From: an uncultured Desulfovibrio sp.
Lineage (GTDB): Bacteria; Desulfobacterota; Desulfovibrionia; Desulfovibrionales; Desulfovibrionaceae
Assembly: GCA_900553145.1 (NCBI GenBank)
Contig: USCL01000001.1
Coordinates: 1-61,788, forward strand
Reading direction: 5' to 3'
Length of the DNA: 61,788 bases
In this document: positions 1 to 61,788 of the stretch, in pieces
How positions within the stretch are numbered: position 1 is the stretch's first letter
Layout of the letters: each line of letters starts with the position of its first letter
Made by a program: the position numbers and the translations under genes
Notes under the pieces: generated by a model
Seen by the model: the letters and a program-made list of their open reading frames with translations, nothing else
The model's database searches: none
Told to the model about the DNA's origin: nothing

Positions 1-85
1 AAGTTTCCCCCGCCCCCTCCAAACCTCCCCCACCCTCTTCAAAGACTTTCAACTGGTGGGGAGGCCGTGCGGAAGGAGTTCCCGC
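1..85 (+). repeat. Partial copy of dispersed palindromic intergenic repeat (subtype A)
   Basis: CCCCTCCAAACCTCCCC...AAAGACTTTC..CTGGTGGGGAGGC..GCGG..GGAGT matches the reverse complement of 24861-24960 and resembles 56518-56605; the window starts mid-hairpin. Confidence 0.75.
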
Positions 86-540
86 CGTATGAAAAAGCGG
101 GGCGGCAAGGCTGGGTGCAGTTTGCGGCTGTTCGGCTCCGTGCCGCATCAAAAATTTTTTGCGTAGTTGAAGCTGTATCCGCCTTGGCGGCAGGGCATTG
201 CCGGCACACTCGCAATGGGGTTGCCAGCCTTCGCCGTTTTCTCGAACAGGGCCAACGGAAAAGGCCGAGGCACGAGGGTACGTTTCGTTGAAGGGGATTC
301 CGCTTGTTGGAGCGGATTCTGACGGGCCGGAGTTATCCGGCTTTTTTTGCGCTGTTTGGGGATGGCGGCGTTTCCGGTTCCGGGGCCGGGAGGAGGCCAT
401 GCCCCGTCCTTGCCGAGCGGCGCGGTTCTCCCTATTATTTCATTTTGCTATCGTATTGATGTATTCCGGATACGGATCGGGCGGCGGATACCGGGCTGGT
501 TCCCTTCGAAGCCCCGATCACAACGCTCTCGGCGGATTTC

Positions 541-1344
541 ATGGAAAAGCTCCTTGTTCTCGGGACCGGCAATGCCGGGGCCACGCGCTGTTACAACACG
601 TGTTTTGTCCTCCATGACGGCGGAGAGCCGTTGCTGGTGGATGCGGGCGGCGGCAACGCCATTTTTACGCAGCTCGAACGGGTGGGCGTGCGGCCTGCCG
701 ATATCCACCACGCGTTTCTGACCCATTGCCACACCGATCACCTCTTCGGCATGATCTGGATGATCCGCAGCGTTGCCCAGAGCATCCGGAATGGGACCTA
801 CAGCGGTTCGTTTACCCTGTACTGCCATGACGGGCTCGCCGGGATCGTCCGCGCCATCGCGGACATGACGCTGCCCGCCAGCATGACCCGGTTCATCGGC
901 GACCGGATTCGCTTCGTCCCTGTGGAAGACGGCGGGGAACGCCCATTCGGGAACTACAGGGCCACGTTTTTCGACATCGGCTCCACAAAGGCGCGGCAAT
1001 TCGGCTTCACGCTGCGTCTCCATAACGGCAAAAAACTCACCTGCCTCGGCGACGAACCCTGTACGCCCCAAGGCAGGAAATACGCGGCGGGCAGCGGCTG
1101 GCTCCTCAGCGAAGCCTTTTGCCTCTACGCGGATCGGGATCGCTTCAACCCCTATGAGAAGCACCACAGCACGGTCCGCGAAGCCTGCGAAACGGCGACG
1201 GAACTCGGCGTCGGCAATCTCGTGCTCTGGCATACCGAAGATACCCGCCTCCCTGAACGCAAGGCGCTGTACACAGCAGAAGGACGCCGGTATTTCGCAG
1301 GCAACCTGTTCGTCCCCGACGATCTGGAGTCTATCATCCTGTAA
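541..1344 (+). CDS. MBL-fold metallo-hydrolase, RNase Z/BN-like
   Basis: N-terminal LGTG, D-x-G-G and THCHTDH (HxHxDH) motifs, plus KHHST and LWH motifs; 267 aa. Confidence 0.85.
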   Translation: MEKLLVLGTGNAGATRCYNTCFVLHDGGEPLLVDAGGGNAIFTQLERVGVRPADIHHAFLTHCHTDHLFGMIWMIRSVAQSIRNGTYSGSFTLYCHDGLAGIVRAIADMTLPASMTRFIGDRIRFVPVEDGGERPFGNYRATFFDIGSTKARQFGFTLRLHNGKKLTCLGDEPCTPQGRKYAAGSGWLLSEAFCLYADRDRFNPYEKHHSTVREACETATELGVGNLVLWHTEDTRLPERKALYTAEGRRYFAGNLFVPDDLESIIL

Positions 1345-1566
1345 GGTGGCTGGCCGGGTCGCCTCCCCGTACGCTCAATCCCCTGCGGCTTGGAAGCCGT
1401 GGAAGAGGGAAATGAGGGGCGAAAGGGCAATCCGGCGGGCGTTCCCAAAAGGGCCTGCCCGGCGGCGGGTTTCCGGGCCCCGCGGGTATTGGCGGCGATG
1501 CGGCCTCCCTCCGGGAAGACGCCTCCCTTGTTTCTCCGGTTCATTCCTCCTCAGCGCGTCCCTCCC

Positions 1567-1594
1567 CTTGACGATTCGACAGGCAAACTTATGT
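1567..1594 (+). promoter_or_regulatory. Putative heat-shock (RpoH-like) or sigma-70 promoter of htpG
   Basis: CTTG-N17-CTTATGT fits the CTTG-N17-CYTATNT RpoH-type pattern; it overlaps TTGACG-N16-TATGTT and lies about 55 nt before the htpG ATG. Confidence 0.4.
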
Positions 1595-1647
1595 TTGGGG
1601 CTGGATCGCCGGGCGTATCCCGGCCAAGATTTTGCAGGAGGATTCCC

Positions 1648-3573
1648 ATGTCTGAGCAGACCACCAATCATGAATTCCGTGCTGAAACCCGTAAGGTTCT
1701 GAATATCCTCACCCACTCCCTGTATTCCAACCGGGAGATTTTTTTGCGTGAGCTCATTTCCAACGCCTCCGACGCTCTGGACAAGCTGCGCTTCCTCCAG
1801 AGCCAGACGCAGCACGAGGCCATCCGTGATCCCGAGCTGCCGCTCGAAATCCGGATCTCTTCGGACAAGGTGCAGAATTGCCTGACCATCACCGACACCG
1901 GCGTCGGCATGACCCGCGACGAGATGATCGAAAACCTCGGCACCATCGCCCACTCCGGCTCCGAAGCCTTCCTCAGGGAACATTCCCAGACGTCCGAAGA
2001 CGGCACGGCCAGCGACGCCTCCAACATCATCGGACGGTTCGGCATCGGCTTCTATTCCGTGTTCATGGTCGCGGACAAGGTTGAAGTGACCTCGCTTTCC
2101 GCCACCGGGGACGGCCCCGCCTACCGCTGGACTTCCGACGGCACCGGCACGTTCTCCGTGGAGGAAGCCCCGGATCAGGCCGACATCAAGCGCGGCACCA
2201 CCATCCGGGCCTTCATCAAGGAAGGGGACAAGGAATTTCTGGAAAAATACCGCATCGAAGGCATCATCCGCACGCATTCGAGCTTCATCCCCTTCCCCAT
2301 CCTCGTGGACGGCGAGCGCGTGAACACGACGCCCGCCCTGTGGCGCGAACCCAAGTTCTCCATCAAGAAGGAACAGTACGACGAATTCTACAAGTTCCTG
2401 ACCTACGACCAGAAAGACCCGCTCGACGTGCTCCACCTGTCCGTCGACGCCCCGGTGCAGTTCAACGCCCTGCTGTTCATCCCCGACATCACCAAGGACT
2501 ACTTCGGCGCGTACCGCGAACACTGGGGGCTGGACCTCTACGCCCGCCGCGTGCTCATCCAGCGCGAGAACAAGGAGCTCATCCCCGACTACCTCGCCTT
2601 CCTCAAGGGCGTCGTGGACACCGAAGACCTGCCCCTGAACATTTCCCGCGAAACGCTTCAGGAAAACATCGTCCTGCGCAAGATCGCGCAGACCATCAGC
2701 AAGCAGATCCTCTCCCACCTCGAAAAGATGGCGAAGGACGACGCGGAAAAGTACAATAACTTCTGGAAACTGCACGGCAAGGTCTTCAAGCTCGGCTACA
2801 GCGACTTCGTAAACCGCGACCGCATCACCCCGCTGCTGCGCTTCAACTCCTCCGCGATGGAAGACGCCGACGGCCTGACCTCGCTGGACGACTACATTTC
2901 CCGCGCCCGCGAAAGCCAGAAGGAAATCTGGTATGTCGCCGCGCCGAGCCGCGAAGCCGCCAAGGTCAACCCGCACAGCGAAGTGTTCCGCCGCAAGGGC
3001 CTCGAAGTGCTTTACCTCTTTGAGCCCGTCGACGAGTTCGCGCTGGAAACGCTGGGGAAATACAAGGAGTTCACCTTCAAGGCCGTGGAGCACGCCGACA
3101 GCGCGGTGCTCGACTCCTTCGCGGACACGGACGAGCAGCCCAAGGCCGCTCCGCTGTCCAACGAGGACATGAACGAGTTCGACAAGCTGCTTGAAACCAT
3201 CCGCAAGGTGCTCGGCGACCAGATCAAGGATGCCCGCGTATCCCACCGTCTGGCGGACAGCCCGGCCTGCCTCGTCTCCCCGGACGACGGCGTGACCTCT
3301 TCGATGGAACGCCTGATGCGCGTCATGCAGAAGGATGACTCCATCCCGCAGAAGATTTTCGAAATCAACCGCGATCATCCCCTGCTCCGCACGATGCTGA
3401 AGCTTTCCAAGGCCGATGCCGACGATCCGCAGCTTGCCGAAATGATCCAGAGCCTGTTCGACTCCACCCTGCTGCTCGACGGCTACATCAAGGACCCGCA
3501 CGCCCTCGCCAGCCGCGCCACCAAGCTCCTTGAGCAGGCCAGCGCGTGGTATGCCGACATGAAGAAGCTGTAG
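1648..3573 (+). CDS. htpG: Molecular chaperone HtpG (Hsp90)
   Basis: HSLYSNREIFLRELISNASDA, DTGVGMT, NLGTIAHSG, GRFGIGFYS and LPLNISRETLQ motifs; AGGAGG RBS before ATG 1648. Confidence 0.97.
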   Translation: MSEQTTNHEFRAETRKVLNILTHSLYSNREIFLRELISNASDALDKLRFLQSQTQHEAIRDPELPLEIRISSDKVQNCLTITDTGVGMTRDEMIENLGTIAHSGSEAFLREHSQTSEDGTASDASNIIGRFGIGFYSVFMVADKVEVTSLSATGDGPAYRWTSDGTGTFSVEEAPDQADIKRGTTIRAFIKEGDKEFLEKYRIEGIIRTHSSFIPFPILVDGERVNTTPALWREPKFSIKKEQYDEFYKFLTYDQKDPLDVLHLSVDAPVQFNALLFIPDITKDYFGAYREHWGLDLYARRVLIQRENKELIPDYLAFLKGVVDTEDLPLNISRETLQENIVLRKIAQTISKQILSHLEKMAKDDAEKYNNFWKLHGKVFKLGYSDFVNRDRITPLLRFNSSAMEDADGLTSLDDYISRARESQKEIWYVAAPSREAAKVNPHSEVFRRKGLEVLYLFEPVDEFALETLGKYKEFTFKAVEHADSAVLDSFADTDEQPKAAPLSNEDMNEFDKLLETIRKVLGDQIKDARVSHRLADSPACLVSPDDGVTSSMERLMRVMQKDDSIPQKIFEINRDHPLLRTMLKLSKADADDPQLAEMIQSLFDSTLLLDGYIKDPHALASRATKLLEQASAWYADMKKL

Positions 3574-3589
3574 GGAAAGATTGAATGCT

Positions 3590-3621
3590 GGGGAAAGGAG
3601 GGGCCTTTCTCAAGAAAGACC
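3590..3621 (+). repeat. Partial palindromic repeat core downstream of htpG
   Basis: GGGGAAAGGAGGGGCCTTTCTCAAGAAAG contains the family core CTTTCT-N2-AGAAAG. Confidence 0.5.
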
Positions 3622-3959
3622 GCGTTGCTATCGATGCCCGTAAGGCTCGGGGACTCGTTGAACGGGCTCGGCCCCTTGGGGACGCCCTTCGGTCGTCCCT
3701 CCTCCGAGCCCCCTCCTCCCCCAAGATTTTTTTGTGCGGTGACAGGTTCCGGCGCTGTCCGGCATAAAGGGCCGCACCGAGTTCTTGAAGCAAGCCCCGC
3801 CACCCAGTGGACGGGGCTTGTTTCATGTTGGGATTCTTTCCTGAAAAGACTTGAAGAAATGTCCCTTTGCTGAGAAAATGGAGGGGATGCGCTTCCTTCC
3901 GAACCGCACCGCCACTCCCGGCAATGCCCGATCCCGATGAGCCGCACGCTCCCGGAACA

Positions 3960-4051
3960 GGATTCGATAAACACGAACGTCTTGGGAGAGGGAGGGGTGG
4001 GGTTTTGGGAAGGGGGAAGCTTTTCTTCAGAAAGGTTCCCCCTTCCCCAAG
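3960..4051 (-). repeat. Palindromic intergenic repeat (subtype B)
   Basis: The reverse complement matches 23487-23574 (hairpin + CCCAAAACCCCACCC + AAGACGTTC....TTATCGAATCC). Confidence 0.85.
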
Positions 4052-4085
4052 CCCTCGCCCTTCCCTCCCCGATCAAGGATCCCCC

Positions 4086-4577
4086 ATGAACAAACTGCTG
4101 GTGCTCGGAATAGGAAACATGCTGCTCACGGACGACGGGGTGGGCGTGTTCGCCTCGCAGGAACTGATGAAGGAAAACTGGCCGGAGCAGGTGACGGTGC
4201 GCGAAGGCGGGACGTTCACGCAGGACATCTTCTACAGCTTCAAGGGGTACTCCCACCTGCTGGTGCTGGACGTGGTGCATTGCGGCGGCAAGCCGGGGAC
4301 CCTCTACCGGCTCACCGAGGACGCGCTGATCAAGGACGACAAGCAGCGCCTCTCCATCCACGACATTGACCTCATCGACTCCCTGCGCATGGCCGAAAAG
4401 CTGTTCGGCGCCAAATCCGAACTGCTCGTGCTCGGCGTGGAGCCCAAAGACTATGTGACGTGGAATATCGGCCTCTCGGAGGACGTGCAGGCCGTGTTCC
4501 CCGAATTTCTCGCGCTGGCCAGAAAAGAAATCGGGGAATGGCTGAAACGGTACGGCACTGGGGAGGCGCGGGCATGA
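4086..4577 (+). CDS. Hydrogenase maturation protease (HyaD/HybD family)
   Basis: LVLGIGNMLLTDDGVGV, EGGT, LVLD and SIHD motifs; AAGGA RBS upstream. Confidence 0.92.
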   Translation: MNKLLVLGIGNMLLTDDGVGVFASQELMKENWPEQVTVREGGTFTQDIFYSFKGYSHLLVLDVVHCGGKPGTLYRLTEDALIKDDKQRLSIHDIDLIDSLRMAEKLFGAKSELLVLGVEPKDYVTWNIGLSEDVQAVFPEFLALARKEIGEWLKRYGTGEARA

Positions 4578-5262
4578 TCCCTCTCGGGGCCATCATCAAC
4601 GCTTTGGGCATCACCGCCGGCAGCCTTGTGGGGCCCGCCTTCCGGAACGCGTCCGTGCCATCGTCTTTCAGGGGCTCGGCCTCTGCGTGCTGGTCATCGG
4701 GTTCAAGATGGCCCTGCTCATGCAAAACCCGCTCATCGTCATTTTCAGCATCGTGATCGGATCGGGCGCCGGCGAGGTGGCCGGGCTCGAGGCCCGGCTC
4801 GTCCGCGTGGGCGACTGGCTGAAAGCGCGGCTCAAGTCGTCCAACCCGCTGTTCACCGACGGCATGGTCAACGCTTCGGTCCTGTTCTGCATCGGCGCGA
4901 TGGCCATCATCGGATCGTTTGACGAAGGGCTCAGGGGCGACCGGGCCGTGGTCCTTTCCAAAACCATCATCGACAGTTTCGCGGCGCTGGCGATGGCCTC
5001 GGCCTATGGGCTCGGGGTCTTGTTCTCGGCCATACCCGTGCTTATCTATCAGGGGTCGCTCACACTGCTCGCGGGCAGCCTCCAAAGCTGGCTTGATCCC
5101 ACGGCCATGACGGAACTCACGGCCGTCGGCGGTACGCTCATTATCGGCATCGGCCTCAATATGCTGGAAATCATCCGCATTCCCCTGTCGAACATGCTCC
5201 CGTCGCTGCTCGCCGTAGTGGGCCTATGCGCGTTGACGGCTTCCTTCCCGGGAACGTTTTAG
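4574..5262 (+). pseudogene. DUF554 (YdfK/YqgA-like) membrane protein, frameshifted near 4630-4636
   Basis: ATG 4574 overlaps the upstream stop and reads MIPLGAIINALGITAGSLVG. The family-like continuation RLPERVRAIVFQGLGLCVLVIG...LFCIGAMAIIGS...KTIID is in another frame. Confidence 0.75.
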
Positions 5263-5445
5263 ATCCGTCATCCCCGCACGGCATCAGATGGAAAAGCGCT
5301 TCCGCCCCGGACGGGGAAAACGCTCCTGATGCCTGAGGGGCATAAACGGCGACAACACTTTTGACATGGCCGCCCGGCCCCCAGCGCCGGAAGCGGCGAT
5401 TCACCCGTAAGACACCCCAGTCTGGACAGACTTCCTAAGGAACCT

Positions 5446-8370
5446 ATGAGCCATTCTTCCATCCATATCGAGGGCGCGCGCCAGCACAACCTCAAGAACC
5501 TCACGCTCGACATCCCCCGCGACGAACTTGTGGTCGTCTGCGGCCCTTCGGGGTCGGGCAAGTCCACGCTCGCGTTCGACATCGTGTATGCGGAAGGCCA
5601 GCGCAGGTATGTGGAATCCCTTTCCGCCTACGCCCGCCAGTTCCTCCCGCAGATGGACAAGCCGGACGTCGATAAAATCGAAGGGCTCTCCCCCGCCATC
5701 TCGCTGGAACAGCAGACCACGGGCCGCAACCCCCGCTCCACCGTGGGTACGGTCACCGAAGTGTACGACTTCCTGCGCGTCTTCTTCGCCCGCCTCGGCA
5801 AAATGTATTGCCCCCAGTGCGGCCGCCCCATCGAAGCGCGTGCCGCCGACGAAATCATCGCCGACATCCTCGCCCTGCCCGAAGGCACGAAAGTCATCAT
5901 CATGGCCCCGCTGGTGGAACTCCAGAAGGGCACGCACCTCGACCGCTTCAAGAAGCTGAAGGCCGAGGGCTTCGTACGCGTGCGCGTGGACGGCCAGCTG
6001 TACGGCATGGAAGACATCCCCGCGCTGGACAAGAACAAGAAGCACACCATCGATCTCGTGATCGACCGTCTGGTCATCAAGGACGGCATCCGGGGGCGGC
6101 TGGCCGACTCGGTGGAGCTGGCCCTGCGTTACGGCGAGGGCCGGATCATCGTGAACGAGCCCGACAAGGGGGCTGGCGGCGACACGCTGCACGCCACGGA
6201 ATCGGTCTGCCCGGTCTGCAAGATCAGCCTGCCCGCGCCGAGCCCGCAGCTCTTTTCCTTCAACAGCCCGCAAGGGGCCTGCCCGCGCTGCGCCGGGCTC
6301 GGGACCGTGGAATACTTCGAGCCCATGCTCATCGCGCCCAACCGCGGCCTGTCCCTGAACACCAAGGCCATCCTGCCGTGGGCCAACCCCAAGACCTTCG
6401 CCCGCTACGAAGAGGCGCTGACGGCCCTCAGCAAGCGGTTCGGCTTCACCCTGTCCACGCCGCTGTCCGCGTATTCGCCGGAGGCCCTGCACGCCCTGTT
6501 TTACGGCGAGGACGGCACCACGCAGAAATCCAAGAGCGGCCTGCGCCGGAACCGTCTGGGCGGCTCCGTGGCGCTCGAGGCCCCGGAGTATGACGACAAC
6601 GCCCCCGCCCCGGTCAAGGCCTATGACGGCCCGTACAAGCTCGCCGCGGACAATTGGCCGGGCGTCATCCCCCTGCTCGAACGCGGCATGCAGTACGGCG
6701 ACATGTGGCGCGATCTGCTGTCCCGCTACCTCCAGAGCATGAATTGCCCCACATGCCACGGCGCGCGGCTGCGGCCCGAATCGCTGGCCGTGCGCGTGGA
6801 CGACCTCAACATCCATCAGTTCTGTTCCCTGCCCGTGGAACGCGCCCTCCGCTGGCTCAACGAACGCGCGTTCGACGGACGCCACGCCCTCGTCGCCGAG
6901 CCGCTCCTCAAGGAGTTGAACCACCGGCTGTCGTTCATGACCAACGTGGGCCTTGACTACATCTCGCTGGGCCGCACCATGACCACGCTCTCGGGCGGGG
7001 AATCGCAGCGCATCCGCCTCGCCTCCCAGCTCGGTTCGGGGCTGGTGGGCGTGACCTATGTGCTTGACGAACCGTCCATCGGCCTGCATCCCCGGGACAA
7101 CGAGCGCCTCATCGCCACGCTCCGCAGCCTGCAGGGGCGCGGCAACACCGTGCTGGTGGTCGAACACGACGAAGCCACCATCCGCGAAGCCGACCATATC
7201 ATCGAGCTCGGCCCCGGATCCGGCGCGCACGGCGGCGACATGGTGTACCACGGCTCTTTCGAGGAGCTGATCAAGCACTCGGAAACGCTGACCGCCAAAT
7301 ACATGCGGGGGGATCTGTCCGTGCCCATCCCGGACGAACGCCGCGAACCCAAGGGGTGGCTCACCCTGCGCGGGGTCACGACCAACAACCTCAAGGACGT
7401 CGACTGCCCCATCCCGCTCGGCACGCTGACCTGCGTGACCGGGGTTTCCGGCTCGGGGAAAAGCTCCCTCGTGGTGGACACGCTGTACAAGCACCTTGCG
7501 CTGGCGCAGGGCATCCGCGTGGATCAGCCCGGCAGCATCCGGGGCATCGAGGGCGTGGAGGCCATCGAGCGCATCGTGGCCATCGACCAGACGCCCATCG
7601 GCCGCACACCGCGCTCCAACCCGGCGACCTACACCAAAATCTTCGACGAGATCGGCAACATCTTCTCCATGACCCCGGACGCCCGCAAGCGCGGCTACCA
7701 GCCGGGACGGTTCAGCTTCAACGTCAAGGGCGGACGCTGCGAAGCGTGCAGCGGCGACGGGCAGATCCGCGTGGAGATGCACTTCCTGCCAGACGTCTAC
7801 GTCACCTGCGACGTGTGCAGGGGCAAGCGTTACAACCATGAAACGCTCGAAGTCCGTTACCGGGGGCTGAACATCTCGGAAGTGCTGGATATGCCCGTGC
7901 GCGAGGCCCGCCAGTTCTTCTCCAGTTATCCTGTACTCGAACGCCGCCTTGCCGTACTGGAAGACGTGGGGCTCGACTACATCCGCCTCGGGCAGCCCGC
8001 CACGACCCTCTCCGGCGGCGAAGCGCAGCGCATCAAGATATCGCGCGAACTCGGCAAGCGTTCCCTGCCCGGCACCATGTACATCCTTGATGAGCCGACC
8101 ACGGGGCTGCACATGCATGAAGTCGGCAAGCTCGTCACCGTGCTGCACCACCTAGTGGAGCTCGGCGCGACGGTCGTGGTCATCGAGCACAACACGGACG
8201 TCATCCTCGCTTCGGATTACGTCATCGACCTCGGCCCCGGCGGCGGGGAAAACGGCGGGCGCATCGTCGCCGCCGGAACGCCTGAAGCCATCATGGCCGA
8301 TCCGAACTCCGTCACCGGCAAGTTCCTCACCGAAGAACGCCGGACGCGGCGCAAACTCGGAGACGGCTAA
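5446..8370 (+). CDS. uvrA: Excinuclease ABC subunit A
   Basis: GARQHNLKN start, two Walker A motifs ([16 protein letters not shown]), LSGGE signatures, CxxC zinc fingers; 974 aa. Confidence 0.97.
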
Positions 8371-8384
8371 CCCGTCCGGACATG

Positions 8385-8465
8385 CGGGGGAGGAGAAACG
8401 GGCCTTTTTTGAAAAAGGACGGGGATACCCCGTGATACCCTTTCCCCCCCCTGAACCGCATCCCT
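8385..8465 (+). repeat. Degenerate copy of palindromic repeat
   Basis: G-rich arm, CCTTTTTTGAAAAAGG core and C-rich arm directly after the uvrA stop. Confidence 0.45.
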
Positions 8466-8698
8466 TGCCATCGCGGACGCCGGGGATATGGACATCGGCC
8501 GCCTTCGCCCGCAAGGGAGATCCGCCCGCTGTTTTCCGGTTTCCGCCTCTTCCCCTTCCCGCCGATCTCTTTTTGCCGGAGGGGGCATTCCGGCTGAAAC
8601 CGGAGCGAACAAGACGCAACAACGTCCGCTTCGGACACAAAAGGCGGGAAGCCGCCGGGAAACGGTGTTCTTTCCGAAACGCTTCCAAAGGACTGCAT

Positions 8699-9487
8699 AT
8701 GGTTTCGCTTGAACTCAATCAGGATCACTGCATCCGGTGCGGCCGCTGCATCAGCGTGTGCCCGCAGCGCATTCTGGGCCGACGCACGAACGGGGCCGTG
8801 GACATCCTGCACGGGGCGCTGGCCCGCTGCATCCGGTGCGGCCATTGCGTCGCCGTCTGTCCCAAGGCGGCCCTGACGCTGGGACATGCCGCGCCTTCCT
8901 CCCTGCCGCTTGTGGAGGAGGCCCCACTTTCCGATTTGCAGCGCGACATGCTGTTCAAGGCCCGGCGCTCCACCCGCGCCTACAAGGATGAACCCGTCGA
9001 TCGCGGCGTTCTGCTCAAGGCACTGGAAGAGGCCCGCTACGCGCCGACGGCGTCCAACTGTGAAGAAGTGGCGTGGCTGCTGGTGGAAGGCCGCGACAGG
9101 CTGCACGATCTGGCCTCCCGCGTGGCGGACTGGATGTCGACGCTCACCGGGAAGTACAGCCATGTGGCGGCGGCTTTCCGCGCCGGGCAAGACCCGATCC
9201 TGCGCGGCGCCCCGGCTCTCATCCTCGCGCACGGCGACGCCAACATGCCGTGGAACGCCCTCGACTGTACCGCCGCCGTCAGCTATCTGGAACTCGCCCT
9301 GCACAGCTACGGCGTCGGGACTTGCTGGAGCGGTTTTGTGATTGCCGCCGCCGGCAACGGCGTGGATCTCGGCATTCCCGTCCCCGAAGGCCGCAAAATC
9401 TGCGCGGGGCTCATGCTCGGGTATCCTTCCGTCCAATATGCCCGTGTCCCCCCCCGCAAGCCCGTGCGGTTGACGGTTGTGGAGTAA
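8699..9487 (+). CDS. Nitroreductase family protein with N-terminal 2x[4Fe-4S] ferredoxin domain
   Basis: Two CxxCxxCxxxCP motifs, RRSTRAY, APTASN and GVGTCW. Confidence 0.92.
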   Translation: MVSLELNQDHCIRCGRCISVCPQRILGRRTNGAVDILHGALARCIRCGHCVAVCPKAALTLGHAAPSSLPLVEEAPLSDLQRDMLFKARRSTRAYKDEPVDRGVLLKALEEARYAPTASNCEEVAWLLVEGRDRLHDLASRVADWMSTLTGKYSHVAAAFRAGQDPILRGAPALILAHGDANMPWNALDCTAAVSYLELALHSYGVGTCWSGFVIAAAGNGVDLGIPVPEGRKICAGLMLGYPSVQYARVPPRKPVRLTVVE

Positions 9488-9683
9488 ACACAGGGGGAAA
9501 AGCCTTCCGGGAAAACAGAGCGCACTGGCAACGCCGCCTTTTTTCCGTGAGCGTTGCCGCCTCTCCTTCCTGAACCGCTGCGCCCGGTTCCGGTAAGGCT
9601 GTCCCGGCACACGCCGGAGGCATTATCCCCGGACGGTGTTTCACAATATCGCCCTGTTACCGGAAAAGCTCCATCCGGCAACA

Positions 9684-9733
9684 AGGCGAAAGAAAAAGCC
9701 CTGAACAACCATTCAGGGCTTTTTCTTTCGCCT
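9684..9733. terminator. Long inverted repeat between convergent genes (likely bidirectional terminator)
   Basis: AGGCGAAAGAAAAAGCCCTGAA-caacca-TTCAGGGCTTTTTCTTTCGCCT, a perfect 22-bp stem. Confidence 0.7.
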
Positions 9734-9826
9734 CTTGCCAACGTCTGGGCCGGCATGCCAAACCGCCACGGGATGGCGGGGCCCTCTTCGCTCCACGCGC
9801 CACGTGCGTTCAACAAGTAAAACCTG

Positions 9827-9873
9827 TAAAAAACCGGGGAGGAAAAGCGCATCAGCGCAATCCCTCCCCGGTT
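9827..9873 (-). terminator. Intrinsic terminator of the ald-tpa-sarD operon
   Basis: AACCGGGGAGG...CCTCCCCGGTT stem followed by a T-run on the minus strand, 25 nt after the sarD stop. Confidence 0.65.
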
Positions 9874-9897
9874 GACGGCTTATCTCAAATCCAAGGA

Positions 9898-11061
9898 CTA
9901 GGCTTCGAAGTTGGCTTCGAGCAGAGCGAGGATCTGGTCGCGGCTGGCGGCGCGGGGGTTGTTGTTCAGCAGACGCTTGGCGGCGAAGGCGCGGTCCGCG
10001 CAGGCGGGCAGGTCTTCATGCTTCACGCCGTAGTTGGCGAGGCCGGTCGCGATGTCGAGGTCGCTCAGCAGATCGCGGAAGGCGTCTTCCACGTCGGCGG
10101 CGCGATCCATCACGCTCATGCAGGTGGAACGGTCATCGCCACGCAGGATGTCGGCCACGATGGCGTACTTCTCGGGATTGGCGATGTAGTTGAAGCCCAC
10201 GCTGAAGGGAGCGCAGAAGGACATGGCCAGGCCGTGAGGAATGTGGCATTCCACGGGCAGGGTCGTGCCGATGGCATGGATGATGCCGTTCTGGGTGTTG
10301 CCGAAGCCCATGCCGGCGAGGGCGGAGGCGTACATCATGGCATCACGGGCAGCGGCGTTCTTGCCGTTGGCATAGGCCTGACGGATGTTGGCGCCGACCA
10401 GCTTCATGGCCTGAAGGTTCAGGGCGTCGGTGATCGGGGTGGCGGCGATGCCGCAGAAGGATTCCATGGCATGCACGAAAGCGTCAACGCCGGTCATGGC
10501 GGTCACGCGGGGAGGCAGGCCGAAGGTCAGCTCGGCGTCGAGGATGACGGTATCGGCATACATGTATTCGGAAACCACGCCCTTCTTGCCGCCGTTCTTG
10601 GTGTCGGCGAGCACGGAAATGTTGGTCATTTCAGAGCCGGTGCCGGCGGTGGTGGGGATCAGGATGGAGGGCAGGCAGGGATTCGGAACCACGTTGATGC
10701 CGAAGTACTTGTCGATGGGGCCTTCGTTGGAAAGCAGCACGGAAGCGGCCTTCGTGGTGTCGAGAGCGGAACCGCCGCCGAAACCGATGATCACGTCGGC
10801 GCCGAAAGCCTTGGCTTCGTCGGTGCAGTGCTGGATGGAGTCCATGCTGGGTTCCAGCTGGGCTTCAGCGTACAGCTTCCATTCGACGCCGCCGGCGGTC
10901 AAAGCTTCTTCGAGGGGCTTCTGGACGCCGATCTTGGCCAGACCGGGGTCGGTCACGATGAAAGCCTTGGTCCCCTTGAGGTTCTTCACTTCGTTAGCGG
11001 CTTCTTTGATAGCGCCGAGGCCATGCACGATCTTCTTGACGGTGTAATGCACAAAAGCCAT
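9898..11061 (-). CDS. sarD: Iron-containing alcohol dehydrogenase; NADH-dependent sulfoacetaldehyde reductase (SarD/TauF)
   Basis: GFGGGSALD, IPTTAGTGSE, DAFVHAME, HAIG and PHG Fe-ADH motifs; directly downstream of tpa, as in the Bilophila taurine cluster. Confidence 0.85.
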   Translation of the reverse strand: MAFVHYTVKKIVHGLGAIKEAANEVKNLKGTKAFIVTDPGLAKIGVQKPLEEALTAGGVEWKLYAEAQLEPSMDSIQHCTDEAKAFGADVIIGFGGGSALDTTKAASVLLSNEGPIDKYFGINVVPNPCLPSILIPTTAGTGSEMTNISVLADTKNGGKKGVVSEYMYADTVILDAELTFGLPPRVTAMTGVDAFVHAMESFCGIAATPITDALNLQAMKLVGANIRQAYANGKNAAARDAMMYASALAGMGFGNTQNGIIHAIGTTLPVECHIPHGLAMSFCAPFSVGFNYIANPEKYAIVADILRGDDRSTCMSVMDRAADVEDAFRDLLSDLDIATGLANYGVKHEDLPACADRAFAAKRLLNNNPRAASRDQILALLEANFEA

Positions 11062-11185
11062 TGTCGTATCCTCGCGTTGTTGAAGTCTTCATATGTCGAG
11101 GCAGGACAAAGCGTTGCCTTGCCCTGCCGACGATTTTGGAACTGAAAGTCCCGATGCCTCCTGACGAAGGCATCGGGCTTAGTTC

Positions 11186-12556
11186 TTACAGACCGAACTT
11201 CTGTTCGACAGCGGTGAACGCCTTATCGATGCCGTCGACGATTTCGTCGATTTCAGCGGGGGTGGCGATCAGGGCCGGGCAGAGGGTCAGGGTGTTGTTG
11301 AATTCGCGGAAGGAGCGGGAGGTCTTGCCGATGAGCACGCCGGCCTGCTTGGCGGCGCCGACCATCGCGTTGGCGACGGCTTCAGCAATGGGTTCCTTCG
11401 TGGCGCGGTCCTTCACGATTTCGATACCGGCGAACAGGCCCTTGCCGCGGACGTCGCCGATGATGGGATGCTTCGCCATCAGGCCCTTGAGGCCTTCAAG
11501 GAGGCGATCGCCCATCTTGGTGCAGTTGTCGAGCAGGTTTTCACGTTCGATGATTTCGATGTTGGCCAGAGCCGCAGCGGGACCAGAGGTGCAGCCACCG
11601 AAGGTGGAGATGTCGCGGAAGTAAGCGTCGGTGTCGGCCGGGTCGTTGACGAAGTCCTGGAAGACCTTTTCGGTCGTCACGGTGCAGGAGATGGGAGCGT
11701 AGCCGGAAGCGACGCCCTTAGCCATCGTAACGATGTCGGGCTGGACGTTGAAGTGCTGGTAGCCGAACCACTTGCCGGTACGGCCGAGGCCGCAAACGAC
11801 TTCGTCGATGATCAGGAGCAGGTCGTACTTGTCGCAGATCTCGCGGATGGTTTCATAGTAGCCAGCCGGGGGAACGAGGATGCCGCCGCCAGCGGTCATG
11901 GGTTCAACGATCACGGCGCCGAGTTCGTCCGGACCCACGGTCAGGATGACTTCTTCAAGCTGTTTGGCCATCTTCACGCCGAGGTCGGCGCAATCGCCGA
12001 ACTTGGAGCGATAAACGTCGCAGTCAGGGAATTCATAGAAGCCGGGAGCGAAGGGACCGTACTGAACTTTACGTTCGAACTGGCCGCAAGCGCTCAGGGT
12101 ACCGATGGTGGTGCCATGGTAGTCACGGGCACGATACAGGATGCCGGTCTTCTTGCCGCCGTGCTTCAGCTGGCCGATCTGACGGACAATCTTGAAAGCC
12201 TTTTCGTTGGCTTCGGAACCGGAGTTGGAGAGATACACGCGGCTCATGCCGGGCATCTTGGAGATCAGCTTTTCAGAGAACTTGATGGTGGGGACGTTGC
12301 CGATGCCGTTGGCAAAGTAGCACATTTCCATCATCTGCTTGGCGACGGCGTCAACGATTTCCTTGCGGCCGTAGCCGACGTTGACGGTCCACACGCCGCC
12401 GGACACGGCGTCAAGATAGGTCTTGCCGTCGATGTCGGTAATGCGCATGCCTTCGCCCTTCACATAGATGGCGGGCTCGAAATTCTTGTGCTGGGTCAGG
12501 TGGTGCCAAACGTACTTTTTGTCCAGAGCGACCAATTCAGCTTTATCGTAGGTCAT
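11186..12556 (-). CDS. tpa: Taurine-pyruvate aminotransferase (class III PLP enzyme)
   Basis: N-terminus MTYDKAELVALDKKYVWHHLTQH recognised as Bilophila Tpa; SGSEANE, DEVVCGLGRTG and MAKG motifs; GAGGA RBS; 456 aa. Confidence 0.93.
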   Translation of the reverse strand: MTYDKAELVALDKKYVWHHLTQHKNFEPAIYVKGEGMRITDIDGKTYLDAVSGGVWTVNVGYGRKEIVDAVAKQMMEMCYFANGIGNVPTIKFSEKLISKMPGMSRVYLSNSGSEANEKAFKIVRQIGQLKHGGKKTGILYRARDYHGTTIGTLSACGQFERKVQYGPFAPGFYEFPDCDVYRSKFGDCADLGVKMAKQLEEVILTVGPDELGAVIVEPMTAGGGILVPPAGYYETIREICDKYDLLLIIDEVVCGLGRTGKWFGYQHFNVQPDIVTMAKGVASGYAPISCTVTTEKVFQDFVNDPADTDAYFRDISTFGGCTSGPAAALANIEIIERENLLDNCTKMGDRLLEGLKGLMAKHPIIGDVRGKGLFAGIEIVKDRATKEPIAEAVANAMVGAAKQAGVLIGKTSRSFREFNNTLTLCPALIATPAEIDEIVDGIDKAFTAVEQKFGL

Positions 12557-12667
12557 GGTGCATTCCTCATGAAATAATGATGTTATTGTCACAGGAAGGT
12601 TAAAGGAGAAAACCAATTGGCGCACATGGGCCGCTTCCTACCCTTACCCTTGACTTTGACCGGAAAA

Positions 12668-12702
12668 CTGGCCAGTCTCATGCGGACATGAGACTGGGCC
12701 AG
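12668..12702. other. Intercistronic hairpin between ald and tpa
   Basis: CTGGCCAGTCTCATG-cgga-CATGAGACTGGGCCAG; a similar hairpin lies at 11148-11179 between tpa and sarD (mRNA stability or attenuation). Confidence 0.55.
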
Positions 12703-12716
12703 TCATGAATCTCGTC

Positions 12717-13850
12717 TTACTTCAGGATTTCGCAGGTGCAGTTCAGTTCGTAACCGAGAGCATCGGAAACGCCCTTGAAGTACACTTTGCCGTCATAGGT
12801 GTTGATGCCGCGAGCCAGAGCCTTGTCGTCCTGGCAAGCCTTCTTCCAGCCCTTGTTGGCCAGGTCGACCATGTAAGGCATGGTGGCGTTGGTCAGGGTG
12901 AAGGTAGAGGTACGGGCCACGGCGCCGGGCATGTTGCCCACGGAGTAGCAGACCACTTCGCCGCCGTTGACGGGATACTTGAAGGTCGGCTTGTCGTGGT
13001 AGGTAGCGCCGTGCTTGGCGGTGGGTTCGATGCAGCCGCCCTGGTCGATGGCGACGTCAACGATGGCGGAACCGGGCTTCATGGTCTTCACCATGGCTTC
13101 GGTCACCAGTTTCGGGGTCAGAGCGCCGGGGATGAGGACGGAACCCACGAGGAGGTCGGCGTCCTTGGTGGCGGCGGCGATGTTGAAGGCGTTGGAGGCC
13201 AGGGTCTGGATGCGGCCGCCGAAGAGGTCGTCGATCTGGCGCAGGCGGAAGAGGTTGCTGTCAAGGATGGTCACGCGAGCGCCCATGCCCATGGCAACCT
13301 TAGCGGCGGAGAGACCCACGGTGCCGGCGCCGAGGATAACGACGTGAGCGGCCTGCACGCCAGCGGTGCCGCCCATCAGGAGGCCCATGCCGCCTTCGAT
13401 CTTGGTCAGCATCTGAGCGCCCACCTGGGTGGCCATGCGGCCGGCGACTTCAGACATGGGAGCGAGCAGGGGCAGGAAGCCGTTGTCGAACTGCACGGTT
13501 TCGTAAGCGATGCCGATGACCTTCTTTTCAAGAAGAGCCTTGGTCAGGGCCGGTTCCGGAGCGAGGTGCAGGTAGGTGTAGAGGATCAGGCCTTCGTGGA
13601 AGAGATCGTATTCAGGAGCCAGAGGTTCCTTCACTTTCACGACCATGTCGCAATCCCAGCATTCCTTGGCGGTGGCAACCATCTGAGCGCCGGCGGCGAC
13701 ATACTCTTCGTCGGTGATCATGCTGCCGAGGCCAGCGCCCTTCTGCACGAGAACGGTGTGACCGGCTTCTTTAAGAGCATGAACGCCAGCGGGAGTGATG
13801 CCAACGCGGAATTCCTGAACTTTGATTTCGGTGGGGATACCTACACGCAT
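12717..13850 (-). CDS. ald: Alanine dehydrogenase
   Basis: GIPTEIK, VKVKEP, YLHLA, LLAPMSEVAGR, GAGTVG, DVAIDQGG and NMPGAV motifs; 377 aa. Confidence 0.96.
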   Translation of the reverse strand: MRVGIPTEIKVQEFRVGITPAGVHALKEAGHTVLVQKGAGLGSMITDEEYVAAGAQMVATAKECWDCDMVVKVKEPLAPEYDLFHEGLILYTYLHLAPEPALTKALLEKKVIGIAYETVQFDNGFLPLLAPMSEVAGRMATQVGAQMLTKIEGGMGLLMGGTAGVQAAHVVILGAGTVGLSAAKVAMGMGARVTILDSNLFRLRQIDDLFGGRIQTLASNAFNIAAATKDADLLVGSVLIPGALTPKLVTEAMVKTMKPGSAIVDVAIDQGGCIEPTAKHGATYHDKPTFKYPVNGGEVVCYSVGNMPGAVARTSTFTLTNATMPYMVDLANKGWKKACQDDKALARGINTYDGKVYFKGVSDALGYELNCTCEILK

Positions 13851-13926
13851 TTGAGTGCCTCCGAGAGCAGTATGTTGAAGTACGTTTTGAAATTCAGGGT
13901 GGGGTTGTACTCCATGCCCTCTTTAT

Positions 13927-13942
13927 AGCAACTAGCGTTCCA
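13927..13942 (-). promoter_or_regulatory. Sigma-54 (-24/-12) promoter of ald-tpa-sarD
   Basis: The minus strand reads TGGAACG-CTAG-TTGCT, matching TGGCACG-N4-TTGCW; an AT-rich tract lies upstream, followed by a divergent bEBP gene. Confidence 0.8.
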
Positions 13943-14107
13943 TTTTTCTCAAAGTTCATAATAGAGTATTTTTATTATATTTTTTGAAAATATCCTTTTG
14001 CAGGATTTTTGAGCCCAATGCAGTCTCGAATCATTTGCCGCCGAATCAAAGCAATATGCGAGTTGATTTTGCATTACAATGCATAGTTGCATCAGAGAGG
14101 TTCTTCC

Positions 14108-15856
14108 ATGACGTCACACCCTGCCTTTTGCGATCACATTCTCCATCAGAACGAGCTCGTCGCCGCCGGAATATGCCACGGGGATACATGGAATTTAATT
14201 TTTATAAACAGCATGTTAGGAGATATTCTTCAACTTTCTCCCGGCCGGATGGACAACGAGCCGCTTTTGCCCCGCCTGACGCGATGCGGATTTGACGAAG
14301 TGGAAGAAAGCCTGAGCGAACCCCACGGAGGCGAGCTGATCGCCCACCACAGAGAGGGTTCCATGTATATTATCCGCTGGAAAACCGTTTCCATTGGCGA
14401 TTCCGCGGACGGCGAGCAAGTTCGCCTTGTCACAATGTCCAAAATCCCGGTCGATCAGATCAACCGGGTGGCGGAACTGCCGTGGCAGGAATTGACGGTC
14501 CTGCTCGACTCCATCCACGACGGGATCTGGGTCATCGACTCGGACGGCATCACCCTGCGCGTCAACAAGGCGATGGAGCGCATCGCCGGGCTGCGCGCCG
14601 AGGAGGTCATCGGCAAGCATGTGACCGAACCCATGCACAAAGGGCGCTTCGAAACCTGCGTCACCCTGCGCGCGCTCATCGAAAAGCGTTCGGTCACCAT
14701 GTTCGACGACTACTCCAACGGCAAACGCTGCCTGAACACCAGCACGCCCATTTTTGACGAAAAGGGCAACGTCTGGCGGGTCATCGCCTCCATCCGGGAC
14801 ATGACCGAGCTGGAAACGCTCCAGCGCAAGCTCACGGATCTGGAAATGGAGACCCTCGCCTACAAGGCGCGTCTGGAAAACCTCGAAACCGAAATGGACG
14901 CCGGGTTTGTCGGGCACAGCGCCCCCATGCGCCGCCTGCGCAAGGAAGCCTCCAAAGCCGCCCGCACTGAAGCCATCACGCTCATCCTCGGTGAAACCGG
15001 GACCGGCAAGACCCTGACAGCCAAAGCCATCCACGAAATGGGCCAGCGCAGCGCCGAGGCGTTCATCGCGGTGAACTGCGGGGCCATCCCCATGTCGCTC
15101 ATGGAGTCCGAACTGTTCGGCTATGAAAAAGGCGCCTTCACCGGCGCGGCCAAGAGCGGCAAGCCCGGCATGTTCGAGCTGGCCCACAAGGGCACGCTCC
15201 TCCTCGACGAAATCGGCGAACTCCCCCTCCCCATGCAGGCCAAGCTGCTGCAGGTGCTCGACGGCCACCCGTTCCACCGCGTGGGCGGGACAAAGCCCAT
15301 CACCGTGGACGTGCGGGTCATCGCCGCCACCAACAAGCCGCTGGCCGACATGGCGGCTTCCGGGCAGTTTCGCGAGGATCTGTTCTACCGCCTCCGGGTG
15401 CTGACCGTGGAAATCCCCCCGCTGCGGGAACGGCCGGACGACATCCCCGTCCTCGCCATGCACTTTTTGCAGGAGATCATCAAAAAAAGCGGGCTGCAAA
15501 AGAATTTCGATCCGCAGGTCCTGAACTGCTTCCTGACGTACCGCTGGCCGGGGAACGTCCGCGAGCTACGGGCCCTCGTGCAGTCGCTGGCGACCATGAG
15601 CGAGGACGAAACCATCACCATGCAGGATCTTCCACAGTACATGCAGGCCCAGTCGCCCCTTCCGCAAGGCAACGTTTCGTTCCGCCAGCCCATGCGCGAG
15701 GCCGTCGCCGAACTGGAGCGCAACATGATCATGGCCGCGCTCACCGAAACCGGCAGCACCTACAAGGCCGCCCGGCGGCTCAAGGTGAGCCAGTCCACTA
15801 TCGTCAGGAAGGCGCAGCGGTACAAGATCGGCCTGGTGGAAATCGCCCACAAATAG
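14108..15856 (+). CDS. Sigma-54-dependent transcriptional activator (PAS + AAA+ + HTH)
   Basis: PAS region (DGIWVIDSDG), GETGTGKT, ESELFGYEKGAFTGA, LDEIGE and WPGNVREL motifs, C-terminal HTH. Confidence 0.93.
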   Translation: MTSHPAFCDHILHQNELVAAGICHGDTWNLIFINSMLGDILQLSPGRMDNEPLLPRLTRCGFDEVEESLSEPHGGELIAHHREGSMYIIRWKTVSIGDSADGEQVRLVTMSKIPVDQINRVAELPWQELTVLLDSIHDGIWVIDSDGITLRVNKAMERIAGLRAEEVIGKHVTEPMHKGRFETCVTLRALIEKRSVTMFDDYSNGKRCLNTSTPIFDEKGNVWRVIASIRDMTELETLQRKLTDLEMETLAYKARLENLETEMDAGFVGHSAPMRRLRKEASKAARTEAITLILGETGTGKTLTAKAIHEMGQRSAEAFIAVNCGAIPMSLMESELFGYEKGAFTGAAKSGKPGMFELAHKGTLLLDEIGELPLPMQAKLLQVLDGHPFHRVGGTKPITVDVRVIAATNKPLADMAASGQFREDLFYRLRVLTVEIPPLRERPDDIPVLAMHFLQEIIKKSGLQKNFDPQVLNCFLTYRWPGNVRELRALVQSLATMSEDETITMQDLPQYMQAQSPLPQGNVSFRQPMREAVAELERNMIMAALTETGSTYKAARRLKVSQSTIVRKAQRYKIGLVEIAHK

Positions 15857-16016
15857 TTTTCCCGGAAATGCCCGCATACGAATAGGAGGCAAATCAGGCT
15901 GTTGGGATTGCCGGGCGGGGCGAGGTTGACACCTGCGAGTCTCGTGCGCTAAAGCCCAAAATAAGGTGTGGGGTTGCACGCAGCCACGGGACTCAAATGG
16001 AAAGAGAGAGGATTCT

Positions 16017-17018
16017 ATGCTCAAAAGCCTGCTTGCCGCCGCGGTGACGCTCGCCCTTTTCACCTTCCCGGCCCACGCCTCTGACAAAACCATCCTGAAG
16101 GTGGGCATGGGCGATCCCATCGATTCCGAGATGGGGGCCATCGGCACCCGCTTCAAGGAAATCGTGGAAGCCCGGTCCGAAGGCAAGGTGGAAGTCCAGC
16201 TTTTCCCCTCCGGCCAGCTCGGCGACGAAACGGAAATGATCCAGAACGTGCGCGCCGGAAACCTCGATATCGCCGTCGTGGGCATCGCCAACACCGTCCC
16301 GTTCGTGAAAAAGCTCGGCATCCTCACCATGCCCTACATTTTTGACGATATCTACGATGTCGTCCGCGCCACTACGGGCCCCGCCCACGATCTGCTCAAC
16401 GGATATGCCATCCGGGAGGGCGGCTTCCGCATCCTCGGCTGGACCTATACCGACTACCGCTACATCTCCAATTCCCGAAAGCCCATCAAAAACCTGAACG
16501 ACATCAAGGGGCTCAAATTCCGCGTCCCGCAGAGCGCCATCCTGCTCGCCTGCTATAAGGCGTGGGGGGCGAACCCCGTGCCGATCTCGTGGGCCGAGAC
16601 GTTCACCGCGCTCCAGCAGGGGCTGGTCGACGGGCAGTGCTACGGCTACATCACCTTCCTCGCCTGCAAATTCAACGAAGTGCAGAAGTATATCACCGAA
16701 GTGCACTATACCTACCAGCTCCAGCCCATGATCCTCAGCCAGCGGGCCTTCAGGAAAATGCCGCCGGAGATGCAGGCCCTCATCACCAACGCGGGGCGCG
16801 GCGCGCAGGAATACTGCCTTGCCTTCCAGCTCGCCGAGGGCGTGAAGGCACGGCAGCGGCTCATCGAGTCGGGCGTGCAGATCGATCAGCTTGAGGATGA
16901 GCCCGACTGGAAGAAGGCCGCCGTCTCGCAGGTCTGGCCCGAAATGGAGGATTTCGTGGGCGGAAGGGCGGCCATCAATGCATTCCTCTCCACCATCGGG
17001 AAGAAGCCTTGGAAGTGA
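16017..17018 (+). CDS. TRAP transporter substrate-binding protein DctP (candidate taurine/sulfonate binding)
   Basis: Signal peptide; FPSGQLG, GLKFRVPQS and FTALQQGLVDGQ motifs; precedes dctQ and dctM; substrate inferred from context only. Confidence 0.9.
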   Translation: MLKSLLAAAVTLALFTFPAHASDKTILKVGMGDPIDSEMGAIGTRFKEIVEARSEGKVEVQLFPSGQLGDETEMIQNVRAGNLDIAVVGIANTVPFVKKLGILTMPYIFDDIYDVVRATTGPAHDLLNGYAIREGGFRILGWTYTDYRYISNSRKPIKNLNDIKGLKFRVPQSAILLACYKAWGANPVPISWAETFTALQQGLVDGQCYGYITFLACKFNEVQKYITEVHYTYQLQPMILSQRAFRKMPPEMQALITNAGRGAQEYCLAFQLAEGVKARQRLIESGVQIDQLEDEPDWKKAAVSQVWPEMEDFVGGRAAINAFLSTIGKKPWK

Positions 17019-17114
17019 TCCGCCGGGAGGGAAAAGCGGCTTCATAAGGTTGTCTATTCCCGCGCGCTACCCTACACTGGCACAGCGCCGCGCCGGCGCG
17101 TCCGGGGGGGCTTC

Positions 17115-17660
17115 ATGTTCAAGAAGGTTCTTCTAGCGATTCTGGACAATTTTGAAGGATACGTCAGCCAAATCCTGCTTGCATTCTTCGTGCTCATCCT
17201 GCTCTTGCAGATTTTTCTGCGCCAATTTGGGCACCCGCTGTATTGGACTGAAGAACTCGCACGGTATTCCTTCGTCTGGTTCGTCTTTTTCGGGGCCTCC
17301 TATGCGGCCCGCCTTGCCGCGCATAACCGGGTCACCATTCAATTCTACCCCTTCCCCCAGTGGGTGGGGGACGCCTGCATGCTCATCAGCGATGGCGTGT
17401 GGCTGTTTTTCAACATCGTCATGGTCGTGGAGAGCCTCGAGGTGATCGGCGATCTCCGGGAATTTCCGTATGCCACGCCCGCTCTCGACTGGCAGCTCTC
17501 CTCCATCTACTTCATCTTCCCCATTGCCTTTACCCTGATGTCCGCCCGCATCATTCAAGTCAACGTGATGAAATTCATCTTGAAAAGGGAACTTCCCCCT
17601 CCCGACAGGATTGAAGTCAAGGAAAGCCGGAAAGCGTTCGCGGACGGAGAGAAGGCATGA
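17115..17660 (+). CDS. TRAP transporter small permease DctQ
   Basis: 4 TM segments, WTEELARY motif. Confidence 0.9.
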   Translation: MFKKVLLAILDNFEGYVSQILLAFFVLILLLQIFLRQFGHPLYWTEELARYSFVWFVFFGASYAARLAAHNRVTIQFYPFPQWVGDACMLISDGVWLFFNIVMVVESLEVIGDLREFPYATPALDWQLSSIYFIFPIAFTLMSARIIQVNVMKFILKRELPPPDRIEVKESRKAFADGEKA

Positions 17661-18937
17661 GCCCGGCGGGGGTCCTTTTCGCGACCTTCGCGGTGCTCAT
17701 GCTGCTCGGCTCGCCGATTACCGTGGCGCTTGGGGCCGCGGCCATGGCCGCCCTCTATGCGGTGGATCAAAACCTCGCCACGATGGTGCAGATCGCCTTT
17801 ACCTCGGTCAATTCCTTCCCCATCATGGCCTTGCCTGCCTTTATGCTCGTCGGGGCGCTCATGGAGTGCGCGGGCATCTCGCGGCGGCTTGTCGCCATCG
17901 CGGAAAACGTCGTCGGCCCCATCCCCGGCGGGCTCGCCGTCTCCACCGCGCTGGCCTGCGTCTTTTTCGGGGCCATTTCCGGTTCCGGCCCCGCGACGAC
18001 CGCCGCCGTGGGCATGCTCATGATCCCGGCCATGATCCGGCGCGGGTTCAGCAAAGGCTACGCGGCAGCCGCGGCGGCGACCGCCGGGGGCGTAGGCATC
18101 ATCATCCCCCCGAGCATACCGATGGTCGTCTATGCGGTGTCGGGCCAGCAATCCATCACCAAAATGTTCCTTGCCGGGGTGGTCCCCGGCATCATGATCG
18201 CGGTGGGGCTCGCCGTCATGCATCTTTTCCTCTGCCGGAACATGCCCGTTGCGGAAGATCTCCAAAGCGGCTCAGGGGACTCGCTGCTGACCGCGCTCAA
18301 GGATGGCCTTTGGTCGCTCATGGCTCCGGTCGTCATCCTCGGCGGCATCTACGGGGGCTTCTTCACGCCGACCGAGGCCGCCGTGATCGCCATTTTCTAC
18401 TCGATCTTCGTCGGCCTGTTCATCCACCGCGAGCTGACGTTCGGGGGCATCCGGCACTCCCTCCAGATCACCTCATGGATGACCGGGCGCGTGCTGCTCA
18501 TCATGTTCACGGCCTACGCGTTTGAACGGCTGCTCGTCCAGTACCGGATACCGGACATGATCGTGGAGCACATCCTCGGCTTCACCTCGGACGTCTCCGT
18601 CATCTGGATGTTCGTCATCGCCCTGCTGCTCTTTCTGGGCATGTTCATGGAGACGCTGGCCATCATCCTGCTGGCGACCCCCGTGCTCCTGCCGATCATG
18701 ACCGCCTTCGGCGTGGACCCCATCCACTTCGGCGTGGTGCTGGTCTGCTGCTGCGGGGTCGGGTTCTCGACGCCCCCCCTCGGGGAAAACATCTTCATCG
18801 CCTCCGGCATCGCCGACACCACGCTCGAGGATATTTCCTATAACGCCCTCCCCTTCGTCCTCGTGACCGTGGGCGTCATCATCCTCTGCGTCTTCGTCCC
18901 CGGCATCGTGCTGTTCCTTCCGCGCATGATATATTGA
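17657..18937 (+). CDS. TRAP transporter large permease DctM
   Basis: FGAISGSGPAT, IIPPSIPM, FTPTEAA, GVDPIHFG and TPPLG motifs. Confidence 0.93.
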   Translation: MSPAGVLFATFAVLMLLGSPITVALGAAAMAALYAVDQNLATMVQIAFTSVNSFPIMALPAFMLVGALMECAGISRRLVAIAENVVGPIPGGLAVSTALACVFFGAISGSGPATTAAVGMLMIPAMIRRGFSKGYAAAAAATAGGVGIIIPPSIPMVVYAVSGQQSITKMFLAGVVPGIMIAVGLAVMHLFLCRNMPVAEDLQSGSGDSLLTALKDGLWSLMAPVVILGGIYGGFFTPTEAAVIAIFYSIFVGLFIHRELTFGGIRHSLQITSWMTGRVLLIMFTAYAFERLLVQYRIPDMIVEHILGFTSDVSVIWMFVIALLLFLGMFMETLAIILLATPVLLPIMTAFGVDPIHFGVVLVCCCGVGFSTPPLGENIFIASGIADTTLEDISYNALPFVLVTVGVIILCVFVPGIVLFLPRMIY

Positions 18938-19228
18938 GCAAAGGCGGAAGCATTCTCTCACCCCTCCGCCGTCCGGAAAGCCCGGCGCACCTTTTACCAT
19001 GCCTCATGGGCAGGAGGCACACGGCAGCAAGCCCGCGTCCCGGCAATGCCGTTTCGTACAGGCGCACCATGCCCCTTTCCCAAAAGAAAAATCCCAAAGC
19101 TTTCGCTCCGGGATTTGCATGGCACCCAGGGGGTAACGAAAAACTCCCCGCCTCCTCAGGCGGCAGGGGCCGATAACGCCGGATACCTTTGAAAGGGGAT
19201 GGAAGTGCAGGGGCCACGCCGGCAAATT

Positions 19229-19280
19229 TGAGAAAGGAAGGGAAAACCTTTCTCAAGGAATTTTCCCTTCCTTTCCCCCA
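19229..19280 (+). repeat. Degenerate palindromic repeat core
   Basis: GAAAGGAAGGGAAAACCTTTCTCAAGGAATTTTCCCTTCCTTTC hairpin between convergent genes. Confidence 0.5.
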
Positions 19281-19291
19281 TTTTCATAATC

Positions 19292-19540
19292 TCAAAACGT
19301 CGCTTCCTGCCCGGTGGCTTGGGCCAGTTCGCGGAAAAGGCGCAGGCTTTCTTCGGCTTCGGTCTTCTCCATTTTGTGCATGGCGAACCCGGCGTGAATA
19401 ATGATGTAGTCCCCGATTTCCACTTCCTCGGGCAACAAAATCCCGGAAACGGTCAGGCAGGTCGGCCCGTTGCCCACGGTGGCCTTCAGCATTCCGTCTT
19501 CCGATTTTTCAATGACTTTCGCAGGGATGGCAAGACACAT
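19292..19540 (-). CDS. hypC: [NiFe]-hydrogenase assembly chaperone HypC/HupF
   Basis: MCLAIPAKV start and GDYIIIHAGFA motif; 82 aa. Confidence 0.95.
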   Translation of the reverse strand: MCLAIPAKVIEKSEDGMLKATVGNGPTCLTVSGILLPEEVEIGDYIIIHAGFAMHKMEKTEAEESLRLFRELAQATGQEATF

Positions 19541-19736
19541 ATCGAGTCCTTTCGCTGATTGTCGGCCCCGCGGGAACGGAAGGTTCCAAAAAACCGGATG
19601 CCGTGCGGGGAACCGTTATAGTATCCATCCTCAAGCGCCCAGGCAAGCCCGAACCCCCGATTTCGCATGAGATATTCACGAAAAGAACGACCGCACATTA
19701 TTGACATCCCCATCGTTCGGCTTTATGGGTAGTGCT

Positions 19737-20309
19737 ATGAATACGCTAAAGCCCATCAAAGACGCAACGACCGGCTTCTCCCGCTCCGTGCTGGGGACGC
19801 TGCTTTTTGCCCTTGGGGTTTTTCTGTGTTCCTCCTTCTCCGCGCAAGCGCACATAGACAGCGACGTCAGCAAACAGTTTGAAGCCCTCCTTGAAGCGGC
19901 CCCTTCGGCGGACATGCTCAAGGAGCAGCTCTCCAAGCTGGACAGCCATGAACTTGGCCCGCAGCTCCAACGGTTCGACGCCGTTGAGGAGACTTCGGAT
20001 CTCGTCGAGGCGTCGAGTGACTGGCGGCGGCTTGACGCGGCGCTTGCCCGCTCAGAGACGAATCTCTTCACAGGCATTTCCGAAACGCTCAGCGGCAACA
20101 TAAGCCAAACGACGGCACGTACGCCCAAGAGCGCCATCGACAAGACGCCTTCGCAATCCTTGGCGCATGCCGTCGCGCTGGCTTCAGTGCCCGTCTTGCC
20201 GCAGAGATCCGTCATGCCTGCCGCGCTGCCCATCGGCACGCCCATCTGTTTCCTGCCCGCCGAACGCGGGCTCGTTTCCTACCCCACGCCTCCTCCATCC
20301 GGTTGCTAG
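19737..20309 (+). CDS. Secreted hypothetical protein upstream of secDF; candidate translation-arrest (monitoring) peptide
   Basis: Hydrophobic signal (GTLLFALGVFLCSSFS-AQA), soluble body, Pro-rich C-terminus ...YPTPPPSGC; the 3' end is complementary to the secDF RBS. Confidence 0.65.
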   Translation: MNTLKPIKDATTGFSRSVLGTLLFALGVFLCSSFSAQAHIDSDVSKQFEALLEAAPSADMLKEQLSKLDSHELGPQLQRFDAVEETSDLVEASSDWRRLDAALARSETNLFTGISETLSGNISQTTARTPKSAIDKTPSQSLAHAVALASVPVLPQRSVMPAALPIGTPICFLPAERGLVSYPTPPPSGC

Positions 20310-20492
20310 AGCTTCCGCTTTTCCGTCCTTCGCTTTTTGCGTGACAGAAAAGCCCTGACTCGCGAGCAGCCGGTTTTCTGCACTCTTCACACGTCTCCCG
20401 CAGAATATCGGAACATCCGACTCAGTGTGCGTCCTGTCGGCGGTTTTGCCGTTCCCGACAGCATTCTGCTCCTGCAACCGTGTGAGAGAGGC
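20288..20492 (+). promoter_or_regulatory. Structured leader sequestering the secDF Shine-Dalgarno
   Basis: 20288-20312 pairs ungapped with 20468-20492 (18 Watson-Crick + 2 G-U of 25); internal hairpins CAGAAAA/TTTTCTG, TCGGA/TCCGA, CTGTCGG/CCGACAG and GCAGAAT/ATTCTGC. Confidence 0.6.
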
Positions 20493-20496
20493 TTTC

Positions 20497-23172
20497 ATGA
20501 AACTCTCGTTCCGATATGCGATTGCCGCCATCGTCATGGCCGGCGCGCTTTTCCTCCTGTCTCCGACGCTTATGCCGGAAGACGTCAATATGCCGGGCGC
20601 TTCCCGGATCAGCCTGGGCCTCGATCTCAAAGGCGGCGTTCAGCTTACCCTGGGCGTGGATACGGACAAAGCCGTTCAGTCCGCCCTCATCAACAGCGGG
20701 CAAGTACTGCGCCAGAAAGCCCGTGAAGCCGGGATCACCGTCCTCGGGCCCCGTCAGATGCCCGGCGGCGTTCAGGAACTCATCATCGCCCGAGCCAATC
20801 AGGTCGACGCGTTTCTGGCCCTCGCCAAGAAGGACGCCCCGCAAGTCGTGCCCGGGACGCCCCGGGCCGGTTCCGACGGTGCCGTCCACCTGCCGTACTC
20901 GTTCACTCCCGCCTTCGTTAAGCAGACGCAGGATCTGGCCGTGGATCAGGTGCTGCGCACCATTTCCAGCCGCATCGACCAATTCGGCGTGGCCGAACCG
21001 GATATCCGCAAGCAGCAGGGCGACCGCATCCTCATCCAGCTTCCCGGCCTGACCAACGTCAACCGCGCCGTCCAGCTCGTCGAGAAGTCCGCCGACCTGT
21101 CCTTCCATCTCGTCCGCGACGATATTTCTCAGGGCTATCTGCCCCCCGGCGTCGCCTTCTACCCCATGACGGGCAAGCACGGCGAAGCGACCAACGCCAA
21201 GCTGGCGCTCGACACCACGCCGCTTCTGAGCGGCAAGGAAGTGGCCGACGCCCGCCCCGGGTTCGACAACAAGAACACCTCGATGGTCAGCCTGTCGTTT
21301 ACGCCGCGCGGCGCGGCCCTGTTTGAAATGGCCACCGGCGAACACGTCGGCAAGCGCCTCGCCATCGTACTGGACGGGACCATCCACAGCGCGCCGGTCA
21401 TTCAGGAAAAGATCGCGGGCGGCACGGCCAGCATCAGCGGCCAGTTCACGCCCGAAGAGGCGCAGGACCTCGCCATTTCCCTGCGCTCCGGCTCCCTCGC
21501 GGCCCCCGTCCATGTGCTTGAACAGCGCACGGTAGGCCCCGCCCTCGGCGAAGCGTCCATCACCAGCGGCATCCTCGCCGCCCTCATCGGGACGCTGGCG
21601 GTCATGATCATCATGCCCCTGCGCTACGGCTGGTCCGGCATGCTCGCCAACGGCATGCTCCTCTGCACCCTCAGCCTGCTCATGGGCGGCATGGCCGCGC
21701 TCGGCGCGACCCTGACCCTGCCGGGCATCGCGGGCGTCGTGCTGACCATCGGCATGGCCGTGGACGCGAACGTCCTCATCTTTGAACGAATACGCGAGGA
21801 GCTGGCGCTCGGCCTGACGCCTCCCAAAGCCATCAAGGCGGGGTTTGAGCGCGCCAACCTTTCCATCGTGGACTCCAACCTGACGACGATCATCGTCGCG
21901 GCCATCCTGTACCAGTTCGGGACCGGCCCGGTACGCGGTTTCGCCGTCACCCTGACCCTCGGCATCATCGCTTCCATGTTCTCGGCGATCTTCCTCTGCC
22001 GCATCGCTTTCGACGCATGGATGAAGCATACGGACGGCACGCGCCTCAGCATGCACGGCCCCATGGAACTGCGCGCCATCTCGGGTTACCTGTCCCACTT
22101 CCCCTTCCTCAAGCGCGTAAAGCACGTGGGCGTGTTGACGCTTCTGCTTGTGATGGTGGCGGTCGCCGTAGGCACGTGGCGCGGCGGCCTCCAGTACGGC
22201 GTCGACTTCTCGGGCGGCGTCGCGGCGCAGGTCAGGTTCGAGCATCCCGTTTCGGACAAGCAGCTTATCGGCGCGCTTGATCCCATGCACCTCGAAGGCC
22301 TGATGACCCAGCAGTACGGCGACAACAATTCCGTTTGGCTGCTCCGTTTCGGCCTGCCCGACATGCCCGCGCAACAGCTCGGCGAAGCGTTGCTCACACA
22401 CCTCCAAACCGTGGATGATGGCGGAACGGTTTCCTTGGATCGTCTGGAAACGGTCGGCCCCAAGGTCGGCAAAGACCTCCGCAGTTCGGCTTTGGAAGCC
22501 GTCTACTACGCGCTGCTCCTGATCACCGTGTATATTTCGGGCCGTTTCGAACAGCGTTGGGGCACGGCCGCCCTGCTCGCCGGATCGCTTACGGCCACGA
22601 TGCTCGCCCTCCAATGGATGGGAGTGCCTACGGAAGGCCGCATCCTTGCGGCGCTGATCCTGACCCTCTTCCTGTGCTGGCGGTTCCGGCTCTCCTTTGC
22701 GGCGGGGGCGATGGCCAGCCTGATATTCGACGTCACGACGACTACCAGCCTGCTGGTCATCCTCGGGCAGGAAATCGATCTGAATATCGTAGCGGCGATT
22801 TTGACCATCATCGGCTATTCGCTGAACGATACCATTGTGATTTACGACCGGATCCGTGAAACCCTGCGGCGGGAGAACCCCGACTCGCCGCGCCCGCTGC
22901 CCGAGATCATTCAGGAAGCGCTTGGCGACACCATGAGCCGTACCCTGCTGACCGCAGGCACGACGCTCGTGGCGGCCCTCGCCCTGTTCCTGCTCGGCGG
23001 CCCGGTTATCTACGGCTTCGCGTTGACCATGCTTATCGGTGTTTTCATGGGAACCATTTCCTCCCTGTTCGTCGCAGCGCCAATGCTCCCCCTGTTTGGC
23101 GATACGACATCGTTCAAGACGGCCGTTACCCTAGGCGTCTTTGAGCGTCCCGGCGAACACGGTGTGGTGTGA
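20497..23172 (+). CDS. secDF: Fused protein translocase subunit SecDF
   Basis: SecD motifs LGLDLKGG, RIDQFGVAEP and GMAVDANVLIFERIREE, then SecF motifs GVDFSGG, VGPKVG and GYSLNDTIVIYDRIRE, all in one ORF. Confidence 0.95.
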   Translation: MKLSFRYAIAAIVMAGALFLLSPTLMPEDVNMPGASRISLGLDLKGGVQLTLGVDTDKAVQSALINSGQVLRQKAREAGITVLGPRQMPGGVQELIIARANQVDAFLALAKKDAPQVVPGTPRAGSDGAVHLPYSFTPAFVKQTQDLAVDQVLRTISSRIDQFGVAEPDIRKQQGDRILIQLPGLTNVNRAVQLVEKSADLSFHLVRDDISQGYLPPGVAFYPMTGKHGEATNAKLALDTTPLLSGKEVADARPGFDNKNTSMVSLSFTPRGAALFEMATGEHVGKRLAIVLDGTIHSAPVIQEKIAGGTASISGQFTPEEAQDLAISLRSGSLAAPVHVLEQRTVGPALGEASITSGILAALIGTLAVMIIMPLRYGWSGMLANGMLLCTLSLLMGGMAALGATLTLPGIAGVVLTIGMAVDANVLIFERIREELALGLTPPKAIKAGFERANLSIVDSNLTTIIVAAILYQFGTGPVRGFAVTLTLGIIASMFSAIFLCRIAFDAWMKHTDGTRLSMHGPMELRAISGYLSHFPFLKRVKHVGVLTLLLVMVAVAVGTWRGGLQYGVDFSGGVAAQVRFEHPVSDKQLIGALDPMHLEGLMTQQYGDNNSVWLLRFGLPDMPAQQLGEALLTHLQTVDDGGTVSLDRLETVGPKVGKDLRSSALEAVYYALLLITVYISGRFEQRWGTAALLAGSLTATMLALQWMGVPTEGRILAALILTLFLCWRFRLSFAAGAMASLIFDVTTTTSLLVILGQEIDLNIVAAILTIIGYSLNDTIVIYDRIRETLRRENPDSPRPLPEIIQEALGDTMSRTLLTAGTTLVAALALFLLGGPVIYGFALTMLIGVFMGTISSLFVAAPMLPLFGDTTSFKTAVTLGVFERPGEHGVV

Positions 23173-23486
23173 TGGCGGGAATTCTCCTCTCCCCGCCTCG
23201 TTTCCATGAACATGGGAACATCGACGCTCCCCTGTCGGTGTTCCCGGAGGACAGGATTCACCCCCTGAGATTCCGTCCTCCAAAGACGACGCGTCGGGCG
23301 TTTTACGGCCGCCCGGCGGGTTATGCAAACGCGGATTCCGGGTTTTCTCCTCCACCCGGGCTCACCTCCTTTCCCCTGTGAAGGTGACCGCGTTCGGGCA
23401 GCATCCATCCCCCTGAGGATGTCGCCCCTCTCCCCGAACGGCGTCGGCACTCCCTCCTCAGTGCCGGCGCCGCTTCTTTTGGAAAA

Positions 23487-23574
23487 TGGGGAGGGGAGGG
23501 CCTTTCTTCAGAAAGCCCCTCCCTCCCAAAACCCCACCCATCCTTCCCCAAAGACGTTCATCCTTATCGAATCC
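23487..23574 (+). repeat. Palindromic intergenic repeat (subtype B)
   Basis: GGGAGGGGAGGGCCTTTCTTCAGAAAGCCCCTCCCTCCC hairpin plus a tail matching the reverse complement of 3960-4051. Confidence 0.85.
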
Positions 23575-23930
23575 CTCTTGAAGGGCATACGGGAAAAAGG
23601 GAAGCGGGCTTTGGGACAGGCGGCTTGAAGCACGGAACGGCGATGTCGCATGAACAAAACGAAGATTGAACCCCATTTTACCGTGGCAGGATTCACAAGG
23701 CATGCTTTGTATAGACAGGGGAAGCGCATTGAGGCGAAACCCGTCGCATGGGCGGAGGCGATCAAGGATTGTGGAACGGGGAAAGGCAAGCGATGGGCAC
23801 AGGCTGCCGTCCAATAAAGAAAGCAAGCGGAAGGACAGGCTCACCCCTTCCAATCGCTCTGGCCTTGAGATACGTTCCATCCCGTGCCGGATGTGCTATC
23901 CGGCTGAAAAGGTTCATCCGGAGACGCATC

Positions 23931-24755
23931 ATGTCCGCATTCACGCCGCCAGCCCTGCACGGCATCATCGGTTACCCTCTCGGGCACAGCATGAGCCCGC
24001 TCATGCACAACACGGCCTTCAAGGCATTGGAGCTGCCCGGCGTCTATCTTTCGTGGCCTGTTGAGCCGGGGCGGCTTCCCGCCTTTACGGATGCCGTCCG
24101 GCTGCTGGATATCCGGGGCTGCTCCATCACCATCCCTCATAAAATCGACATCCTCCCGCTTCTGGACGAATCAAGCGAAGGCGTGAAAGAGATGGGGGCC
24201 TGCAACACCATTTACCGCAAAGGCGAAAAAATCTGCGGTGAAAATACCGACGTGATCGGGTTCATGGCCCCGTTGCAAAAGCATCGCCCATCCCCTGAAA
24301 CCCGCGTGCTCGTGCTTGGAGCCGGGGGCGTTTCACGGGCGGCCATTGCGGGGCTGCGGAGGCTCGGCCTCACAGACATTACCGTCACCAACCGCCGGAA
24401 GGAACGCGCGGAGGCCCTTTGCGACGAATTCGGTTTGGCGTCCGCTCCGTGGGAAGAGCGTGGCGACGTCCCGGCTGGCCTCATCATCAACACGACGTCG
24501 CTCGGCATGGCCGGAGCCCAAGAGCATGAAACGCCCTACCCTCCGGTCTTTCGCGGGGATGGCATCGCCTACGATCTGGTCTACACGCCATTCCATACCC
24601 GCTTCCTGCTCGACGCCGCAGCAGCAGGCTGGAAAACCATCTCCGGCCTCGACATGTTCATCGGGCAGGGAGACGCACAATTCCATCTCTGGACGGGCCG
24701 CCACCTCCCGGAGGAAGCCATACGGGCGGTGACCTCCGCGCTTTACGGGCAATAA
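23931..24755 (+). CDS. aroE: Shikimate dehydrogenase
   Basis: GYPLGHSMSPLMHN, TIPHK, GACNT, ENTD, LGAGG, TNR and YDLVY motifs. Confidence 0.95.
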   Translation: MSAFTPPALHGIIGYPLGHSMSPLMHNTAFKALELPGVYLSWPVEPGRLPAFTDAVRLLDIRGCSITIPHKIDILPLLDESSEGVKEMGACNTIYRKGEKICGENTDVIGFMAPLQKHRPSPETRVLVLGAGGVSRAAIAGLRRLGLTDITVTNRRKERAEALCDEFGLASAPWEERGDVPAGLIINTTSLGMAGAQEHETPYPPVFRGDGIAYDLVYTPFHTRFLLDAAAAGWKTISGLDMFIGQGDAQFHLWTGRHLPEEAIRAVTSALYGQ

Positions 24756-24860
24756 GGGCCTGCTGCCTCCTCTCTCCTCAAATCAGTTTCTCAAAAAAAT
24801 ACGGCGGAAAGCATCATCTTTCCGCCGTATTCCCTTTCTCGCCGAGCATTGCGCAACGGT

Positions 24861-24960
24861 GACTTCCGCCGCGCCGCCTTCCCACCAGCCGAAAATCTTT
24901 GGGATGGGAAGTGGGGAGGTTTGGAGGGGGAAGGGCTTTCTTCAGAAAGCCCTTCCCCCA
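24861..24960 (-). repeat. Palindromic intergenic repeat (subtype A)
   Basis: GGGGAAGGGCTTTC-TTCA-GAAAGCCCTTCCCC hairpin; the tail matches 1-85 and 56518-56605. Confidence 0.85.
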
Positions 24961-24965
24961 GTTTT

Positions 24966-25988
24966 TCATCCATCCAGCGCCGACATCACCCATTCAGGAG
25001 TAATGGCCCGCATACAGGCATGGTTGCGGTCACAGTGCTTCTTGCCGTGCAGCGTACAGGGGCGGCAATCCAGCTTTGCTTCCAATACGCGATCCTTTGG
25101 GCCCGCCGGGAAAAAGCCCCACTCTTCCGTCGTGGGCCCGAACAGGGCCAACACAGGCGTACCGACCGCTCCCGCGAGGTGCATCGGGCCGGAGTCTCCC
25201 GTGATCAGCACTGACGAAGCCCGCAACAGCGCGCATGTCTCGCGCAGGGACGTGCGGTTGGTAAAATCGCGGGATGCGGGGATGCCTTCGATGCCGGTTC
25301 CCCGCCCGATGACGATCCACGGGATGCCGCGTGCTTCGAACATCTCCATAAGCTGGCGCCAGTACACCTCGTTCCATGCCTTATCGGGGTGTGTGGCATA
25401 CGGGTGCAGGGCTATGGGCGGGATGCCCGCCTTGTCTGGAAGCGGCTCCAACAGACGCCGCCCCTGCCCGATCTCCTCGTCGGAAAGCCAGATGTGCGGC
25501 AACAGCGCGGAACGGGGCGGGGGCGTAGGCTCCACGGCAAGAGCATAGCGCTGCGGGACGTTCCACAGCCGGAGCTTATCCCGGAACAGCCGCCCTTTGC
25601 TCCGCAGGAACAAGCGGCGCTCAAGGCCAAGCTTGCGATAACGCCTTACAGGGCCTTGCCATAGCAGGGAAAGCAAACGGGTACGCAAGGTTCCGTGCAG
25701 ATCAAGCAAGCCTTTTCCGGCATGGGCTTCCGCCAGATCCCGGAAAACGCCAAGCAGGCGCGGGAACCTCAGTTCTTCCTTGGTAAGGCCAACGACGGCG
25801 CGCACAGCCGGATGCCCTTCCAAAACAGGGACAAAGGCCTCACGGGTAATGACCGTAAACGTCCAGCCGTGCGTGCGGTGCCAGTATTCGAGAACTCCAG
25901 TGGTCAAGGCCACATCGCCGAGAGCGCTCAGACGGATTACGACCCACTCAATAGGGGCAGAGGCAGCATGAAAAGATGAAGTTGTCAT
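24966..25988 (-). CDS. Glycosyltransferase family 9 (LPS heptosyltransferase-like)
   Basis: RLSALGDV, DLHG, ITGDSGPMHLA and LFGPT motifs, C-terminal CRPC...C. Confidence 0.92.
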   Translation of the reverse strand: MTTSSFHAASAPIEWVVIRLSALGDVALTTGVLEYWHRTHGWTFTVITREAFVPVLEGHPAVRAVVGLTKEELRFPRLLGVFRDLAEAHAGKGLLDLHGTLRTRLLSLLWQGPVRRYRKLGLERRLFLRSKGRLFRDKLRLWNVPQRYALAVEPTPPPRSALLPHIWLSDEEIGQGRRLLEPLPDKAGIPPIALHPYATHPDKAWNEVYWRQLMEMFEARGIPWIVIGRGTGIEGIPASRDFTNRTSLRETCALLRASSVLITGDSGPMHLAGAVGTPVLALFGPTTEEWGFFPAGPKDRVLEAKLDCRPCTLHGKKHCDRNHACMRAITPEWVMSALDG

Positions 25989-26137
25989 GCACGAAAACTA
26001 TCAGCCGCTCCCTCAAAAGAAAAGGATTTCCCCGCGGGGCCATGCGAAGAACGCTTTCCCGGAGAGCCGCGGCAAAGGATTTTGGCCCGCTCCCTCTTGC
26101 TCTTTGTGCCGTGATCCGATACAAGTTCTGGCTGGAC

Positions 26138-26231
26138 GGAGAGGTAGCGAAGTGGCCGTAACGCGCTCGACTCGAAATCGAGTTACCGGTGATGAGCTGG
26201 TACGTGGGTTCGAATCCCACCCTCTCCGCCA
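26138..26231 (+). tRNA. tRNA-Ser (anticodon CGA)
   Basis: GGAGAGG/CCTCTCC acceptor stem, CTCGA-CTCGAAA-TCGAG anticodon arm, long variable arm, GGTTCGAATCC T-loop, encoded CCA. Confidence 0.96.
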
Positions 26232-26264
26232 CTTGGAAACTCCAAGACATCCGATGAAATCCTG

Positions 26265-26299
26265 AAAGCCCTTGAACCTGAACAGGTTGAGGGCTTTTT
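26265..26299 (+). terminator. Intrinsic terminator after tRNA-Ser
   Basis: AAAGCCCTTGAACCTG-AA-CAGGTTGAGGGCTTTTT. Confidence 0.7.
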
Positions 26300-26768
26300 A
26301 AGTGTTCGCCGTTCGGAAAGCCTTTCCCCTGAAAAAAGAGCTCTCTTTGATGCCCTCCGCCGCATACTGGTTTCCCGGACCTGTTGCGTTTCCGTTTTCA
26401 CTTCGCATCAAGAAGAATTCTTAAAATTTTCTGATACCGAATCCACGGAACAGACTCCTCATTACTCACTGTATATGTCCAATAAGCAAAGGGTATAAAT
26501 CCTTTTATTATGCCTTTTCTCGTGATTGTATGCATTCATTTGAAGTGCAGTATGTAATGTTCTGCAAACCATTCTTTTTATATAATTCAAAATCACGATA
26601 CAATACATCTTCATCAGAAAAGTTAGATGGAATTGTATAAATAGAACATATGGATGATGCAGTGTGAAAAACTGTTGCAGTGGGCGGAAGGAAACCTTTT
26701 CTTGGATAGGATGAACCAAGAAACGTTGAGAGCATGGGCAATGGCATTGTGAAAAAAAGAAAAAGCTA

Positions 26769-26797
26769 TTGACAGAATGGCTGTCTTATTGTATTCA
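26769..26797 (+). promoter_or_regulatory. Putative sigma-70 promoter for the riboswitch-DUF47-pit transcript
   Basis: Perfect TTGACA, 17-nt spacer, TATTCA; an A-tract lies upstream and the riboswitch starts about 9 nt downstream. Confidence 0.55.
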
Positions 26798-26805
26798 TAA
26801 AGAAA

Positions 26806-26910
26806 GTGTAAGGGGAGTAGCTGGGTCCTTGAGACCCCGGTAACGTCAACAGCATGGCTTTGCGGCCTGGCGTTACCATCAAGTTTTTGCTTGATAAGTG
26901 AGACCTTCAC
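26806..26910 (+). ncRNA. yybP-ykoY (Mn2+-sensing) riboswitch aptamer
   Basis: Hallmark AAGGGGAGTAG ... CGTCAACA ... GAGACCTT; four-way junction with P1 GTGTAAGG/CCTTCAC, P2 GGGTC/GACCC, P3 GGTAACGTC/GGCGTTACC and P4 ATCAAG/CTTGAT. Confidence 0.85.
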
Positions 26911-26939
26911 GGCAGTCGTCTGCCGTGAAGGTCTTTTTT
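26901..26939 (+). terminator. Riboswitch expression-platform terminator
   Basis: AGACCTTCACGGCAG-TCGT-CTGCCGTGAAGGTCT-TTTTT; the 5' arm overlaps the aptamer P1 3' strand. Confidence 0.85.
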
Positions 26940-27030
26940 ATTAGGCATCGCCTCACATTCTGCCCACTTTCAGCGGCTGTTCAGGGATACCCGTCCCTGT
27001 TTTTCCATACTCAACCGTTAGGACAGAAGA

Positions 27031-27660
27031 ATGTTTGCACGCTTTTTGCCTCAGACCGTCCCTTTTTTTGAACTTCTGGAACAGCAGAATGCCCTTCTGC
27101 AAGACATGGCGGAGGCGCTCGCCGCCGTCATGAACAACACGGAAGCCTCGGAACGCCATCTGAAGCGGATCAACCTGCTGGAAGAAGAGGCGGATCGGAT
27201 CTATCGGAGCATCACGCAACACCTCTCCCAGACCTTCATCACTCCCATCGATCGCGAGGACATCCACGCGATCAACATGGCCCAGGAGCGGGTAGCGGAC
27301 AAGATACAGCATCTTGCCAACCGTTTTTTTGTTTCCGGGTTCATGTACCAGCGTTTTCCGGCTCAGATGATCACGGAAAGGATCCGGGGCATGCTGGGCG
27401 ACACGAAATCCATGCTTGATGAAATCTCCAAGAAAAAAGAGGTGTCCGCGTACATCCATACGCTCAAATCCCGGAAATCCGACTGCGAAATGTTCCAGTC
27501 GACCGGGCTTGCGGAGCTGATGGACAGCGAAATCGAAACGTTTGAACGCGTCAGGGAGCTCATCCTCTGGGGGCAGGTCTATGATCGCATGGAACGCACG
27601 GTCGATGCGGTATCGGATCTCGCCGACACACTTGAGGAGGTCGCGCTGAAGTATGTTTGA
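27031..27660 (+). CDS. DUF47 family Pit accessory protein (PhoU-like)
   Basis: LEEEAD, TFITPIDREDI and EEVALKY patterns; overlaps the pit start. Confidence 0.92.
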   Translation: MFARFLPQTVPFFELLEQQNALLQDMAEALAAVMNNTEASERHLKRINLLEEEADRIYRSITQHLSQTFITPIDREDIHAINMAQERVADKIQHLANRFFVSGFMYQRFPAQMITERIRGMLGDTKSMLDEISKKKEVSAYIHTLKSRKSDCEMFQSTGLAELMDSEIETFERVRELILWGQVYDRMERTVDAVSDLADTLEEVALKYV

Positions 27661-28660
27661 AGTTTCCTTCCTCCTCATTCTGATCATCATCGTGGCGCTG
27701 ATCTTCGATTTCACCAACGGGGCCCACGATTGCGCCAACGCCATCGCCACCGTGGTTTCGACCAAGGTGCTGAGCCCCCGGACGGCCGTCATCATGGCGG
27801 CCACCCTCAATCTGCTCGGCGCGTTTCTGGGGACCAAGGTCGCCAACACGCTCGGCTCGGGCATTGTCCACCCGGATATTGTCGCAAACTGCCAGCCCCT
27901 GGTACTTGCGGCCCTGATCGGGGCGATCGGCTGGAACCTGTTCACATGGCACTTCGGCATCCCCTCCTCTTCCTCCCATGCGCTGATAGGCGGGCTCATG
28001 GGGGCCGCCGTGGCCTATGCCGGTTTTTCGTCCCTCAACGGGGGCTCCATCCTGACCAAGATCTTGCTGCCCCTGATCCTCTCCCCACTGGCCGGGTTCG
28101 GCATGGGGCTGCTGGTCATGTTCCTCATCATGTTCCTGTGCGCGAAATGCGCAAGGAACAAACTCAATACGGCATTCACACGGCTTCAAGTGCTCTCGGC
28201 GGCGTTCATGGCGACCAGCCACGGCATGAACGATGCGCAGAAGACCATGGGCGTCATCACCCTTGCCCTCTTCATTTTTAACGAAATCGAAACGATAGCC
28301 GTCCCCTTCTGGGTCAAGTGCCTTTGCGCCACTTTTATGGCGCTCGGCACGGCCATGGGCGGCTGGAAAATCGTCAAAACGATGGGGCACAAAATCTTCA
28401 AACTGGAGCCCGTCCACGGCTTCGCCAGCGAAACTTCGGCCGCGCTGGTCATCTCCGGCGCGTCCCTCCTCGGGGCGCCCATCAGCACGACCCATACGAT
28501 CACGGCCTGCATCTTCGGCGTGGGCTCGACCAAGCGCCTTACCGCCGTCCGCTGGGGGGTTGCGGGGCACCTTGTGATTGCATGGGTTCTTACCATTCCC
28601 GCTTCCGGGCTTCTCGCGGCCTCTTCCTTTTTCCTTTTGGCCGCTATGGGGATTGCCTAA
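27653..28660 (+). CDS. Inorganic phosphate transporter, PiT family
   Basis: NGAHDCANAIAT, GIPSSSSHALIGG, HGMNDAQKTMG and PISTTH signatures. Confidence 0.95.
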   Translation: MFEVSFLLILIIIVALIFDFTNGAHDCANAIATVVSTKVLSPRTAVIMAATLNLLGAFLGTKVANTLGSGIVHPDIVANCQPLVLAALIGAIGWNLFTWHFGIPSSSSHALIGGLMGAAVAYAGFSSLNGGSILTKILLPLILSPLAGFGMGLLVMFLIMFLCAKCARNKLNTAFTRLQVLSAAFMATSHGMNDAQKTMGVITLALFIFNEIETIAVPFWVKCLCATFMALGTAMGGWKIVKTMGHKIFKLEPVHGFASETSAALVISGASLLGAPISTTHTITACIFGVGSTKRLTAVRWGVAGHLVIAWVLTIPASGLLAASSFFLLAAMGIA

Positions 28661-28785
28661 CATACAATACTCTTTCAGTAGGAAAAATACTGCCCGACAA
28701 AATAATACAAAACCATATTGACATGTTTTCTTTTCAAGTTTAAAAATTCACTATACCATCACTATAATACCCAGTGAGCTATTGT

Positions 28786-29160
28786 ATGCCTATTTCATCA
28801 TTCACACAAAGATTCATGTGCACAGTTTTTGTGTTCACCATGATCTGTGGAGTATGGCAATATGCAGCAGTAGAGAATACTCTCTATTTCGAGGATAGAG
28901 AAACCTTCGTATCCGATGAAATCTGCGAATATGCCGTAACGCAGCGTATTGCAGAGCATAAGCGTCCACATTGTAATACGAATGCAAGCGGGCTGGAATC
29001 CCTCCTCCCGTTGCTTTCCATCCTGCTCGGTTTTCTCCTCTATGAACCCGTCGTCAGGAAGCTTCATCTTTGCCGCCCGCAAAATGATTTCCTTCCCAAA
29101 CTATGCGACTTCCACGGGATGCTCCCACTCCCGTTCGCACCTCCGCGCATCCTCCCTTAA
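28786..29160 (+). CDS. Small membrane/secreted hypothetical protein with Pro-rich tail (candidate regulatory uORF)
   Basis: N-terminal hydrophobic segment, Cys/His-rich middle, second hydrophobic stretch, C-terminus LPLPFAPPRILP; TTGACA at 28718-28723 upstream; start uncertain (GTG 28774 possible). Confidence 0.5.
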   Translation: MPISSFTQRFMCTVFVFTMICGVWQYAAVENTLYFEDRETFVSDEICEYAVTQRIAEHKRPHCNTNASGLESLLPLLSILLGFLLYEPVVRKLHLCRPQNDFLPKLCDFHGMLPLPFAPPRILP

Positions 29161-29353
29161 AGCCCCCCGTGCACGTATCGGAAGAGCCGCGCTCTTTCCT
29201 TCATGCTCCCGGGCACGCCTGATCAAAACAACGAGCCGCCTCCGGATACAAGAGGCCCGTCTCGCCCGTTCTGAGCGTGCCCCCGGTGAGGGGCTGGACT
29301 CATGCCTGAAACCATTTCGCATTACTCAAGAACATATTTCGGAGTTGAGGAAT

Positions 29354-30790
29354 ATGGAAACCGCAAGAAAGCCGTTGAACGAAGATCGCGTCGCCCTGTT
29401 GCTTGGAAGCGTCATCTTTATCCTAGCCCTGCTCAAGTTCGGTGGGATGGACATGCTCGGCTGGGCCGTCAAAATCGGCATGTGGGTGGGCGATCCGCTC
29501 GACGCATGGCGTCCCGCCACCAAAGGCCTTCTCCCCGGCTATGGCGCATTGTTCGCTACGTATGCCATCCTGACGGGCGCGTTGGCCTGCTGCGTGAAGC
29601 TCATGGGGAACGACGTGGCGAAGTTCGTCAAGTCCTTCACCATCATCTTCTTTATCGCCATGATTTGTTATACGCTGGGCGCCAACGCCTACATCGCGGC
29701 CAACCCCACCCAGCTTAAGGCTCAGGGGATTCCGTGGGCGCTGGGCCTGAGCACCGAAGCCGGGCTCATCCTTGCCCTCGTCATGGGCATCGTGATCAGC
29801 AACTTTATGCCGAACCTTGCGGAATCTCTGAAGGACGCCTGCCGTCCCGAGCTGTTCGTCAAGATCGCCATCGTCATCATGGGCGCGGAACTCGGCGTAA
29901 AGGCCGCCGACGCCGCCGGTTTCGCCGGGCACATCATCTTCCGGGGGCTGTGCGCCATCGTCGAAGCCTACCTCCTGTATTGGTGCGTGGTCTATTACGT
30001 GGCCCGCCGGTACTTCAAGTTCAACCGCGAATGGGCGGCCCCGCTGGCGTCCGGCATCTCCATCTGCGGCGTATCCGCCGCCATCGCCACGGGCGCGGCC
30101 ATCCGCTCCCGGCCTGTCGTCCCGATCATGGTCTCCTCGCTCGTCGTGGTGTTCACCTGCATCGAAATGCTGATCCTGCCCTTCATCGCGCAGCACTTCC
30201 TGACCGGCGAACCCATGGTCGCGGGCGGCTGGATGGGCCTCGCCGTCAAGTCCGACGGCGGCGCCATCGCTTCCGGCGCCATCGCCGAATCGCTGATCCT
30301 CGCCAAGGCCGCCGAAGCCGGGATCAACTGGGAACCCGGCTGGATCATCATGGTCACCACCACCGTCAAGATCTTCATTGACGTCTTCATCGGCGTATGG
30401 GCTCTGGTCCTCGCATGGGTATGGTGCACCAAGTTCGACAAGTCCGGCGACAGGACCATGCACTGGGGCGACGTGTGGGCCCGTTTCCCCCGCTTCGTGC
30501 TCGGCTACATCATCACGTTCGCCATCCTCCTCATCATCTGCCTCCAGTCCCCCGAGCTTCAGAAGACCGGCGCGAGCGTTTCCGGTACGCTGAACGCGTT
30601 CCGCGTCATCTTCTTCCTGCTCACCTTCTTCACCATCGGCATGGTGTCGAACTTCCGCAAGCTCATGGAAGAAGGGATCGGCAAGCTGGCCATCGTCTAT
30701 GTGGTATGCCTGTTCGGCTTCATCATCTGGCTCGGGCTGTTCATCTCGTGGCTGTTCTTCCACGGCATGACCCCTCCGTTGGCCTCCTGA
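29354..30790 (+). CDS. Putative sulfate exporter (PSE/YeiH, UPF0324) family membrane protein
   Basis: Multi-TM protein with GISICGVSAAIA, MVAGGWMG and FPRFVLGY motifs; GAGG RBS. Confidence 0.85.
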   Translation: METARKPLNEDRVALLLGSVIFILALLKFGGMDMLGWAVKIGMWVGDPLDAWRPATKGLLPGYGALFATYAILTGALACCVKLMGNDVAKFVKSFTIIFFIAMICYTLGANAYIAANPTQLKAQGIPWALGLSTEAGLILALVMGIVISNFMPNLAESLKDACRPELFVKIAIVIMGAELGVKAADAAGFAGHIIFRGLCAIVEAYLLYWCVVYYVARRYFKFNREWAAPLASGISICGVSAAIATGAAIRSRPVVPIMVSSLVVVFTCIEMLILPFIAQHFLTGEPMVAGGWMGLAVKSDGGAIASGAIAESLILAKAAEAGINWEPGWIIMVTTTVKIFIDVFIGVWALVLAWVWCTKFDKSGDRTMHWGDVWARFPRFVLGYIITFAILLIICLQSPELQKTGASVSGTLNAFRVIFFLLTFFTIGMVSNFRKLMEEGIGKLAIVYVVCLFGFIIWLGLFISWLFFHGMTPPLAS

Positions 30791-30822
30791 TTCCACGCAC
30801 CGCTTAGCTAAGGAGAACGATC

Positions 30823-30996
30823 ATGGCAGAAAAAAACAAGAACGACGTGAAGTTTCACGAAGAAATACAAAAGATGGAATACGAACCCATGGACGAAACG
30901 GAGCTCAAGCTCATCAAGGGCGGCATCACTTTGGGCATCGTCCTGCTTGTGGTTCTCTTCGTTGTGAGTAAATATCTTCTTCCCGGCCTTCATTAA
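30823..30996 (+). CDS. 57-aa single-TM protein co-transcribed with the exporter (absent from the ORF track)
   Basis: AAGGAG RBS; MAEKNKNDVKFHEEIQKMEYEPMDETELKLIKGGITLGIVLLVVLFVVSKYLLPGLH. Confidence 0.8.
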   Translation: MAEKNKNDVKFHEEIQKMEYEPMDETELKLIKGGITLGIVLLVVLFVVSKYLLPGLH

Positions 30997-31049
30997 TCTT
31001 TAAACACGGCGGGGGGAGAGTCCGCCTCTCCTCCCGCGGACACACCGCC

Positions 31050-31322
31050 ATGTCTCAATACAAGCTTGTCTACTACTCAGGGATGAACATGAACCTCGTC
31101 AAAGGCGCTTCCGAAGTTGTGGAAGCGGATTCCTTCAGCAACGCCCTGGCCTTCAAATGCTCATGGCCTGTTTTTGAGGCGAGGGATCACCTCTCGGCAG
31201 CCGCCCAAAACCCCGGCACCTGCGTCTACTACACTGAAATGTGGGAAGCCGTCCTGCTGGACCCGAAACAGGCATCCACCGACCACGACTGTTACGGCGA
31301 TTTCTCCGGGATGCGCTATTAG
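31050..31322 (+). CDS. Hypothetical protein (90 aa)
   Basis: ATG-started ORF co-oriented with the upstream operon, plausible composition; no family recognised. Confidence 0.6.
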   Translation: MSQYKLVYYSGMNMNLVKGASEVVEADSFSNALAFKCSWPVFEARDHLSAAAQNPGTCVYYTEMWEAVLLDPKQASTDHDCYGDFSGMRY

Positions 31323-32222
31323 GGAACCAGCCGCCCCAGACGGACGGCGAATACGCTCCGTGAGACAGGCGCAGCGGGCCTGACGTTCCTCTTGCCCCTG
31401 CAGGCGTCCCCAAAGGATGCCCAAAGCCCCCGGGCCTGAATGGCCTTTTGGGGGCTTTGGGCGTTTATTCGACAAACGGCGAAGCGGCCCTCCCAAGCGT
31501 ATGTTTGGGAGGGCCGCTTCGCGCCGGGGCTGGTTCCGGATTGGAAGCATCGGAAGCGCCACGCCCATACGTTTCATGTGTCGACAATCATGAATGGCCA
31601 TAAAGGAAGCCAGATGGAAAGGAAAAGGGGCTATGGAAACGGCTCAACAAAGCCTCTTTCGGATACTGTACTTTTGTTTATGCCAATAAAGACCTCATGA
31701 TATGGATCAACACAGTCTTTTGTGGCGGCACGGCATCCTGAAACGGCAGTACAGCATGTGCTTTATGTGACATGCAGCACGTTCAAGACAATGCATCCTT
31801 CCCACGATGCCCATACATGCCTCCGTTCCCATGCGATACACTTTATTAAATAATAAAAATGAATTATGTTAAAAGATCAGAAAAAAGCTCTCCATATCGG
31901 ACACGTTTCGACAACGCAGCAAAGAAGCTTTCTTCACCCTGACGGAAATATTTTGCGAAATAGCATTTCATACAATCTTAACATAGTTAAATAACATAGT
32001 ATTTATTGTGAACATGCATGTCGGATTTATGCTCCGCACAAGGCCGGATATCGGATCCATCTTCGGTCAAAATGCCGATAATTTTTCAGCATTACAATGT
32101 ATTCCGCAATATACGGCCATCCATCTCATCTCTTTTCACCGCCCTCTAGCCTTCAATGATTTTCTGTGTTAGTGTCGACATTAGGTTTTTTTTCACAATT
32201 CAACCGTGAGAGGAGAACGTTC

Positions 32223-33230
32223 ATGAGCTACAAGAAAATGCTTCCCCTTGTGCTGGCGGCCCTGCTTCTGTGGACCGTCCCCGCGTCCGCCGCGCCGGAA
32301 ACGACGCTGAAAGTCGCCGTGGGTGACCCTGAAGATTCCGAAATGGGTGTCGTCGGCCATGCTTTTAAAAAGTATGTGGAAGAAAAAACGGGCGGCAAAG
32401 TGGAAGTGCAGTGCTTCTACGGTGGCTCTCTGGGCGACGAAAGCGAAGCGTTCCGTAACGTCCAGAAAGGCACCCTGCCCCTGGCCATGGGCGGTATCGC
32501 CAACCTCGTGCCTTTTGAAAAGAAGCTCGGCCTGCTGACCCTGCCCTATCTGTTCGCCAACATCGACGAAGTCGTGACCGGCACCAACGGCGCGCCCGCC
32601 GAACTGCTGAACAAGTACTCCACCAAGGCCGGTTTCCGCATCCTCACGTGGACCTACACGGACTTCCGCTACATCTCCAACTCCAAGCGCCCCATCACCA
32701 AGATGGCCGATATTCAGGGCCTGAAGTTCCGCGTGCCCCAGAGCGCCGTGCTGATCGCCGCCTATAAGGCCTTCGGCGGCAGCCCGACCCCCATCTCCTG
32801 GGCCGAAACCTTCACCGCGCTCCAGCAGGGCGTCGTGGACGGCCAGTGCTACGGCTACATCGGCTTCAAGGCCATGAAGTTCAACGAAGCCAACCAGAAG
32901 TACCTCACCGAGGTACACTACACCTATCAGCTGCAGCCTCTGGTCATCAGCGAACGCGTGTTCAAGAAGATGACCCCCGAAATGCAGAAGATCATCGTTG
33001 ACGCCGGCAAGTACGCTCAGGACACCGTCCTGAAGTACCAGCTCGAAAACGCCGACGCCGCCAAGAAGGAACTCATCGCCGGCGGCCTCGTGGTTTCCCA
33101 GCTCGAAGACGAAGACCAGTGGAAGAAGGCCGCCATGGAAAAGGTATGGCCCGAAATGGCTGACTTCGTGGGCGGCAAGGACGCCATCAACGAATACCTG
33201 AAGGCTTGCGGCAAGGACGCCTGGAAGTAA
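32223..33230 (+). CDS. TRAP transporter substrate-binding protein DctP
   Basis: AGGAG RBS, signal peptide, GLKFRVPQS and FTALQQGVVDGQ motifs; paralog of 16017-17018. Confidence 0.92.
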   Translation: MSYKKMLPLVLAALLLWTVPASAAPETTLKVAVGDPEDSEMGVVGHAFKKYVEEKTGGKVEVQCFYGGSLGDESEAFRNVQKGTLPLAMGGIANLVPFEKKLGLLTLPYLFANIDEVVTGTNGAPAELLNKYSTKAGFRILTWTYTDFRYISNSKRPITKMADIQGLKFRVPQSAVLIAAYKAFGGSPTPISWAETFTALQQGVVDGQCYGYIGFKAMKFNEANQKYLTEVHYTYQLQPLVISERVFKKMTPEMQKIIVDAGKYAQDTVLKYQLENADAAKKELIAGGLVVSQLEDEDQWKKAAMEKVWPEMADFVGGKDAINEYLKACGKDAWK

Positions 33231-33475
33231 TTCGTCATGAAGACATGGGGGTTCGGTCTGCGGGGGCGGACCTGCCCCTCTTGAGTACGGAAGGAATCCG
33301 TGTAGCGCCGCTGGTGCCGGTCTGTTTGTGCGGGACGGCGTCAGAGGCAGGGGAACACGGATTCCTCCTGTGCGGAATGTCTTCTCGCTGCGGGGTTCGC
33401 CGTTTTTCGGCCCGGCTCCCTTCCGGGAAATGCCGTCCCGCCCTTTTTAAGGATTTGGGAGGAGGAATAGCAAGC

Positions 33476-34021
33476 GTGAAAAAAGTAGTCTTGGCCCTTT
33501 TGGACCACTTCGAAAGCTATCTGTGCCAGTTTTTGCTGGTCTTCTTTGTCGTTGTCATTCTGCTCCAGATCGTCCTGCGGCAGATCAACATGTCGCTGCC
33601 GTGGACGGAAGAAATCGCCCGTTTCGCCTTTATCTGGTTCATCCTGTTCGGCGCGTGCTATGCGACGCGCCTGTGCGCCCTGAACCGCGTGACGCTCCAG
33701 TTTTCCAGAGCGCCCAAGTGGGTGGGGGACCTGTTCCTGTTCATCGGCGACATCATCTGGTTCTGCTTTTCGCTCATCATGGCTTGGGAAGGCTATGTCG
33801 CCGTTCTCGACCTCGTGGAATTTCCGTACGCGACCCCGGCCTTGGACTGGGATTTGGGCATGGTTTACCTTGTCTTCCCGTTGAGCTTCCTGCTGATGGC
33901 CATCCGCATCGTTCAGGTGAACGTCATCAAGTACATCCTGAAACAGGAGATTCTTGATCCGGATCAGGAATCCATCAAAGAAAGCCAGAAGACGCTCATG
34001 GCAGAAGGAGACAAGGAATGA
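33476..34021 (+). CDS. TRAP transporter small permease DctQ
   Basis: GGAGG RBS + GTG start; WTEEIARF motif; paralog of 17115-17660. Confidence 0.88.
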   Translation: MKKVVLALLDHFESYLCQFLLVFFVVVILLQIVLRQINMSLPWTEEIARFAFIWFILFGACYATRLCALNRVTLQFSRAPKWVGDLFLFIGDIIWFCFSLIMAWEGYVAVLDLVEFPYATPALDWDLGMVYLVFPLSFLLMAIRIVQVNVIKYILKQEILDPDQESIKESQKTLMAEGDKE

Positions 34022-35325
34022 TGGAAGCCCTTTCCCCCGCGAACATCGGCCTTCTGCTGTTCGGCATCTTCTTCGTGCTGCTGCTTATCGGCAGCCCGAT
34101 CATGGTCGCCCTCGGCGTTGCGACCATGGCCTGCTTCATTGTGCTCGACATTGACCTCAGCCTGATGATCGAACGTGCCTTTGCCTCGCTGACGGCCTTC
34201 CCGCTCATGGCGCTGCCGGCATTCGTCCTGGCGGGCTCACTTATGGAGGCGGCAGGCGTATCCAGACGTCTGGTGCATGTCGCCGAAAATATCGTAGGCC
34301 CCACGCCCGGCGGCCTGGCGATCTCCACCACCCTCTCCTGCGTCTTCTTCGGGGCCATCTCCGGATCCGGCCCCGCGACGACCGCCGCCGTCGGCATGCT
34401 CATGATCCCGGCCATGGCCAAGCGCGGCTACAACATCGGGTACGCGGCCGCCGCCACCGCCACCGCGGGCGGCATCGGCATCATCATCCCGCCGAGCATC
34501 CCCATGGTCATCTACGGCGTGTCCGGCCAGCAGAGCATCTCCAAGATGTTCATGGCCGGCATCCTCCCGGGCATCCTCATCGCCGTCGGCCTCAGCGTCA
34601 TGCACTTCTTCCTGTGCCGGAACCTGAAGACCGAGGGGCTGGACTGGTCCATAAAGACCTTTATCCACTCCCTGCGCGACGGCTTCTGGTCCATCCTCGC
34701 CCCGGTGATCATCCTCGGCGGCATCTACGCCGGCATCTTCACCCCGACGGAAGCCGCCGTCGTGGCCATTTTCTACACCATCCTCGTGGGTATCTTCATC
34801 CATAAGGAACTGACGCTGAAAAGCTTCATGGCCTCCCTCAAGACCACGTCATGGCTGACGGGCCGCGTGCTCGTGCTTGTCTTCACGGCGACGGCCTTCG
34901 GCTACCTGCTCACCTCGTACCGGATTCCGGTGGAAATCGCCAACTGGATCCTGTCCTTCACCAACAACGTGCACCTTGTGTGGTTCTTCGTGGTCGCCCT
35001 CCTGCTGTTCCTCGGGATGTTCATGGAAACCCTCGCCATCATCATGCTGGTGACGCCGGTGCTGCTGCCCATCATGACGGCATATGGGGTCGATCCGATC
35101 CATTTCGGCATCATCCTCATCTGCTGCTGCGGCATCGGGTTCTCCACGCCGCCGCTGGGCGAAAACATGTTCATCGCCTCAGGTATCGCCAATATTTCCC
35201 TTGAGGAAATATCCCTCAAGGCGCTGCCGCTCGTGGCGATCAACATCGCCGTTATCGCCATCTTGGTGATATTCCCGGATATCGTGCTCTTCCTGCCCAA
35301 CCTCATGGGGACCGGGCTGCAATAA
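34018..35325 (+). CDS. TRAP transporter large permease DctM
   Basis: FGAISGSGPAT, IIPPSIPM, FTPTEAA and GVDPIHFG motifs. Confidence 0.93.
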   Translation: MMEALSPANIGLLLFGIFFVLLLIGSPIMVALGVATMACFIVLDIDLSLMIERAFASLTAFPLMALPAFVLAGSLMEAAGVSRRLVHVAENIVGPTPGGLAISTTLSCVFFGAISGSGPATTAAVGMLMIPAMAKRGYNIGYAAAATATAGGIGIIIPPSIPMVIYGVSGQQSISKMFMAGILPGILIAVGLSVMHFFLCRNLKTEGLDWSIKTFIHSLRDGFWSILAPVIILGGIYAGIFTPTEAAVVAIFYTILVGIFIHKELTLKSFMASLKTTSWLTGRVLVLVFTATAFGYLLTSYRIPVEIANWILSFTNNVHLVWFFVVALLLFLGMFMETLAIIMLVTPVLLPIMTAYGVDPIHFGIILICCCGIGFSTPPLGENMFIASGIANISLEEISLKALPLVAINIAVIAILVIFPDIVLFLPNLMGTGLQ

Positions 35326-35390
35326 TTGCCGGGCGGCGGGCCATCCCCGCCGCCTTCGTTTCCAACAAGCCAATCAAAGAAGAGAATGCT

Positions 35391-36413
35391 ATGAGCTGCA
35401 AGACCATCGTTTCCTTGCTTATGGCGGGGTTCTTCCTGTGCGCCGCTTCCGCTTCCGCCGCGCCCGCACCCGCGCCGCATAAGACGCTGACCATCGCCAT
35501 GGGCGATCCCGAAAGCTCCGAAATGGGCGTCGTGGGCAATGCGTTCAAGAAGTACGTGGAAGACAAGACCGGCGGCGCCATCCAAGTCATCTGCATTTAC
35601 GGCGGCTCGCCGGGCGACGACGAAGGGGAACGTTTCCGCAAAGTCCAAAAGGGCACGCTCGACATGGCCCTTGGCGGCATCGCCAATATCGTGCCCCTTG
35701 AGAAGAAGCTGGGCCTGCTGACCCTGCCCTACCTGTTCGCCAACCTGAACGAAGTCGTGGCCGGGACCAACGGCGCCCCCGCGGAACTGCTGAACAAGTA
35801 CGCCTCCGAAGCCGGATTCCGGGTTCTGACGTGGACGTATGCGGGCTTCCGTTTCATCTCCAACGACAAGCACCCGATCACCAAGCTGGACGACCTGAAG
35901 GGCTTGAAGGTCCGCGTGCCCCAAAGCGCGGTCATGATCGCCACCTACAAGGCATTCGGCGCCATCCCGTCCCTCGTCCCGTGGTCCATGACCTTCAATG
36001 CCCTCCAGTCCGGCGACGTCGACGGCCAGTGTTACGGCTACATCGGCTTCCGGGCCATGAAGTTCAACGAAGCCAACCAGCGTTACCTGACCGAGGTGCA
36101 CTACACCTATCACCTCCAGCCTCTGGTCATCAGCGAACGCGTCTTTGAAAAGCTGACGCCCGAAGTCCGGCAGATCCTGATCGACGCGGGCAAGTATGCG
36201 CAGGAAAAGTCGCTGCTGTTCCAGATCGAGCAGGCCGAAGCCTCCAAGCGGGAACTCGTGGCCGGGGGCCTCAAGGTTTCCCAGCTGGAAGACGAAGATC
36301 AGTGGAAGAAGATCGCCACCGAAAAGGTCTGGCCTGAAATGGCCGACTTTGTGGGCGGCAAGGAAGCCATCAACGAATACCTGAAGGCCTGCGGCAAGCA
36401 GCCTTGGAATTAG
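35391..36413 (+). CDS. Second DctP substrate-binding protein of the cluster
   Basis: Signal peptide; closely related to 32223-33230 (for example the shared QLEDEDQWKK..EKVWPEMADFVGGK). Confidence 0.92.
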   Translation: MSCKTIVSLLMAGFFLCAASASAAPAPAPHKTLTIAMGDPESSEMGVVGNAFKKYVEDKTGGAIQVICIYGGSPGDDEGERFRKVQKGTLDMALGGIANIVPLEKKLGLLTLPYLFANLNEVVAGTNGAPAELLNKYASEAGFRVLTWTYAGFRFISNDKHPITKLDDLKGLKVRVPQSAVMIATYKAFGAIPSLVPWSMTFNALQSGDVDGQCYGYIGFRAMKFNEANQRYLTEVHYTYHLQPLVISERVFEKLTPEVRQILIDAGKYAQEKSLLFQIEQAEASKRELVAGGLKVSQLEDEDQWKKIATEKVWPEMADFVGGKEAINEYLKACGKQPWN

Positions 36414-36423
36414 TGGCATGACC

Positions 36424-36455
36424 GAAGCCCGGGCGGCACCTGCCCGGGCTTTTTT
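36424..36455 (+). terminator. Intrinsic terminator after TRAP cluster 2
   Basis: AAGCCCGGGCGG-CA-CCTGCCCGGGCTTTTTT. Confidence 0.75.
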
Positions 36456-36495
36456 ATCGGAAAAACGAGCCTTCACCGACGATTATGCGAAGACA

Positions 36496-37470
36496 TCAGG
36501 CCCGGCCGCGCTTCCAGCCCCATCCCCTTCCGACGATCACCGCGGGGACCACGGACAGGGCGGGAATGAGCGAAACCAGCGAGCCCGCGAGGATAAACAG
36601 GATGCCCGCAACCATATTCAACGGGATGGCTTCCTGCAGGAAGGCCAGCGCCAGTACGGGGGCGAGGGCGGGCTTGAAAAAGAAGACCAGCGAGGCGGTG
36701 ATGGGGGAAGTCGCCTCCATCGCCATGAAGTAGCAGGCGAAACCGGCCCCGGTCACGCCGACGCAGATGTACAGCATCATCAGCGCGCTGAACGGGGTAT
36801 ACCCGGAAAGCAGGGGGATATCCGCAAAAAGTCCGAGCCCGATGCCCTCGAGGAAATCAGCGACCGACGAGAGGCGGCTGAACGCGACGATACAGGCCAT
36901 TTCGAGGCTGGCGAACAGAAAACTCCCGCAGGTCACTACGACGCCGGAATACTTGGCGCACATTTTCGTCCCAAGCACGGCATAGAGGGCGAACACCGCC
37001 GTGGACAGCATGGTGAAGATGATGCCCGCCGTACTGATGGACGTGTTCAGCGGATTGATCAGGATAAGAATGCCGAGGCATTCCAGCACCAGTGCCATAA
37101 CGTGCTGACGCCGGATCTGCGTGTGCAGGACGAGCCCCGCGAAAACGAGCACAAAGACAGGGTTGCAACTGAACAGGACGGCCACGACCGAGGCGTTCGT
37201 GTTCTCGACGGCGAGCTGATACAAGGTCATGCTGACCACGATCCCCAGAAAGCCGAGCCCCGCCAGCTTGGCGAAACTGAGGGCGTCGATCCGGACGCCG
37301 CGCTTTCTGAGCATCCGTCTGGCGAACGGGATCAGGACAAGGCCGCCGATGAGGAAGCGCGTGAGGTTGAGCTGGACAGGATTAAACAGCCCGGCAACGC
37401 CCTTGAGCGCGATTTCCATCGTGCTGAAGAACAGCGTTGCCAACACAATAAACAGGTAACCTCTTTTCAT
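36496..37470 (-). CDS. DMT/EamA family transporter
   Basis: About 10 TM segments in two EamA repeats; AAGGGG RBS before MKRGYLFIVLAT. Confidence 0.88.
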   Translation of the reverse strand: MKRGYLFIVLATLFFSTMEIALKGVAGLFNPVQLNLTRFLIGGLVLIPFARRMLRKRGVRIDALSFAKLAGLGFLGIVVSMTLYQLAVENTNASVVAVLFSCNPVFVLVFAGLVLHTQIRRQHVMALVLECLGILILINPLNTSISTAGIIFTMLSTAVFALYAVLGTKMCAKYSGVVVTCGSFLFASLEMACIVAFSRLSSVADFLEGIGLGLFADIPLLSGYTPFSALMMLYICVGVTGAGFACYFMAMEATSPITASLVFFFKPALAPVLALAFLQEAIPLNMVAGILFILAGSLVSLIPALSVVPAVIVGRGWGWKRGRA

Positions 37471-37627
37471 AATGGCATATCCCCTTATTGCGGAACCGGA
37501 TCCCCCGTGCGCAGCAGCCATCCCGGCCGTGCTCCTTCCGCAACGTGGGAACCTACCTGCCCCCGTTCGTACGCTACGCCCATTCATGCGTAAAATGAAA
37601 TATACTCATGAGAAACATGCTTTCAAG

Positions 37628-38581
37628 TTAAGGCTGTCCCCCGGTGCCGTCCCTCCCCTCTTCATACGGCCGTTCGCTGCCCTCCCCTGCGGGCTGCCTG
37701 CCGGTCAGGCAGCGGATGAAGGCGCGCCCCGCATGTGAAATCAGGCTTCGCTTTCTGGTCACCACCGCAATGGCCCGTTCGGGGATCGCATGCTCCGGCC
37801 GCAGCTCGAAGACGCTCCCGGCCTGAAGGCTCTCCTCCGCAAAACGCCGTACGGTAATGCCCACGCCGAGCCCGCGCTCCACGAAAGGAACGATCAGCAC
37901 CGTCGTCGCCAAGGCGCATTCCGGATCGAGCACAACGCCGTGCGACTGGAAGAACGCATCAAGGTACCCCCGTGTGCTGGTCCCCTTTTCCGGGCATATG
38001 ATCGGGAGCTTGGCAATCTCACCCAGCGAGAGTACGGAGCCTTCCAGATGGCGGAACGACTTGCCCGCGATGAACACATCCTGAACCGTGCAAACCGGAA
38101 TCAGATCCAGATCCTCGTTTTCCTCCACAGGCGTGAACACGACGCCCAGATCGATCCGGCGGGCGCGCAGCGCGGCAATCGTTTCGGGCGTCGATGCCGT
38201 GATGGTACTGATGCGGACTTTGGGATAGTCCTTATGGAACCGCTCCAGATATGGGAGCAAAAAGGCGTGCATGATCATATCGGAGGAACCGATATGGATG
38301 CTTCCCCAATCCAGATGCAGCATGGCCTGAAGCTTTTTTTCCCCGATGGCGATCTGCTCGCAGGCCTGAGAGACATGCTGATAGAGCACCTCCCCTTCCG
38401 GGGTAAGCCGCATCCCTTTGTGCATCCTGTAAAACAGATTGCAGCCAAGTATTTTTTCAAGCTGCCGCACGCATTTGCTCACCGCCGGCTGAGAAAGGAA
38501 CAAAGCCCGGGCCGCAAGGGTAATGCTCCCAAGCTGGGCCACATGATAAAAAACCTTGTAATATTCAAACGAAACATTCAT
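37628..38581 (-). CDS. LysR family transcriptional regulator
   Basis: HTH GSITLAARALFLSQPAVSKCVRQLE and LTPEG motif; GTG 38590 is an alternative start. Confidence 0.92.
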   Translation of the reverse strand: MNVSFEYYKVFYHVAQLGSITLAARALFLSQPAVSKCVRQLEKILGCNLFYRMHKGMRLTPEGEVLYQHVSQACEQIAIGEKKLQAMLHLDWGSIHIGSSDMIMHAFLLPYLERFHKDYPKVRISTITASTPETIAALRARRIDLGVVFTPVEENEDLDLIPVCTVQDVFIAGKSFRHLEGSVLSLGEIAKLPIICPEKGTSTRGYLDAFFQSHGVVLDPECALATTVLIVPFVERGLGVGITVRRFAEESLQAGSVFELRPEHAIPERAIAVVTRKRSLISHAGRAFIRCLTGRQPAGEGSERPYEEGRDGTGGQP

Positions 38582-38945
38582 GCCTGCCACCCCGTTCGGA
38601 CGATTCCCCTTGCATTGTCATGCAACAGACCGGCAAGGCAAGCCCTTTTCGGCGGATTGAAGGGAAACCATGCCTTCACACCGGCATACCCGCCCTCTTT
38701 TTTCCGCATCCGGCATGATGCCAAAAGCCCTCTCCCGCGTCGGCCCATGCGGCACTCCACAAGAAAAACGTTTTGCCCCCTATGAGAGGATACAAATTCC
38801 GCGTACCGGATAGGCAGGAAAAGTGCCCCTCAGTCAATCCATCATAACCCCTTTACAGAGAAAAGCTCTTTTCCCGTTTTGCGGGATAATGGCCGGGAAC
38901 CCATGCCTACCGGCGAAAATTTTTCGCCGGATCGCAAAAAAAAGC

Positions 38946-38974
38946 TTGCCAGCCGCTTCGGTTTTGCATATACC
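38946..38974 (+). promoter_or_regulatory. Sigma-70 promoter of tRNA-Leu
   Basis: TTGCCA-N17-TATACC preceded by an A-tract, ending 9 nt before the tRNA. Confidence 0.6.
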
Positions 38975-38983
38975 TCTTTTCGC

Positions 38984-39068
38984 GCCGAGGTGGTGGAACT
39001 GGTAGACACGCTATCTTGAGGTGGTAGTGGGAATTCCTGTGCGGGTTCGAGTCCCGCCCTCGGCACCA
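38984..39068 (+). tRNA. tRNA-Leu (anticodon GAG)
   Basis: GCCGAGG/CCTCGGC acceptor stem, CTATC-TTGAGGT-GGTAG anticodon arm, variable arm, GGTTCGAGTCC, CCA end. Confidence 0.96.
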
Positions 39069-39077
39069 CGTGAATAT

Positions 39078-39112
39078 AAGCGGTTACTTTTACAGTAACC
39101 GCTTTTCTTTTT
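39078..39112 (+). terminator. Intrinsic terminator after tRNA-Leu
   Basis: AAGCGGTTAC-N7-GTAACCGCTT-TTCTTTTT. Confidence 0.75.
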
Positions 39113-39159
39113 AGGCGTTCTTGTTCCAAGTGTTACACAAAGGTGTTACACAGAGGGGC

Positions 39160-39320
39160 ATGGACGCCTTGTCTTTATCCTCCAATATCGTGCGGCGCGG
39201 GGCTGTTTATTACATTCGGGTTAGGGTTCCCTCTGACCTGCTGGACTACTATGCCCCCAAGAAAGAGATCACCTACAGCCTCAAGACCAAAGCCCCACGG
39301 GAAGCCAAGCGGAAAGGGAA
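39160..39320 (+). pseudogene. Truncated integrase N-terminal (DUF6538-like) fragment
   Basis: GAGGGG RBS; NIVRRGAVYYIRVRVPSDL...EITYSLKTK.PREAKR resembles the N-terminal arm-binding domain of tyrosine integrases; no catalytic domain follows; adjacent to the tRNA 3' end. Confidence 0.7.
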
Positions 39321-39969
39321 TCTCGGAGGAAGGCTGGCCAGCAGTTTACGGGCGCGCCGTAGCCAAATGCAGCGCCCCAGAACGCATCCATTCCAATCGC
39401 AATATCCTTCCGCCGCGGCTGGAGGCCTTCCCTTCTCCCCTGAAATAAAACGGGGTTCCCGTTCTCTGCCTGCACCATGCCCTTACGGACGATGAAGCGG
39501 CCCGCATTGCCCCGCAAGCCGCCCTGCGCCTCCCGAATCCATCGGACCGGGAACGCCAGCAGGCACAAGCTAGAGAAGCCTGATACGGGACCCCTCCGAA
39601 AAACAGAGCATTCCCGACCTACCGCCATCAACGTACCCGTTATTGTCAGCAGGTTTGACGGCTGACGCCACGGGTGCCCAAGTGCCCCTCCCGCCTGCGC
39701 AACATGCATTCCGCACCGCACAGGTGGAACATTCCTGGTTCACCACTCGTTAATCCCAAAAACGATGAGCCGGACTTCCTGAACCGCCGTTGCCGCTGCC
39801 GTGCTTGAAGGCATCAAATGCGGATCAAGTTAACCGCAAAAAGCAGAATCGTATCTTTACCGATTATCGATTGGTGCAATAACTCTTGAACAGCACCCGC
39901 ATACCGCATAGCTCTCTATAAACTGGATGCGTATCGAGTGATGTCAACAGTATCGTCTTCATGCAATAG

Positions 39970-40296
39970 CTAATTCATCCAATAACGGATGAGCGCTATC
40001 GTCCCCATGCCTACAGCAAGCGCGCTGAAAAGGCTTCCTTTTTTGTACCAACATATAGCCAGCGTAGGAAAAGACGCCATAAAAAAAAGATTATCGAAGG
40101 ACATTTCAAGTTTGCCGTTTACAAGTACCAAATCAGGCATGACCAACGCAGCGAGTACGGATACGGGCACAAAAGACAGCCAACGCGCCAACAGCGGAGG
40201 GAGATCACGCCCTGCAAGCAGCGCAACAGGAGCAACTCGGGGGATAAGGGTCGCAAGGCACATGCCGAAGATGCAGAGCAGAATATCAGCATTCAT
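39970..40296 (-). CDS. azlD: AzlD-family branched-chain amino acid exporter small subunit
   Basis: TLIPRVAP...WLSFVPVSVLAALV pattern; GGAG RBS; overlaps the azlC stop. Confidence 0.85.
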   Translation of the reverse strand: MNADILLCIFGMCLATLIPRVAPVALLAGRDLPPLLARWLSFVPVSVLAALVMPDLVLVNGKLEMSFDNLFFMASFPTLAICWYKKGSLFSALAVGMGTIALIRYWMN

Positions 40297-41045
40297 ATTT
40301 TGCTCCTGGAGGAATATCGGCGCTCGCAGCATGTGACGAACAAGGCCCCGAGAGTGGACGTTACAATACTTGCCACAATGACATTCCATCGGCCTATGCC
40401 GCACAAGGCGAGGATTACGGATAGCAGCGCCGACAGGACGGCCACCGCCGTATAGACATGATCTTTGCATTGGGGAACCAAGAGGGCAAGAAACATGGCG
40501 GGAAGGGCATAATCAAGCCCAAACAGCTTGGGATCAGGCAGGAAATCCCCCGCTACGGCCCCTATGAGCGTGCCGAGGATCCATCCGCTGTGAGCCGTGA
40601 AATTGACGGCATAAATAGGCGCCAGCCTCGCCTTTTCTCCTTGGGCCATCGCCATGCTGTGCGTAGCGAAGACCTCATCCGTAAGCCCCCAGCCAATGAT
40701 GCATTGCTGTAGTTTGGTAAACGGAGCGAACCACGGGGCCACCGCGGCCGACATAAGGACATGCCGCAGGTTGACGACAAGCGTAGTGAACACGATGGAA
40801 AAGACGGAGGCCCCCATCCCCCACAGCCCTACCGAGATAAACTGCCCCGCGCCGGCGTATACGAGCAGGGAAAACAGGACCGCATACACTGCGGGGATGC
40901 CGTTTTGCACGGCAAGAACCCCATATGCGAACCCGAGCGGGATGTACCCAAGGAAAATGGGGAATCCATGTCGTATCCCTGTCAAGACAGAACGAGAGGG
41001 AACGCTTCCTTCCTTAACAATCATATATTCTGTGGTATCTGGCAT
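40293..41045 (-). CDS. azlC: AzlC-family amino acid exporter permease
   Basis: PIFLGYIPLGFAYG, YAGAGQF, VNLRHVLM, LTDEVFA and DYALPAMF motifs. Confidence 0.92.
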   Translation of the reverse strand: MPDTTEYMIVKEGSVPSRSVLTGIRHGFPIFLGYIPLGFAYGVLAVQNGIPAVYAVLFSLLVYAGAGQFISVGLWGMGASVFSIVFTTLVVNLRHVLMSAAVAPWFAPFTKLQQCIIGWGLTDEVFATHSMAMAQGEKARLAPIYAVNFTAHSGWILGTLIGAVAGDFLPDPKLFGLDYALPAMFLALLVPQCKDHVYTAVAVLSALLSVILALCGIGRWNVIVASIVTSTLGALFVTCCERRYSSRSKI

Positions 41046-41207
41046 AACGGTATTTATGGATAATGGTTACAGATTCAGACAATCCATCCGGCTGGATGCC
41101 TGAGAGGGCCTGAAATATGCCCTCAGCATACGGGAAAAGCATTCTGGGCAAGGGGCAAGCGAGGATAGAGCATGGGGAGGAAGGGGGGCTAAAAGCCCCC
41201 CAAAAAA

Positions 41208-42659
41208 TCAGGCGGAAACCTGTTCAGGCTGTTCCTGCGCCTGATCGCCGGCCAGCCTTTCCGCATCGGAGAGCCGGGTCATGTTGATGTCAAATAGGGA
41301 ATAAATCAGGGATACGCACGGCATGAGGAACATGAGGAAACAGTAGGGGGCATATTCAGTGAACCCCACGCTTAACATCCCCATGGAAAAGAGCGCATTC
41401 GAACTCCAAGGGACGAGCGGCGTCGCAAGGGTTCCAACATCTTCCGTGACACGGGAACAGTTCTCTGGACGGTAGCCCTGCTTACGGAACAGCGGCGTCA
41501 TGATTGTCCCTGTCATGAGCAGGCTGAAGTAGGACGAAGCCGTCAGCAAAACCGTGCTGAACCCGATGACCAACGTCGACAGCACGAGGGAAAACGCGCT
41601 CTTGGCATGCCGGGAAACAGGCTCGAGGATAGTGTCTATCACGCCGAGGCAGCGCAACATCCCGCCGAGGCCGCAGGCAAAGATGACGAGGGCCGATACC
41701 CCGAGCATGCTCGTCACCCCGCCGCGGTTCATCAACTTCATGAGCAAAGGATTGTCGAACGTCTTTTCGTAGCCGCTCCACATGGCATTGAACGATGCCG
41801 TCAAATCCACGCCCGCGTATCCCACCGCCACGGCGACGCCCAGCACGGAACCGCTGATAATAGCCAAAACAGGGTTTGTCTGGCGCAGCAGGAGGTAAAA
41901 GACAAGGAGCATGGGTATGGCGGGGATGAAGCCGAGCCGGAAGTTGGCCGTAATGTCCTCAAGGAGCTGATTGAGGATACTGGCATCGCCGGTTCCGGAA
42001 TCGTGATGGAACCCCATGAAGAGATAGATGATCAACGTAATGATGAATGCCGGCGTCAACGTATTGGCCATATGCCGGACATGGGTAAGCAGGGGGACAT
42101 CGTTGACGGCCGCGGCCATGTTGGTCGTATCCGAAAGCGGGGACATCTTGTCGCCAAGGAAGGCGCCGCTGATCACGGTTGCGGCGGTTACGCCGGGATC
42201 GAAGCCAAGCCCCGCGCCTATCCCCATCAGGGCGAGGCCGACGGTTCCGATCGTACCGTATGAAGTCCCCGTAAAGATGGAAGTCATGGAGCAAAGGATA
42301 AAGCTGGTCGCCAGAAAAAACTCCGGAGTGATGATCTTCAAACCGATGTAAATCATCACGGCGACGGTGCCCGCCGAGATCCAAGCCCCGATCAGGGCTC
42401 CCACGGACATCATGATCAGGACGGCCCCCATAGCCCGCGCGATGAATTCGTAAGCCCCCGCTTCCAGCTCGGTATACGAGAATCCCAGATACCGGCCGAA
42501 ACCTGCGCAAACGACCCAGCAGCACAACATGAGCATCTGGAGCTTAAGGTTAAAAAACATCATTCCACTTGCGATAATGGCGACGACGACGGTCAAGATG
42601 AAAACAGCAAAGCCGAATGTCAATTCCTTGCGGACAGGCTTCAACGTTGTCGCGGTCAT
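41208..42659 (-). CDS. NhaC-family transporter (likely amino acid/organic acid uptake)
   Basis: GALIGAWISAGTV, GTSYGTIGTVG, GDKMSPLSDTT, LMNRGG and PLVPW motifs. Confidence 0.9.
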   Translation of the reverse strand: MTATTLKPVRKELTFGFAVFILTVVVAIIASGMMFFNLKLQMLMLCCWVVCAGFGRYLGFSYTELEAGAYEFIARAMGAVLIMMSVGALIGAWISAGTVAVMIYIGLKIITPEFFLATSFILCSMTSIFTGTSYGTIGTVGLALMGIGAGLGFDPGVTAATVISGAFLGDKMSPLSDTTNMAAAVNDVPLLTHVRHMANTLTPAFIITLIIYLFMGFHHDSGTGDASILNQLLEDITANFRLGFIPAIPMLLVFYLLLRQTNPVLAIISGSVLGVAVAVGYAGVDLTASFNAMWSGYEKTFDNPLLMKLMNRGGVTSMLGVSALVIFACGLGGMLRCLGVIDTILEPVSRHAKSAFSLVLSTLVIGFSTVLLTASSYFSLLMTGTIMTPLFRKQGYRPENCSRVTEDVGTLATPLVPWSSNALFSMGMLSVGFTEYAPYCFLMFLMPCVSLIYSLFDINMTRLSDAERLAGDQAQEQPEQVSA

Positions 42660-42699
42660 GACGTTTTCTCCTGTAAGTTACATGGGGATGGCGACGGAA

Positions 42700-43899
42700 T
42701 CAGGCGAGGCTTTCCTGAATGGCCTCCGCGAAATCACGGATAATGTCTTCGGGCGATTCAACCCCCACGGACACCCGGATCGTTCCATGATGAATACCCA
42801 GCGCCGCCCGCTCCTCAGGGGAAAGGCTGCTGTGGGACTGCGTGGCGGGATGCGCGACGGTCGTCCTGAACCCGCCAAGCGTATTGGCAAAGCCGACCAT
42901 CTTCAACGCGGCCATGAAACGATCTATCCGCTCGGGATCGTCAGGCAGGCTGAAGCTCAACATGGCCCCGTAGGCGTCGGGCCTGAACAGGCGCAGTGCG
43001 AGCCCGCGATGAGGATGGCTGTCGAGGCTCGGATGATACACCCTTTCGACGAGGGGGTTGGCTTCAAGGGCGGCCGCAAGCTGGATGGCGTTCCTGTTTT
43101 GCTTTTCCAAACGAAGCTCAAAGCTGCGCGTCCCCCTCAGGATCAGCCAGCTGACAAAGGGGGCGAGGCTGCCGCCTATGAGGGTGCTCAGGAACCTAGC
43201 CCGTTCAAGAGTCTCCTTGTCGGCGATTATGGCGCCGCCGATGGCGTCGAAATGCCCGTTGATGTACTTGGTCAGGCTGTGCACCACGACATCCGCGCCA
43301 AGCGTCAGCGGCTTGACGACGTAGGGCGAAGAATACGTATTGTCGATGACCAGCTTGGCCCCGGCGGCATGCGCCATGTCCGCAACGCTTTGGACGTCAA
43401 GGAGCATCGTCAGGGGGTTCGCGATGACTTCCCCATAAAAAAGGCGGGTGTTCGGGCGGATGGCCCGTGAAACCGCATCCTTGTCGTTCAGATCGACAAA
43501 GGTCGTTTCCACGCCGTACTGAGGCAGCAACGCCTTCAGCACCTGATAGGTCTCGCCATAAATATTGGTATTGGCGAGGATGTGATCGCCCCCCTTCACC
43601 AGCGTGATGAGCGCGGTAAAAATGGCAAACATGCCGGAAGAGACGACCCACGCCGCTTCACCCTGTTCCATGCTTGCGAGCACTTCGTTCAGGCTGGTAA
43701 AGTTGGGATGGTTGATCCTGCCGTAAAGATACCCCTTCTTCTTTCTGCCCTCCGCAAAGGCGTGAACGTCCGGATACGTATATGAAGAGGTCTGGTAGAT
43801 AGGGAAGGATTCGGGATAGGCATCACCCCAGTCAATGTGATCTCCCAAATAGAGCTGTTGGGTCTCGGGGCTGCATGCAGACAGGTTCTTCTTGTCCAT
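42700..43899 (-). CDS. PLP-dependent trans-sulfuration family enzyme (cystathionine/methionine gamma-lyase-like)
   Basis: PIYQTSSY, YGRINHPN, SSGM, IDNT, HSLTKYINGH (PLP lysine) and RVSVGVE motifs; 399 aa. Confidence 0.9.
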   Translation of the reverse strand: MDKKNLSACSPETQQLYLGDHIDWGDAYPESFPIYQTSSYTYPDVHAFAEGRKKKGYLYGRINHPNFTSLNEVLASMEQGEAAWVVSSGMFAIFTALITLVKGGDHILANTNIYGETYQVLKALLPQYGVETTFVDLNDKDAVSRAIRPNTRLFYGEVIANPLTMLLDVQSVADMAHAAGAKLVIDNTYSSPYVVKPLTLGADVVVHSLTKYINGHFDAIGGAIIADKETLERARFLSTLIGGSLAPFVSWLILRGTRSFELRLEKQNRNAIQLAAALEANPLVERVYHPSLDSHPHRGLALRLFRPDAYGAMLSFSLPDDPERIDRFMAALKMVGFANTLGGFRTTVAHPATQSHSSLSPEERAALGIHHGTIRVSVGVESPEDIIRDFAEAIQESLA

Positions 43900-43943
43900 A
43901 CGAATGTCCTGTTGTTGGAAGTTATTTGTGATACAACAGAACA

Positions 43944-43959
43944 AGCAAGGGGCATGCCA
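43944..43959 (-). promoter_or_regulatory. Sigma-54 (-24/-12) promoter of the lyase-NhaC operon
   Basis: The minus strand reads TGGCATG-CCCC-TTGCT, 45 nt before the ATG. Confidence 0.85.
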
Positions 43960-44010
43960 CTGCAAATATATTTTTAATTCACTAGAATACGTATATTCTA
44001 TAGCTTTCAG

Positions 44011-44060
44011 AATAGGTTAAAAAGGTTAAATGGATACATTATTGACTATTTTAACCTATT
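44011..44060. promoter_or_regulatory. Candidate enhancer (UAS) for the adjacent bEBP
   Basis: AATAGGTTAAAA-N26-TTTTAACCTATT perfect inverted repeat with an extra AGGTTAAA half-site; palindrome TAGAATA-CGTA-TATTCTA at 43983-44000. Confidence 0.55.
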
Positions 44061-44261
44061 TATGAAAAGAGCTTACCCACAAGCGCAAGAGGCAAATTCA
44101 CAAGTAAAAACAAACAAAAAAGCACCCTATCCCGTATATGGGAACAGGATGCTTCCATAAACAAAGCCCGTTTGGTAAGGGGAACACAAAAACATACTGG
44201 CTATATCCGATTTTTTGATAAAAAAAGGACATATTCCCAGAGACGCCATGGCCGGTTCCGC

Positions 44262-46292
44262 TTACAGCAATCCGGACTCCCGAAGCTGACGTTCTCCCGC
44301 ACGCGTCACACGGGTTCCCGCACGCCCCTTCCTGCAAAGGACCAAGCCTGCTGCGGCCAGCTTTTGGAGCCTGGAACGGACCTCCCCTTCCGAAAGGCGC
44401 ACCCCATGGGCGGCCAGCTGATGGGAGAGTTCTTTCCTCCCGACATGTTTCCCCTTCTCCTCCGCCCGGTAAAGCAGCAAAAGGATATACGTCATGTCAT
44501 CATCTTCATGCGGCACGCTTTGCTTCTGCCGACAATGAAATTTTTTTTGCATTCCCTCAAAAAAATGTTGCGGAAGCTCCGCACAGGTAATGACGCGGCT
44601 TTCCGACATATAGCCAATATAGGCGCTCAAATTTTGCAGTTCCCTGATATTTCCCGGCCAGTCATACTGCAACAGCAGATCGGCAACTTCCCCGGAGAGC
44701 TCATATTGAAGGCCATACTCCCGCAAAAAATGGTGGAGGAGCAGGAGGATATCGTCTTCCCTTTCGCGCAGGGGCGGGATTTTTAACGAAAGCACATTCA
44801 GGCGATAAAAAAGATCCATCCTAAAGGCATGCTCAAGGACAAGCTCGGGAATGTTCTTGTTGGACGCCGAAATGACACGAATATCAACGGGTATGACTTC
44901 TTGGCCCCCTACCCGCACGATTTCCTTCTCCTGAAGGACACGAAGCAATTTGGCCTGCATATTGGGGGAGATATCCCCGAGTTCATCCAGAAAAACCGTT
45001 CCGCCGTTGGCCAATTCAAAAAGCCCGGGCTTCCCTCCCTTACGGGCCCCGGTAAACGCCCCCTCCTCGTATCCAAACAATTCGCTTTCGATAAGCGTGT
45101 CCGGTATCGAGGCGCAATTGAAGGCAATAAAGGGAGATTCACGGCGGAAAGAGGCATTATGGATAGCCTGCGCAAAAATTTCCTTCCCGACACCGCTCTC
45201 CCCTTCAATGAGGATTGCCCCATCCCCTTTGGCCATCTTTTCCGCCAAATTCCGGCATTGCCGCAAGATCGGGCTTTTTCCGAGGATATCGTTAAAACTG
45301 TTCTTCGCGATATAACCGCTGGTCTTGCCCCCTTGGCGGATCTTCTTTTCCAAGCGCCGTATCGCGGAAAACTCCTTGTAACGGATGACCCCTCCGGAAT
45401 AATGGCCCTCAATGGACAACGGATACGTATTCACTATATAATGAATATCATGTATTGATTGTATGGCATCGCAGAGATCTTCCGGGTTCTCGACTGTAAG
45501 CGAAACCTCGGAAAAGCATTCTGAAAGGGTCATCATTTTGGCTTTCCAAATCGGGATGCCGAAAATCTTTTCGGCAACTTCATTAAAAAGAATGATATGC
45601 TGCCCTTCATCATAGGCGATGATCCCTTCATCGATGACTTCGATGATTTTTTCCAAATGGTTTCTGCTTTTGAGGATTGATCCGATAACCTCCAAAAGTT
45701 GCGGATTTCTCGGGATATAGTCGTTTGTCCTGTTGAACACGATATCGCGGAGCGTTTTGTTATTAACAAGATCAAGTTTTGTTAAAATATTGATGGTCAT
45801 GTAGGGGTCGATGACCCGACCGCCGATATTGATAACCTTTTTTATGGACGAAGGGACTAGGGCCTCTTCGTCCGGCGTCACGGCGATATCGATGTCGTGA
45901 TGATAGGGCATATGAGGATAATACGGCACAAACTCCAAATGCCTGATCCCGACCTCATACAATACGTTGATCGTATCATACGTACTCTGCACCGTGTCAT
46001 TGACCAGTAAAACGCGGGATTTTTCAGGAATGGACAAGAGCTTTTCAAAACCGCTCTTGCCTATGGTCATTTTCATGGCAAGGAGTTCAATATCTTCATG
46101 AAGGTAATTGTGTATGATCTTTCCTACAGCGGCATCGCCAAGCAGAACAAGATCCGCCTGAATGTTCGAACACATGGATGTTTCCAAAGAAAGCGCGTGG
46201 ATATCAACGTACTCGCCTATAAGGGCATACAGCTGCTTTTTGATGAAAAGGGCTGTTTTTTCAAATAAGCATACAACGGCTATTTGTTTCAT
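44262..46292 (-). CDS. Sigma-54-dependent activator (N-terminal sensory + PAS + AAA+ + winged HTH)
   Basis: GESGVGKE, ESELFGYEEGAFTGA, FLDELG and WPGNIREL motifs; C-terminal GRKEL...KGRAGT helix domain; visibly AT-richer than the host genes. Confidence 0.92.
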   Translation of the reverse strand: MKQIAVVCLFEKTALFIKKQLYALIGEYVDIHALSLETSMCSNIQADLVLLGDAAVGKIIHNYLHEDIELLAMKMTIGKSGFEKLLSIPEKSRVLLVNDTVQSTYDTINVLYEVGIRHLEFVPYYPHMPYHHDIDIAVTPDEEALVPSSIKKVINIGGRVIDPYMTINILTKLDLVNNKTLRDIVFNRTNDYIPRNPQLLEVIGSILKSRNHLEKIIEVIDEGIIAYDEGQHIILFNEVAEKIFGIPIWKAKMMTLSECFSEVSLTVENPEDLCDAIQSIHDIHYIVNTYPLSIEGHYSGGVIRYKEFSAIRRLEKKIRQGGKTSGYIAKNSFNDILGKSPILRQCRNLAEKMAKGDGAILIEGESGVGKEIFAQAIHNASFRRESPFIAFNCASIPDTLIESELFGYEEGAFTGARKGGKPGLFELANGGTVFLDELGDISPNMQAKLLRVLQEKEIVRVGGQEVIPVDIRVISASNKNIPELVLEHAFRMDLFYRLNVLSLKIPPLREREDDILLLLHHFLREYGLQYELSGEVADLLLQYDWPGNIRELQNLSAYIGYMSESRVITCAELPQHFFEGMQKKFHCRQKQSVPHEDDDMTYILLLLYRAEEKGKHVGRKELSHQLAAHGVRLSEGEVRSRLQKLAAAGLVLCRKGRAGTRVTRAGERQLRESGLL

Positions 46293-46654
46293 CTCAAATC
46301 CTATTCTTTCTCTCATGCATTCTCTACGAACAGGTACGGATACAAAGAGGGCAAGAATACGAATATCAATCATGCCCATCGCAGACATTCCGCCCAAGGG
46401 TGCGTATTGTCTTCATGCAACCATATCGGCAAGGCTCTGTCATAGCATTTGATTGATACACATCCATACGATGTTGAGTTTACAATCTTTATTGTTGACG
46501 AGCTCCACAACAAAAGAAATGCTCTTTAGCATCTATCTAAATTCTTATGAAATAAAATATCAATCACTTACTGAGACAGAGTCATCGGCAAAAGAATATT
46601 TCCCCGAAGGGCACAGCGCCACTTCTCAAAAGACGGCATCCGGAGTTTTGATTT

Positions 46655-47578
46655 ATGAAATACTATCGTCTTATGCTCGGGAAAGGAAGCCGCTATGCGG
46701 AGCAGTGCTTTGCGGAAAGCTTCGTTGGCGCGGATTATGGCATAGAGCGCGACCTGACCCGAGAGCTCCCCGATAGCTGGCGTCAGTTCAACCCGGCGTT
46801 TATCCCCGTATATCAGGAGGCCCATCCCGGGAAAACCAAGGTTGCCGCCGGCCTTGCCTGCGGCATGCTCTGGACCGTCTGCAAGGGGATGTCCATCGGC
46901 GATCTGGTGCTTTGCCCTGACGGAACAGGCTGTTACCATGCCGGAGAAATTGCCGGCCCATACCAATACGAACCGGGGCGGGTACTTCCGCACCGTCGTC
47001 CCGTGCGCTGGCTTGACGTGGTCATCGGAAGAAATGAGATGGGTTCCGCACTGCGCAATTCAGCGGGCTCCATCGGTGCGGTCTGCAACCTTTCCGATTA
47101 CGCGGAAGAGATCAAGGCGTTGCTGGCCGCGCACCGGCCAAACCCCATTCAAGTTCAGGACCCGGACATCGAAAACCCCGTTGCCTTTGTGCTCGAAAAG
47201 CACCTCGAGGATTTCCTTGTGGCCAACTGGGACCAGACGGAACTGGGGCGGCGGTATGACATATTCGAGGATGACGGCGAAATCATCGGGCAGCAGTTCG
47301 CTACCGACACCGGGAACATGGATATCCTCGCCATCAGCAAAGACAGGCGGGAGCTGCTGGTCGTGGAACTCAAAAAGGGACAGGCCGCCGACAAGGTGGT
47401 GGGGCAGGTTTTGCGCTACATGGGCTATGCCGCTCAGGAACTGGCCGAGGAAGGCCAAACGGTAAAGGGCGTCATCATTGCTCAGGAAGACGACCTGCGC
47501 CTCAAAAGAGCGTTGTCGGTAACGCCCAACGTAAGCTTCTGCCGCTATCAGGTGAGCTTCAAGCTGGTTCCCTCATAA
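46655..47578 (+). CDS. Endonuclease NucS-like (PD-(D/E)xK) domain protein with N-terminal PUA/EVE-like region
   Basis: LEKHLEDFL, MDILA...VVELKKG and GQVLRYMG motifs; N-terminal GDLVL..Y.AGEI..PY.Y pattern. Confidence 0.8.
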   Translation: MKYYRLMLGKGSRYAEQCFAESFVGADYGIERDLTRELPDSWRQFNPAFIPVYQEAHPGKTKVAAGLACGMLWTVCKGMSIGDLVLCPDGTGCYHAGEIAGPYQYEPGRVLPHRRPVRWLDVVIGRNEMGSALRNSAGSIGAVCNLSDYAEEIKALLAAHRPNPIQVQDPDIENPVAFVLEKHLEDFLVANWDQTELGRRYDIFEDDGEIIGQQFATDTGNMDILAISKDRRELLVVELKKGQAADKVVGQVLRYMGYAAQELAEEGQTVKGVIIAQEDDLRLKRALSVTPNVSFCRYQVSFKLVPS

Positions 47579-47988
47579 CGCTGCCCCGGGTAAGCACTTC
47601 TCCCTCACCCCGTCATGGAGATGGGGAAGGATTGTGTACGCAGCTTTTTGCCCAGACATCCCTGACAGGATACAGCGTTATGGCGCGGCCGCATCAAAAA
47701 TGAAAATCCGCCAGCGTACGCATGCACTTGCTATCCAACCATACCGCACAACAGCGGGCAGGCATTTCATGGCCAGCATATGCCCTCGCAAGCAACCTTC
47801 CGCCCCCATTCCGTATGGTTGCAAGCCGCCGTATCTAGCCCCCCCAGCGCAGCGCTTCAGCATTTCAGATGGAAGCCCTCCGACGGAATCACGGGAGGGC
47901 ACCATCTGAAATGAAGCTTTTTTTCCTACATAACAAAGAGCGTGCCCAGAGAAACTTCCGGGCGCCCGGAAAACCGTATCCGGCGCCC

Positions 47989-48360
47989 TTATCGTTTTGT
48001 ATCGTTAGGCAAGTCCATCAAGATACGCCCCAAGCGTCCCGCCAGTTCTCCATCTTCCGCAGGCTTCCTGCCGCTGATCCCCAGACCGCCGACGCATTTC
48101 CCGTTCCCATCGAAAAACGGGATGCCTCCTTCCAGCGTTGTGAAAGCGGGATCGCAGAAATCGGCAATCGTAAGCCGCTCCCTCAAAAGCCTTTCATGGA
48201 AATCCTTTGTGGAGCTTTCCATGCGCAAGGCCGTGTAGGCTTTGCCCTGTGCTATCGGGACTGCCCGTTCCGGCGTACCGTCCATACTGAGCAAGGCGGC
48301 GAGCCTTCCGCTGCGATTGACAATGGCAAGACATACCGGGGCGCCTCCGCGGGCCTTCGG
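47989..48360 (-). CDS. GlcG/HbpS-like heme-binding protein; N-terminus unresolved, possibly decayed
   Basis: VCLAIVNRSG, MDG, AQGKAYTA, GGIP and GGLGISG...ED motifs; no convincing in-frame start near the expected position. Confidence 0.6.
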   Translation of the reverse strand, partial: PKARGGAPVCLAIVNRSGRLAALLSMDGTPERAVPIAQGKAYTALRMESSTKDFHERLLRERLTIADFCDPAFTTLEGGIPFFDGNGKCVGGLGISGRKPAEDGELAGRLGRILMDLPNDTKR

Positions 48361-48633
48361 ACATCCAGAGGGGAGTGTCCACGAAAAAAGACGTGCCCTT
48401 CCCCTGCCCGGCGTTTCCCGTCCGGCCGGAGGGCGTTCGGCATGACGCCATCCGGGCCCACCTTCAGGATAAGCGTTTCCCTTCCGGCGGGAGGCGTTCC
48501 CCCGCCGGGCAAGGCCTTCGGCAGGCATGCCTTGCTTCGCCATAAGAGCCGTTTTTATGGAAAGGAGGGAGGGTGCGGGGGAAAGGCTGAGCCGCCGATC
48601 AGAAAAAAGGCATCCCAGAGGATGCCTTCCGTC

Positions 48634-50331
48634 TTAATACCTGTCGTCTTCAAGCGAGACGACAACGTCCATGTTTTGCTCGATCCAGTGCTTGATCCGC
48701 TCGTGGGCCGCCTTCCGTTGTGAGCGTTTCTCCTTGAGCATTTCCCGGTCGGCCTCCACAAGAATCGCGGAGGCAGGGATACCGGGCAACTCGGCGCAGG
48801 CCAGCCCGACGGAAACCAGCGCGGGCATCTGATCGGAGCAGGCATTATGGCGATCGAAATTCTGGTGCAGCCTCGAAAGGATCTCTTCGCCCTCTTTCCG
48901 GCTGCATGCCGGCAGCAAAATGACGATCTCGTCGCCGCCCATGCGGGCCACGCAGTCCGCCGTGCGCACGCTCTCCTTGCACAAGACCGCCACGGTCTGG
49001 AGCAATTTGTCCCCGGCAAGATGCCCCATGTAATCGTTCACCAGCTTTAATCCATTGACGTCACAGGAAATCACGCACAACGGGCGGATCTCTTTGTTCT
49101 CGATGTTCGCCAGCTTGATGTCGAAATACGTCCGGCTGTGCAGGCCCGTCAGCGCATCGTTCTGGGCGAGCTTCTCGAAATAGTCCCTGTCCGCCTGCGA
49201 AGCCGTGATATTGGTGTGCAGGCCGACGATACGGGTTGCCCGCCCCTTTTCGTCACGGTGCGTCACGTAGCCTCGCCCGAGGATCCACGCATAACTTCCG
49301 TCCACGCGCTTCAGGCGATACGTGCACTCGAACGTATCGCCGTATTCCGGGGAATCCGCCAGCTTGCGCTGCGGTTCCACAATTTTTTTGAGATCGTCCG
49401 GGTGGATCTTCTTTTTCCACGTATCAAGATGCCCGGGGAACTGTTCCGACGTGTACCCGAGCATAGAGAGCCAGCGCGGGCTATAGTACACTTCGTCCGA
49501 GATGGGGTTCCAGTCCCACAGGCCGTCCCCGGCGGCGTTGAGCGCGGAAAGCAGGCTGCCGTTTTCCGGCGACCGCTGCTTGTGGCCTTCTTCGACGAAC
49601 CCCAAGGGCTGCCATGTGCCCGACATGCTGAGCGCACGCCCGTCTTCATCCCGGTTCAGGACGGCCCCCCGCACCCATATTTTGACATATGAGCCGTCTT
49701 CCTTGCGGACCCGCAGCTCATCCGTGAGCTCGTCTCCGAAAAGCGGCTGTTCAATGACGAGCTGGTAACGGCAGTCCGTGCCCTCTTCGGGGTGGAGGCG
49801 GCCTTTCCATTCGTCAAGGCTGAACACGCGCGGCAGGGCCTCGGCGTACCCGAGTAGGCGCGAGCCGTTGGCGTCGACCCACAGCGTCCTCTTTTCCAGT
49901 GAACAGTTCCAGAAGCAGATCTGCGCCTGCCCTTTGGATACGGTGCTCACCGGAGGCAAATAAGCCATCGTGCCGGGAGCGATCTCAAACTGCCCGATGA
50001 TGCGGCTCGCCCGGCCTTCCACATTCCTTTCCAGCACAAACAGCCGTTCACGGACAAAAAAATGCTCAACCGGATACGCCGTCTCCAGAAACCCCCTGTC
50101 TCCGGCAAGCACGCCTTCGCGCAATTCGCAAAGCGACTGCAGGCAGCCTTCCGGGATATGCTCAAAAAACTCCGCCATCGTGACGGGGTTCTCCCCATCG
50201 GACAGGCCAAAAGCCAACCGCGTCCCCTTGCTGAAGAAAAGCCGATCCGAGGGGAGATGCCATTCCCAAAGTTTTTCGGTAGACCCAAGGGGGATTGATG
50301 GGGAAAAGGATATATGATCGGTCTGCGTCAT
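48634..50331 (-). CDS. PAS-domain diguanylate cyclase (GGDEI variant)
   Basis: PAS_3 repeats (GLWDWN..IHPDD), DALTGL, DVNGLKLVND..GH..GD and RMGGDEI motifs. Confidence 0.9.
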   Translation of the reverse strand: MTQTDHISFSPSIPLGSTEKLWEWHLPSDRLFFSKGTRLAFGLSDGENPVTMAEFFEHIPEGCLQSLCELREGVLAGDRGFLETAYPVEHFFVRERLFVLERNVEGRASRIIGQFEIAPGTMAYLPPVSTVSKGQAQICFWNCSLEKRTLWVDANGSRLLGYAEALPRVFSLDEWKGRLHPEEGTDCRYQLVIEQPLFGDELTDELRVRKEDGSYVKIWVRGAVLNRDEDGRALSMSGTWQPLGFVEEGHKQRSPENGSLLSALNAAGDGLWDWNPISDEVYYSPRWLSMLGYTSEQFPGHLDTWKKKIHPDDLKKIVEPQRKLADSPEYGDTFECTYRLKRVDGSYAWILGRGYVTHRDEKGRATRIVGLHTNITASQADRDYFEKLAQNDALTGLHSRTYFDIKLANIENKEIRPLCVISCDVNGLKLVNDYMGHLAGDKLLQTVAVLCKESVRTADCVARMGGDEIVILLPACSRKEGEEILSRLHQNFDRHNACSDQMPALVSVGLACAELPGIPASAILVEADREMLKEKRSQRKAAHERIKHWIEQNMDVVVSLEDDRY

Positions 50332-50900
50332 GGCTTTCTCGCTAGTATTTCAAGACTGTACCTGAAAAACACTCTGTCAGGACATGCCGACCGTCGTGAT
50401 ATTCCTACGGCATCCCGGATACCCTCCCCGCAGTCCGGCACAAAGCACCACCAGCGGAAATGAAACCGGTCAAGGACAGTCCGGGAATTTTTTCCCGTTT
50501 TTCATGTGCCGTCTTGCCGCATCATATAGAAAAGAAGAGAAAGCCGATAGTCCTTTCTTTGGAACATCCTTTATTGCTCATGAGATAATCTATAGAGAAT
50601 CCATGAGGCGCTGCATCCCCTCCTGCGGCGTGCAACAGACGGCGATCCGCCGTTTGCCTCCAACGCAAGGCCTTCTCCCCTCCTCCCGCTTTCCCGCAAC
50701 GCAGGCCCGCCCGTTACCCGCATCGCCGGTTTCGCCTTGAGCCACCGCCACGTGCGCGCCTCAGTCTCCGTTCCCATCACCTGCCGGGCTCCTGCCGAAT
50801 CCGCAATGCCCCGTGGCGTTTCCCTTTCCGCCACCCAAAAGGAACTGGACGGGACGCCCTCTTTGGTATAGGAAGTCCTCCCTCAAAAGGAAGCACTCCC

Positions 50901-52064
50901 ATGTCATTGATTCCATTGTTTCAGTCCCCCAAAAGTTTTTACCGGCTCGCCGTGGCAAGCTTCTTTTTCCTCCAGGGTTTGGTCTTCGCCAGCTGGGCCA
51001 GCCGCATCCCCGACATCAAACAGGCCCTCGATCTCAACGAGGCGCAGCTCGGCGGCGTCCTGTTCGCCATCCCCGTGGGGCAGATGTCGGCCATGGCCCT
51101 GTCCGGCTATCTGGTCAGCCGCTTCGGCAGCCGCAGGATGCTGCTCCTCGCCGCCTTCTCCTATTCGGGAACGCTCATGGCGCTCGGCTTCATCAGCGGG
51201 ATCTGGCAGCTTTTCGTCACGCTGGGGCTCTTCGGCGTCGCGGCCAACCTGCACAACATTTCGGTGAACACGCAGGCCGTCGGCGTCGAACGCCTCTACC
51301 GCCGCAGCATCATGGCCTCCTTCCACGGCCTGTGGAGCCTCGCCGGATTCGTCGGCGGGATCATCGGCGCGCTGCTTGCGGCGTTCTCCGTGGGCACGCG
51401 CGCGCACTTCAGCTTCATCTTCGCCGTCTGCATGGGCATCGTGGCGGTCATGTTCCGGTTTACCCTCCCGCGCGACAGGGCCCGCAACGCCGCAGCCGGA
51501 CAAAAACGCCCCAAGGGCAGGCTCGATCCCTATGTGGTCCTGCTCGGGCTGATCGCTTTCGGCTGCATGGCGAGCGAAGGGACGATGTACGACTGGAGCG
51601 CCGTATACTACGAAGCGATCATCAAGCCGTCGCCGGAGCTGATCCGCCTCGGGTACATCGCATACATGTGCACGATGGTCTGCGGCAGGTTCATGGCGGA
51701 CGGCCTCGTGACCCGGTTCGGGGTCATCCGCATCCTGCAGGCCAGCGGCGCGCTCATCGCCGCGGGGCTACTGATCTCCGTCCTCCTGCCCCATGTGGCC
51801 ACGGCGACGTTCGGCCTCGCGCTGGTGGGGTTCGGCACGGCTTCGGTGGTTCCGGTCTGCTACAGCATGGCGGGGAAATCGCAGACCATGCCCCCGAGCG
51901 TGGCGCTGGCCGTGGTTTCGACCATCGGGTTCCTCGGGTTCCTGCTCTGCCCGCCGGTCATCGGCTTCATCGCCCACGCGTCGAGCCTGCGCTGTTCCTT
52001 TGCCCTCATCGCCGTGTTCGGGTTCATGACCGCCGTGCTCGCGCGGTTCCTGCGCCGGGGCTGA
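50901..52064 (+). CDS. MFS transporter
   Basis: 12-TM pattern; SWASRIP, SRFGSRR, MASFHGLWSLA and EG...DWS motifs. Confidence 0.9.
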   Translation: MSLIPLFQSPKSFYRLAVASFFFLQGLVFASWASRIPDIKQALDLNEAQLGGVLFAIPVGQMSAMALSGYLVSRFGSRRMLLLAAFSYSGTLMALGFISGIWQLFVTLGLFGVAANLHNISVNTQAVGVERLYRRSIMASFHGLWSLAGFVGGIIGALLAAFSVGTRAHFSFIFAVCMGIVAVMFRFTLPRDRARNAAAGQKRPKGRLDPYVVLLGLIAFGCMASEGTMYDWSAVYYEAIIKPSPELIRLGYIAYMCTMVCGRFMADGLVTRFGVIRILQASGALIAAGLLISVLLPHVATATFGLALVGFGTASVVPVCYSMAGKSQTMPPSVALAVVSTIGFLGFLLCPPVIGFIAHASSLRCSFALIAVFGFMTAVLARFLRRG

Positions 52065-52420
52065 CGGCCAAAGCCTTTTTCCTCAAATAGAAAACCGCGC
52101 TTGGGAACAGCGCCTTTGTCCGTCCTCCAAAGCGCGGCGGCCTCCCGGCCGGGGGGAATTTTCCCCATCCTATTGAGTAAAATGTTTTTTTTGTGGACAA
52201 CGCCCCTCAAAAGGCCGCGGGTTGCCGGAATCCCCTCAATATGTCAGAACGTTTCTAACACCGTAAGGGCGTCCCCACGGAAACGCCCGCCTTACTGGAG
52301 TTGCCCCGCAACAGGGCACGCCACGTAAGGATGAAAGGGGTTCCGCCGGGCACCGTCCTCCGGGCCCTTCCTCCGATCCTCTAAGAAGCGGCCGTATGGC
52401 CGCCGACAACAGGGCAGACG

Positions 52421-53752
52421 ATGGAACTCACCTCCGAATCTGTACTGGCCCTCGCCCCGGACGCCTCTTCGGTCAAGGCGGCGCAAGCCCTGCTCAAGCC
52501 CGGCCAGTGGCCGATCCTCGGCTTCGGCGGGAACGCCGTATGGGGCGAATGCAAGGGCAGCGGCTCCAAGCCGTATCAAGTCGAAGCCGACCTGTCCGGC
52601 CCGGCTTTCAAATGCACCTGCCCAAGCCGGAAATTCCCCTGCAAGCACGCCTTGGCCCTGCTCCTGCTGCGCATACAGCAGGAAACCGCCTTTACGCAGG
52701 GCGAAGCGCCCGACTGGGTAAAAGAGTGGGTTGACGCGCGCGAAAAACGCGCCGCACGCCAAGAACAAAAACAGGAAAACAAGGATCAGCCCGCCGATCC
52801 CGCCGCAGTGGCCAAACGCGAAGCCTCCCGCCTCAAGCGCATGGCTTCCGGGCTGGACGATCTGGAACGCTGGATGTGCGACCTCATACGCCACGGCCTC
52901 GGGCAGCTTTCCGGCAACGCCGCATGGCAGGAAGAGACCGCCGCGCGCATGGTCGACGCGCAGCTTCCCGGCATTGCCGCGCGCCTGCGGAACCTGCAGG
53001 GCGTCGCCTTCTCCACGGAGGACTGGCCCGGCGTGGTGCTGGCCCAGTTCGGACAGATGCAGCTCCTCATCGACGCCTTCCGCCATCTTGAAGAGCTTTC
53101 CCCGGAAGAGCGGGCGGATGTCCGCTCCGCCCTCGGCCTGTCCCCGGATAAGGACGAGGTGATCGCCTCCGGGGAACGCCTGAGCGATCTCTGGCTGGTG
53201 CTCGGCGTGAGCTACGCCGAAGAAAACAAGCTCTGGCGGCGGCGCGTCTGGCTGCGCGGGCAGGCCAGCGGGCGTACGGCCCTGCTGCTGGACTTCTCGC
53301 ACGGCGGCAAGCATTTTGAGCAGGGCTTCGTCCTCGGCAGCCTCGTGGATATGACGCTGGCCTTCTATCCGGGGGCCGTCCCTCTGCGCGCCATCGCCAC
53401 AGGCGCCCCCGTCCGGGCCAATACGGCGCCCGTGCCCACGGTCGCCCTCCGCGAGGCGCTGGAAGGCATGGCCAAAACCATCGCCGCGCAACCGTGGCAA
53501 TGGCCCCTGCCCCTCATGGTCAGCGACGGCGTCCCCTGCCGTTCCGGCAACTCGTGGTTCCTTCAGACCGCCGAAGGCGACCGCCTCCCCCTCAACATGG
53601 CCGACGGCGACGGCTGGGAACTGCTCGCGCAAGGCGGCGGCCGCCCCCTGAGCGTCTGGGGCGAATGGGACGGAGCCCGGCTTCGGCCCTTGAGCGCGTG
53701 GGCCCCCGGCACGTCCGGAGCCCCGCTGTGGCATGAAGGAGCCCGCGTATGA
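52421..53752 (+). CDS. SWIM zinc finger protein
   Basis: WGECKGSGSKPY and CTCPSRKFPCKH (CxC...CxH) motifs. Confidence 0.9.
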   Translation: MELTSESVLALAPDASSVKAAQALLKPGQWPILGFGGNAVWGECKGSGSKPYQVEADLSGPAFKCTCPSRKFPCKHALALLLLRIQQETAFTQGEAPDWVKEWVDAREKRAARQEQKQENKDQPADPAAVAKREASRLKRMASGLDDLERWMCDLIRHGLGQLSGNAAWQEETAARMVDAQLPGIAARLRNLQGVAFSTEDWPGVVLAQFGQMQLLIDAFRHLEELSPEERADVRSALGLSPDKDEVIASGERLSDLWLVLGVSYAEENKLWRRRVWLRGQASGRTALLLDFSHGGKHFEQGFVLGSLVDMTLAFYPGAVPLRAIATGAPVRANTAPVPTVALREALEGMAKTIAAQPWQWPLPLMVSDGVPCRSGNSWFLQTAEGDRLPLNMADGDGWELLAQGGGRPLSVWGEWDGARLRPLSAWAPGTSGAPLWHEGARV

Positions 53753-55401
53753 ACATGCCCTTCCTGACCATGCAGGCGCTGCTCGGCACGGACAAGCGCC
53801 CGCCCGAATTTCCCGCCGACGAAAGCGAAGCCGGACGGCTCACGCAAGCCGTCGCCGCCATGCGGGACGGCTCCGAAAACGCCGACGCGCTCAAGCTTCT
53901 CCGCGCCGCCGGGGTGCAGGCCGTCTGCGGGCTGGCGGGCTATCTGCCGCCCCGCGCCGATTCCGGCCTTGCCGAGCCCTGCCCGCCGGAATCCCGCACG
54001 CCCGTGGACAAGGCCGCCATCATCGACTTGCTGCGCCAAATCCTCTCCAACGGTTCCGACCGCATGCGCCTTGAAGCCTTCCGCCTCATGTCCGGCGCGG
54101 GAAAGGTGCTCCCGCCGACGCTGCTCCCGCAGGCGCTGGAGCTTGGACGCCGCACCCCGGCCTTGCGCGGGCCCATAGCCCAAGTCGCCGGGGAGCGCGG
54201 CCGCTGGCTCGGGGCCCGGAATGCCGCGTGGAACCTGTTCGCCACCAGCTCCGGGGGCGAGCTCGATCCCGAAGTCTGGGACAGCGGGACACTGGCACAG
54301 CGCGAAGCTTACCTCAAAACCCTCCGCGCGCAGGAGCCCGCCAAAGCCCGCGAGCTTTTTGAAGCGGCCTCGGCATCCCTCGACGCCCGCGAACGCGCCG
54401 CCTTTACCGGGTGCCTCGAGGAAGGCTTGAGCACCGCTGACGAAGCCTTCCTCGAAACCCTGCTGGAAAAGGATCGCAGCAAGGAAGTGCGGCAAACCGC
54501 CGCCTCCCTGCTCGTCCGCCTGCCGGAAAGCGGCTATGTCCGGCGCATGGCCGGACGCCTTGCCCCCTGCATTGCCGTCCCGGAGGCCAAAAGCGGGATC
54601 ATCAGCCGCATCGCCTCGGCCTTCGCCGCGCCCCTGCCGGGCATCGAACCGCCGGAATCCTTTGATCCCGAGTGGAAAAAGGACATGCTGGAGGAAAAAA
54701 AGCCGCAGTACGAGGAGTTCGGGCAGCGCGGCTGGTGGCTTTACCAGATAGGGCGCGGCGTGCCGCTGGCATGGTGGGAGACGCATACCGGCCTGTCGCC
54801 CGAAGCCCTCATCGGCTGGGCGCAGAAAACCGATTGGAGCAAGGTGCTGTTCCGCATCTGGCTGGAGGCCGCCCAGCGCGAGCGCCATCCCCAATGGGCC
54901 GCCGCCCTGCTCGCCCGCGTGTTCGGGGAACACCTCGAAGTTTCCGTGGGCAAGGGCCGGATCGATGCCTTCGCCTTCATCGGCATCTTGCCGCCATCCG
55001 AGCGCGAAGCCGCCCTCCTCGAACGTTTCCCCTGCCCCGGCCCCACGGACGGCGGCGACACGTTCGCCCAGCGGCACTATAAGCAGGTAATGCAGTTCGG
55101 GAGGTTCTCCCCGCCCGACGGGGACACCCCCTTTTCCCTTGAAGGGGGCCGGGCCCTCGTCCGGCGGATCCGCTTCTGGGCGGACCATTCCGACGGCATC
55201 GGCCAAATAAGCTACCAGACCTCCATCGCGCTGGGGCACATCATCGAGGCGACCTTCTGGCTGATCCCGCTTCCCCTGCTGGACGATCTGCTCGCGGATT
55301 GGCCTTGCAGCGAAAAGGGGACCCCCTTCTGCCGATCCGGGTACGATTTTCTGACCACGGCCATCAAGGCCCGCAAGGCCCTTCACCACTACTTTGCCTG
55401 A
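53749..55401 (+). CDS. DUF5691-like alpha-helical (HEAT-like) protein
   Basis: GERGRWL..N..W, DEAFLE.LL.DRSKEVR.AA.LL patterns; ATGA overlap with the SWIM gene. Confidence 0.75.
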   Translation: MNMPFLTMQALLGTDKRPPEFPADESEAGRLTQAVAAMRDGSENADALKLLRAAGVQAVCGLAGYLPPRADSGLAEPCPPESRTPVDKAAIIDLLRQILSNGSDRMRLEAFRLMSGAGKVLPPTLLPQALELGRRTPALRGPIAQVAGERGRWLGARNAAWNLFATSSGGELDPEVWDSGTLAQREAYLKTLRAQEPAKARELFEAASASLDARERAAFTGCLEEGLSTADEAFLETLLEKDRSKEVRQTAASLLVRLPESGYVRRMAGRLAPCIAVPEAKSGIISRIASAFAAPLPGIEPPESFDPEWKKDMLEEKKPQYEEFGQRGWWLYQIGRGVPLAWWETHTGLSPEALIGWAQKTDWSKVLFRIWLEAAQRERHPQWAAALLARVFGEHLEVSVGKGRIDAFAFIGILPPSEREAALLERFPCPGPTDGGDTFAQRHYKQVMQFGRFSPPDGDTPFSLEGGRALVRRIRFWADHSDGIGQISYQTSIALGHIIEATFWLIPLPLLDDLLADWPCSEKGTPFCRSGYDFLTTAIKARKALHHYFA

Positions 55402-55410
55402 GAGAAAACC

Positions 55411-56505
55411 ATGAGCACGGCTGACAACGAAAACAAGCTGCGGCACCACGCCGAACAACAGTTCGCCGAGGAACTGGAAGAACTCAAAAAAGCCGACGCC
55501 CGCCAGCGCCCCACCAACTGGGAGCTTTCCCCGTGGGCCGTCTGCACCTACCTGCTCGGCGGCGAACTGGACAGCGGCTTCACGGTATCCGCCAAATACA
55601 TCGGGAACCGCCGCATCATCGAAACGGCGGTCGCCACGCTGGCGACGGACCGGGCGCTCTTGCTGTACGGGGTTCCGGGCACGGCGAAGTCGTGGGTGTC
55701 GGAACACTTGGCGGCGGCGATCAGCGGCGACTCCACGCGCATCATCCAAGGCACGGCGGGCACCAGCGAAGAACAGATGCGCTATGGCTGGAACTATGCG
55801 GAACTCCTCTCCAAGGGGCCGTCCCGCGCCGCGCTGGTCGAAAGCCCGCTTATGCGGGCCATGTCCGAGGGCCGCATCGCCCGCGTGGAGGAGCTGACCC
55901 GCATCCCCGCCGACGTGCAGGACACGCTGATCACCATCCTGTCCGAAAAAACGCTCCCCATCCCCGAGCTCAACGACGAAGTGCAGGCCGTGCGCGGCTT
56001 CAACCTCATCGCCACGGCGAACAACCGCGACAAAGGCGTCAACGAGCTGTCCTCGGCGCTCAAGCGGCGCTTCAACACGGTCATCCTGCCCGTGCCCGCC
56101 ACGGAGGAAGAGGAAATCAGCATCGTGTCCAAGCGCGTCTCCGAAATGGGCCGCGCGCTGGAGCTCCCCGCCGAGCCCCCGGCGCTGGATGAAGTGCGCC
56201 GCGTGGTGCAGATCTTCCGCGAACTGCGCAACGGGCAGACGGAAGACGGCAAGACCAAGCTCAAGTCGCCCACCGGCACGCTGAGCACGGCGGAAGCCAT
56301 CTCCGTGCTCAACAGCGGCATGGCGCTTGCCGCGCACTTCGGGGACGGCGTGCTGCACGCCCGCGACGTCGCCGCGAGCCTTGTAGGCGCGGTGGTCAAG
56401 GACCCCGTACAGGACGACCTCGTCTGGCGCGAGTATCTCGAAACCGTGGTCAAGGAGCGTTCCGGCTGGAAGGATCTGTACCGCGCCTGCCGTGACGTGG
56501 ATTAG
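55411..56505 (+). CDS. MoxR-type AAA+ ATPase (YehL-like)
   Basis: Walker A GVPGTAKS, Walker B RVEE, ATAN and SSALKRRF motifs. Confidence 0.92.
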   Translation: MSTADNENKLRHHAEQQFAEELEELKKADARQRPTNWELSPWAVCTYLLGGELDSGFTVSAKYIGNRRIIETAVATLATDRALLLYGVPGTAKSWVSEHLAAAISGDSTRIIQGTAGTSEEQMRYGWNYAELLSKGPSRAALVESPLMRAMSEGRIARVEELTRIPADVQDTLITILSEKTLPIPELNDEVQAVRGFNLIATANNRDKGVNELSSALKRRFNTVILPVPATEEEEISIVSKRVSEMGRALELPAEPPALDEVRRVVQIFRELRNGQTEDGKTKLKSPTGTLSTAEAISVLNSGMALAAHFGDGVLHARDVAASLVGAVVKDPVQDDLVWREYLETVVKERSGWKDLYRACRDVD

Positions 56506-56517
56506 GAAAGAAAAATC

Positions 56518-56605
56518 GGGGGAAGGAGCTTTCTGTAAAAAGCGCCCTCCCCCGACCCCCATCCGCAAAAACTCCGACTGGCGGGGAGGCGGCGCGGCGG
56601 GAGTC
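56518..56605 (+). repeat. Palindromic intergenic repeat (subtype A) inside the operon
   Basis: GGGGGAAGGAGCTTTCTGTAAAAAGCGCCCTCCCCC + CTGGCGGGGAGGCGGCGCGGCGGGAGTC tail, like 24861-24960. Confidence 0.75.
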
Positions 56606-56894
56606 CGGCGCAACGGCGGCAAGGTTCCCTGATCGGCTTTTCGGCTTTTTTGAGCGGGCCGCTCCGTTTTTCCGTCCGGCCGCGCTCTGCCGTCGGGAAA
56701 CGTTTTTCCGCTTTTCCGCGCGGCGTTGTTTTCCGGGCCCATCATGCCCGGGCGGACGGGATGGAAAGGCTCTCCCGGCGGTTTTTGAGAAAAGAAAAAG
56801 GATATGCTCCAACGGGGAGGAAGAATCCCCCCACACGGAAGGCGTTCTTCCCCCGGCGGGTATCCCTTTGCAACAGCTTACAAAAGGCTTCACC

Positions 56895-59306
56895 ATGCCT
56901 GATCAGACCGTTCGACTCTTCGGCATTCGCCACCACGGGCCGGGGTGCGCCCGCAGCCTGTTGCGCGCTCTGGAAGCCATGCAACCCGACTGCCTGCTGA
57001 TCGAAGGGCCGCCGGACGGCGAATCCGTGCTGCCCTTCGTGCTCGAACCGGAGATGCGCCCCCCGGTGGCACTGCTCGTATACGCCCCCGAGGATTCCCG
57101 GCGCGCCGTCTTCTATCCCTTCGCCGAGTTTTCCCCGGAATGGCAGGCCCTGCGGTACGGCTTGAGCCGATCCCTCCCGGTGCGGTTCATGGATCTGCCC
57201 ATCACCCATCAGTTCGGGCTGGACAAGGCGTTCGAAGACGAATGCAGGGCGGCGGACGAGAAGGCCTTGCAAGAGGCCGAAAACGCCGCGCCGGAAACAG
57301 GGGCAGATACGCCGGAACCCACGGCTCAAGGGGAAGATGAGGCCGACGCCACGGGCCCCTCCGCCGGGAGCGGCGCGGCCGGAGCATCCAAGGCCGACGG
57401 GACGGACGGCACCGCCGAGGACGATGCCTCCGAGGAGGACGTCTACGGCGATCCCCTCGACTGGCTCGGGCGCGCCGCCGGATACGGCGATGGCGAAGCA
57501 TGGTGGAACCACATGGTCGAGGAGCGCATCGACGGCCTCGAACTGTTCGACGCCATCCGCGAGGCCATGACCACCTTGCGGACCGAAGCGCCCCGGCGCG
57601 AACGCGGCGAAAGGGAAATGCGGCGCGAAGCCCTGCGCGAGGCGCACATGCGCAAAACGCTGCGGCAGGCGAAAAAAGAAGGATTCCAGAATATCGCCGT
57701 GATCTGCGGCGCGTGGCATGTGCCCGCGCTTGAAGCCGATACGCCCGCCAAGCAGGACAACGATCTGCTCAAGGGCCTGCCCAAAATGAAGGCCGCGGCG
57801 ACATGGACGCCGTGGACCTACCTCAACCTGAGCAGCCGGAGCGGCTACGGCGCGGGCGTGACCTCCCCCGCGTGGTACGAGCACCTGTGGCGCAGCGGCA
57901 AGGGCGATCGGGCCATCGGCTGGCTGACGCATGCCGCGCGCCTGTTCCGCGAGCAGGACATGGACTGCTCGTCCGCCCACATCATCGAAGCCTCGCGCCT
58001 TGCCGCGTCGCTGGCCGCCCTGCGCGAACGCCCCCGCCCCGGCCTGCAGGAGCTTTATGAAGCGCTGCAAACCACGGTCTGCATGGGCGACGCCGCCCCG
58101 CTGCGCCTGATCGAGCGCCAGCTCATCGTGGGCGACAAACTCGGGGGGATCCCCGAATCCGCGCCCACCGTCCCGTTGCAGCGGGATCTGGAACAGCAAC
58201 AGAAAAGCCTGCGCCTGAAGCCCGAAGCCGCACAGAAGGTGCTGGATCTCGATCTGCGCCAAGCCAACGATCTGGCGCGCAGCCACCTGCTGCACCGCTT
58301 GCGGCTGCTGGAAATCGGCTGGGCGACGCCGGGAGCGAACCGCAACGCCAAGGGGACGTTCCATGAACTCTGGGAAATGCAATGGGCGCCCGAACTCGCC
58401 GTTGCGGTGATCGCCGCCAGCCGGTGGGGGAACACCATCCTTGAAGCCGCCACGGCGAAGACGGTTGAGCTGGCGCGTGAAGCGGAACTGCTCCGCCTGA
58501 CGGAGCTGGTGAACGACATCCTGTTCGCCGATCTGCCGGATGCAGTCGGATACGCCACGCGCATGCTGGAAGAGAAAGCCGCCACCGCCAATGACGTCGG
58601 CCAGCTGCTGGAAGCCATCCCGCCCTTGGCGGCCGTCGCCCGTTACGGCAACGTGCGCCGGACCGACGCCGGGATGGTCACCCGCGTCCTTGAAGGCCTG
58701 ATCCCCCGCGCCGCCATCGGACTGCCGGGCGCCTGCACCTCGCTGAACGACGAAAGCGCCGCCGCCATGCGCGACCGCATCATCGCGGCGCACAATGCCA
58801 TCCGCCTGCTCGGCGACGAAACGCTTTCGGAAGGCTGGCTGTCCGCCCTGCACCAGACCGCCCTGCGCGAGGGCACGGTCCACGAGCTCCTGCAGGGCAC
58901 GGCCGTCCGCCTGCTGTTCGACGAGCAGCGGCTGCCGATGGAGGAAGTCGCCCGGCTGATGGGCCTTTCCCTGTCGGCGGCGTCCGAGCCCGCCGCGGCC
59001 TCCGCGTGGATCGAGGGGTTCCTGAACCAAAGCGCGCTGGTGCTCCTGCATGACGACGCCCTGTGGAGCGTGCTCGCAAACTGGCTGGACGGCCTGACCG
59101 ACACGCACTTTACCAGCATCCTGCCCATGCTGCGCCGGACGTTCTCGGGCTTTTCCGGCCCCGAGCGCCGCCAGCTCGGCGAACGCGCCAAGCGTCCCGC
59201 CGGGAAAACGATGCACGGGCAGGCCGAAACCCGCTGGGATGCGGAACGCGCGGCCCTGCCCGTCCCGTTCCTGCGGCGCGTGCTCGGCCTCGCGGCGCAG
59301 GCGTAA
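56895..59306 (+). CDS. DUF5682 (YehM-like) protein
   Basis: GIRHHGPG, LIEGP, FYPFAEFSPEWQA, RE..M, ICGAWH.PAL and SGYGAG motifs; acidic low-complexity insert near 57240-57440. Confidence 0.85.
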   Translation: MPDQTVRLFGIRHHGPGCARSLLRALEAMQPDCLLIEGPPDGESVLPFVLEPEMRPPVALLVYAPEDSRRAVFYPFAEFSPEWQALRYGLSRSLPVRFMDLPITHQFGLDKAFEDECRAADEKALQEAENAAPETGADTPEPTAQGEDEADATGPSAGSGAAGASKADGTDGTAEDDASEEDVYGDPLDWLGRAAGYGDGEAWWNHMVEERIDGLELFDAIREAMTTLRTEAPRRERGEREMRREALREAHMRKTLRQAKKEGFQNIAVICGAWHVPALEADTPAKQDNDLLKGLPKMKAAATWTPWTYLNLSSRSGYGAGVTSPAWYEHLWRSGKGDRAIGWLTHAARLFREQDMDCSSAHIIEASRLAASLAALRERPRPGLQELYEALQTTVCMGDAAPLRLIERQLIVGDKLGGIPESAPTVPLQRDLEQQQKSLRLKPEAAQKVLDLDLRQANDLARSHLLHRLRLLEIGWATPGANRNAKGTFHELWEMQWAPELAVAVIAASRWGNTILEAATAKTVELAREAELLRLTELVNDILFADLPDAVGYATRMLEEKAATANDVGQLLEAIPPLAAVARYGNVRRTDAGMVTRVLEGLIPRAAIGLPGACTSLNDESAAAMRDRIIAAHNAIRLLGDETLSEGWLSALHQTALREGTVHELLQGTAVRLLFDEQRLPMEEVARLMGLSLSAASEPAAASAWIEGFLNQSALVLLHDDALWSVLANWLDGLTDTHFTSILPMLRRTFSGFSGPERRQLGERAKRPAGKTMHGQAETRWDAERAALPVPFLRRVLGLAAQA

Positions 59307-59336
59307 CCGGGCGAATCCGGATTTGTGGTGAATGCG

Positions 59337-60524
59337 ATGAGCGATCAGGAGTTGATGATGGATACGGCTGATGGGGAACGCTTGCGGCGTTGGCGGCTGG
59401 TACTTGGGGAAGAGGCGCAGGCAAGCTGCGGCCTCGCCGGGCTGGGCCCTGAAGACCGGCAGATGGACGAAGCGCTGGCGGCGCTGTACGAAACGGACAG
59501 CAAGCACAGCCTGCGGGGCGGCAGCGGGGCCTCGTCGCCGCGCGTGGCCCGCTGGCTCGGGGACATCCGGCGCTTTTTCCCGTCTTCGGTGGTGCAGGTC
59601 ATGCAAAAGGACGCCTTCGAGCGCCTCAACCTGCACAGCATGCTGCTCCAGCCGGAAATGCTCGAAAGCGTGCAGCCCGACGTAAACCTCGTGTCCACGC
59701 TCATGTCGCTGCGGGGCATCATCCCCGAAAAGACCAAGGAGACGGCCCGGCTGGTCGTCCGCAAGGTCGTGGACGCGCTCATGAAGCAGCTTGAGGAGCC
59801 CATGCGCACGGCGGTCAGCGGAGCGCTGAACCGGGCGGTACGCAACCGGCGCCCCCGGCATGCCGAAATCGACTGGAACCGCACGATCCGGGCAAACCTC
59901 AAGCACTGGCAGCGGGACTACAAGACCATCGTGCCGGAAACGCTGATCGGCTATGGCCGCAAATCGCAGCGCGTCCAACGGGAAATCATCCTCTGCATCG
60001 ACCAGAGCGGCTCGATGGCGGCTTCGGTCGTCTACTCAAGCATCTTCGGCGCGGTCATGGCCTCCATGCCCGCCGTGAAAACCCATCTCGTCGTGTTTGA
60101 CACCGCCGTGGTGGACATGACGGAGCAGCTTGACGATCCCGTCGATCTGCTGTTCGGCGTCCAGCTCGGCGGCGGCACGGACATCAACCGCGCCGTGGGC
60201 TACTGCCAGTCGCTGATCCGCGATCCGCGCAACACCATCCTCGTGCTCATTTCCGACCTGTACGAAGGCGGCGTGGAAAGGAACCTGCTCCAGCGCGCCA
60301 ACGAACTGGTGCAATCGGGCGTGCAGGTCATCACCCTTCTCGCCCTGAGCAATGAAGGCGCCCCGTTTTACGACAAGGCCCTCGCGGCCAAGCTCGCCAG
60401 CCTCGGCATCCCGTCTTTCGCCTGTACCCCCGACCTGTTCCCCGGCATGATGGCCGCCGCCATCCGCAAGGAAGACGTCAACCTCTGGGCCGCCAAACAG
60501 GGCATCGTCATTCCTAAAGGGTAA
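59337..60524 (+). CDS. VWA domain protein (YehP/CoxE-like)
   Basis: RWRLVLG, IDWNRTIRANL, MIDAS DQSGSM, GGGTDI and ISDLYEGG motifs. Confidence 0.92.
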   Translation: MSDQELMMDTADGERLRRWRLVLGEEAQASCGLAGLGPEDRQMDEALAALYETDSKHSLRGGSGASSPRVARWLGDIRRFFPSSVVQVMQKDAFERLNLHSMLLQPEMLESVQPDVNLVSTLMSLRGIIPEKTKETARLVVRKVVDALMKQLEEPMRTAVSGALNRAVRNRRPRHAEIDWNRTIRANLKHWQRDYKTIVPETLIGYGRKSQRVQREIILCIDQSGSMAASVVYSSIFGAVMASMPAVKTHLVVFDTAVVDMTEQLDDPVDLLFGVQLGGGTDINRAVGYCQSLIRDPRNTILVLISDLYEGGVERNLLQRANELVQSGVQVITLLALSNEGAPFYDKALAAKLASLGIPSFACTPDLFPGMMAAAIRKEDVNLWAAKQGIVIPKG

Positions 60525-60773
60525 CATACGTCCCTTTTGAGCGGACATTCCGCATTTCCGCCACACATCACTCCGAAAGCAGCCGCCCGGCCCTTCCTGA
60601 ACGAAGAACCGGGCGGCTGCTTCAATTTCGCTTATAGCCGGAACGGGCTCCCAGCGCACGGCCTTGCCACCGGCCGGACATATTGCAAGGAAACAGGCTG
60701 CACCGATGCACGCCAGAAACACGGGGCGAAAGGGGACTCCCCGGGACGCTTCCTCCTCCCCGCCCTGTCTTCC

Positions 60774-61328
60774 CTACCGCCTCTCTTCCCCGCCGCCGGA
60801 AGCAAAGACCACCCGGTTCCGCCCGAGCCGCTTGGCCTCATGCAGCGCGGCGTCGGCACGCTGGAACAAGGTTTCAAAGGCGGTCCCATCCACCGGGTAC
60901 CGGGCTATGCCGACACTGCATGCCGGTTTGTAGCGTTCATCGCCGCGGGCGGAAAACAACGTGCCGAGGGCCGTATAAAATTCCTGCGCCTTCTTCTCAG
61001 AAAGCCGTTCCGGTTCCACATCGCGAAGCAGGACAAGGAACTCGTGGCCGCCGATCCTGCCGATGTAATCCGAGCGCCTGAATATCCGCCGCAGGACAGC
61101 CGCGATATCGTTCAGCACAATATCCCCGAATTCCTGCCCCCACGTCTCATTGACCCTTTTGAAGTTATCCACGTCGATAACGAACATCGCATGGGACTGG
61201 CGCATGCCGCTTTTTGAAAAACACAGATCTATCAGGTGCTGCATCGTCATCTTGTCGTAGCAGCCCGTGAGACAATCCCGGTGCACCGTTTCTTCCGCAA
61301 CCAACGCGGCTTCTTCCGTCATATTCAT
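60774..61328 (-). CDS. Stand-alone GGDEF-domain protein with degenerate GGHEF motif
   Basis: DCLTG, IDVDNFKRVN, RIGGHEF, SVGIA and AD.AL.AK..GRN motifs. Confidence 0.85.
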   Translation of the reverse strand: MNMTEEAALVAEETVHRDCLTGCYDKMTMQHLIDLCFSKSGMRQSHAMFVIDVDNFKRVNETWGQEFGDIVLNDIAAVLRRIFRRSDYIGRIGGHEFLVLLRDVEPERLSEKKAQEFYTALGTLFSARGDERYKPACSVGIARYPVDGTAFETLFQRADAALHEAKRLGRNRVVFASGGGEERR

Positions 61329-61683
61329 GCAATTTGCCCTTATTAGTAGAGGAAAAAGGCATTCCCACGGGCATTCTTATTACCATCATTACCCAACGGA
61401 TACCCAACGATCTTCCAAGGCCGCTCCCATGCGGTTCCGGGATTTCTTGTCAGCCTATAGCATCCATACGTTACGCGTAATTCTTGCTTCATGGCACGCT
61501 GTCCCTGCCGTCCTTACGGCAAACACCGGGGCAGGATCAACATGGATATGGCGATGCTTCCGACGCCGCTGTATTTGAGAGCATTTCCTGTTTTCGGTCA
61601 AGCGGCAGCCAGCTTTTTTCGGATGCTCCGGCAAGAAGGAGACATAAAAAAACCTCCATTCCATACGGGAACGGAGGCCGGAA

Positions 61684-61750
<67 letters not shown>

Positions 61751-61756
61751 TATTAT

Positions 61757-61788
61757 GAAAGGGAAGGAGATACTTTCTGAAGAAAGTT
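61757..61788 (+). repeat. Partial palindromic repeat at the window end
   Basis: GGGAAGGAGATACTTTCTGAAGAAAGTT contains the CTTTCT-GA-AGAAAG core and is truncated by the edge. Confidence 0.65.

Follow-up and report, generated by a model that had tools for sequence, protein, structure and literature searches.

A conserved signal-bearing leader ahead of a second secDF in Bilophila: a candidate export-released arrest peptide with a reused C-terminal tail

The second, fused secDF (secDF2) in the window, the whole 61,788-nt stretch of DNA analysed here, is preceded by a conserved leader ORF that probably encodes an export-released arrest peptide able to induce a spare SecDF, and that probably belongs to a leader cassette used over and over in the same genome. 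This reading, and stalling in particular, is drawn from sequence comparison and RNA folding. The C-terminal tail of the leader recurs at about nine loci per genome, which makes the secDF leader part of a family.

The secDF2 leader and its conserved tail

19737..20309, + strand: leader ORF, candidate export-monitoring arrest peptide (190 aa, C-terminus YPTPPPSGC-stop)
19737..19850, + strand: Sec-type signal peptide, residues 1-38 (core 18-32; cleavage predicted by eye after A38)
20022..20048, + strand: internal conserved block W96..LDAALA104 (in 15 sequences, A102 and L103 do not vary and W96 and A104 reach at least 90% conservation)
20247..20297, + strand: conserved C-terminal motif C171-x-L-P-x-x-R-G-L-V-x-[YF]-x-[TL]-P-P-P187 (alignment of 15 sequences and pN/pS)
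20497..23172, + strand: fused secDF, second paralog, secDF2 (891 aa; Pfam SecD_SecF_C, SecDF_P1_head, SecD_1st, Sec_GG)

The other SecDF copy of this genome is a split secD-secF pair behind yajC on contig C6, and in a quick SecD tree secDF2 forms its own clade (SH-aLRT 100). The leader is found at all eight Bilophila secDF2 loci that have upstream DNA; at the other fused secDF genes of Desulfovibrionaceae it is absent and yajC lies upstream, in the best-scoring 28 of 28 loci. A SecDF search of genome contigs had distant SecDFs among the matches listed (at least 80 loci), and the one examined, L069, had yajC upstream as well. The original prediction of a Desulfovibrionaceae monitoring substrate is thus partly supported overall: it holds up in its sequence tests but, given yajC at the best 28 of 28 other fused secDF loci, not in its family-wide generality.

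Translation of 19737-20309 yields the ~190-aa ORF already noted, with a signal peptide and YPTPPPSGC-stop at its end; residues 18-32 form a hydrophobic stretch, and AQA|H occupies residues 36-39. When checked as proposed at the outset, the signal peptide as well as the C-terminal motif is conserved among homologs (eight loci; 15-sequence alignment): L22 and A38 are invariant in the alignment, and the Kyte-Doolittle 15-residue maximum (2.2-3.0) falls at residue 18-20 in all eight orthologs. Constraint is uneven along the chain, with a pN/pS of 0.40-0.52 in the signal peptide and of 0.17-0.24 in the C-terminal motif versus 0.67-0.80 in the drifting linker (pS about 0.5), and of the 19 alignment columns that are invariant, 11 fall in residues 169-187. 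The polyproline arrest motif first proposed is indeed non-RAPP, but PPPSGC is not the conserved unit; that is longer and runs from C171 to P187, and the residues past PPP vary, yet 14 of the 15 aligned sequences end in Cys. A stall is predicted at the prolines of the motif, codons 20289-20297.

Set against the features by which Sec/YidC monitoring substrates have been recognised (PMC10987492, section 6), the leader is a small unannotated ORF directly 5' of a sec gene, with an N-terminal signal (judged by hydropathy and the invariant A38), a conserved C-terminus and a spacer of more than 30 residues. From the hydrophobic stretch to PPP, the secDF2 leaders span 142-172 aa, and long spacers are described for Sec-monitoring substrates in section 12 of the same paper. 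In the AlphaFold model the spacer is unstructured, with no folded mature domain. The leader matched no family in Pfam (at cut-off) or NCBIfam. Among related sequences, P0053-P0056, where the tail and a PF05167 protein are joined at a short word common to both, were discarded as assembly chimeras, and P0025 and P0033 were set aside as frameshifted versions.

A predicted long-range helix over the secDF2 Shine-Dalgarno sequence

20288..20312, + strand: 5' (anti-SD) strand of the long-range helix, where the PPP codons and the stop also lie
20468..20492, + strand: 3' arm with the secDF Shine-Dalgarno (SD) sequence (GAGG at 20488-20491, invariant in eight loci)
20310..20496, + strand: structured intergenic region, 187 nt, including the strand near 20383-20393 that forms a rival SD helix

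Recomputation recovers the helix described in the original prediction: the two arms pair ungapped through 18 Watson-Crick and 2 G-U pairs of 25, and the second strand does contain the secDF SD, whose GAGG ends 5 nt ahead of the ATG (20497). When 20270-20520 is folded, the helix is present in both the MFE and the centroid structure (z = -4.8; 0 of 200 shuffles as stable), and in free mRNA the SD pairs with the 20288..20312 arm at a mean probability of 0.91. The competing helix raised as a caveat is also real, capturing the SD with P 0.56 if 20280-20308 is forced to stay unpaired and 0.38 if the same is done for 20275-20312; in the stalled state, the SD at this locus opens at a cost of 11.5 kcal/mol, the control median being 8.9.

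All eight secDF2 loci, which are kin and not independent, pair the SD with the predicted ribosome footprint at P >= 0.85, as do 3 of 95 ordinary gene pairs used as controls. Opening the SD in free mRNA costs 10-23 kcal/mol at these loci; the footprint lowers this cost by 1.2-12.6 kcal/mol, only 1.2-2.4 in four of the eight, and a mock footprint at this locus changes it by -3.9 kcal/mol. Proline codons alone pair the SD in about 20% of controls, as judged from leader ends joined to unrelated intergenic regions (39/200). CCTCC occurs within the PP codons in 30 of 36 cases; among 117 ordinary PPP runs, 52 carry it too, which makes the enrichment a weak sign of anti-SD selection. Covariation, named at the outset as a check on the helix, did not materialise: no compensatory base change was seen, with 0 of 16 pairs changed on both sides. 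The pairing register shifts among species, the 25-bp register not being conserved in more distant ones, and an Rfam search of five loci returned no family.

The tail in front of other genes

28786..29160, + strand: second family leader in the window, 124 aa, with two hydrophobic stretches and the tail HGMLPLPFAPP followed by four residues
29354..30790, + strand: YeiH-like (PF03601) membrane transporter, 3' of the second leader across a 193-nt gap

The motif is not specific to secDF: the same tail, written [RHWY]G-h-h-x-h-x-x-[PA]PP, ends eight further signal-bearing leader ORFs of this genome (nine with the secDF2 leader), with transporters and other genes downstream. The tail occurs in nine genera of Desulfovibrionaceae. 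Measured at 26 loci, its distance to the stop is 2-8 residues in all but one, and structured gaps of 73-390 nt separate leader and next gene. Among the non-secDF loci analysed, 31 of 32 lie 5' of membrane or exported proteins, chiefly nutrient transporters; one leader lies 5' of a soluble amidohydrolase. Pairing between SD and footprint is predicted at 14 of these 32 loci and is absent from the other 18.

The profile model obtained from alignment A5 was 144 positions long (two full-length rows included), which lowered the sensitivity of the search. Weak profile matches that had neither terminal PP nor leader layout were rejected (L212, L215, L217-L221, L252-L258, L261-L264, L312, L313, L316-L321, L335, L337-L344 and L358-L361), and L260, in which the tail fits and the N-terminal segment is weak, is a doubtful member. 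A 29-31 aa peptide was scanned against Pfam alone, and the ESM structure search gave no TM above 0.36.

Relation to known arrest peptides

The closest known tail is that of uA_LPPP of Planctomycetota, which, in the accessible part of PMC10987492, has in common with the leader a signal peptide, a spacer and [LT]PPP a few residues from the stop, and which stalls with the third LPPP codon in the P site, as established with E. coli ribosomes in vitro only. The uA_LPPP definition (LPPP/XPPP in the last 15 residues plus a signal peptide) also describes the leaders found here, with TPPP, or with LPPP in G151, G152 and the SWRGL sub-type; most secDF2 leaders have T where uA_LPPP has L. However, the six full uA_LPPP sequences compared have neither the RGLV block nor the constant Gly seven residues ahead of PPP, and uA_LPPP sits 5' of secA in Planctomycetota, whereas the present leaders precede secDF or transporters in Desulfovibrionaceae (PMC10987492, same portion).

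In genetic layout, VemP-secD2F2 of Vibrio likewise has a signal-bearing leader 5' of a second secDF paralog and a separate housekeeping copy (secD1/F1), and the long spacer and a possible mid-chain cis element are common to both (PMC11470409, available text); speculatively, the block W96..LDAALA104 could be such an element for release. The VemP motif RxxxWKxxNxxY, as given in the excerpt of PMC10987492, is absent from the leader and its alignment, whose tail ends in PPP, and the Bilophila target is a fused secDF, unlike Vibrio secD2/F2 as described in that part of PMC11470409. SecM-secA resembles the present system in architecture and anti-SD logic (introduction of the LudP preprint, 10.64898/2026.10.26.761930), but the leader has no PF06558 match at E <= 1 and no FxxxxWIxxxxGIRAGP, and its target is secDF, not secA. 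SecM is the nearest named ESM Atlas cluster to the leader (score 0.92, 151/256 features, where family members typically share 170), which is a lead only.

ApdA/ApdP and the RQH (RAPP-like) group are also small signal-bearing uORFs with a C-terminal di-proline, 5' of secDF and many non-Sec genes (PMC10987492 and PMC12992588, as excerpted). The present tails contain no R/Q/H-[AG]-P-P, ending in [TL]PPP or [FLGT]APP; in contrast to RQH, the conserved Arg lies eight residues before the first Pro, and the residue ahead of APP is F, L, G or T. LudP and uDF_DGMK-stop offer a further case of a genus-restricted secDF leader that a first screen missed, with a C-terminal element of about 15 residues, but the motif, DGEK, is unrelated and the lineage is Clostridia (10.64898/2026.10.26.761930). 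The literature searched, which left one key supplement outside, contained no description of this leader or tail family.

Proposed mechanism and alternatives

We propose that the tail, held in the exit tunnel, would stall the ribosome with one of the PPP prolines occupying the P site, and that Sec-driven pulling on the signal-led chain would free it. Slow export would then prolong the stall, keep the helix open and allow translation of secDF2; the stalled ribosome may also shield secDF2 mRNA from Rho or decay. With shorter spacers, the tail would have been redeployed as a leader cassette at about nine loci per genome, mostly at transporters. Export feedback makes less obvious sense at transporter loci, where SD-footprint pairing is seen in fewer than half (14/32). 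The two EF-P-family genes of the genome, and the in vitro-only stalling of E. coli ribosomes by uA_LPPP, also speak against the mechanism. More tentatively still, and at a level that we regard as possible rather than probable, a portable export-coupled stalling cassette could constitute a transcription-factor-free regulon in gut Desulfovibrionaceae, its nine or so copies per genome tying nutrient transporters, a small membrane peptide and the spare SecDF to Sec translocon activity and, through it, to ion-motive force or the capacity for membrane insertion.

The nutrient transporters downstream invite a different reading, in which a metabolite or metal in the periplasm or exit tunnel sets the stall, as in CutF/CruR or TnaC, and tail sub-types read different ligands. 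CutF/CruR (DUF2946) leaders combine a signal peptide, PP in the last 15 residues and a same-strand neighbour within less than 1000 nt, often a transport gene, a layout that the present leaders share, and act in cis through an SD stem-loop or Rho (PMC9973294, in the text available). The sub-types SWRGL, RGMLP, SAYGL and CxLP do track downstream gene classes, the 60 nt past the leader stop show the C-richness of Rho loading sites (skew 0.18 vs 0.0), and the dctA leader has CzcI among its nearest named ESM clusters (0.93, 87 features). Nonetheless, the SWRGL tail precedes unrelated substrate classes, the mature part drifts and carries no conserved Cys/His metal-motif cluster (C171 of the tail is the sole invariant Cys), DUF2946 gave no match, and what lies next to the leaders is secDF or a transporter for organic nutrients, not a metal gene. 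We consider ligand sensing unlikely.

Arrest might, alternatively, serve chiefly to anchor the mRNA at the Sec translocon for on-the-spot synthesis and insertion of the downstream membrane protein. A localising role has been proposed for SecM, and it would suit the predominance of membrane and exported proteins downstream, the use of a single tail for many unrelated transporter classes and the 18 non-secDF loci where SD pairing is missing. Such tethering leaves the strongly hidden secDF2 SD, which fits regulation, and the leader of the soluble amidohydrolase unaccounted for, and the genome's transporter genes mostly lack such a leader (nine members in total); we give it a low probability.

Could the leaders instead act in trans, as small secreted or membrane accessory proteins of SecDF or the transporters, with the tail serving for binding and the helix arising incidentally from Pro codons? 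The frequency with which Pro codons catch the SD in control joins, the CCTCC content of ordinary PPP runs and the lack of covariation fit this picture. It is improbable given that the AlphaFold model has no folded domain (pTM 0.16, with reasonable confidence at helix 16-32 only), that strong conservation is confined to the last 17 residues, at a near-fixed distance from the stop, and that structured gaps lead to mutually unrelated partners. Finally, a chance ORF above a conserved RNA element might explain why gene calls often place the start at another ATG and why no known family matches, but is very hard to reconcile with a frame open for 179-212 codons in eight species, indels that keep the frame, synonymous changes all along the motif and a retained hydrophobic stretch.

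Significance

If stalling is true, the secDF leader would represent a new class of arrest motif and, in a gut bacterium, a two-paralog switch like that of VemP. Of broader interest is the repeated use, within one genome, of a single homologous tail 5' of nutrient transporters. To our knowledge, the force-released arrest peptides described so far control Sec/YidC genes, and those of non-Sec genes fall into the RAPP or CutF-like types, with a leaning toward metal and redox genes. The tail family offers a ready test set for what non-Sec signal-bearing arrest leaders sense, and its members, which share a tail but differ in N-terminus and target, permit direct swap experiments. The Bilophila lineage is unnamed in the main text, as available, of a 30,000-genome screen.

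Promoter and transcription

19701..19729, + strand: putative sigma-70 promoter (TTGACA 19701-19706, 17 nt, TATGGG 19724-19729)
23439..23472, + strand: terminator-like hairpin 3' of secDF2 (consensus match only, in a scan with 4 sites vs 4.6 expected by chance)

At all eight orthologous loci, TTGACA lies 35-36 nt 5' of an in-frame ATG, with TA 17 nt later and no SD in between. The putative promoter would start transcription at the leader ATG and so give a leaderless leader mRNA; a consensus scan missed it because its -10 box is weak. TTGAC stands 35 or 36 nt before the start 15 times among the 1839 long ORFs of the genome. The same kind of scan found no promoter or terminator in the intergenic region 20310..20496. 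Contigs from RNA libraries span the leader and end at 20248, 20287, 20293 and 20200, with only scattered secDF pieces, a weak hint that comes from four runs (two only guessed to be RNA) without a DNA-run control and unfit for ranking genes.

The leader and its secDF paralog

An open reading frame (ORF) with a signal peptide lies upstream of the fused secDF gene, as predicted, and ends in YPTPPPSGC directly before its stop codon. The features at this locus are as follows.

19737-20309, plus strand: leader ORF, 190 residues, hydrophobic at 18-32, with AQA followed by H at 36-39
20497-23172, plus strand: secDF2, starting 187 nt downstream of the leader and encoding a complete fused SecDF
19292-19540, minus strand: lone, divergent hypC-family gene, also the leader's neighbour in G152 and G155

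The expected conservation of the C-terminus holds in that the tail is rich in invariant positions (an alignment of 15 sequences has 19 invariant columns, 11 of them at residues 169-187), but the conserved motif, CxLPxxRGLVx[YF]x[TL]PPP, is longer than the proposed PPPSGC. Leader pN/pS rises from 0.17-0.24 in the motif through 0.40-0.52 in the signal peptide to 0.67-0.80 in the linker; motif pS is ~0.5, so the low ratio there reflects selection at the protein level. An AlphaFold model from the 15-row alignment (pTM 0.16) has no folded domain in the mature part. TTGACA 35-36 nt 5′ of the ATG, together with the lack of a Shine-Dalgarno (SD) sequence, in 8/8 loci points to a leaderless mRNA that would start at 19737. 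Four database proteins (P0053-P0056), in which a PF05167 N-terminus runs into the leader tail at a shared short word, are probably assembly chimeras and were set aside.

The source genome, assigned to a Bilophila species on the strength of the label on a 76% identical homolog, carries a second SecDF copy on contig C6, as split secD and secF behind a gene that we take, from sequence likeness, to be yajC. A leader of secDF in Desulfovibrionaceae at large, as first envisaged, is not what the family shows: among the best 30 SecDF matches in 151 family genomes, all 28 that remain after removal of the source locus and the sister-genus genome G125 have yajC upstream. A quick SecD tree (43 sequences) places the 10 copies that have a leader on a single branch (SH-aLRT 100, length 0.62), and the 33 yajC-linked copies stand apart from it. 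The paralog is found in 9/15 genus genomes and the leader in 8/8 of those with upstream DNA, the ninth (G156) being cut at a contig start. Metagenomes add 54 leader loci, of which 51 have a downstream start within range; the 15 distinct downstream forms, most of them from one species, all begin as SecDF. Two sister-genus genomes, G125 (L002:1013-1459) and G167 (L229), also carry a leader with a signal peptide; its tail is degenerate (VFFALSPP), and it lies 35-47 nt before secDF2. This layout, a leader-secDF2 unit plus a yajC-linked copy, matches that of Vibrio, where secD1/F1 coexists with vemP-secD2/F2 (PMC11470409, in the part available).

RNA structure at the secDF2 start

The ungapped 25-nt helix proposed to cover the secDF2 SD (20288-20312 with 20468-20492; 18 Watson-Crick and 2 G-U pairs) is present in the minimum free energy structure of 20270-20520 (z = −4.8). 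In a model of the stalled ribosome, whose footprint (−12 to +16 relative to the second-last Pro) is kept unpaired, opening the secDF2 start region costs 11.5 instead of 20.2 kcal/mol at this locus; the saving across eight loci is 1.2-12.6 kcal/mol. All 8 secDF2 loci, which are kin, have the SD paired with the footprint region at P ≥ 0.85. Of 95 control gene pairs with a similar gap, drawn from 200, 3 reach P ≥ 0.75 and 12 show a drop of at least 1.2 kcal/mol; when leader ends are joined in silico to unrelated intergenic regions, 39/200 reach that P. The anticipated covariation did not appear: pairs changed on both sides number 0/16, and the register shifts between species. The competing helix foreseen in the original prediction does form, capturing the SD at P = 0.56 once the ribosome is modelled as stalled. 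An RNA switch at the SD is plausible, its size uncertain. In four runs (RNA or guessed RNA; two studies), whose contig depth cannot rank genes, contigs covering the leader end at 20248, 20287, 20293 and 20200 and secDF2 appears only in scattered pieces, which is a weak hint at most.

Proposed mechanism and alternatives

To the anatomy observed in the leader we add, by analogy with SecM, VemP and the Planctomycetota secA leader uA_LPPP, a mechanism that we consider fairly probable: the tail would stall the ribosome at its prolines, the pull of Sec on the nascent chain with its signal peptide would release the stall, and a prolonged stall would expose the secDF2 SD. In uA_LPPP, according to the available part of PMC10987492, the third LPPP codon occupies the P site at the stall, which is efficient on B. 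subtilis ribosomes and on E. coli ribosomes occurs only in vitro. The source genome has two EF-P-family genes (G000:C225:4705-4866 and G000:C4:6732-6890).

Among the alternatives, a leader that senses a ligand, in the manner of CutF, CruR or TnaC, is unlikely, and one that tethers the mRNA to the membrane is marginally more so. A trans-acting accessory protein is improbable, and a chance ORF scarcely credible.

The leader family

Paralogous ORFs sharing the same tail surfaced as weak matches to the leader profile. An architecture census and motif scan of the source genome gave 10 C-terminally anchored matches, 8 of them accepted as real and 2 rejected; the reversed genome gave 2 matches. A ninth member (G000:C333, L325) has a layout unlike the others, its tail being 26 residues long and its distance to a sodium:solute symporter gene 9 nt; a refined profile, partly built from the same sequences, recovers exactly 9 loci. 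Members are 115-210 residues long, with an N-terminal hydrophobic stretch (KD15 1.75-3.0 in 26/26 measured) and a tail, [RHWY]G-h-h-x-h-x-x-[PA]PP, that ends 2-8 residues before the stop in 25/26. The tail sub-types are CxLPxxRGLV (secDF), SWRGL, SAYGL and RGMLP. Inspected members span nine genera of Desulfovibrionaceae; profile matches occur in 27/401 and 21/221 family genomes, about half of the matches being rejected on inspection, and searches of 41 genomes from other families of the order and 73 from the wider phylum gave no credible member. When proteins were searched with the SWRGL/SAYGL alignment, at least 71 among the 120 of 125 matches listed had an intact tail.

Relation to known systems

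The leader has all four sequence features by which PMC10987492, in its available part, recognizes monitoring substrates, and matches none of the motifs of RQH/ApdP, SecM, VemP and CutF. What it has in common with uA_LPPP is the terminal [LT]PPP; gene context and the RGLV block are not shared (same part of PMC10987492). By ESM Atlas features, offered as leads only, SecM is the nearest named cluster to the secDF leader (0.92), and CzcI, DUF6769 and SecM are nearest to a dctA leader (0.93). That dctA leader (L226:1225-1608) also resembles a Bacteroidota hypothetical-protein cluster (0.96) alongside DUF6769 (0.93); both could represent analogous leaders from a different phylum.

No such Bilophila leader was found in the literature covered, which includes PMC9973294, PMC11470409 and the LudP preprint; the presumed secDF table (MOESM6) or the supplementary figures of PMC10987492 may list one. 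The main text of that paper, as available, has no word beginning "Desulfo" or "Bilophila"; its genome list includes B. wadsworthia, which is absent from the secA table and the examined part of the yidC table. Ten supplementary files of PMC12992588 have no match to Bilophila, Mailhella, SWRGL or RGMLP. The family is probably an undescribed class of arrest leaders.

Genes preceded by the family

A secDF leader alone would be one more of a known kind; reuse of the tail ahead of nutrient transporters takes the family beyond that. Of the 32 non-secDF loci that have a downstream start, 31 precede membrane or exported proteins, with orthologous loci, the unnamed membrane protein and the peptide classed by likeness or hydrophobicity: DctA/SDF symporters, NMT1-type and DctP binding proteins, CstA, lactate permeases, sodium:solute symporters with or without DUF3311, YeiH-like transporters, amino-acid permeases, TctB, TerC, an Mrp/NuoL-like subunit, an unnamed membrane protein and a conserved 28-31 aa membrane peptide. 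The exception precedes an amidohydrolase. The count excludes L251 (permease ~730 nt away), L273 (cut by a contig end), and L277 and L278 (same-strand neighbour not clear). Two of the features are:

28786-29160, plus strand: second family member in the window, before a YeiH-like (PF03601) gene at 29354-30790
G000:C269 (L324:295-381), minus strand: hydrophobic 28-31 aa peptide, also at L348, L352, L353 and L330 (two copies)

The SD pairs with the footprint at 14/32 non-secDF loci, above the 20% background and not general. The 60 nt after the leader stop are rich in C and pyrimidine (skew 0.18 at 44 loci vs 0.0 in 200 controls), which fits Rho loading or additional anti-SD strands.

The SWRGL leaders L277 (G157:C403) and L278 (G155:C8), with intact tail and promoter and no clear same-strand gene within ~340 nt, are possibly orphaned; in G000, G154 and G161 the orthologous leaders are followed by an NMT1-type binding protein. 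The second member and its YeiH-like transporter have a paralogous pair on G000:C125. At L315 (G048:C59) the leader is followed by the Mrp/NuoL-like proton-translocating subunit, which would tie the family to membrane energetics. The 28-31 aa peptide, which has no match in a Pfam scan, has a strong SD, ends in LGY/F-I/F-GKK and, in five genomes, sits behind an RGMLP-type leader; G125 has two copies of it immediately upstream of the secDF2 unit.
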